Shown: positions 1 to 64,000 of the stretch, in pieces | How positions within the stretch are numbered: position 1 is the first letter of the stretch | Layout: each line of letters begins with the position of its first letter | From: Saccostrea echinata | Taxonomy: Eukaryota | Length of the DNA: 64,000 nucleotides | Assembly (NCBI RefSeq): GCF_033153115.1 | Contig: NW_026889782.1 | Span: forward strand, 62,001 to 126,000 | Reading direction: 5' to 3' | The notes under the pieces: generated by a model | What the model saw: the letters and a program-made list of their open reading frames with translations, nothing else | Databases searched by the model: none | What the model was told of the DNA's origin: nothing | Position numbers and translations under genes: made by a program

Positions 1-23858: not shown

Positions 23859-24542
23859 TTATATAGGTTGGTAAATGATCATCTCCTCACCCGGGAGGAT
23901 ACGAGACCTTAGTTGATACTCTCTGTTTTGTGTTGGTTCTAAACAAACATGCAAGTAACCGAAATTTGGTCGAGTTGCGGATTCGTATGCCGCTTTGAAA
24001 AAGGGGACCTGTCCTGGTAATATCTGAGATCCAAAAGTGATGATCTGTCTAGAATCACGGTAATTCTTAAACAAAATGATATTGAGGCAGTTCAATGAAA
24101 TGGTCCTTGCATATTTTCCCGGAGGATATAGGTTCTGGGACAACATCACTGTGGTCACGTTTCTGTGATGAGATGTCACCGTGAACAGATGTACACAGTC
24201 CTGAGATTGTGCAACTTGTAACATGAGATCATCCAGTATCAGTATGGTGTGATCCATACCCTCGGTGTACTGTTCTATGTCTTCTTTAGAAGGCAATCCT
24301 TGGTGTAATGATAAGTTTGGTATCGTCTGCACCATTTCCTCAAACATAGGTTGATGTTCAGAATAAGCATACACTATTCTATCCACAGGTATGGAAAACA
24401 TACCATTAGCGTTTTGTAAAAGTTTTTTAGTAAAATGCGTTTTTCCGCTTTGTGTACTACCACATATTAAAATGGTGGTAGGTGCAGAAAAAGGTAGCAA
24501 GGAACGGCTGTTCCACCATTTATTCATACTCTCTGTTTCCAT
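23859..24542 (-). CDS. A32/FtsK-like DNA packaging ATPase
   Basis: Walker A GSTQSGKT, Walker B ILILDD, SHHRN and LSQN motifs typical of Polinton ATPases. Confidence 0.95.
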   Translation of the reverse strand: METESMNKWWNSRSLLPFSAPTTILICGSTQSGKTHFTKKLLQNANGMFSIPVDRIVYAYSEHQPMFEEMVQTIPNLSLHQGLPSKEDIEQYTEGMDHTILILDDLMLQVAQSQDCVHLFTVTSHHRNVTTVMLSQNLYPPGKYARTISLNCLNIILFKNYRDSRQIITFGSQILPGQVPFFKAAYESATRPNFGYLHVCLEPTQNREYQLRSRILPGEEMIIYQPI

Positions 24543-24649
24543 GTTTCTCAGTCGCCAGACTTTTTCAAAATGAAGTTAGGTGCTATGTCACACACATATA
24601 AATATTTATTCAATTATAAAATAACTCCTGTATATACTTTTCATGATTT

Positions 24650-25117
24650 TTAATGATACATAAAATATTCATGCATAAAACTTTTTACAAAACCATCATT
24701 AGATTGAATGTCATTAGAAAATAAATCATACACATGACTGAACGAGTTTTTTAAACACAATCTTGCAATTAGAAATACTAATACATAAAGTCCACATAAG
24801 TCGGAATTACGAGGTTGAAGTCGAATGGATTTGAAACGACAATCAACACTGTTCATTTTCACAAAGTTTTGTATATCTTGACTGTAATCAGCTGGGGATT
24901 TTCCAAGGCTGTCGAAGAACTCTGCTTGCAATGGACTGTACACGATGATTGTCACCCAGTGTTCTCCGGGTAATGGTAAAGGTTGTGTATTGACGATAAA
25001 GGCGCTTGGAAATTCTGTAACCCTTTGAGGCAATATATTACTAGCAAATACACCTTTGACGTAACGTCTTAAGCATGGATTTGTCTTCACCATATTTAAA
25101 AGATGCGTTGAATTCTT
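24650..25117 (-). CDS. Adenain-like cysteine maturation protease
   Basis: GEHWV (His), FFDSLG (Asp), LQP..SDLCGLY (Gln/Cys). Annotated ATG at 25093; probable original start at 25117 (now AAG). Confidence 0.93.
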   Translation of the reverse strand, partial: KNSTHLLNMVKTNPCLRRYVKGVFASNILPQRVTEFPSAFIVNTQPLPLPGEHWVTIIVYSPLQAEFFDSLGKSPADYSQDIQNFVKMNSVDCRFKSIRLQPRNSDLCGLYVLVFLIARLCLKNSFSHVYDLFSNDIQSNDGFVKSFMHEYFMYH

Positions 25118-26430
25118 GGTTGAATGTAGTTAATGTCACGTGATTTGTCAACCTCAAGTAGGGATGAAAAAGTTGCAAATACAATGGCATTGACAGCTTT
25201 GGTTGTTGCTTGTTTGAATTTCAATTCCAGTCTGGTGTTTCCCCTACAAATCAGGTTTAAATACTCTTCTCCAAATCCACAAGGATCTATCGTAAACACA
25301 AAAAGTGAGTATCCATTTCCAAAATTATCACGAGAGATAATCAGTCCAGCATCGTTGTTCCATTTCCCAGAGGCTTCAAATAAACGAGCATAGGCGGCTG
25401 AATAATGTCCTGCCGTAAAGTCCGTCTTCAGTGGTCTTCCAGGTACGCTTTCTCCGTTGACGTATATCCCGATATCTGTTAATCCCATATGCTCGAAATT
25501 AAAGGGGTTGGCTGTGTAATCCCCATTCACAGCTTTCTGGTCCACCAGAGCCACCACGATTCGATCGGGTACTGCCTGTGGAAATATATTGTCCCAGTAA
25601 AACTCGGTAGATCCTTTGGGTATGGTATTCATTTTTAGTTCATTTCTTGATATGGTATACTTTACAGGGGTGGATTCGATCTGTTTACTATGGTTCAGCA
25701 GAACACCTGGATCAACACGTACTTTGGCCACTTTATACACGACGTCTTGTAATTCTAACTTGTAGGCTGGTGTAGAAGCGGCAGACATGATGACAAAAGG
25801 GGCACTGGATCTAAAGAGTTTGATGTAGATGTCTACTCCGTTTATCAAGTATTTATCTATATCAAAGATATCTTCCATCAGGTTCCCTTCCAGCTCAAAG
25901 ACTTTACTTTCCTGAGTGTAACCATACCGCAGGACCAGACCGGCATTGCCTCCATTGTATGCATTACCGTCGGCAAGATTTCCCTCGTCTTTAAAGAACA
26001 GCTCAGATTGTTTTTGTGAATTGAGTTCGTCTTTCCCGCTGAACAAAATTGTTTTGAGATAAGCCTTCCACGGGTAGTTATTGGTATTGAAAGAGACCAA
26101 TTTGTTGTTCAAGTAGACATCCATTTGGGAGAACATGCTTTGTAGAGGTAAGTTCACTACACCAGTTTCTTCGTTTGCTGCCAGTGCCGATCCATCTGCT
26201 TTCAGAATTCGGGCTTTTACGTATAGTTTACTTCTTTTTAAATCAATGTATTCTGCTCCTGAGCCTGACACTACGATCTCAATGGGTGTGTCAGACACTC
26301 CTATGCTAGAAATTGGTCTTGCTTCTGTAAAATACACTTTCTCGACCGCTACTTGGTTTGTGGGGGATGCAAAAAGAGAGAGTTCCATTGGTTGTGCTAT
26401 GTCTTTATTATCACTGCTTAAAAATGCCAT
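25096..26430 (-). CDS. Major capsid protein (double jelly-roll, Polinton PY)
   Basis: 444 aa; ELSLF..P, YIDLKRSKLYVK, NNYPWKAYL, P.RIVVALV..AVNG..NPFNF motifs; position between protease and minor capsid. Confidence 0.92.
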   Translation of the reverse strand: MAFLSSDNKDIAQPMELSLFASPTNQVAVEKVYFTEARPISSIGVSDTPIEIVVSGSGAEYIDLKRSKLYVKARILKADGSALAANEETGVVNLPLQSMFSQMDVYLNNKLVSFNTNNYPWKAYLKTILFSGKDELNSQKQSELFFKDEGNLADGNAYNGGNAGLVLRYGYTQESKVFELEGNLMEDIFDIDKYLINGVDIYIKLFRSSAPFVIMSAASTPAYKLELQDVVYKVAKVRVDPGVLLNHSKQIESTPVKYTISRNELKMNTIPKGSTEFYWDNIFPQAVPDRIVVALVDQKAVNGDYTANPFNFEHMGLTDIGIYVNGESVPGRPLKTDFTAGHYSAAYARLFEASGKWNNDAGLIISRDNFGNGYSLFVFTIDPCGFGEEYLNLICRGNTRLELKFKQATTKAVNAIVFATFSSLLEVDKSRDINYIQPRIQRIF

Positions 26431-26432
26431 TT

Positions 26433-26948
26433 TTACAGCTTGAAGATACTTCTGTAGCTGTCAATATTAAATTCTTTCTTTTTTCTAGACTGTGTTTTCT
26501 TGCTTGGCACTCGTCGCTGTTTCTTAACAGACGTCTTTTTCTTTTCTCCGGTGGTCTTTCTTTGTTTGGGTTTAGATGCCTGTTTTCTCCTCGGAGTTTG
26601 AGATGTTGTTGGCTTCAATTTCTTTGAAGGAATGACAGAAGATTCTGTACGTGGCCTTTTTATACTTCCCTGCACTTTGACAAATGGAGCTCCCTCTTTT
26701 ACATCCTTGGCATGTTCCACTTTAGCTCTTTCCTCCACGGCAGCTACAGGGGTCACTTGAGTGCTGTTTTCTACTGATTCTAACTGTGAGTGAGGCCTCA
26801 GTGGAATGACATAAGACTTGTAACTTCTCACACCTCTCCCAATTTGTTTTGGTTTGTATTTGTAAGGGTTGAATTTTTTCTCTGCCATGTTCTTGTAGAA
26901 AGCTTCCCATATTTTGGGATCGCTGATGTAGGTCTGACTATTCATCAT
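26433..26948 (-). CDS. Lys/Arg-rich putative DNA-condensing core protein
   Basis: 171 aa, very basic C-terminal half, QIGRG motif; ATGA overlap with the upstream minor capsid stop. Confidence 0.75.
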   Translation of the reverse strand: MMNSQTYISDPKIWEAFYKNMAEKKFNPYKYKPKQIGRGVRSYKSYVIPLRPHSQLESVENSTQVTPVAAVEERAKVEHAKDVKEGAPFVKVQGSIKRPRTESSVIPSKKLKPTTSQTPRRKQASKPKQRKTTGEKKKTSVKKQRRVPSKKTQSRKKKEFNIDSYRSIFKL

Positions 26949-27367
26949 AAAACGTAAGGAAACTTTTTGAAATGAAGTGTTACAGTCACCGGTCCGTTTA
27001 AAAATGAAACTAAATTTCCTTCTCTGTCCGTTATATATATAGCAATCTGCTGTAATTGGCCAATTTTAACTGGAATGTAATAAGGTAGTGTGTAAGTGAT
27101 ATTTTCTGGTTTCTCTCCCAGGTATATGCGTCTTAGGAGGGGTGCCTCTTTCCCCCCAATAATTGTTTCCTCACAAATATCGCAACACACAAACAATTCT
27201 GATTTCTTCTTAGATGAAATCCAGCTCTCTGTAGAAAATTCTGTCAAGGCAACAGTCCAATATCCGTCAAATTGAATCTGTTTATTTAATTGAACTCGGA
27301 AGCAATGGGGTTTATTTTCAAAATATTCAGAGCTGTCCGTAGACGTCAATACCATTCGAACGCTCAT
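26945..27367 (-). CDS. Minor capsid / penton-like protein (single jelly-roll)
   Basis: LTS..S.EYF.N....F.V.L, W.VAL.E, LFVCCDI......G....LLR, PYYIPV, VTLHFKK pattern. Likely start is MSVRM at 27367. Confidence 0.85.
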   Translation of the reverse strand: MSVRMVLTSTDSSEYFENKPHCFRVQLNKQIQFDGYWTVALTEFSTESWISSKKKSELFVCCDICEETIIGGKEAPLLRRIYLGEKPENITYTLPYYIPVKIGQLQQIAIYITDREGNLVSFLNGPVTVTLHFKKFPYVL

Positions 27368-27402
27368 CTTGAATAGAGAGAAATTGCAGAAAATGGTGGC
27401 TT

Positions 27403-28561
27403 TTATTGTTTTTCGAGAGAACTCTCTGGAATCCATGAATTAAATTTCTTGGGCCATCCTTCCCATTTAACATAAACTTCATTGGTTGTACCACGACGCC
27501 TTCTTTTAAGTATTTTCTCCACTCTATAAGAAACATCTTCTGACTTTACGACTTTTTGAAGCTCAGACTCGTAGAAAGTACCTTCTATAGGGTCATCTGC
27601 CAAATCTTTTACTTTGTACACAGGTACTTGACCTCTTTTGTATCTTTCACTCACTTTAAAAAACTCTTCTGTCCATTTCTGCTGGTAGTCTCTTTGGAAA
27701 GGGTGTTTTAGCTGTGATATTCTGACATTATCTCCAATTTTTAATTTGAAAAAGGGTTTTACTCTTTTTTGCACTTTTTTTTTGCTTGAGTTTTTAGGCT
27801 GGTTCAGATCGTTTTTTGCCAGGTCTGGTTTTGTTTTCCCCGACAGATAAGCCGCTAGTCTTATTTCATCGGCATTCTCTTGCTTAACATTGGCTGGAGC
27901 ATTCCCCCCTAATGATCTGTGAGGTCTATTGTTGTAACTTTTCACCAAGTCTTGCAAGACATTCACAAAGCGGTAAGTTCGGTTCTTCATAAAATAACGA
28001 TACATTAGGTTCTTCATGGTACGAATAACCCTCTCGGCATAGTTTGCTTTTGTTTCATTTTGAGTGTACATGACGTTTATTCCCTCTTTCTTCAGAAATG
28101 TCTTTACCCAACGATTTTTAAATTCACTACCCTTATCTGTTCTAAGGGTCTTAGGTTTTCGTCCTCTTTGGAAAACTGATTTTAAACCGTCAACAATGTT
28201 TTGATGATGTTTATTTTTTAAGGGGATTATAAATAAATATCGGCTAAATATGTCAATAAGCACTAATAAGAATTTATAACCATCGTTATGGGATGCGATG
28301 TTTGAAACGTCTGCCAAGTCACCATCCCACATAGAATCGATCGTGTTCACTATCACCTTTGAACGCGGAAATTGTTTTACGAATGGGTTTATACAGACTA
28401 TAAGAATCTTCATTGTTTAAAAACTGTCTTATCCTTCGTCTACCAATCTTGTATTTGCCTTCCTTTTTAACAGCCTGATATAATTTTTCAGGCCCTGCAT
28501 ATGCCCCCGGTTTACCGGGAGTGTAGTAGAGCTCCCTCAAGTAATCCGTGTAGTCTGACAT
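27403..28561 (-). CDS. Retroviral-like DDE integrase with C-terminal chromodomain; one frameshift near 28371-28378
   Basis: N-terminal YY.P..PGAYAG; catalytic WDGDL, RTDKGSEF, AERVIRT; chromodomain YRVEKILKRR...VKWEGWPKKFNSWIP. ORFs 28319-28561 and 27403-28413 join by removing one base. Confidence 0.93.
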
Positions 28562-28834
28562 ACTGGAACATACTAACGATCTCTCTTCGACAGTAACATT
28601 TTATATCATTGTAAAAAAAAATACATCGCACGTTTGGAACTAGTTTATTTTGATATTGTTAGAATAAAATGATAACACAANNNNNNNNNNNNNNNNNNNN
28701 NNNNNNNNNNNNNNNNNNNNNNNNNNNNNNNNNNNNNNNNNNNNNNNNNNNNNNNNNNNNNNNNNNNNNNNNNNNNNNNNNNNNNNNNNNNNNNNNNNNN
28801 NNNNNNNNNNNNNNAATTATTTTAGTGTTCATTG

Positions 28835-29818
28835 TCATTCAAGATCACTCTCGATGGTTTCCATGTCTGGTAAATCACCCGCGTTACATTCCATCGACAT
28901 GTTGTCTTGTGGGTCGTAGCCAAAGGGGGTACATTCGGGACAGCTTAACATTCCAAGTTGATTTTGATGAGACTCACTGAGCATGCAAAGTTCAACGTCC
29001 TTTAGTTCTGGAACATATTCATGCATCTCCTCGATGACATCTCTAAGTCTGACAAATTTGTTTTTGTTCAGAGTAACACCTTTCCTTGTAGGTATAGGTT
29101 CTTGAACATTTTCTGGCTTCCAGAAGTGTCTTATGTCCACTGTCGGATAGCCTGGTGATAATGAAACGAACACACCTCCACCAACATGCCACTGTGCTTC
29201 TTCATCCTCTTTTCCAGTATTGTCTATGTAGTCTTGAATATCTGGTAAAAGAGATTCAAACTTTAACCAACGGGCTAAAGGAAAGGTAACTCCCTTCTTG
29301 GTGGCAATGAAACGACCATGTGATTCTGCGAGGTGACGGATGTGAACGTAAATCTCCCCCTTGAAAGGCATGACGGTGAGGAATAGATCATTAAAGTCGT
29401 CCAAACTTATCCTACATCTTGGCTCCTGAGACTGTTGATGATCAGCTTTCTTTGATTCGTTTCTGGAACCTCCTCTTTCTTTAGTACTGACGACTAATGA
29501 TCTTGCCATGACCAGCTTCTTTTCGTACTCAGACTTTGTGTCATCATCCTTATTCATCAGGAGTCGGGATAAGTCAGCTTGATTGGCTTTCATCAATGCC
29601 GTTCTAAGCCCCATAAAAGCTCTCGAACCTCGACGTAAAATGATGCTGATCAATTTCCTGTTTTTGTCATAGCTGGTTTTCTCAGCGTCTATCTGTTGTC
29701 TCATTTCATCAGTAATTATGTTTGAGGCGTAAAGATGCCCCGCAACAGGAACAGCCATCATTTTCTTCACCAATGTTGAGTAGTTTGACTTAATCACGTC
29801 TTGATGTTTTTGCTCCAT
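28835..29818 (-). CDS. CARD - PC4 - PC4 - Cys/His Zn-finger protein
   Basis: The first ~90 aa fit a CARD pattern (VIKSNYSTLVKKM...HLYASNIIT.EM...I.AEKT...KNRKLISII.RRGSRAF..L..AL..NQ.DLS.LL). Two PC4/Sub1 repeats (V.PFKGEIYVHIR...TKKGVTF...W; VDIRHFW...PTRKGVTL). C-terminal C..SESHQNQ....SCPEC. Confidence 0.85.
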   Translation of the reverse strand: MEQKHQDVIKSNYSTLVKKMMAVPVAGHLYASNIITDEMRQQIDAEKTSYDKNRKLISIILRRGSRAFMGLRTALMKANQADLSRLLMNKDDDTKSEYEKKLVMARSLVVSTKERGGSRNESKKADHQQSQEPRCRISLDDFNDLFLTVMPFKGEIYVHIRHLAESHGRFIATKKGVTFPLARWLKFESLLPDIQDYIDNTGKEDEEAQWHVGGGVFVSLSPGYPTVDIRHFWKPENVQEPIPTRKGVTLNKNKFVRLRDVIEEMHEYVPELKDVELCMLSESHQNQLGMLSCPECTPFGYDPQDNMSMECNAGDLPDMETIESDLE

Positions 29819-29888
29819 CTTTGTTGACGATAAGGATCTCACAAGGAGATTTGCTCAAGACTGATGAAAATTTTCAAAATGTTACAAG

Positions 29889-30062
29889 TTTATATATGAT
29901 TTAAGTCACGTGGCTCGTGACTGTAGACTCCCCCATGACGTCAGTGACTGTAGACTCCCCTCATGACGTCAGTGACTGTAGACTCCCCCATGACGTCAGT
30001 GACTGTAGACTCCCCTTAGAATGCGACTTTTCTCTAAACTGACTGTAGAAATTTGATGACTG
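29889..30062 (-). promoter_or_regulatory. Putative promoter of the CARD-PC4 gene: TIR-like repeat with 3 CRE sites, E-box and TATA
   Basis: ~27-bp repeats GTGACTGTAGACTCCCCCATGACGTCA; TGACGTCA at 29936, 29964 and 29991; CACGTG at ~29907; TATATAAA (minus) at 29889-29896. Confidence 0.7.
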
Positions 30063-30090
30063 TAAAACACGCTGGCTGTATATTTTGGCA

Positions 30091-30306
30091 TTACAGATCT
30101 TTATGGGTGTCCAGGTTTTGTGCATGAGATTGAGTTATTATTTGTAAATGTTTCTCCAGTATAGGACTTAAAATTTTTGATGCATGATTTATTCTTCTTT
30201 TAAATCGATATCTGTCCAAAGCCATGGTCATCCATTCTCCCTTCCGATCTTCATAGGGAATAAGGATGATCGTTTTTTTGTCTGAAAATTTCACAGTCTT
30301 GTCCAT
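30091..30306 (-). CDS. DP71L/ICP34.5/PPP1R15(GADD34)-like PP1 regulatory subunit (eIF2alpha phosphatase adaptor)
   Basis: KTVKFS (RVxF) followed by RKGEW...ALDRYRFKRRI....ILSPIL, matching the RxGxWxxxAxDRxRFxRRI signature. TATATAAA at 30350-30357. Confidence 0.88.
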   Translation of the reverse strand: MDKTVKFSDKKTIILIPYEDRKGEWMTMALDRYRFKRRINHASKILSPILEKHLQIITQSHAQNLDTHKDL

Positions 30307-30350
30307 TATCCCTCTTCTTTGACAATTCTACATTTTATTCCTGCAACGCT

Positions 30351-30791
30351 TTATATATGATTTTGTGCTTTTAAAATAGATCCATCCATATGATCTACAG
30401 ATGCTTTTAAGTACTGCCACTGTGTTTTACTCAAGGTAATTCCTTCGTTCCCCGGTTTTCCAGACTGAAATCGTCGTATGTCAACCTGTATGGTGTCATT
30501 GGCACATATCATGGCATATACTTCGTTGGAGAGTGGGTACCGATCCACGTATGAACATGTTTTAATTACATCTTTTTTCAATGTAGGGCGTAAAACACAG
30601 TCTACTTGGGTAGGTTTTTTCTTCTCGTGTAAAACACTGACAGCGATGCACAAAGAAATAATAAGTACAATCGCAAAAAAGCTAGGTATTACAATCGCGA
30701 TTTTTTTCTTCAACTTCTCTTTTAACATCCCTTTGCACTCATTACCACAATCACTTGTTAGAAGTTCCATCATTACCATTTGTTCAGCCAT
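30351..30791 (-). CDS. Transmembrane protein with C-terminal PC4-like domain
   Basis: KKK followed by hydrophobic IAIVIPSFFAIVLIISLCIAVSVL; later VDIRRF...KPGNEGITLSKTQWQYL (PC4 signature). TATATAAA at 30832-30839. Confidence 0.75.
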   Translation of the reverse strand: MAEQMVMMELLTSDCGNECKGMLKEKLKKKIAIVIPSFFAIVLIISLCIAVSVLHEKKKPTQVDCVLRPTLKKDVIKTCSYVDRYPLSNEVYAMICANDTIQVDIRRFQSGKPGNEGITLSKTQWQYLKASVDHMDGSILKAQNHI

Positions 30792-30881
30792 CTTTAAACA
30801 AAATGTTTTTGCTAGACTACTGCATTGCACATTTATATACATATGACCTCCGTGGGCGGGGTTTTGGAAAACCCCCTGATG

Positions 30882-31145
30882 TCAACTTGAACTGTACAAA
30901 TCAGATTCTCTTAAGACCTGTGGAAAGTATTTTTTCGGCATAACCCTACGTTTCAATATGTATTCTTCAGATCCCCAGCTGTCTGCAACGTCATAACCAT
31001 TTTTCATTTTTTCCTTGAAATCAACAATGCAATCTTCCTTTCTGTCAAACCATTGACTTTCTTGTAAAGTCCATTTCTTTTCATTTCTTCTTAAAGCATT
31101 CCAGGCTAAAATTTTCCATTTGTACTGCTTTCCCTGAGTTGCCAT
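30882..31145 (-). CDS. Trp-rich hypothetical protein (87 aa), first ORF inside the right TIR
   Basis: ATG GCA start, co-oriented with its neighbours; no recognisable domain. Confidence 0.55.
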   Translation of the reverse strand: MATQGKQYKWKILAWNALRRNEKKWTLQESQWFDRKEDCIVDFKEKMKNGYDVADSWGSEEYILKRRVMPKKYFPQVLRESDLYSSS

Positions 31146-31201
31146 CGTTATTACAAGGCAACTGAGATTTACAAGGTATTTATTCTTATTTTTTAAAAAT
31201 G

Positions 31202-31451
31202 TCAGTGACTGTAGACTCCCCATGACTGTAAAATCGTATGACCTCTAATGTTTGGAAAACCCCATGACGTCAGTGACTGTAGACTCCCTGACTGTAGACT
31301 CACTCTTTGCACTAAGGGAACCCATGACGTCATTGACTGTAGACTCCACCCTTGACTGTGACCTCTATTTTGACCTTTGTGGGTGGGGTCTGGAAAAACC
31401 CATGACGTCATCCTGACTGTAGACTGACTGTTCTCTGTCCCCCTTACTACT
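31202..31451 (-). repeat. Polinton right terminal inverted repeat
   Basis: Reverse complement of the left TIR: 60 bp perfect, ~250 bp imperfect. Confidence 0.95.
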
Positions 31452-31539
31452 ATAGATCTAAATTTGCATCCCACTAACGGCAATGGTGATGTCTCAATAT
31501 GAGTGAAAAAGTCTCGAGAGGTACCTTAAACAAACAAAA
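31452..31539 (+). mobile_element. tRNA-derived SINE, 3' part
   Basis: Continues the SINE consensus (AAATTTGCA...ATATGAGTGAAAAA.TCTCGAGAGG...AAACAAACAA). Confidence 0.9.
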
Positions 31540-32502
31540 TCATTCATGCCACCGTCTATCAGTACTTACAGTACTTTGATTATATTTACTGTGTTTGTGT
31601 AAATATAGATTTCGAACTGTGAATAAACCGTAAACTTAATAATCACAATAAACGCAATATGAGTCAAGTCATATTATGGAAATGAGTAGACCAACTTCTT
31701 GTAACATAGTCAAAGAAGCATAACGCTTACAATATTATCATTACTGACTTTTGACACTACCCGGTACAATTATCAAGTTTTGAAACCATCCCTCGTTAAT
31801 GCACATATATGTTACGCGCGCGCCAATCGCAAATTCTTTCTGGAATTTCATCTCAACAAAAAAATTCAACAACCTATCCACCATAATCCAGTGATCTTCA
31901 TTCATTCTCGCCATCCAATAATTTTGAGTAAAGTATATGATCATAAGAGCTACGGGAATGTTGAGGTGTAATAAATGGTAATCAAAGCCCCCCTATGCCA
32001 GGCCAATTAGGACGCCAGCTGAAAGGACCATAACAACTCCAACGACGGTGATTCAGACTTCACAGCCAGCAGATGTCCTGCAATCAGCTAACCAGGTTCC
32101 TCACCGATCAGTTGCCACCCTCAGTCCTCCTTCCATAGGGGATCAGACACCCCAAGTCCAACAAGCTATAAGGCAGCCCCCTCGAAATCACAATCTGAAA
32201 TACAACAGGCTGCTAGTCATCCACAATCTCCGTAGACCCTGGACAGTAACCAAGATGTCGCAACACCAGATCAGTCCTTACCAATCGCCATGCCATGTAT
32301 GCCACCATCAAACACGGTGAAACTCCATTAATAAGCATTTCTGATGAGCTTGGGGTTCATGCCTCCCAGGCCATCAAAGAAAAAAAATGGTCTAAACGAT
32401 ACATTGATTTGTCTAAATTCCTTTATTCAGAAATAGAAAATCAAGACCTGCATAAATTCTCCATTGTTGAAGGTCAATTGGTCATTCAACCCAAAACTAA
32501 AA

Positions 32503-35199
32503 CCAGAAGTCTCTGATGAGACTGTAGCTCTACTGGTCTGTTTGTATAACAAAAGAAAAGTAGCACTTGGATTTGAAACATTGCAACATGCAACAATAAA
32601 TAGAATTATGTATCTTAATGTAGTCTACTTTTGTGACAAGTTATATTGAAATCAAATGAAAACTAGGAGTAGTAGCGTTTTGAAAGTATTTCACGGAAAT
32701 TTCTATTTTTAGTACCGGTAACCATGACAACACCATTCACCCAAATAAAAAAACAGAAATACATATTATGTATCGTAGTGTATTCTAACTGTGTGCCAAA
32801 TTAGATTGAAATCAGACCAAAATTGTAGGAGGAGTAACGTTTTAAAGGAATTTCACAGAAATTTCTATTTTAAGTAACCATGGCAACACTGTTCATCGAA
32901 TTCAAAAACCAATGCAATAAATTATGTATCTTAGTATAGTCTTCTTGTATGCCTAATTATATTAGAAGCAGACTAAAACTGTAGCAGGAGTAGTGTTTTA
33001 AAGGAATTTCACAGAAATTTCTATTTTTAGTAACCATGGCAACACCGTCCATCGAAATCAAAAACCGATGCACTAAATTATGTATCTTAGTGTAGTCTAC
33101 TTGTGTGCCAAGTTATATTGAAATCGGACCAAAACTGTAGGAGGAGTAGCGTTTTAAAGGAATTTCACAGAAATTTCTATTTTTAGTAACCATGGCAACA
33201 CCGTCCATCGAAATCAAAAACCGATGCACTAAATTATGTATCTTAGTGTAGTCTACTTGTGTGCCAAGTTATATTGAAATCGGACCAAAACTGTAGGAGG
33301 AGTAGCGTTTTAAAGGAATTTCACAGAAATTTCTATTTTTAGTAACCATGGCAACACCGTCCATCGAAATCAAAAACCGATGCACTAAATTATGTATCTT
33401 AGTGTAGTCTACTTGTGTGCCAAGTTATATTGAAATCGGACCAAAACTGTAGGAGGAGTAGCGTTTTAAAGGAATTTCACAGAAATTTCTATTTTTAGTA
33501 ACCATGGCAACACCGTCCATCGAAATCAAAAACCTATGCAATAAATTATGTATCTTAGTGTAGTCTACTTGTGTGCCAAGTTATATTGAAATCGGACCAA
33601 AACTGTAGGAGGAGTAGCGTTTTAAAGGAATTTCACAGAAATTTCTATTTTTAGTAACCATGGCAACACCGTCCATCGAAATCAAAAACCGATGCACTAA
33701 ATTATGTATCTTAGTGTAGTCTACTTGTGTGCCAAGTTATATTGAAATCGGACCAAAACTGTAGGAGGAGTAGCGTTTTAAAGGAATTTCACAGAAATTT
33801 CTATTTTTAGTAACCATGGCAACACCGTCCATCGAAATCAAAAACCGATGCACTAAATTATGTATCTTAGTGTAGTCTACTTGTGTGCCAAGTTATATTG
33901 AAATCGGACCAAAACTGTAGGAGGAGTAGCGTTTTAAAGGAATTTCACAGAAATTTCTATTTTTAGTAACCATGGCAACACCGTCCATCGAAATCAAAAA
34001 CCGATGCACTAAATTATGTATCTTAGTGTAGTCTACTTGTGTACCAAGTTATATTGAAATCGGACCAAAACTGTAGGAGGAGTAGCGTTTTAAAGGAATT
34101 TCACAGAAATTTCTATTTTTAGTAACCATGGCAACACCGTCCATCGAAATCAAAAACCGATGCACTAAATTATGTATCTTAGTGTAGTCTACTTGTGTGC
34201 CAAGTTATATTGAAATCGGACCAAAACTGTAGGAGGAGTAGCGTTTTAAAGGAATTTCACAGAAATTTCTATTTTTAGTAACCATGGCAACACCGTCCAT
34301 CGAAATCAAAAACCGATGCACTAAATTATGTATCTTAGTGTAGTCTACTTGTGTGCCAAGTTATATTGAAATCGGACCAAAACTGTAGGAGGAGTAGCGT
34401 TTTAAAGGAATTTCACAGAAATTTCTATTTTTAGTAACCATGGCAACACCGTCCATCGAAATCAAAAACCGATGCACTAAATTATGTATCTTAGTGTAGT
34501 CTACTTGTGTGCCAAGTTATATTGAAATCGGACCAAAACTGTAGGAGGAGTAGCGTTTTAAAGGAATTTCACAGAAATTTCTATTTTTAGTAACCATGGC
34601 AACACCGTCCATCGAAATCAAAAACCGATGCACTAAATTATGTATCTTAGTGTAGTCTACTTGTGTACCAAGTTATATTGAAATCGGACCAAAACTGTAG
34701 GAGGAGTAGCGTTTTAAAGGAATTTCACAGAAATTTCTATTTTTAGTAACCATGGCAACACCGTCCATCGAAATCAAAAACCGATGCACTAAATTATGTA
34801 TCTTAGTGTAGTCTACTTGTGTGCCAAGTTATATTGAAATCGGACCAAAACTGTAGGAGGAGTAGCGTTTTAAAGGAATTTCACAGAAATTTCTATTTTT
34901 AGTAACCATGGCAACACCGTCCATCGAAATCAAAAACCGATGCACTAAATTATGTATCTTAGTGTAGTCTACTTGTGTGCCAAGTTATATTGAAATCGGA
35001 CCAAAACTGTAGGAGGAGTAGCGTTTTAAAGGAATTTCACAGAAATTTCTATTTTTAGTAACCATGGCAACACCGTCCATCGAAATCAAAAACCGATGCA
35101 CTAAATTATGTATCTTAGTGTAGTCTACTTGTGTGCCAAGTTATATTGAAATCGGACCAAAACTGTAGGAGGAGTAGCGTTTTGAAAAATTGTTTACAG

Positions 35200-35234
<35 letters not shown>

Positions 35235-35295
35235 GACGGACGACGGACACCTTACTATCGCATAAGCTCTTCTGGTCTCTGACCAGTAGAGCTAA
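32503..35295 (+). mobile_element. HINE / pearl (CvA)-like element with 156-bp satellite array
   Basis: Subterminal IR TAGCTCTACTGGTC (32525) / GACCAGTAGAGCTA (35281); ~16 tandem 156-bp units; (ACAG/ACGG)n microsatellite at ~35196-35248; 3' hairpin CTGGTCTCTGACCAG. Confidence 0.88.
32715..35183 (+). repeat. 156-bp tandem repeat array, ~16 copies
   Basis: GTAACCATGGCAAC recurs every 156 bp (32874, 33030, 33186 ... 35058). Confidence 0.97.
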
Positions 35296-35949
35296 CAAAC
35301 AAAATCACTACTATTCAAAGTTGGGTAGATGCCTTTTTGATATTTTCAAGCATTTATCTTGCTAGGCACACTTCAGATATTCAGGGCCATATTGAAATAT
35401 ATGCACATGGTACGCCTATGCTAAAGCCGAAACACAAATGCTAACCGGCTTGAATATGAAATAAAATGTCAAAAAATACATCCATTTCATCCAAAAGCAC
35501 CACTTAAATGTTTCGATAACAATGTCAAAGGCTCATGCTCCAAACCCCCGTGTTTCTACCAGCATGCATGCATGAACTGCAACAAAGCCCATCCACTTAT
35601 ACACTGCTGGTCCTACCAGTCGACGCTAACTCAATTTTCAAGACCTAATCCCAACCATCCAATATCGAGCCAGCAAAATCATGAACAACAACCTAACATT
35701 AGGTTAAATCCAACTCATCCAATCGCGGGTCAGCAAAATTATACCCAACAATCCAACATTAATTTCTGACCCTATCGCCCAAAGCAATACCAGACACCAA
35801 GACCAAGATTTAACACGCCTAGGTTCTACTCCAATTTAGCTCCCAATACTTCAGAAATACCTAGCTCAGTATCCGCAAATTCAAGATGTCCAACTGTTAC
35901 TTAATGGATTTACATCTGGTTTTTATCTGAATTATGCAGGTCCAAGAGA

Positions 35950-37120
35950 CTTATTTACAAACAACCAGAGGAAAAGAAAGGTAGCAATTGGACTTGAAAC
36001 TTTGCAACAGGAAAAAATAGAGCAATTATCCTTGGTTTAGTCTGTTTTTGTGGCAAGATTTATTGCTATCAGACTAAAACTGTAGGAAGAGTAACATTTT
36101 AAAAGATTTTAACAGATTTTTTTTAATTTAAGTAACCATGGCAACATCATTCGTCAAAATAAAAAAAAATGTTAAGACAATTATGTATCTCAGTGTAGTG
36201 TATTTGCATGCCAAGTTACACTGAAATTAAGGCAAAACTATAGAAGGAGCAGCACTTTGAATGTATTTCACAGAAAACTGTATTTTTATTTAACCATGGC
36301 AACTCTTCACCAAAAACCAATGCACTGAATTATGTATCTTAGTGTAGTTTATTCGTGTGCCAAATTATAATGAAATCAAATGAAAACTGTAGGAGTAGCA
36401 TTTTAAAGGAATTTCACAGAAATTTCTATTTTCAGTAACCATTGCAACATTGTCTATCAAAATCAAAAACCGATGCACTGAATTATGTATCTTAGTGTAA
36501 TCTATTTGTGTGCCAAGTTATAATGAAATCAAATGAAAACTGTAGGAGGAGTAGCGTCTTAAAGGAATTTCACAGGAATTTCTATTTCTAGTAACCATGG
36601 CAACACCGTTCATTAAAATCAAAAACTGATGCACTAAATTATGTATCTTAGTGTAGTCTACTTGTGTACCAGTAATGAAATCTGACCCAAACTGTAGGGG
36701 AGTAGATTTTGAAAAATTCTTTGCACACATACGGACAGACAGACGCCGGACACCTTACTATTACATAAACTCTTCTTGTCTCTGACTGATTGATTGTTTA
36801 TTGTTTTACGTCCCATTCGAGAATATTTCACCAATATAAAGACGTCACCATATACCGGTGAAGGGTCTCAAATTTTGACCTTTACTCGGCACTTACGGAT
36901 ATTGAGTAGTGAAGGATCTTTATAGTGCCAACGCCTGTCGTGACACGGGACCTCGGTTTCTAAGGTCTCATACGAAGGACCCGCAACTTTCACTTCAAAG
37001 TGCCGAGGGCATGGCGAAGGAACAATTGTTACCCATTTTTTATCGACTTAGGTCAGTCACGGCCGAGATTCGAGCTCACGACCTCCCGATCACGTTCTGG
37101 TCTCTGACCAGTAGAGTTAA
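35950..37120 (+). mobile_element. Older HINE copy with ~4 diverged 156-bp units
   Basis: Same unit and 3' end as 32503-35295; SINE inserted in its 3' hairpin. Confidence 0.8.
36787..37094 (-). mobile_element. SINE family B, 5'-truncated
   Basis: Matches 55471-55819; TSD TTCT(T/G)GTCTCTGAC. Confidence 0.88.
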
Positions 37121-40100
37121 AAAAAACGAAGTCTGCTAGGGAACTATGCGCGAATTATTGGCAATTATTTCAAAAGAAATAAAATTAGGTCGCATGGCAG
37201 GTCCTTTTCCTAGCCCCCATTTCCCAACCTTAGGTGTAACCCGGTTGGTGTATTACCTAAAAAGGACGGTGGATGGAGGTTGATTTCAAACCTGTCAGCA
37301 CCAATTAGCAATAGCATCAATGAGCATATTGACCCAATTTTATAATCAATCTCCTGCAGTTCCTTTGACCAGGCAGTTTCCATGATTCAAAAAATGGCAA
37401 AGGCGCATTACTCTGCAAGATGGATTTGTTTAGTGCATTTAGACTTTTACCAATTCACCCTGCAGATTTTCTTTGTTGGGTATGTGCATTCAAGACAAAT
37501 ATTATTTTGACATGTGCATGTATTTTGGTTGCTCCATAGCTCGTTCAACATTTCAAAAATTCTCATCTTTCTTACACTGGCTGGTAGCACAAAAGGCCCA
37601 AAATCAAAAGATCATTCATTACCTAGATGATTTCTTGTTTGCCGGGAGACAAAATACTTCACAATGTTCCGAACTCCTCAAAATATTTCAGTTAAACTGT
37701 AGAGAGTTAGGCATCCCAATAAATGACATAAAAAAGAAAGAAACCCGAAGGTCCCAGTTTTCTACGTTTTGGGATTGACACAGTGGAACAGAAAATCTTT
37801 ATTCCTGACAATAAGGTTATAGAACTTCAGTATAAGCTTACATCGCTTGTTTCTTCCAAAAAAGTAACACTCAAAGAAATGGAATCACTTTGTAGATCCC
37901 TAAACTTTTATGCAAAAGCCATCCCTGGTAGCAGAGCATTCAATCGCCGTTTTTACAATACAACAGTTGGCATTTTCACAATACAACAATTGGCATCAAG
38001 AAATATTGCTTCTTGATAAAGGTTACACAAGCTGTTAAAGAGAATGCTAGGGTTTGGCTTACATTTCTCAAAGACTACAAGGGGCATTCTTCATTCCCTG
38101 AAATATCTTGGTCAAGTAACGAGTCCCTTAAACTTTTCACCGATAGTTGCGATTCCATCGGTGGAGGTGCAATTTTTCAGTATCACTGGGCAGTTATTTT
38201 CTGGCCAGCATCATGGGATCCAGATATTCGTAGGGATATCACCTTTTTGGAACTGGTGCTTATTCTCTTAGCTACTTGGGTTTGGGTCGATTACTTTACC
38301 GCAAAAAAAAAATATTGATTAGTACTAACATTGCTTTAGTTCATATTTTAAATTCCCAGACCAGAAAGTCTCAGAGGGTCATGACATTATTAAGGCCATT
38401 AATATTGCTATGCATTAGGCATAACATTCAGATTAAAACTATTCATACTCCAGATCAAAATTCTACCGCAGATTCAATTCTCGATTTCAATGGGAAAGAT
38501 TCAGAACCTTGGCTCCCCAAGCAGACAAGATTCCAGCCAGTATGCCTCCGGCATTATTGTCTCTCTTAGACCACATGTAGAAAGTTTGCTTGAAGCAGCA
38601 TTATCAAAAAACACTGCTTCAACTTACCAAAAGGGCATTAACTCTTTTGAAACCTTCCGTTCTAAATACAATTTTGACTTGTTTTGGTCTCCACCAGTTC
38701 ACCAGATCACTACATTGCATACCTCCATAGAAATCAAATATATTCAACAGCAAGATGTTATTTAAGCGGTATTAGTTACAAAATCCAGTTAGAATGGGAT
38801 ATTAACAACACTAAAGCCTTTCTAGTTAAGAAAATGTTAGAAGGTTTCCGTAGGCTAAATCCGGCAAAAGACCTACGATCACAAATCTCTCTACAAATGC
38901 TACATCAAATGATACCAATTGTACCCACAGAGTGCCCAAACATGTACGACGCCACAATGTTTTCAACTGCCTTCCAATTAGCATTTTTAGCACTGCTGCG
39001 CATTAGCGAATTTACTTTCACCAGTTACTTCACACCGGTACTATCTTTCCAATATATCACCATTGACGACGAAAAAATTTCTTTGTTTATCAAAGGTTCA
39101 AAAACTCACTAATATCGTAGGGGTACCACGTTACTAATCGCATACAGTTCTCAAACCGAATCTTTATTCAAACACATGCACAATTTTTTGTCAATTCGTC
39201 CTCAAATACAAAGTCCCCTTTTTGCCATCTCAATGCTAAACCTCCTCTCACCAAATATCAATTCACATCACTGCTACACAAAGCTGTCAAAGTTCTTGGT
39301 TTAGACACATCTATATTCAAATCACACTCATTCAGAATAGGTGGGTCTACTCATTTGTACTTGCAGGGAGTTTCTGATGAGGACATTAAATCTAAAGGTA
39401 GATGGAAATCTGCCGAATTCAATTCTTAAATTAGATTTTAATGGTGATGTTTATGCCTGCAACCTTATCGTATTCTAACTGAATACTAAGATTGCAGGTC
39501 ATACTATTGTTTGGATTATTGGATCATCCATAGTCCATTATGCCGCACTTCATGATGACAAGCAATTTGGAAACGCTCATCTAGACCACCAACAGCACAA
39601 TATTACAGTATTTTGGTCTGGTAAGAGTGGCATTAGAGCCTAAAGTAAATCACCTTGTTGACCAAACGGGGCATCCCGATTTTGTATTGATACACTGTGG
39701 AGGCAATAATATAGGCACTATGCCATTGCGTAGACTTCAAAAGTATATGAAATTGAGTATCGTTAACTTGCAAGTCCTGCTGCCAAACACACGCTTCATA
39801 TGGTCCCAAATACTCCCAAGAAATTACTAAAGACACATTGCCCTCAAACACTGCAGCCGAGAAAGCCCGTATAAGAATAACAAATCCTTAGCACCATTCG
39901 TGTTGTCAAGTAACGGTGCATATATAAAATATGCAGATCTGTAGCAGTGTACATGAAAATTATATCGTGATTGAATACACTCGTCCAATACCACTCAGGT
40001 TATATTTTTGAACACTATTCGCCAGGGATAACTCTGCATTGTGCGTAGAAATGCCAAAACTTAACCCCCCCCCCACCTTCTTCCGTGTGAATATGTGAAT

Positions 40101-41719
40101 AGTCTCCCAGTCATGGCATTGGGGCTAAATTTTGCCCGCTTATGGCGGATGTCTTCATGTATCATATTTTATTTATCATACATATGGCCGAAGTTTAAGT
40201 AAGCCTGCCCCGGATTCGGTTTTCTTCCAGGTCCGTGGCCAATAATTGGGCTTATTCTAAATGACACATTGATAGAATACATTGAGTGACTGAAAACATT
40301 GATGCACTGATTGATTGTCATGTTGACTGATTGAAACATTCATTGATATAAAACGTTCATTCATATGTTGCTTGTTGTGTTGTTTGATTGAAGTATTGAT
40401 TGAAATATTGACTGATTGATCAATTTATTGGATGTTGATTTTACATCATACTAACCAAGTCGATTTAGATCACGTATTTTAGTTTAGTGACATAATACAA
40501 TGGATTGATACAGTGTTTGTCAAATTTGATTTCAACATATATACATTTATATTTCATGCATAATTTTACGGCACATCTTTGTAGTCTAAGGGCAAAAACT
40601 CTCACTAAATACACTTTACGGATTACGTAACTCGGTACGACTTGACAATCAATACGCAGTGTGTACACTCTGAAAATACGTCATAAAACCATCCCAAGCA
40701 AGGGCTACAAAGCCGTTAAATGCAGAATCAGCACATGTGCAATTTTCTGCAGTTTAACAAAAAAGTGAACGGTATATACATGTAAGTCAGTTGTGATATA
40801 CGTTATTGCAAATCGGTTTTCGTTTGTAAATTGTTATCACAAACAATATTACGAAAGTTCATACTAAATCTATATAGGCTTCATATTATTCTCTTGTCCT
40901 GCGCCGCGCGGGCCGAGCATGGAGCCATGTTGGCAGTGAATTGGGCGCGTGTGTGCCTCCTTTTGTAAAGATATAGGGTGAACTATTCAAACAGATTGGC
41001 ACACCATTCGACAGCGGCTTACATTTGTGGCCCCCTTATGAGTTGCCTGTCTTGGATAACGGCATATTTATAGTGCCGCATATCAGTCAGAGAGGTCTCA
41101 AAATTCAGACAATGACACAAGTGTTGATTTTGGGAGTTCCCATGCGAATCGTCGATCTGAAGCAATATCTAGACAGGAATCGCCAACTAAATAATTTTGC
41201 TTTTGTAAACGATCCCCAAATAAACTTTTACGGTATCGTTGGAGGCCGCATAGACTCGGCTCACTGCCATCGCTGGGAACAGCAAATATCCATGCAGGTG
41301 GCTACCACATCATCTTGTCTTTCATGCCGGCGGAAATGATATGGATGACGTAGATTGTTCCGAGAAACTAGCAAATGAAATAGCAATGCGCTTAGTTGCC
41401 TTTTTTTAAAATAAAAAATCCCCATTCTTAGCCTCTCGTTTTCTTTGCATTAAAATAACGGTTAAAATGAAATCGGCTATTTTGAAATATCGCTTATATT
41501 GAAGCCACTGATCGGTCCCCAGAGGTGAAAATGAGTTGTTTTCATAACGGTTATATTGAAGTACTCCCTGGCGGCTGTCATTACGGTTGGTGACAGTAAT
41601 TGCCTGACTGACCGGTTGATATACAAGTGTGTGAATTGATAAGTTCTCACCTTGTGTGCTTTTATACTGCTTTTGTAAAATAAAATTTATTCCTTGTTGA
41701 ATTCATTGTTTTCATGTAT

Positions 41720-44700
41720 CACTACTGGCTTTCAAAACCCCTGTCCGTATGAAAATCCCCTGTCTTTCTCTGTAACCTACAGCATTTCCACAATTATCTA
41801 CGGTATATCTACAGTATGGTACGGTACGTCTCCTCTGCATATACAGTAATTCTCAGTATGCCACTGTATGTATCCCCAGCATGCCACAGTTACCTACAGT
41901 AGGCCCCAGTACGCCTACGGTAGGCCCCAGTATGGCTACTGCTTCCTACAGTGACCTAAGGTATGCCACAGTATATGCCCCAGTAGGCCCCTGTATTGTT
42001 CAGCGAAGGTAAACGGAAGAAGTATACACACTTCCAGAGGCGCTGTTTATCTAAGATGTGAGGTTGTCAGTTCAGTACACAGGATTATTTCCTTGAGAAA
42101 CTTTTGAACATTATTTTATACACATAGTAATACAACTGAAGTCAACTGATACGGGTCTCGTGATCCACATTAGGCAAAAACTTCACGCATATGTTATAGC
42201 CACAAAGAAAATATCGAAATGGTCAATAATGTTGACTGATCTGAAGTGTACATTTCTTGCTGACAGAATAACAAAAATACGCTATAAAGATTAAAACTGT
42301 TATAATTATTAATTTAATCGTACATTTCATTATGTTTACAATTGTTAATAGACTTGTAGGGTTATGCAGTGATTCTGAAAAGTTTACAAATCATTGCTAA
42401 AAAAAAAAATCATCAATTAATGAATTTTATTTATTATTTTTTCATTTTTTATTCATTCATTTATTAATTAATTTATTTATTTGTTAGTTTATTCCTTCAT
42501 TCATTCAAAAAATATTTAATTTAAAGCATCAAATTGGGAAGGGCATACATTACGACCAATAATTCTGCAATGAAGATTTTATTCACTTATAGTACGGCTA
42601 CATGAGAGACCTAAATGTATAAACTTATATATATGCTCCTGGCTAGTGGCTACATGTACTTGTAAAATATATTCCTTGGTATTTAAATAAACTTGAACAC
42701 GTCGTGTAACTAATGACCTATATCCTTAGTATAAAGGTCCCTGGTGTAAGTAAATCTCACCGATGCAAATATTTGAAGAGCAATCCGCGTCGATACAGGA
42801 ATGTAAAATTTATTTTATTTAGATTTTCTGCCTGCTCAGTGAGAAAAAAGTCTTTTAATCTTGGTACATGTAACCATTCTAATAAATGAACATAGCTGTA
42901 TACGGCAGCAGTGGGTCTGTCATAGTATCTAATGACATGGTATCTTTAGGTAACACAGCTCTTTTTCTTTATTGTCAACCTATTATTTTTTTTTCAATCG
43001 ACCTTTGTTCATTATCTTCAACTTTAACATTTTTTTTACAATTATATTTTACATGTAATAACATGCTGTCCAGGCGCGGATCCAAAAATTTTTCCAGGAG
43101 GGGGGGGGGATATTCCACCCCAATTCCCAAAAAAATTAACGCAAATTCCATTTCCTTAACGTGAAAAAACCCTATTTCGTGGTGGGATCCACGCTTTCGG
43201 GGGGAGGGGGTTCAAAGTCATGTTTTATTTGCTTCAATGTAACTTGGTTCGGAATGCCCCCCCCCCCTCCTAGGTTAGAGCATGCTGTCAGTATTAATTT
43301 TAATCGGAGAATTTCAATATTAAACGTATAATACAAGATCAGTTTATGCAAAAGAGGCACAAGTAAATTATATGCAATTGCCGACGGACAGTGAATTGTG
43401 TAATCTGTATAAAAACTGTAGACATAATTTTCTAAGAAATATTGGCATTTCAAATTTACAAAATAACGATTTAAATGTTCTATTCATATAGCTATTAACT
43501 CATTTCCCACGTCAAAATGCGAGTTTCAAATATAATGCATATAACATACACTGTAAGACAAAGAAAAAATCACACGCATGTAATTAATATATATTGCTAA
43601 AAGTGATTTATAGGTCCGATGGGCCGGGTGTTGTACATATATGCTTATTTGTCTAATGAACGTAAAATTATTCGATACACAAGTCACTATGTATAATAAA
43701 ATATTTACTTACTTACTTATTTTATATAATTTTAAAGCAAAATTCATGCGAAAACCCTTTTTTCTGTCTTTTTTTTCCCTAGGGGGCAAAGCAAACAAGC
43801 CACCAATTTTTTTTTTTAAAAATCTGACGTTTTGTGTTTAATGAGGGAACAAGTTTACTATTAAACAGAGATGAATTACAAATATATCGAACCTATTAAT
43901 TCCGGCTTGATTGACAAGAAGTGCGACATCTATTTTGTACATAGAAATTTGGGGGGGGGGGGGTATTTTATACAATGGAAAATTAAATCGAAAGTCAAAT
44001 ATTTATTATCAAAACACGTTTACTTAGAACAACAATATTTGACAGACAAAAAGCTCATCTTGAGTTTCCCCTACGAAATATGTACGTTTAGAAAGGTACA
44101 TGAAATGTATGTGTTAACCAGCACGAAGAGGACTTAGTAAGTAAAATGTTTTCATAAAAAAACATCAAAGGGTTGATTATTTTAGACACCGTTTTGATTT
44201 TCTTAAAAATATAGTATAACTACATCACAAATGTTTCATCATAATATTACGGAATCGAGATCCGGAAAAAACTCCTCAAAAGAAATCGCAAGAGTCTGAC
44301 CTTGACAGATGAATTAAACGAGGACGCATTTTTCTTCATAATCATCTTTCTGAATGTATTATAGTAAGTTCCAGCTGTAGTGTGTGTTTCTCATAGTGAA
44401 TCCTAAAAGGTGCAATTGTCATGATTGTGCGGGACATCATTACTTTTTTTAATTACTCAGTGGACACTGGTTGTCATAGGATTTCTCAATTTTATCAATA
44501 AAGTCAATAGAATCACTCGATTGACCAAGCATGAGCTATGCGTGCGCATATTGGCTGTGCTTACGCATACATGTTGCTCATGCTAGGTCAATCGATGCTA
44601 GGTCAATCAAATGATTTAACTTTATTTATAAAATTAACTTTATTAATAACATTGCGAACTTCTGTGATTGAGGCTGTAAATAATCTGGTAATACAACTTC

Positions 44701-47700
44701 CATTATCAATAACGTACGTAGTAATTGTCAGTGTTTTTTTTCCGAAATCCTTAGTATGAAGACAATCCAATTAGATGACAGTTTTTCCATGTAAGCAGAC
44801 TTAGCAAGCCACTTGTTCATGATAAAAAACAAATGTTATGGATTCTCTGTGATCGGGTTGGTGACAGTGACGATGCAAATGGACCTGATTAGCTGTATCA
44901 GTCTAACGTAATAGTGTACAGTGTAACAGTAATACTTTGTTGTGACTTGACTTCTACATTCTGATCAATGTGAATGGATTATGTTTACTGTAGCATGACA
45001 TTTTTTAGATTAATGGAAAAATCTTTAGTTAAAACGAATTCGTTATTTGTGTCAGTGATTGTGATGTTCATATTATGAAACATAATATAGGCCTATAGCT
45101 GTGTTAAAAATATATTGAACACGTTCGACAATTTCAAGAAAATGGAGACCCCAAAAATTATTTTGCCATGTCTGGCAATTTAAAAAAAGTTACTCAGTAT
45201 TTGATATTAATTTCTTTCTTTCTTTTTTTTTTTTGGGGGGGGGGATTTCTAATTGTCAGGGATGAATATACATATATATGACGTGTATGTACATACTAAA
45301 AATGCATGTTTACAAAAAATTGCTTTTATATTTGTTCATCTTAAGTTAATTGCAATTTAGAATTTGTGTTTCCATTCTCTTTGCAGTAAATCAGCACATA
45401 AAATTATAATAAATAACTAGATTGAAGAACAGTCTTCGTTTACTGTTCATAGTGCTAGCTGTCGATACTTATGTCTAGAATAAGGATAACGTAGTAAAGA
45501 GCAAGGAGTTCGTAAAGTAAGCATTTTAGATTGAGGATTTAGGATATTACGATATTTATCGCATACTGTTAGACGAAGGATAAATGTACATGTATCACAT
45601 TGACATGACATTAACAGGTATTGGTGGGGAAGTCCTTTCCCCAGCATTGTCGTGCATTTCATATCATGTGTCAAATAACGAATGCGAACAACTCCGTTTG
45701 TTTCGGCGTTTTTGCATTGTAGATGTATGTATACACGGAAATAATTATAATTTTACCTCCCCCCCCCCTCCCCCCGAAGCAGCGTACATGTTAAAAGATT
45801 TCATTCACTCTTATATATATATATAATATAAATTTCTTTTACAGTATAACAGGATTTAATTCTTATTTTCACTGTTTAGTTCAATGAATTCTGATAAAAG
45901 ATAATTCAATTATGCAAGGGACTTTAATTTCAATCCATTTGTCCTCAATTACAGATCAAAGAATTATATCAGACTTTGATCTCGCTTAGCTTGCGTTGGT
46001 GTTAGGAAAATTGATAACCCACTCTAATTTATGTTGAATAATCAAATTATTGATCTTAAATGTTTGATTATTTTGATATTACTATCATGTCTTTATTTAA
46101 TTACATGTATTTACAAACAATATAAACTTTTACATCTTCGGGCCAGTCTACATGCCGGGAGAATCGTAATTCATATTCGCACGTGTCACAATTTTCAATT
46201 TTTAAAGGACAAAAAAGTGTAATGCATCTGCAGTGCCTTGGTATTTATAATGGAGTCAGAAATTTATCATCGCAGGTAAAAAAAATCTTCGGTGTTTGAT
46301 TTCTGAGAATAAATTGAAAATAACATGCTAGTTCGTCGCGCCAATTTGTATACCGGATCTTGAACTGATCAGGAGCCCGTGGACTGTGGAATCATGTACA
46401 TGATTAACAGAATTTATAAATGTTACTGATTTCTGTATTACAGAAAAGACCATGGGTAAACGTTATCGTTTTTTTTTTTTATTTCTAACCCTGACACTTA
46501 GCATCGTTTTGAGGGTGAGGAAATGGGGGAATAGGGTTTTTAAAAAGTCAGATTTCTTTTTTTTTTGACGATCTGAATTGTTTGAGAAAAAAAATTAGTC
46601 ATGCATATTTCCGTGCCCTGTCTTGTGTCTAAGTATGTTCTTGAGGTTATAGTCAGAAAGAATGAGTTTGATACGAAACAATTTAAAATAAATTTTCAAA
46701 ATAAATGATACGACTTATAGCATTTCGGGAATTAATAAAGACTTAGTATTGAATTATCTTCTTCTTTTTTTCCAAAGGTTTGAGAGATATATCCAGGTGT
46801 TTTAAATTCCTATTTTTTTTCACATCAGTTAGCGTACGATACAAACTGTATATAAAGCAGAGTAAATTTTAAATTAGTAGATTTTGATATAAAACTGACG
46901 GAAGATTTTGGTTCATGTACGGATCCTCTTTTATCCCTATTTCTCAACTGTTTTCGTTGACCTTTGTTTAAAATAACTTCTTATCCATTTATTTTGCATA
47001 ATCTAAAGTGTAATTATGTTTCTCGCTCTCTCTCTCTTTTCTCTGGACTCGAATTATTTTAATGACTGCTTATTTCAATGTACCAGTGAATAAGAGGATT
47101 ATAGGCATTCGTGCCTGCTTTTCAGTGCATTTTACATTACAAATATATGATATTTTTAAAACAGAAATTGTATAGCCGAAACTTATATTTTTAATTCATG
47201 CGTTTCACCCCTTAAAGAAGCGCCTAAGAAACAACATCGATGTTGAAAGTATTAGCAAGGATAAAGTACAAATTAGCAGTAATAATTGTAAATATAATGT
47301 TTTTCAGTGTTCATTTTTTTTTTTTTAGTATTTTTTTTAAATTAAAATTTTCTACCATATCTATACTATAAATTAGACTGATATTTCATAGTGAATGTGA
47401 AAACAGTCTTGTTACGAGTGGTCGGTCAGTTGTTTATTTAGTACTAACACCAGTGGTCAGACGCAGACGAGAACAATAGGCAATTAGGACCTATTGTTAA
47501 GCTGACCACTGCAAATTACATTAGATATATATACTAAAACCTACCCTGGTTCTGCCTCAGTGCATATAATGAAGTTGATAAAAGAAAAGCGCGGGGCGGA
47601 TCAATGATTCTTAATCATAAGTGGGTCTGAAAATTGAAACTAGATGATAGAGTAAATGAAATTATTATTAAATTATAAATTCATTTCATTTTAAACAAAA

Positions 47701-60701: not shown

Positions 60702-62205
60702 ATGGCTGAGTCTAATGAATATATGGATCAAAGTATAAATTCAAGCTTATTTAAATCTTTTTCTGGACTTACACAATCATTTGATGGAGATGAAAATATC
60801 ACTACTACTGATGTGAGTATACCACACTTTCTAAATGTGACATATAACAAATACAGTATAACTGTGTCCTTCCAACAAGAAAAATATGTAACTATTTTGA
60901 ACTATTTAAAAGAGGAACTAAAAACAAAGAAATGGGGAAAAATGGACAAATTTTCAAGTCTGATTGTGATTCTGTGACGGCCACACTCTATGCTGGGACT
61001 AGCGTCTTACACATTCAAGGTTCGTCGGCAAATACCTGGCTTGACAAATTCATTCACGACATCAAGAGCAAAGACATTAACAATATTAGTAATGTTCTGG
61101 GACAATCATCACCACAAATGGCATCAACTCCAGTTAAAAGTGCTTCTCTTGTGTCGACCAGTGAGTCAAGTGATGTACAAAATTGTACACAGTGTGCGAG
61201 TACAATTCAATCTCTACAACTGGCTATCTGTAATTTAGCTAAAGAATTACAAGAATTAAAAGAAAAATTAAAATGTCAAAAAAAGAAGACGATCACAACA
61301 AACCAATACTTATTGACAAAAACACTCAGACATCAATCAAGGTTGTGAAAAACAAGGAAACAGACGTACATGGTTTAAGATCTGCACCAACGAATTCCAT
61401 ATCTAGACACACTCAGTGCGAACATTCTTTACCGGTAAAGAAAACAAAATGCACAGCTGATTTTGGTACAAACACTGAACCACACAACCACCCAATACAT
61501 ACACCTGCAAGATCCATGATTGAAGAAAAGGAAAAATCCGGTGACACAAAACGTATAATTGGCAGTTCAATCCTACAACGGGTAAGAACCAGAGGACTAC
61601 AAAAGGGTGTTCATGTAAGAACAAATAGAGGGGCTAAACTTTCCCACAGCAAAGGTAAACTTCTCAAAATAAATGTAGCAGAATACTCCCACATCATTAT
61701 CCAAGCCGGGGGAAATGATGCCTCATCTCATCGAGACATGGACGCCATTGAACATGATGCCGCGGAAATCATCTCCAACATCAAACATCGTTCTCCGGGA
61801 ACCAAAGTATATTTTTCCGAAGTATTACCAAGACGGGATGTGGATGTATCTCATGTGAATACCACACTAAAATATGTATGTGATGAATATGGAGGTGTCT
61901 TTATTTCCAACAAAAGTGAATTCAAGGAGGTAAACCGTGTGCATTATTGGAAAGACGGTATTCATCTTTCAGACAAGGGGACGTCAATGCTACTTAAACG
62001 GATTAACAGCGAAGTTTCAATTCTGCGTGTGAATTCCGGTCGAACCAGTACGGACTCCAATGCAAGCTTTTATCAGTCTGTGACTTGCTACTTCTGTAGC
62101 GAACACGGACACACATCACGCCACTGTAGACATGGACGAAAGCTTGACTGCTGGAACTGCGGTGAATTAGGACACAAGACGAAATCCTGTCCATACATGT
62201 ACTAG
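60702..62205 (+). CDS. LINE ORF1 (coiled coil, SGNH esterase-like domain, two CCHC knuckles); two frameshifts
   Basis: IIGSSI, QAGGND, KDGIHLS; CYFCSEHGHTSRHC and CWNCGELGHKTKSC. Three overlapping ORFs shift frame near purine runs at ~60935 and ~61280. Confidence 0.85.
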
Positions 62206-64000
62206 GTATCAGGCAATGAATGTGTAGCCGTCCACAACCAAACTAAATCTTTACCAAACTCTAGTATATTTTCTATTCTTAGTATTTTATGTAATGAATG
62301 TTACAATTTTCAATGTTCATGTGACGACCATACTAATAACTGTAATAACTCTACAAATTTTAAATTGTCAAGAAAACCACATGTTAAACGAAAGACTCAA
62401 TTGAACACAGATTCTAAAAGTAATCAGAGCTTAGCTATACAAACTACTGTCATTTCTCCTATGCCTAGCTCATTCAAATCTGTTTCACAAGTAAATAACC
62501 CAGTTCCTTTGACCCATAAAAATGAAATTCAAACAACACAAAATAACCAAGGATTTGGGTTGGTAAAAAAAGGTTTACGATTCGGAAATTTAAATATTTG
62601 TCATATTATTCCAAAAATTGATGAAATAAAACTACTGCTCCAAAGTAGACAAACTTTAGATATTTTAGGTATATGCGAAACATTTTTGACCGAGCAGATA
62701 GGCAACTCTGAATTGAATATTGACGGCTTTGTTTTTGAAAGAAAAGATCGTGTACTAAAGGCAGGTGGTGGAATTTTAATATACATTTCAAATGATATTT
62801 CATATAAACGTAGAAATGATTTTGAAATCAGTAATATTGAAACAATCTGGCTAGAGATAAATTTACGAAATTCAAAACCTATATTCTATTGCTCTGCTTA
62901 TCGTCCACCATCTGCCCCCTCCTGCTGGGCAGAGGACCTAGCAAGGGAGGTTAACCGTGCCTCCTGCTGTGACGATACTGAAATAATTCTAGCAGGTGAT
63001 TTTAATATTGATTTAATGAAAGACCCCCCACAATACTGGACATCTGCTTTAGAGGAGTTTGGACTTTCACAGATGATTACTGTTCCAACTAGAATAACTA
63101 GTACCTCAAGTACCTTAATTGATCATTTTTATACAACCAAACCAGAAAACATATGTGATACCAATGTGCCCCCTATTGCTATATCTGACCACTACCCTGT
63201 ATGTTTGACACGGAAAACTAACTGCATACAGCGTAAGGGAAAACATACTGAAATCCAATATCGAGATTTTAAAAAATTCAATGAAAATAAGTTTCTAAGA
63301 GATTTAGAAAATGCAAATTTTGACATTCTTCTTGAACTAAAAGACCCAAACGAAATATTGAATAAATTTTATGAATTATTTAATGATATTCTTAACAAAC
63401 ATGCCAAAGTAAAAACTAAAAGAGTCAAGACTGAAATTCGACCTAAATGGCTTACACAGGAAATAAATGATGCTAGACTTTTACGTGATACATACCATCT
63501 ACAAAGGAATTCAGAAAATTACAAATTTTGGAGAAATAAAGTTACACAATTAATAGATCAAGCCAAATCAAAGTATTACAAATCAGCAATTGAAGAAAGT
63601 TCAAGTCCTAAAGAAACGTGGAGTTATTTAAACCATTTGGCATCCGATTCCAAAAATTTTACACCTAACCGTATTACACAAAATGGTTTGGATTTTGAGA
63701 ATTTACAGGATATTGTTGATATCTTTAACAAACACTTTACAGAAATATCCTGTAAGTTATTAGCAAATATATCAGTACAAAGTTTTGATTCAGAATTATT
63801 AAATCAATTTACAGAAACTAAACTAGGGAAAGAAAATTTTTTCAGTATAAATCAAATAAGTGAGTTTGAAGTATTTAATATGTTGAATACACTTGATGTG
63901 AACAAGTCAGCAGGCATTGACTTTATTGGACCTCGTCTACTAAAACTTTCGGCAAATGTTATATGCAAATCCATTACACATCTTGTAAATGCTAGCATTA
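62206..64000 (+). CDS. CR1/L2-like LINE ORF2 (APE endonuclease to start of RT), open to the window end
   Basis: GNLNI, LGICETFL, AYRPP, AGDFNID, PTRIT...LIDH, ISDHYPV, KSAGID motifs; first ATG at 62461. Confidence 0.92.

Follow-up and report, generated by a model that had tools for sequence, protein, structure and literature searches.

The right arm of the Polinton/Maverick element in the window (the whole stretch of 64,000 nucleotides of Saccostrea echinata DNA analyzed here) is the variable accessory region of an ordinary oyster Polinton. The best explanation of its contents, which we rate slightly better than an even bet, is that ORF2, an adaptor predicted to recruit PP1, stands beside a MOSUB protein (ORF1) that bears a CARD, and that this CARD is likely to be a one-sided decoy of the caspase pathway. 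The observed basis of this explanation comprises the domains, the motifs, purifying selection, the spread over Polinton families and the loss of acidic residues from the CARD. Mechanistically, ORF2 would recruit host PP1 and thereby promote the dephosphorylation of eIF2alpha, and the MOSUB protein, a likely ssDNA-binding protein of replication, would carry an added CARD acting as a one-sided decoy in the caspase pathway.

The element has the hallmarks of Polintons/Mavericks, i.e. TIRs with AGT termini and a target duplication of 6 bp (Table 1), as well as their gene set: a protein-primed polymerase B, an rve integrase, a packaging ATPase and a double jelly-roll capsid. According to Pfam, DNA_pol_B_2 and rve score above the cut-off, and Pox_A32 (the ATPase) and the double jelly-roll-like capsid slightly below it. 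The names minor capsid, core protein and protease in the virion module are presumptive, being based on motifs and gene order and not on a Pfam cut-off. In the window copy the reading frame is broken once each in the integrase and the polymerase, and the polymerase intron holds a private insertion of 2.7 kb (18764-21467) that is missing from four sister copies. The four ORFs placed by the preliminary description between the integrase and the right TIR are indeed there, all on the minus strand and with the coordinates unchanged.

Table 1. Features of the Polinton/Maverick element and its right arm (positions in the window)
Feature	Coordinates	Strand	Remarks
Whole Polinton/Maverick element	7605..31451	.	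AGTAGT...ACTACT termini; ATAGAT on both flanks (7599-7604, 31452-31457)
Left TIR	7605..7886	+	four TGACGTCA (CRE-like) words
Protein-primed polymerase B	15681..23130	+	intron 18661-21528; one frame break near 22430-22462
Virion module	23859..27436	-	minor capsid-like and basic core-like ORFs, major capsid, protease, ATPase
rve integrase with chromodomain	27403..28561	-	split over two frames in the window copy
ORF1	28835..29818	-	327 aa; CARD + MOSUB (PC4-PC4-CHCC motif)
Predicted zinc site of ORF1	28931..28987	-	aa 278-296; C-x5-H-x8-C-x2-C
Tandem PC4 repeats of ORF1	29003..29419	-	aa 134-272; predicted single-chain PC4 pseudo-dimer
CARD of ORF1	29549..29818	-	aa 1-90; basic, acidic face lost
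TATATAAA before ORF1	29889..29896	-	
TIR-like repeat upstream of ORF1	29936..29998	.	three TGACGTCA words; in 14/41 arms, mainly of the window subfamily
ORF2	30091..30306	-	71 aa; DP71L/PPP1R15-type adaptor (KTVKF, RKGEW, DRYRFKRRI, LSPIL)
TATATAAA before ORF2	30350..30357	-	overlaps the final codons of ORF3
ORF3	30351..30791	-	146 aa; membrane helix and one weak PC4-like repeat; optional
TATATAAA before ORF3	30832..30839	-	
ORF4	30882..31145	-	87 aa; no known family; optional, duplicated in some arms
Right TIR	31202..31451	-	three TGACGTCA words

ORF2 is predicted to be the clearest counter-defence gene of the arm. Judged from its sequence, it makes a convincing eIF2alpha-phosphatase adaptor of the DP71L/PPP1R15 type, with every hallmark of that group. 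It matches DP71L of ASFV with E 2.1e-5 as a single sequence and 2e-12 as a profile, and it also matches PPP1R15B and PPP1R15A; the profile and the motifs thus bear out the earlier assignment as a DP71L-like protein. ORF2 of the window taken singly remains below the Pfam cut-off (PF10488 score 18.4 against 26.1); all 21 rows of the alignment match this family (best E 6.8e-8), and a 169-frame relative scores 29.9. The RVxF PP1-docking motif is represented by KTVKF, which aligns with KHVRF of DP71L and whose K3 and F7 are present in at least 90% of the 21 ORF2 rows; it is followed by the R-x-G-x-W...DR-x-RF core and the LSAVL-type helix, with R21, G23, W25, D31, R32, F35 and L50 invariant in all rows. 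V5 and F7 of ORF2 correspond to V16 and F18 of DP71L and LSPIL corresponds to LSAVL, i.e. to the residues described as required for PP1 binding and function in the relevant parts of PMC5346070 and PMC10743859. ASFV DP71L, avipox SWPV1-205 and the PPP1R15A/B core (PF10488; PDB 9nb9, 4v0u, 7nzm) resemble ORF2 as minimal adaptors of ~70 aa and have the RVxF, RKGxW, DRxRFxRRI and LSAVL-like elements in common with it. In contrast to them, ORF2 belongs to an integrating Polinton of ~20 kb in a mollusc.

A search with the adaptor profile yielded 194 proteins; among the 120 listed there is one named virus protein (from Shearwaterpox), the others being unnamed or hypothetical, and none of the 10 adaptor clusters looked up has a name. 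The own genome of the element contains at least 87 matches to PF10488, counted from 150 of the 220 candidates scored. Ten of these places were inspected together with long flanks: one lies beside a capsid 46-56% identical to that of the window, two beside capsids of ~33% and three beside capsids of 26-35% identity, three show no core-gene match and one is a likely host exon. The adaptor is therefore carried by at least four distant Polinton families in this genome. In the 29 residues of the core, ORF2 shares 14 with the host PPP1R15-like exon and 18 with the avipox protein, so that it is not a recent capture from Saccostrea echinata; the linker IPYED is also closer to avipox than to the oyster's own exon, where the linker is different. 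Across the 48-codon core, pN was lower than pS in 66/66 pairs, with a median dN/dS of 0.24 over the 44 unsaturated pairs. We consider it quite probable that, in the course of lytic replication, ORF2 would keep translation going once the eIF2alpha kinases of the host become active.

The CARD-PC4-PC4-ZnF architecture attributed to ORF1 consists of real domains. Pfam assigns 48.2 bits to the CARD (cut-off 23.9) and 50.3 bits to the two PC4 stretches, both families thus being recovered above the cut-off; the structure model is confident across the CARD and both PC4 repeats, each of which has the beta4-alpha topology, and C278, H284, C293 and C296 of the predicted zinc site are kept in every filled row (42-43/42-43). 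The reading of ORF1 as a counter-defence gene fared less well: the greater part of the protein corresponds to MOSUB, which is already known from adintoviruses and usually devoid of a CARD, and it is better regarded as a replication protein. In fold, the repeats match PURA repeat I-II, PC4 and MoSub1, and the best viral fold match of ORF1 is MOSUB of a lancelet adintovirus (E 1.2e-5). PURA repeats I-II, human PC4 and the PC4 homologue of phage T5 resemble ORF1 in fold and in sequence (the DIR-x-x-W strand of PC4), but lack its additional CHCC motif and CARD. Adintovirus MOSUB (Starrett et al., PMC8502044; BFVD A0A5H3CIS2, A0A5H3CT48) shares the tandem PC4-like fold and the location near the terminal repeat, which the MOSUB label adjoins on the maps in Suppl. 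Fig. S2 of PMC8502044; ORF1 differs from it by the added N-terminal CARD and by its bivalve lineage. The main text of PMC8502044 mentions neither a PC4 nor a CARD domain.

The MOSUB family is large, with 2330 clusters sharing the PC4-PC4 profile. The CARD profile is matched by 17 of the best 150 PC4-PC4 hits, and 77 of the 111 full-length hits have fewer than 60 aa upstream, which leaves no space for a CARD; a CARD-less version adjoins the adaptor in another Polinton family of the own genome. In a quick tree, 16 of the 19 CARD-bearing rows fall into one branch of 24 (SH-aLRT 95), and the three found elsewhere may represent separate gains or repeated losses. The fusion is present in records from Saccostrea, Crassostrea, Ostrea, Pinctada and Mytilus (the Polinton context being checked for the own genome, G000, and for the loci L051-L055), and the CARD was joined to MOSUB long ago in bivalves. 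Protein-primed polymerases replicate by strand displacement. The PC4-like fold is associated with ssDNA binding, and higher-order assembly is common among PC4-like proteins, according to the portion of PMC7549692 that deals with them. From this mode of replication and from the fold, it follows that the PC4-PC4-zinc part of ORF1 is likely to be the replication ssDNA-binding protein, and the modelled tandem unit would probably coat the strands displaced by the polymerase.

The CARD itself has a six-helix death fold (pLDDT 80-95 over aa 1-90; rmsd 0.8-1.0 A to the CARD of Apaf-1). Compared with solved CARDs, which are mostly human, its profile scores best with RAIDD (1e-10), Apaf-1 (2e-9), CED-3 (8e-9) and caspase-9 (5e-7), and much worse with MDA5 (3e-3); CARD8 and Dronc also rank far above MDA5, and neither MAVS nor RIG-I appears among the best 60 of 81 matches. 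This profile comparison places the element CARD nearer to the RAIDD/Apaf-1/caspase CARDs than to those of RLR/MAVS and gives no support to the proposal that it is aimed at RLR/MAVS. Position 27 aligns without gaps to D27 of Apaf-1; 27 of the 41 host CARDs have D there, and the element CARDs mainly G, E or R. In the latter, acids are also gone at positions 23, 24, 31 and 41, and R54, K55, R62 and R63 are retained. The mean net charge is +7.2 in 32 element CARDs, which share one ancestor and are not independent, versus -2.5 in 41 host CARDs, which were aligned at low scores; distant element CARDs are less basic (0, +1, +4, +5, +7, +11). The type I interface of caspase-1 involves D27 and R55, and the D27G substitution mimics the capping inhibitor INCA, as stated in part of PMC7830601. 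A one-sided decoy is our preferred interpretation because the acidic face, including the D27 site, has been lost and because D27G has this INCA-mimicking effect. The basic CARD might dock onto acidic host CARDs without extending the filament, like human INCA, a proposal to which we give a little less than an even chance. The CARD-only inhibitors INCA/CARD17, COP and ICEBERG are similar to the ORF1 CARD in the loss of the acid at the D27 site, at the level of sequence; unlike them, the ORF1 CARD is not stand-alone, but joined to a DNA-binding protein and encoded by an element, and as a decoy it is a candidate. The loss of the acidic face would fit a DNA-binding aid as well as a one-sided decoy, and the basic surface could equally serve to bind DNA. 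The dN/dS of the CARD is 0.09-0.21 in four diverged pairs and 0.54 (CI 0.1-2.45) in the closest one, with one pair saturated. Its mean conservation is 0.73, versus 0.72 and 0.75 for the PC4 repeats; this rate of evolution, as slow as that of the repeats, is equally compatible with a structural role and with a decoy.

The four genes do not form a fixed cassette. Our survey covered 41 ORF1-bearing arms (the own genome contributed 38 and ENA contigs three; the loci L014-L020, which are partial or duplicates, L026, L035-L038 and L051 were left out), among them 13 near-full arms of 87-100% identity that were chosen for their likeness to the window. Of the 41 arms, 38 have ORF2, 35 have ORF4 and 21 have ORF3; in the 28 diverged arms that remain when the 13 are removed, the numbers are 25, 22 and 8, respectively. 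Gene order differs between arms, ORF4 is doubled in some of them, two further ORFs swap in (8/41 and 3/41), and two types of adaptor, ~46% identical, alternate. The right arm is thus a gene-swapping zone, in which ORF3 and ORF4 are interchangeable optional extras. The word TATATAAA lies 78 nt upstream of the start of ORF1, 51 nt upstream of ORF2 and 48 nt upstream of ORF3, so that the claim of a box of their own at ~40-70 nt holds for the latter two, and that of ORF1 is slightly farther away; three were observed against 0.2 expected, and three or more appeared in 2 of 2000 mononucleotide shuffles. A TATA-like word occurs 63-111 nt upstream of ORF1 in 39/41 arms. A stress-feedback loop via the CRE words upstream of ORF1 was considered and rejected, as these are found in only 14/41 arms and are not a trait of the family.

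Purifying selection is evident between diverged copies, where the dN/dS (calculated pairwise according to Nei-Gojobori, the pairs not being independent) is below 1 for all four ORFs: 0.11-0.20 for ORF1 (five pairs, one saturated), 0.23-0.60 for the whole ORF2 (eight pairs, one of them 0.60 with CI 0.33-1.14), 0.08 and 0.09 for ORF3, and 0.20-0.37 for ORF4 (five pairs, one saturated). The corresponding values are 0.05-0.13 for the integrase and 0.02-0.06 for the capsid (4/4 pairs). The signal is absent in the closest pairs of the CARD and ORF3 (the latter 1.33, CI 0.36-3.8, 10 vs 2 changes) and in one pair of ORF2. By a motif test in the 38 arms of the own genome, ORF1 is intact in 26/38, ORF2 in 27/35, ORF3 in 19/20 and ORF4 in 23/32 copies; the result for the integrase (8/33) conflicts with another reading at some loci and was set aside. 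The ORFs are accordingly kept in sister copies, and the checks for absence or disruption and for neutral evolution, which the preliminary description had named as possible counter-evidence, did not refute it.

ORF3 and ORF4 gave no sign of a counter-defence or immune role in sequence, fold and family checks, and their designation as defence counter-measures finds no support there. Of the TM-PC4 composition of ORF3, the membrane helix stands (19 hydrophobic residues, KD 2.95) and the PC4 repeat is only weak, below the Pfam threshold (21.8 vs 25). Its start is likely at 30791, since the ATG at 30842 is upstream of its TATATAAA box. Most simply, ORF3 might hold nucleic acid or a PC4 partner at a membrane, a weak inference. 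ORF4 was rightly called an unknown protein: the window protein has no Pfam family and no match in BFVD at E<=0.001, and its best scores in the Atlas (0.86) and in VIA-align (Z 4.7) are not significant. A beta-beta-alpha-beta fold is predicted with modest confidence. The uracil-glycosylase inhibitor p56 of phage was rejected as a counterpart, the Z values of 4.6 and 4.1 being too weak; p56 is acidic and ORF4 is net basic.

For the proposal that the lineage behaves as a true virus, the purifying selection on the capsid is the only evidence, a pattern like the one on which the argument for vertebrate Mavericks was built (PMC8097293); neither a free genome nor a transcript turned up beside it. Viromes had been named as the place to look for free linear genomes, and IMG/VR contains no relative of the PC4-PC4 profile of ORF1, of the adaptor profile of ORF2 or of the capsid. 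Seven ENA metagenome contigs were found, none of them established as a free genome, and L052-L054 end before the terminus of the element. No sequencing run contained half of the search words, and the 4 of 15 runs that were aligned gave a DNA-like or negligible signal: the reads of the RNA-labelled run X2 extend equally over genes, spacers, TIR and flank junctions, as expected of DNA, and the raw-read run X15 yielded 57 reads, 52 of them less than 90% alike.

The strongest competitor of the one-sided decoy is a CARD without any immune role, i.e. a basic module for oligomerization or DNA binding that would help MOSUB to coat ssDNA cooperatively and would leave ORF2 as the sole counter-defence gene. 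Its constant linkage with MOSUB in our material, its constraint equal to that of the PC4 repeats, a net charge near +7 that suits nucleic acid and the tendency of PC4-like proteins towards higher-order assembly (PMC7549692, in the same portion) all agree with such a module. Nonetheless, most MOSUB relatives do without a CARD, as the short upstream regions of 77/111 full-length hits indicate, and the loss of the acidic face would argue against self-polymerization via a charge-paired interface; we regard this explanation as unlikely, though worth keeping in mind. One might also see in CARD-MOSUB an AIM2-like trigger, in which ssDNA would cluster the CARDs and activate caspases, leading to the release of particles or to the killing of cells infected by other viruses, so that the copies would serve the host. 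The architecture, a death fold combined with nucleic-acid binding, is appropriate, 55 of the 111 CARD matches in the own genome are Polinton copies, and ORF1 passes the motif test in most arms. However, selection is seen between subfamilies and not among recent copies, 12/38 copies of ORF1 are broken, the gene adjoins a pro-survival adaptor, and a one-faced CARD would be a poor nucleator, which makes this scenario highly improbable.

The one-sided decoy beside a PP1-recruiting adaptor must also be weighed against a fixed four-gene cassette by which a true virus would block both translational shut-off and RLR/MAVS signalling. Oysters do have CARD-based RIG-I/MAVS signalling (according to part of PMC5557890), the capsid is under strong constraint and the ORFs have TATA boxes of their own; on the other hand, the CARD profile favours RAIDD, Apaf-1, CED-3 and caspase-9 over MAVS and RIG-I, the content and order of the genes vary, and no virion or virome record was found in IMG/VR. 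We therefore hold the complete cassette to be improbable. Of the functions originally ascribed to the arm, the countering of translational shut-off retains the hallmarks of ORF2, the RLR/MAVS part finds no support in the profile comparison, and the likeness to caspase-type CARDs is favoured instead. The idea that the ORFs are functionless passengers, captured as fragments from the host, could appeal to the many broken copies and to the lack of transcripts in the runs examined, but it is largely refuted by dN/dS values far below 1 between diverged copies, by the distance of the adaptor core and linker from the host exon, and by the spread over five bivalve genera; its probability is very small indeed. 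More speculatively, and with clearly less than an even chance in our view, bivalve Polintons could be viruses that replicate and possess two counter-defence arms not described for this group, namely the DP71L-type switch against translational shut-off, shared by at least four families of one genome, and an ssDNA-binding protein that would coat the genome, expose a one-faced CARD and cap the caspase-activating platforms of the host at the site of replication.

Our results suggest, at the level of predicted proteins, that Polintons counter host defences as large DNA viruses do. The principle is not new, as adintoviruses have been described to carry the host-modulating genes Bcl2, IAP, Oncoid and GasderminX (PMC8502044), which likewise belong to the accessory set of animal Polintons and are directed at cell death or the cell cycle; the genes listed there include neither a translational-control adaptor nor a CARD. 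No report of a CARD-PC4 fusion or of an eIF2alpha-phosphatase adaptor in Polintons was among the top matches of our literature search, whose scope ended short of Table II of bioRxiv 2025.02.28.640897 (391 orthologues), Suppl. Fig. S1 of PMC8502044 and Repbase, and a look-up by terms returned no such gene from the text portions of PMC11131425, PMC11071296, PMC11296320 and PMC11874512. The adaptor is thus a known type of protein in a carrier for which we found no report, and in CARD-MOSUB known parts are newly fused.

An adaptor dedicated to the eIF2alpha phosphatase is best understood if translation of the element is intense at a time when the host tries to shut translation off, and this logic independently supports a lytic viral phase in Polintons. 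As a gene of 71 aa, ORF2 is directly testable, and it also offers a handle on the question whether eIF2alpha kinases are antiviral in molluscs. CARD-MOSUB joins a replication protein to the control of cell death, and the partner of its CARD would mark an oyster pathway against DNA viruses. The adaptors appear to be unannotated and may be absent from catalogues of DP71L orthologues. Proteins of the element are listed by NCBI as uncharacterized host loci, and with element copies accounting for so many of the CARD matches in the genome, counts of immune-gene expansion in oysters may be inflated.

Copies of CARD-MOSUB, the gene that joins an N-terminal CARD to the PC4-PC4-zinc part, account for 55 of the 111 Pfam CARD matches in the Saccostrea echinata genome (G000; 150 of the 154 candidates scored), a count for which the copies were matched by hand and which takes in broken copies and misses intron-split CARDs. 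Four contigs (C33, C5, C36 and C6) hold 48 of these copies. Among the 42 loci examined, the host CARD nearest to that of the element is a CARD-only frame of 91 aa at G000:C29:2742897-2743172 (L059), which scores 53 bits vs 37 for the second and is a candidate donor or target for the element CARD. On contig C57 (L035, L155, L161) we also observed a distant gene of the CARD-PC4-PC4 type that lacks the zinc motif. A Polinton lies ~6.5 kb away, and its polymerase gives no tblastn match to that of the window's element. It is possible that this gene was exchanged between Polinton groups.

The predicted eIF2alpha-phosphatase adaptor recurs in other contexts. Two inverted occurrences of the adaptor with a CARD-less MOSUB are spaced 15-17 kb apart (L100-L103, L113-L114), with no core Polinton matches between the two occurrences; they probably represent long repeats in inverted orientation within a derived element. 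In a dispersed Polinton family, the capsid of which is ~28% identical to that in the window, the adaptor core follows a long N-terminal extension (L104-L109 and many 169-codon frames). At G000:C1:28497237-28497452 (L110), a splice acceptor immediately precedes VHF, and this locus probably corresponds to the terminal exon of PPP1R15 in the host.

Additional features of the window's element and its relatives are listed in the table. Neither of the two unnamed right-arm ORFs matches a Pfam family. In the left-arm gene one exon is Cys-rich, and the product also has a hydrophobic leader, Thr-rich repeats and a membrane helix; this gene is common to two copies on contig C6, and a similar ORF was found near L035. 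The exon-like pieces may constitute a spliced CTD-like gene.

Additional features of the element in the window and of related right arms
Feature	Location	Strand	Size	Remarks
Left-arm gene	window 11493-13406	+		GT-AG introns
Exon-like pieces	window ~8700-10120	-		YSP word
Insertion	window 18764-21467		2.7 kb	inverted ends of 21 nt; inside polymerase intron
Unnamed right-arm ORF	L042:3497-3913		138 aa	takes ORF3/ORF4 place in 8/41 arms
Unnamed right-arm ORF	L044:6081-6566		161 aa	takes ORF3/ORF4 place in 3/41 arms

Four sister copies are devoid of the insertion in the polymerase intron. As to the element itself, its left flank and target sequence are identical to those of L167 on contig C6, and therefore L003 is probably a duplicate of this insertion of the element.

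Follow-up and report, generated by a model that had tools for sequence, protein, structure and literature searches.

The locus at 28835-29818 on the minus strand of the window (the whole stretch of 64,000 nucleotides of Saccostrea echinata DNA that was analysed) raises the question of why a single protein should join a CARD, a death-signalling domain of the host type, to a PC4-like nucleic-acid-binding core, and whether such a protein serves the oyster or a mobile element. The open reading frame runs without a stop and is organized as follows.

28835..29818, minus strand: CARD-PC4-PC4-Zn gene, 327 amino acids, intronless
29555..29818, minus strand: CARD, residues 1-88, six helices, net charge +7, dN/dS 0.18
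29423..29548, minus strand: linker, residues 91-132, partly disordered (pLDDT <50 at 114-130), dN/dS 0.29
29219..29419, minus strand: PC4-like repeat 1, residues 134-200; F152, R161, K174 and K175 kept, non-aromatic A164 at the position of PC4 W89
29009..29200, minus strand: PC4-like repeat 2, residues 207-270; R230, W233, R245 and K246 kept, hairpin 2 residues shorter at the place of PC4 F77
28919..29008, minus strand: predicted zinc-binding tail with C278, H284, C293 and C296

The N-terminal part matches the Pfam CARD family (PF00619) at residues 7-89 (E 1.1e-12; 48.2 bits against a curated cut-off of 23.9), and two further stretches match the PC4 family (PF02229; E 1.6e-13; 50.3 bits against a cut-off of 25). 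The two PC4-like repeats also align with each other, with a score of 54 that was reached by none of 1000 shuffles. In the full-length AlphaFold2 model, built on 63 relatives, six helices span residues 3-86 (pLDDT 79-97) and are followed by the partly disordered linker and two beta4-alpha repeats. The best structural match of the N-terminal model is the Apaf-1 CARD (Z 16.7, rmsd 1.0 over 89 residues); the CARDs of RIG-I, MDA5 and Apaf-1 score Z 13.2-16.7, CARD filaments are also among the matches, and death domains match less well (Z <9). Residues 131-274 find their best PDB match in repeats I-II of Pur-alpha (Z 10.4, rmsd 4.0 over 131 residues). Foldseek returned the same families, CARD and Pur-alpha, none of them at E<=0.001. 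Modelled alone on 96 rows, the core reaches a pLDDT of 95.3 and a pTM of 0.89, so a single-chain PC4 pseudo-dimer is well predicted. The tail reads C278-x5-H284-x8-C293-x2-C296, and its residues are kept in aligned relatives (C278 in 147/157, H284 in 146/153, C293 in 146/151, C296 in 146/147); the pattern, a predicted zinc-binding site, occurs in 193 of 224 proteins whose core is nearly complete. The original prediction of a death-fold N-terminus, a single-chain PC4 pseudo-dimer and a C-x5-H...CxxC tail within this frame is borne out by these results.

Human PC4 contacts single-stranded DNA (ssDNA) through R70, R86, R100, K101, F77 and W89, and the loss of either aromatic residue abolishes binding (PMC4350104). 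Residues equivalent to R86, R100 and K101 are mostly basic among the aligned relatives in repeat 1 (R161 in 150/155, K174 in 143/160, K175 in 124/160) as well as in repeat 2 (R230 in 160/161, R245 in 142/161, K246 in 126/161). The F77 equivalent is present in repeat 1 only and the W89 equivalent in repeat 2 only: an aromatic residue occupies the W89 place of repeat 1 in just 2 of 156 rows, and in repeat 2 the F77 place falls in a gap, close to a conserved Y224. Since neither repeat has both stacking aromatics, any ssDNA binding by the core must differ in mode from that of PC4 or be weaker. PC4/Sub1 proteins in the strict sense carry F77 and W89 together in each subunit; judged from its sequence, the oyster core is not a PC4 orthologue in this sense. 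Single-chain (type I) PC4-like domains comprise beta4-alpha-linker-beta4-alpha on one chain; they are often asymmetric and gain symmetry via higher oligomers, as in Whirly, MRP1/2 and Pur-alpha (PMC7549692). The oyster core has the type I layout in the AlphaFold2 models and in its match to Pur-alpha, and it is asymmetric, like other single-chain PC4-like domains, because its F77 and W89 equivalents are split between the repeats.

Polintons are characterized by terminal inverted repeats with AGT-repeat ends and a 6-bp target duplication. The gene lies inside an element with both features.

7605..31451, no strand: Polinton/Maverick (adintovirus-like) with AGTAGT...ACTACT ends and the 6-bp target duplication ATAGAT on both sides
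27403..28413, minus strand: rve integrase with chromodomain (rve E 2e-12), the gene directly downstream of the CARD-PC4 gene
23859..27436, minus strand: virion module with packaging ATPase, protease-like ORF, double jelly-roll capsid and two further ORFs
15681..23130, plus strand: protein-primed DNA polymerase B (PF03175, E 2e-20), in three ORF pieces in this copy
29917..30016, no strand: repeats upstream of the CARD-PC4 gene that contain three TGACGTCA palindromes, a motif shared with both terminal repeats
30351..30842, minus strand: second PC4-like gene, one PC4 stretch (E 1.3e-4, below the cut-off) after a hydrophobic, membrane-like segment

The polymerase, integrase, packaging ATPase and capsid genes found between the terminal repeats agree with the Polinton setting that had been assumed for the gene, and contigs of other oysters diverge from the window sequence after 31451. 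The ATPase (Pox_A32) and capsid (DJR-like) assignments are weak Pfam matches below the cut-offs, and one ORF of the virion module we take to be a protease from its sequence and position. The CARD-PC4 gene is located 420 bp upstream of the integrase and is read in the direction of the capsid, protease-like and ATPase genes, against that of the polymerase. By its PF03175 match, the element belongs to the Alpha class in the terms of PMC8502044. The second PC4-like gene is found in a subset of both CARD-bearing and CARD-less elements; the ESM Atlas contained no match for it.

The motifs TGACGTCA and GACTGTAGAC are repeated in both terminal repeats (7605-7840 and 31200-31451) and upstream of the CARD-PC4 gene (29917-30016), and 10 of the 11 copies of TGACGTCA in the window fall within these stretches. 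Across loci, TGACGTCA precedes the gene in 16 of 44 with a CARD and in 6 of 19 without one. A conserved CRE-type promoter as a family trait is ruled out by its presence in just 16 of the 44 CARD loci.

The CARD of the element is kept under strong purifying selection, like the PC4 core. By a counting method applied to eight disjoint, not fully independent pairs, dN/dS is 0.18 for the CARD (Fisher p 5e-37 for purifying selection), 0.15 for each repeat, 0.13 for the tail motif, 0.29 for the linker and 0.41 for the acidic end. Pooled values for 27 of the 44 loci, picked by a start-and-motif pattern, lie at 0.10-0.15 in the CARD and at 0.21-0.32 in the linker; repeat 2 gave 1.05 in one low-divergence bin with few changes. 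RNA-type runs (24) share 6-35% of words with the sequence, and in four of them the contigs cover genes and spacers alike, come from related oysters and are indistinguishable from DNA.

The closest named proteins belong to Saccostrea echinata (98%), followed by other Saccostrea, Crassostrea/Magallana, Ostrea and Pinctada. A search of the window's genome, with 122 of 236 candidates scored, listed 126 matches, which are not copy numbers; among the matches listed, 42 are near full length with 56-100% identity (7 of these with a stop), and 50 cover the PC4-PC4-Zn part alone with 30-39% identity. An integrase adjoins the gene in 40 of 44 CARD-bearing loci (28/30 and 12/14); of 19 CARD-less loci drawn from those 50 matches, 18 likewise have one alongside. 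The integrases of CARD-bearing loci form one lineage (SH-aLRT 99, 37 versus 18 rows). A profile search yielded 330 clusters at E<=1e-30; relaxing the threshold to 1e-10 raised the number to 1686, with ordinary PC4 proteins likely among the weaker ones. An in-house CARD profile detected a CARD in 18 of the best 150 profile matches, a share biased upward because the search profile included CARD columns. Pfam analysis of 71 longer proteins revealed a CARD in 14 (9 above the cut-off) and no other death-fold family, the sole other folded oligomer module among them being a DEK_C plus 4xPC4 type; most CARD-less relatives have short or low-complexity N-termini. Neither the core alignment nor P0136 retrieved any free-virus contigs from IMG/VR; seven metagenome loci were matched, mostly short, one of them with integrase and capsid genes.

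The PC4-PC4-Zn core is thus a widespread Polinton gene that mostly occurs without a CARD, and the CARD is a derived add-on, not needed for the basic job, because most related Polintons do without it. The original prediction had allowed that related Polintons might lack the CARD and that the fusion might be a neutral one-off. The former holds for most of them; the latter is ruled out by the selection on the CARD and by the spread of the fusion over many lineages, with oyster, mussel and abalone proteins. CARD-PC4 proteins are present in three species of Mytilus and in Haliotis rubra, the latter with half a CARD.

A further 20.7-kb Polinton, of a distant class, was observed at C57:6082026-6102763 (L136, L051, L031); its 382-bp terminal inverted repeats are 97% alike. 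Its polB is unmatched by that of the window, and it ends with a CARD-PC4-PC4 gene without the zinc tail, a form also found among Ostrea edulis and Saccostrea cucullata proteins. In the core tree (138 rows after 23 rows of unknown CARD state were dropped) the CARD label needs five changes, and a single clade of CARD-bearing cores is rejected (AU p 0.00024) on 46 rows chosen after seeing the first core tree, with at least three groups forced. The sequences therefore suggest that the CARD was gained or swapped repeatedly, by capture and domain swapping, since the CARD-bearing cores do not form one clade. An old fusion followed by many losses may underlie the same pattern.

The CARD tree comprises 24 element and 25 host CARDs over 93 columns, with caspase CARDs split by introns left out. 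Element CARDs form three groups. Sequences from oyster, mussel and abalone come together in the main one (16 rows, 99/95), whose weak sister (81/83), a host ORF of 91 aa made up of a CARD alone (L054:4898-5173, contig C29), is the closest host relative of the element CARD. One relative of this ORF was found, about 35 kb downstream of it contain no caspase motif, and it is a candidate oyster counterpart of ICEBERG/COP-type decoys. We consider capture of the CARD from a host gene likely, although the sister branch has weak support (81/83 on 93 columns). A search for the donor with the CARD profile scored 7992 candidates, in which it found no named host gene; almost all of the 74 proteins that it gave are CARD-PC4. 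A host gene with introns was ruled out as an identity for the locus, the gene being intronless and inside the terminal inverted repeats. Long open frames of 300-510 aa make up a host family in which the CARD comes first, then CxxC and a further helical repeat; this family forms its own clade in the CARD tree (L105, L106, L108, L109, L110, L114, L115 and L122).

From the observed domains, setting, selection and spread we infer, with a little less than even confidence, that the gene encodes the ssDNA-binding protein (SSB) of the Polinton together with a CARD decoy that would dampen host death or immune signals. Strand-displacement synthesis by the protein-primed polymerase would expose ssDNA, the PC4 core would coat it, and this abundant replication protein could be a cheap carrier for a decoy. 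A CARD without a catalytic or signalling domain may compete for host CARDs, as iridovirus CARD-only proteins do; it would bind initiator caspases or adaptors without activating them, and the cell would stay alive during element replication. The SSB role is suggested because viruses that have a protein-primed polymerase often carry a gene for a non-OB SSB of their own (PMC4889955). The decoy role is suggested because the CARD is dispensable in most lineages, the protein has no effector domain, and there are viral anti-apoptotic precedents: the CARD of a grouper iridovirus is an inhibitor of apoptosis (PMC4457926), a bivalve-like CARD-RHIM gene was acquired by a cockle iridovirus (PMC12452177), and adintoviruses carry Bcl2 and IAP homologues (PMC8502044). 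That most relatives have no CARD is easier to reconcile with an add-on directed at the host than with a component of replication. MAVS is disfavoured as the one target, because the abalone protein has part of a related CARD and abalone genomes are reported to lack MAVS (PMC11103948).

The split stacking aromatics speak against the SSB role, and a decoy engaged in an arms race might change its surface fast, whereas this CARD is uniformly conserved, which also fits self-binding. A protein tied to nuclear DNA is, moreover, poorly placed for cytoplasmic targets; the CARD, net basic (+7) in the oyster lineage, could serve DNA binding; and the viral decoys known so far are unfused CARD-only proteins, a precedent that does not account for the fusion. 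The fusion and the even conservation are better accounted for if the CARD is a self-assembly module, with CARD-CARD contacts joining SSBs into a cooperative filament on displaced strands and no anti-host role. The gain of symmetry via higher oligomers in single-chain PC4-like domains (PMC7549692), the asymmetry of the core in its aromatics and the CARD filaments among the fold matches point the same way; a two-copy CARD self-association prediction (score 0.00) speaks neither for nor against it. Nevertheless, we regard self-assembly as rather unlikely, as most relatives function with short or low-complexity N-termini in place of a CARD, and the repeated choice of a CARD, with no folded oligomer module other than the DEK_C plus 4xPC4 type among the 71 proteins, points to something specific to death-fold signalling.

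The sensor-like layout with its flexible linker would also suit a replication-coupled trigger, in which ssDNA clusters the CARDs and host CARD assemblies then lead to NF-kB signalling or cell death that favours the element through survival or particle release. A precedent is equine herpesvirus v-E10, a CARD protein of viral origin that switches on NF-kB, JNK and p38 (PMC2198798) and is also a fold match. The TGACGTCA motifs in the terminal repeats and upstream of 16 CARD loci would fit such a switch, but they are missing from the other 28 and present in CARD-less loci, and a death trigger would be costly for a germ-line element with dozens of matches. E10 signals through added membrane targeting, which is absent from the oyster protein, and on the whole we hold a trigger to be improbable. 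The same may be said of a core that acts as a PC4-like transcription cofactor or RNA binder for element genes, not as a replication SSB, with the CARD bringing in a partner from the host or the element. PC4 acts as a coactivator, PC4-like folds bind both RNA and DNA (PMC4350104, PMC7549692), the best whole-core match, Pur-alpha, is a DNA/RNA binder, the gene is colinear with the integrase and virion genes and away from polB, and knockdown of the iridovirus CARD lowered other viral transcripts (PMC4457926). However, the second PC4-like gene would then be the sole other SSB candidate recognised in the element. Finally, the CARD could be a neutral passenger, or the gene a domesticated host sensor and not an element gene, as a mussel cluster with members in three Mytilus species and the 4 of 44 CARD loci without a nearby integrase might indicate. 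This we judge very improbable, and for the oyster copies largely refuted, by the dN/dS of the CARD across element copies, by the position of the gene inside elements bounded by terminal inverted repeats in the window and on contig C57, and by the single element lineage of the CARD-bearing integrases.

Among known systems, the best viral fold match to the core is the adintovirus MOSUB (UniProt A0A5H3CIS2 and A0A5H3CT48; E 3.4e-7, TM 0.67, 174 columns), likewise a gene of PC4/MoSub1 fold in a Polinton-type element; it differs in showing 13-16% identity to the core, entry lengths of 197-203 aa and no visible CARD, and it is compared by fold alone. The MOSUB label stands in Supplementary Fig. S2 of PMC8502044, and 'MOSUB' was not found in the main text of Polinton papers by our literature search. 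By this label a PC4-fold gene in Polinton-type elements was already annotated, the match being by fold only. The C-terminal domain of human PC4/Sub1, MoSub1 and the phage T5 PC4-like protein share PF02229 (found twice in the oyster core) and the R86, R100 and K101 equivalents; they are two-chain homodimers (type II), in contrast to the oyster protein with its two repeats on one chain, split aromatics, CHCC tail and CARD. Pur-alpha I-II shares the single-chain unit at 12% identity, but the oyster sequence is PC4-type, not PUR-type, and has no third repeat.

The iridovirus CARD-only protein GIV-CARD, the cockle iridovirus CARD-RHIM and herpesvirus E10 are, like the oyster domain, virus-borne CARDs without a catalytic domain, and the CARDs of lymphocystis and cod iridoviruses match it at TM 0.74-0.76 of the target. 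None of these viral CARDs is fused to a nucleic-acid-binding domain, whereas the oyster CARD is followed by a 240-residue C-terminal part and is not a CARD-only decoy of the GIV-CARD type. With identities of 13-18%, there is no sign of descent shared with the viral CARDs beyond the fold. RIG-I, MDA5 and Apaf-1 also place an N-terminal CARD fold before a nucleic-acid-binding part; unlike them, the oyster protein has no helicase, NB-ARC or autoinhibitory domain and is encoded by a parasite, not by the host. It resembles a nucleic-acid sensor in its architecture alone.

Literature on PC4 and CARD in Polintons/Mavericks, adintoviruses and bivalve Polintons and on Polinton SSBs, with most subscription papers outside its scope, contained no paper on a CARD-PC4 fusion, and a term look-up in Polinton papers returned no mention of a PC4 or CARD domain. 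The architecture itself is present in an ESM Atlas cluster of 61 members (PC4 in 100%, CARD in 95%), mostly from Mollusca. The gene is hence a selected, undescribed fusion of two known kinds of part, with an architecture already in automatic resources. It provides a concrete candidate for the ssDNA-binding protein of Polintons, in a large family that our literature searches met as a map label alone. Selection to keep a host-type death-signalling domain argues that the elements meet the cell-death or immune machinery of the oyster as active parasites. We speculate, while doubting that so broad a picture will hold, that the ssDNA-binding protein of mollusc Polintons repeatedly acquired a CARD, that the fusion travelled between distant element classes, and that CARDs lined up on ssDNA form a mirror image of a sensor platform, capturing or firing host signalling when and where the element replicates. 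Molluscan Apaf-1 is reported to have no CARD (PMC5550854); given this, a host partner of the element CARD would be a direct lead to caspase-9 activation in molluscs.

Several peculiarities of this copy of the element were observed. The polB gene has an apparent GT-AG intron after the YEFYG motif (window 18660-21528), and inside it lies a 2.7-kb insert (18764-21467) that shows a CCTGG duplication and has short inverted ends; a frame break follows near 22400. The element with its flanks (window 5395-32809) is 99% identical to a stretch on contig C6 near 13.70 Mb; as this identity includes the flanks, the two represent either two haplotypes or a single insertion that was copied along with the surrounding DNA. 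Beside the right end of the element, a 156-bp repeat array occupies window positions 32600-36700, and inverted copies of it are located near 300-860.

Follow-up and report, generated by a model that had tools for sequence, protein, structure and literature searches.

A PC4-like domain on a predicted membrane anchor: a candidate type II glycoprotein of Maverick/Polinton elements in Saccostrea echinata

Near one terminus of a Maverick/Polinton element of Saccostrea echinata lies a short gene, here called TM-PC4, in which a hydrophobic helix precedes a PC4-like domain. Which side of the membrane would such a domain face, and would it still bind nucleic acid there? We examined these questions in the window, the whole 64,000-nucleotide stretch of DNA analysed, and in homologues from the same genome and from sequence databases. 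Table 1 lists the features concerned.

Table 1. Features of the TM-PC4 gene and of the element that carries it (window positions)
Feature	Position	Strand	Basis or remark
TM-PC4 gene	30351..30791	-	ORF of 146 aa, membrane-anchored PC4-fold protein
TATA box TATATAAA	30832..30839	-	sequence and position relative to the Met codons; promoter function inferred
N-terminal tail, residues 1-30, ending K24-K30	30702..30791	-	predicted cytosolic, from charge bias
Hydrophobic helix I31-L54	30630..30701	-	predicted uncleaved signal-anchor
Stalk, residues 55-78	30558..30629	-	low model confidence
PC4 fold, residues 79-142	30366..30557	-	predicted homodimer, predicted luminal/extracellular
Cys79	30555..30557	-	predicted disulfide partner of Cys96
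Cys96, where PC4 has DNA-contact residue R75	30504..30506	-	mapping onto human PC4
N-glycosylation sequon N98-D-T100, turn of PC4 stacking residue F77	30492..30500	-	mapping onto PC4
Maverick/Polinton element	7604..31452	.	Pfam, terminal arms, homology limits
Terminal arms	7604-7886 and 31151-31452		inverted repeats, 74% alike
Protein-primed PolB, split	15681-23130		Pfam DNA_pol_B_2
Packaging ATPase	23859-24542		Pfam Pox_A32 E=4.8e-4, under cut-off
Major capsid	25096-26430		DJR-like E=3.9e-3, under cut-off
Integrase	27403-28413		Pfam rve + chromo
CARD + two soluble PC4 domains	28835..29818	-	Pfam CARD E=1.1e-12, PC4 E=1.6e-13 in two stretches

A second in-frame ATG at 30842 would lengthen the TM-PC4 ORF by 17 residues. 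It lies immediately 5′ of the TATATAAA box, whose start is followed 48 nt downstream by the ATG at 30791. The homologues start at the residue encoded by ATG 30791. The box position and the homologue starts therefore favour 30791; the longer start, abutting the box and not common to the homologues, was rejected. The preliminary description of this DNA had pointed to a basic stretch followed by a hydrophobic helix of about 24 residues, with basic residues on both flanks. Both points hold in the 146-residue ORF, where K24–K30 precedes the helix I31–L54 and HEKKKP directly follows it. The best 19-residue Kyte-Doolittle mean of the helix is 2.95, and it is also a helix in the AlphaFold models. Net charge in the window copy is +4 before the helix and +1 after it.

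The C-terminal part had been read as a PC4 domain, and structure prediction, Foldseek and VIA-align bear this out. Pfam PC4 (PF02229) matches the window copy at E=1.1e-4 with 22.1 bits, against a gathering score of 25, and it matches 48 of 75 family members at E≤0.01, the best at 1.8e-9. A profile of 19 homologues matches human PC4 in three sequences, with E values between 1.4e-9 and 3.1e-9. Two AlphaFold models, with mean pLDDT of 75.5 and 82.6, fold residues 81–145 into four strands and a helix, and the second reaches 93–98 per block over the PC4 domain. The top PDB rows in Foldseek are all PC4/MoSub1; human PC4 (1pcf) is found with prob 1.00, E 0.014, TM 0.81 on the target and rmsd 1.7, and no match in PDB or BFVD reaches E≤0.001. 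VIA-align ranks human PC4 first, with Z 8.2 and rmsd 1.1 Å over 60 residues. Rows for GPX4, KIT and ErbB2 (E≥0.1) were taken as chance or generic helix matches. Aligned to human PC4, TM-PC4 keeps the signature D84-I-R86 and G102-I-L...QW.

The fold of four strands and a helix is common to TM-PC4 and PC4/Sub1 (PF02229; human PC4 1pcf/6ycs, MoSub1 4bhm, phage T5 homolog 4bg7). For TM-PC4 a homodimer like that of PC4 is a model prediction. The two-copy model of residues 72–146 scores 0.72, the best of 3 controls scoring 0.00, and the runs share at least 98% of contacts with pLDDT of at least 78. The mark for a dimer was reached by 21/30 solved pairs and 0/23 single chains from microbes, and by 17/29 solved pairs and 0/30 single chains from eukaryotes, including 1/7 without an older solved relative. 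Since PC4 dimers are already solved, the pass may reflect structures that the predictor had already learnt; the model shows likeness to PC4 dimers, not binding.

The gene set of the element recurs in other element copies, and the homology shared with them stops at about 31452. Two more genes without a Pfam match are presumably the protease (24650–25093) and the minor capsid protein (26945–27436), going by motifs and gene order. The element is damaged, with PolB in three pieces. One interruption, of about 2.7 kb (18785–21489), has short inverted ends at 18834–18863 and 21384–21413, and a further break lies near 22430–22462.

TM-PC4 had been counted as the third PC4 domain of the element, which is correct: the neighbour at 28835–29818 has a CARD and two PC4 stretches. 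That protein also has a C-terminal Cys/His motif, and is possibly a death-fold decoy joined to a nucleic-acid-binding module; here it was used as a soluble control for TM-PC4. Between the two genes, a 71-residue ORF (30091–30306, minus strand) carries an RVxF-like motif with a weak Pfam PP1c_bdg match (E=0.0019). It recurs beside TM-PC4 in copies L031, L086, L087 and L088. From its motif we take it to resemble eIF2-alpha phosphatase recruiters of the GADD34/DP71L/ICP34.5 type; no paper on a PP1/eIF2-alpha recruiter in Polintons was found among the matches listed. The CARD and PP1-binding neighbours look like host modulators and would suit a cluster directed against the host in this lineage.

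Short repeats of the terminal arms recur internally at 29910–30030, upstream of the CARD-PC4 gene, and at 31200–31430; they are possibly promoter or replication signals. The stretch 30900–32900 matches G000:C6:13717889-13719891 at 100% through the element end into the flank, so the G000:C6 copy is a segmental duplicate or a haplotig. Other copies match the element part only, at 92–100%, which suggests recent mobility. Elsewhere in the window, tandem repeats with a unit of about 156 bases (32700–35300; inverted related copy near 230–813) are unrelated to TM-PC4, and an ORF (61273–62205, plus strand) has SGNH/GDSL-like and zinc-knuckle domains, which are typical of a retroelement ORF1.

TM-PC4 is not confined to this copy. 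The S. echinata genome (923 Mb) holds 82 TM-PC4 matches among 101 scored candidates, and a divergent member used as query gives 86 matches among 96 candidates. We examined about 10 kb around 32 of these copies, chosen for diversity. Homologues of integrase, capsid, protease or ATPase lie within that stretch in 22 of the 32; two more have an element in the adjoining stretch, and eight have none within about 5 kb. The place of the gene varies across Maverick copies, with at least six arrangements: close to the terminus ahead of CARD-PC4, immediately before the integrase, between the minor and major capsid genes (7 loci), immediately after the protease (4 loci), between ATPase and integrase, and beyond PolB.

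Several copies show local peculiarities. Copies L027–L030 form a subfamily whose stalk is about 20 residues shorter, in frame, with helix, Cys pair and sequon kept. A TATA-binding-protein homolog (L047:4317-4805, minus strand; Pfam TBP E=4.9e-24) lies between TM-PC4 and the integrase in another copy. A divergent TM-PC4 adjoins a RING-finger ORF (L036:6887-7435, minus strand) and a soluble PC4 ORF (L036:5419-5862, plus strand), and this cluster is placed beyond PolB of a larger element.

The TM-PC4 family is mostly under purifying selection, including the helix. dN/dS is 0.07–0.47 in the 9 computable copy pairs with dS of at least 0.17. Three near-identical pairs give 0.43, 0.45 and 1.49, the last at a dS of 0.02, and one other pair is saturated. 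In the helix pN is below pS in 12 of 13 copy pairs. Homologues with as little as about 20% identity still have the helix. The membrane segment is shared by the homologues, which do not start downstream of it.

A profile search of 1.84 billion representatives returned 953 matches at E≤0.001, of which the best 150 were used; 144 of these were new. Among these 144 new 50%-identity clusters, all from the best 150 of the 953, 93 have a single PC4 domain with an upstream hydrophobic helix, 24 have several PC4 stretches and 27 are partial or helix-less by the cut-off; because the helix is part of the retrieval profile, proteins with a helix are over-represented in these proportions. Of the 24, two combine a helix with two PC4 domains, and one more is a helix-PC4 protein that was placed in the wrong bin. 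None of the 93 has a second hydrophobic window. In IMG/VR viral contigs 43 pattern matches to TM-PC4 gave 0 confirmed, and phage records queried with a divergent member gave no match. ESM Atlas yielded no usable match either, which speaks neither for absence nor for novelty. An unrooted tree of 60 columns and 90 domains was built without host PC4 from 46/115 single-domain TM, 4 tandem TM, 30/76 soluble and 10 Maverick soluble rows. A branch with support of 99/95, in a bootstrap that had not settled, separates the 50 TM rows from soluble PC4.

One raw RNA run gave 0 reads for TM-PC4. Contigs from one RNA run spread over all 30 bins, intergenic DNA included. Fourteen RNA runs had shares of ≤0.20, and 4 of them were examined; no splice joint within the TM-PC4 ORF was found in the contigs examined.

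The more positive flank of a membrane helix stays cytosolic, sequons and conserved disulfides mark luminal domains, and selection for Thr sequons is known. We took the charge difference as C minus N over 15 residues on each side of the helix. In a first set of 98 full sequences from 151 matches, which form 22 clusters at 70% identity, it is negative in all 22 clusters. C-side sequons number 38 in this set against 18.1±3.8 expected (NxT 31 against 8.2, NxS 7 against 9.9), with 2 on the N side against 4.1. The 93 new representatives from the best 150 of the 953 matches provide a largely independent test of these signals. Among 85 of them, 69 have a negative charge difference, 11 a difference of zero and 5 a positive one. 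They have 196 C-side sequons against 92.1±8.7 in shuffled sequences, including 134 NxT against 48.6, with 1 NPS/T against 2.7. Five look-alike motifs show no C-side enrichment, and the N side has 18 sequons against 23.4 expected. At least one sequon is present in 91/93. As a soluble control, the 24 multi-PC4 proteins of the same best 150 have 40 sequons against 44.7 expected.

Six other Maverick proteins served as controls. Five show no sequon enrichment, and the integrase is enriched, 20 against 9.0. Its excess owes much to one site, present in 18/25 alignments, showing that kinship can inflate pooled sequon counts. The follow-up on kinship used the 84 of the 93 members (best 150 of 953) that could be mapped. 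At the main site, before Cys79, 57 members have N and S/T, 3 have N only, 9 have S/T only and 15 have neither (Fisher 5e-8). N and S/T are also coupled in the strand 3–4 loop (Fisher 5e-5). Outside the main site the stalk still holds 51 sequons against 29.9±4.6. Another sequon is found in 25 of the 27 members that are without the main site, where 14.6±2.5 are expected, and the x position is filled by 16 different residues, never Pro. The coupling, the stalk excess, the replacement sites and the x diversity count against shared ancestry alone as the cause of the sequons. Without the loop site, the PC4 domain and tail in this best-150 set are unenriched (26 against 31.1).

Stalk sequons are present in most homologues and absent from the window copy. 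It is also without the main sequon and has N98-D-T100 instead, in which N98 and T100 are at least 90% invariant among 32 close homologues. The Cys96 equivalent is present in 93/93 and the Cys79 equivalent in 89/93 TM representatives of the best 150, and the spacing of the pair is 17 in 81 of 84 mapped members; the pair is absent from ordinary PC4. Sorting motifs are rare in the same set (YxxΦ 6/85 with 15 expected, di-Leu 2/85), and KDEL/KKxx-like ends occur in 1/93. The preliminary description had leaned to a type II topology. The charge bias (22/22 and 69/85), the sequons on the C side only and the fixed Cys pair strengthen that leaning, and it is very likely that the PC4 fold faces the lumen or the exterior, as a predicted glycoprotein.

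The ssDNA contacts of PC4 are described in PMC4350104. R70, R86, R100 and K101 contact the backbone, and R75, F77 and W89 are further contacts. F77 and W89 are the stacking residues, and F77A or W89A abolishes binding. D84, R86, P98 and S73/R75 form one nucleotide subsite. In the window copy R70 is replaced by V, R75 by C, W89 by Q, R100 by N and K101 by E, and at F77 the turn is one residue shorter and carries the sequon. Of the seven DNA contacts only R86 is left; D84 and P98 are also kept. With most ssDNA contacts replaced, DNA binding is unlikely there, and the window copy is probably no ssDNA binder. The proposal that a nucleic-acid-binding fold stands in the lumen or outside the cell thus survives as to the location and, for the window copy, probably not as to the binding.

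The change extends to the family. Among the 93 TM members from the best 150 of the 953 matches, replacement at R70, R75, W89 and R100 is seen throughout the family. I, V or L stands at W89 in 70, Ile at R100 in 63 and Cys at R75 in all 93. S/T at S73 persists in 76 of the same members, D84 in 83 and R86 in 86; 44 have K/R at K101, and 34 have Tyr at F77. The retention of S73, D84, R86, K101 and Tyr77 means that a reduced pocket may survive in part of the TM family, and this part may bind polyanions. The domains of the multi-PC4 proteins (n=83, best 150) have Tyr at W89 in 67, an aromatic residue at F77 in 71 and Lys at K101 in 74.

We propose that TM-PC4 is a conserved Maverick accessory gene whose product, a type II glycoprotein, uses the PC4 fold as a dimeric module for binding a host partner, and we consider this fairly probable. 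At the ER the helix would act as a signal-anchor that is not cleaved, leaving the basic N-tail cytosolic and the C-terminal part N-glycosylated in the lumen. A C79–C96 disulfide would pin the stalk to the edge of the old DNA groove, and two chains would pair in the PC4 manner. The protein would then travel to the cell surface, which it probably reaches because sorting motifs are scarce. There the remodelled face, with aliphatic residues at the W89 and R100 positions and the S73, D84 and R86 equivalents kept family-wide, would bind a host surface protein or glycan. Such binding would damp immune recognition or exclude related elements. The preference for a host partner over an envelope function or a nucleic-acid decoy is tentative.

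One competing explanation leaves the topology as it is and lets the glycoprotein keep its ancestral job, binding nucleic acid or another polyanion outside the cell or in endosomes, where it would help uptake or be a decoy for nucleic-acid sensors. The S73, D84, R86, K101 and F77 equivalents partly kept in the 93 members, the role of D84, R86, P98 and S73/R75 as a PC4 nucleotide subsite (PMC4350104), and the median domain net charge of +2.5 in the best-150 set speak for it. It is nevertheless unlikely, given the family-wide replacement at W89, R70, R75 and R100, a sequon in the strand 3–4 loop adjoining W89 in 27/84 members of the same set, and, in the window copy, Glu in place of K101 together with the sequon in the F77 turn. 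TM-PC4 might instead have a structural role, as a protein in the membrane or envelope of Maverick particles that helps them attach or leave. The gene is kept in at least six positions, and its place inside the capsid gene block in several lineages suits a virion role; a gB-like label also appears among the nematode element maps in the supplement of the adintovirus paper (PMC8502044). This is quite unlikely all the same, because the ectodomain is small (about 90 residues) with no fusogen-like part and the window gene has its place close to the terminus, with CARD-PC4 and PP1-binding genes as neighbours. We know of no demonstration of enveloped particles for Maverick elements.

The preliminary description had also raised the opposite topology, with the PC4 fold in the cytosol or nucleoplasm tethering viral DNA to a membrane. 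The basic HEKKKP after the helix of the window copy, the positive charge difference in 5/85 homologues (best 150 of 953) and the retained R86 would suit such a tether. Sequons confined to the C side, the invariant Cys pair and the lost DNA contacts would be hard to explain in a reducing, non-glycosylating compartment, and they leave this possibility very improbable. It is barely credible, finally, that the ORF is a chance read-through or a decaying fusion, with the hydrophobic stretch outside any real protein. The damaged host element, with PolB in pieces, would allow for it, but the helix is conserved to about 20% identity under purifying selection, and no splice joint inside the ORF was found in the RNA-run contigs examined. 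At the family level a read-through artefact is refuted by the selection and by the helix-PC4 layout of the 93 members from the best 150 of 953.

TM-PC4 differs from PC4/Sub1 in adding a membrane anchor, a stalk, a Cys pair and N-glycan sequons, and in the replaced R70, R75, W89 and R100 positions. It is a PC4 derivative by descent and fold and not a PC4 member in the functional sense, because most ssDNA-contact residues are not retained. With soluble Maverick and adintovirus PC4 genes (lancelet adintovirus MOSUB, and CARD-2xPC4 in the window) it shares the fold and the element type. The BFVD match to the lancelet adintovirus 'MOSUB' has an E of 0.05, and the MOSUB label stands in a supplementary map of PMC8502044. 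Soluble PC4 genes on Maverick-like elements are thus already known, under that label. The soluble PC4 domains sampled, a sample without the MOSUB sequence, have no helix, are not rich in sequons and keep the aromatic and basic DNA contacts, in contrast to TM-PC4.

Adenovirus E3-type proteins are small single-pass immunomodulatory glycoproteins, encoded in the accessory regions of viruses that belong to a related group. They are mostly type I, with folds other than PC4. The analogy to TM-PC4 is functional only; no sequence or fold link was found.

A literature search, with most subscription journals outside its coverage, turned up no account of a PC4 with a membrane anchor or with glycans. The terms 'membrane', 'secreted' and 'glycosyl' were not found in the available text of a review of PC4-like domains (PMC7549692), nor were PC4, MOSUB and transmembrane in that of the main text of PMC8502044. 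The main text of bioRxiv 10.1101/2023.10.06.561300, as far as available, has no match for the searched terms, and in the accessible part of PMC11662393, which combines PC4 and Polinton, PC4 is an unrelated table label. What is new in TM-PC4, and strongly supported, is a known fold with a change of compartment.

PC4-like folds are described as intracellular nucleic-acid binders, and TM-PC4 is a case of such a fold changing its compartment and probably its ligand. It is possible, though doubtful, that animal Mavericks made the PC4 fold into a receptor family of the cell surface or the virion membrane, in which members with Tyr77, Arg86 and Lys101 would catch extracellular nucleic acid, either to mislead host sensing or to assist entry, and derived ones like the window copy would have switched to protein or glycan ligands. 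If so, Mavericks would engineer host membranes or carry membrane in their particles. With TM-PC4, animal Mavericks, which are often regarded as transposons, have a conserved predicted glycoprotein of the secretory pathway. Such a protein would be most sensible if Mavericks act at the cell surface or between cells, and TM-PC4 thereby bears on the question of a true viral phase of Mavericks.
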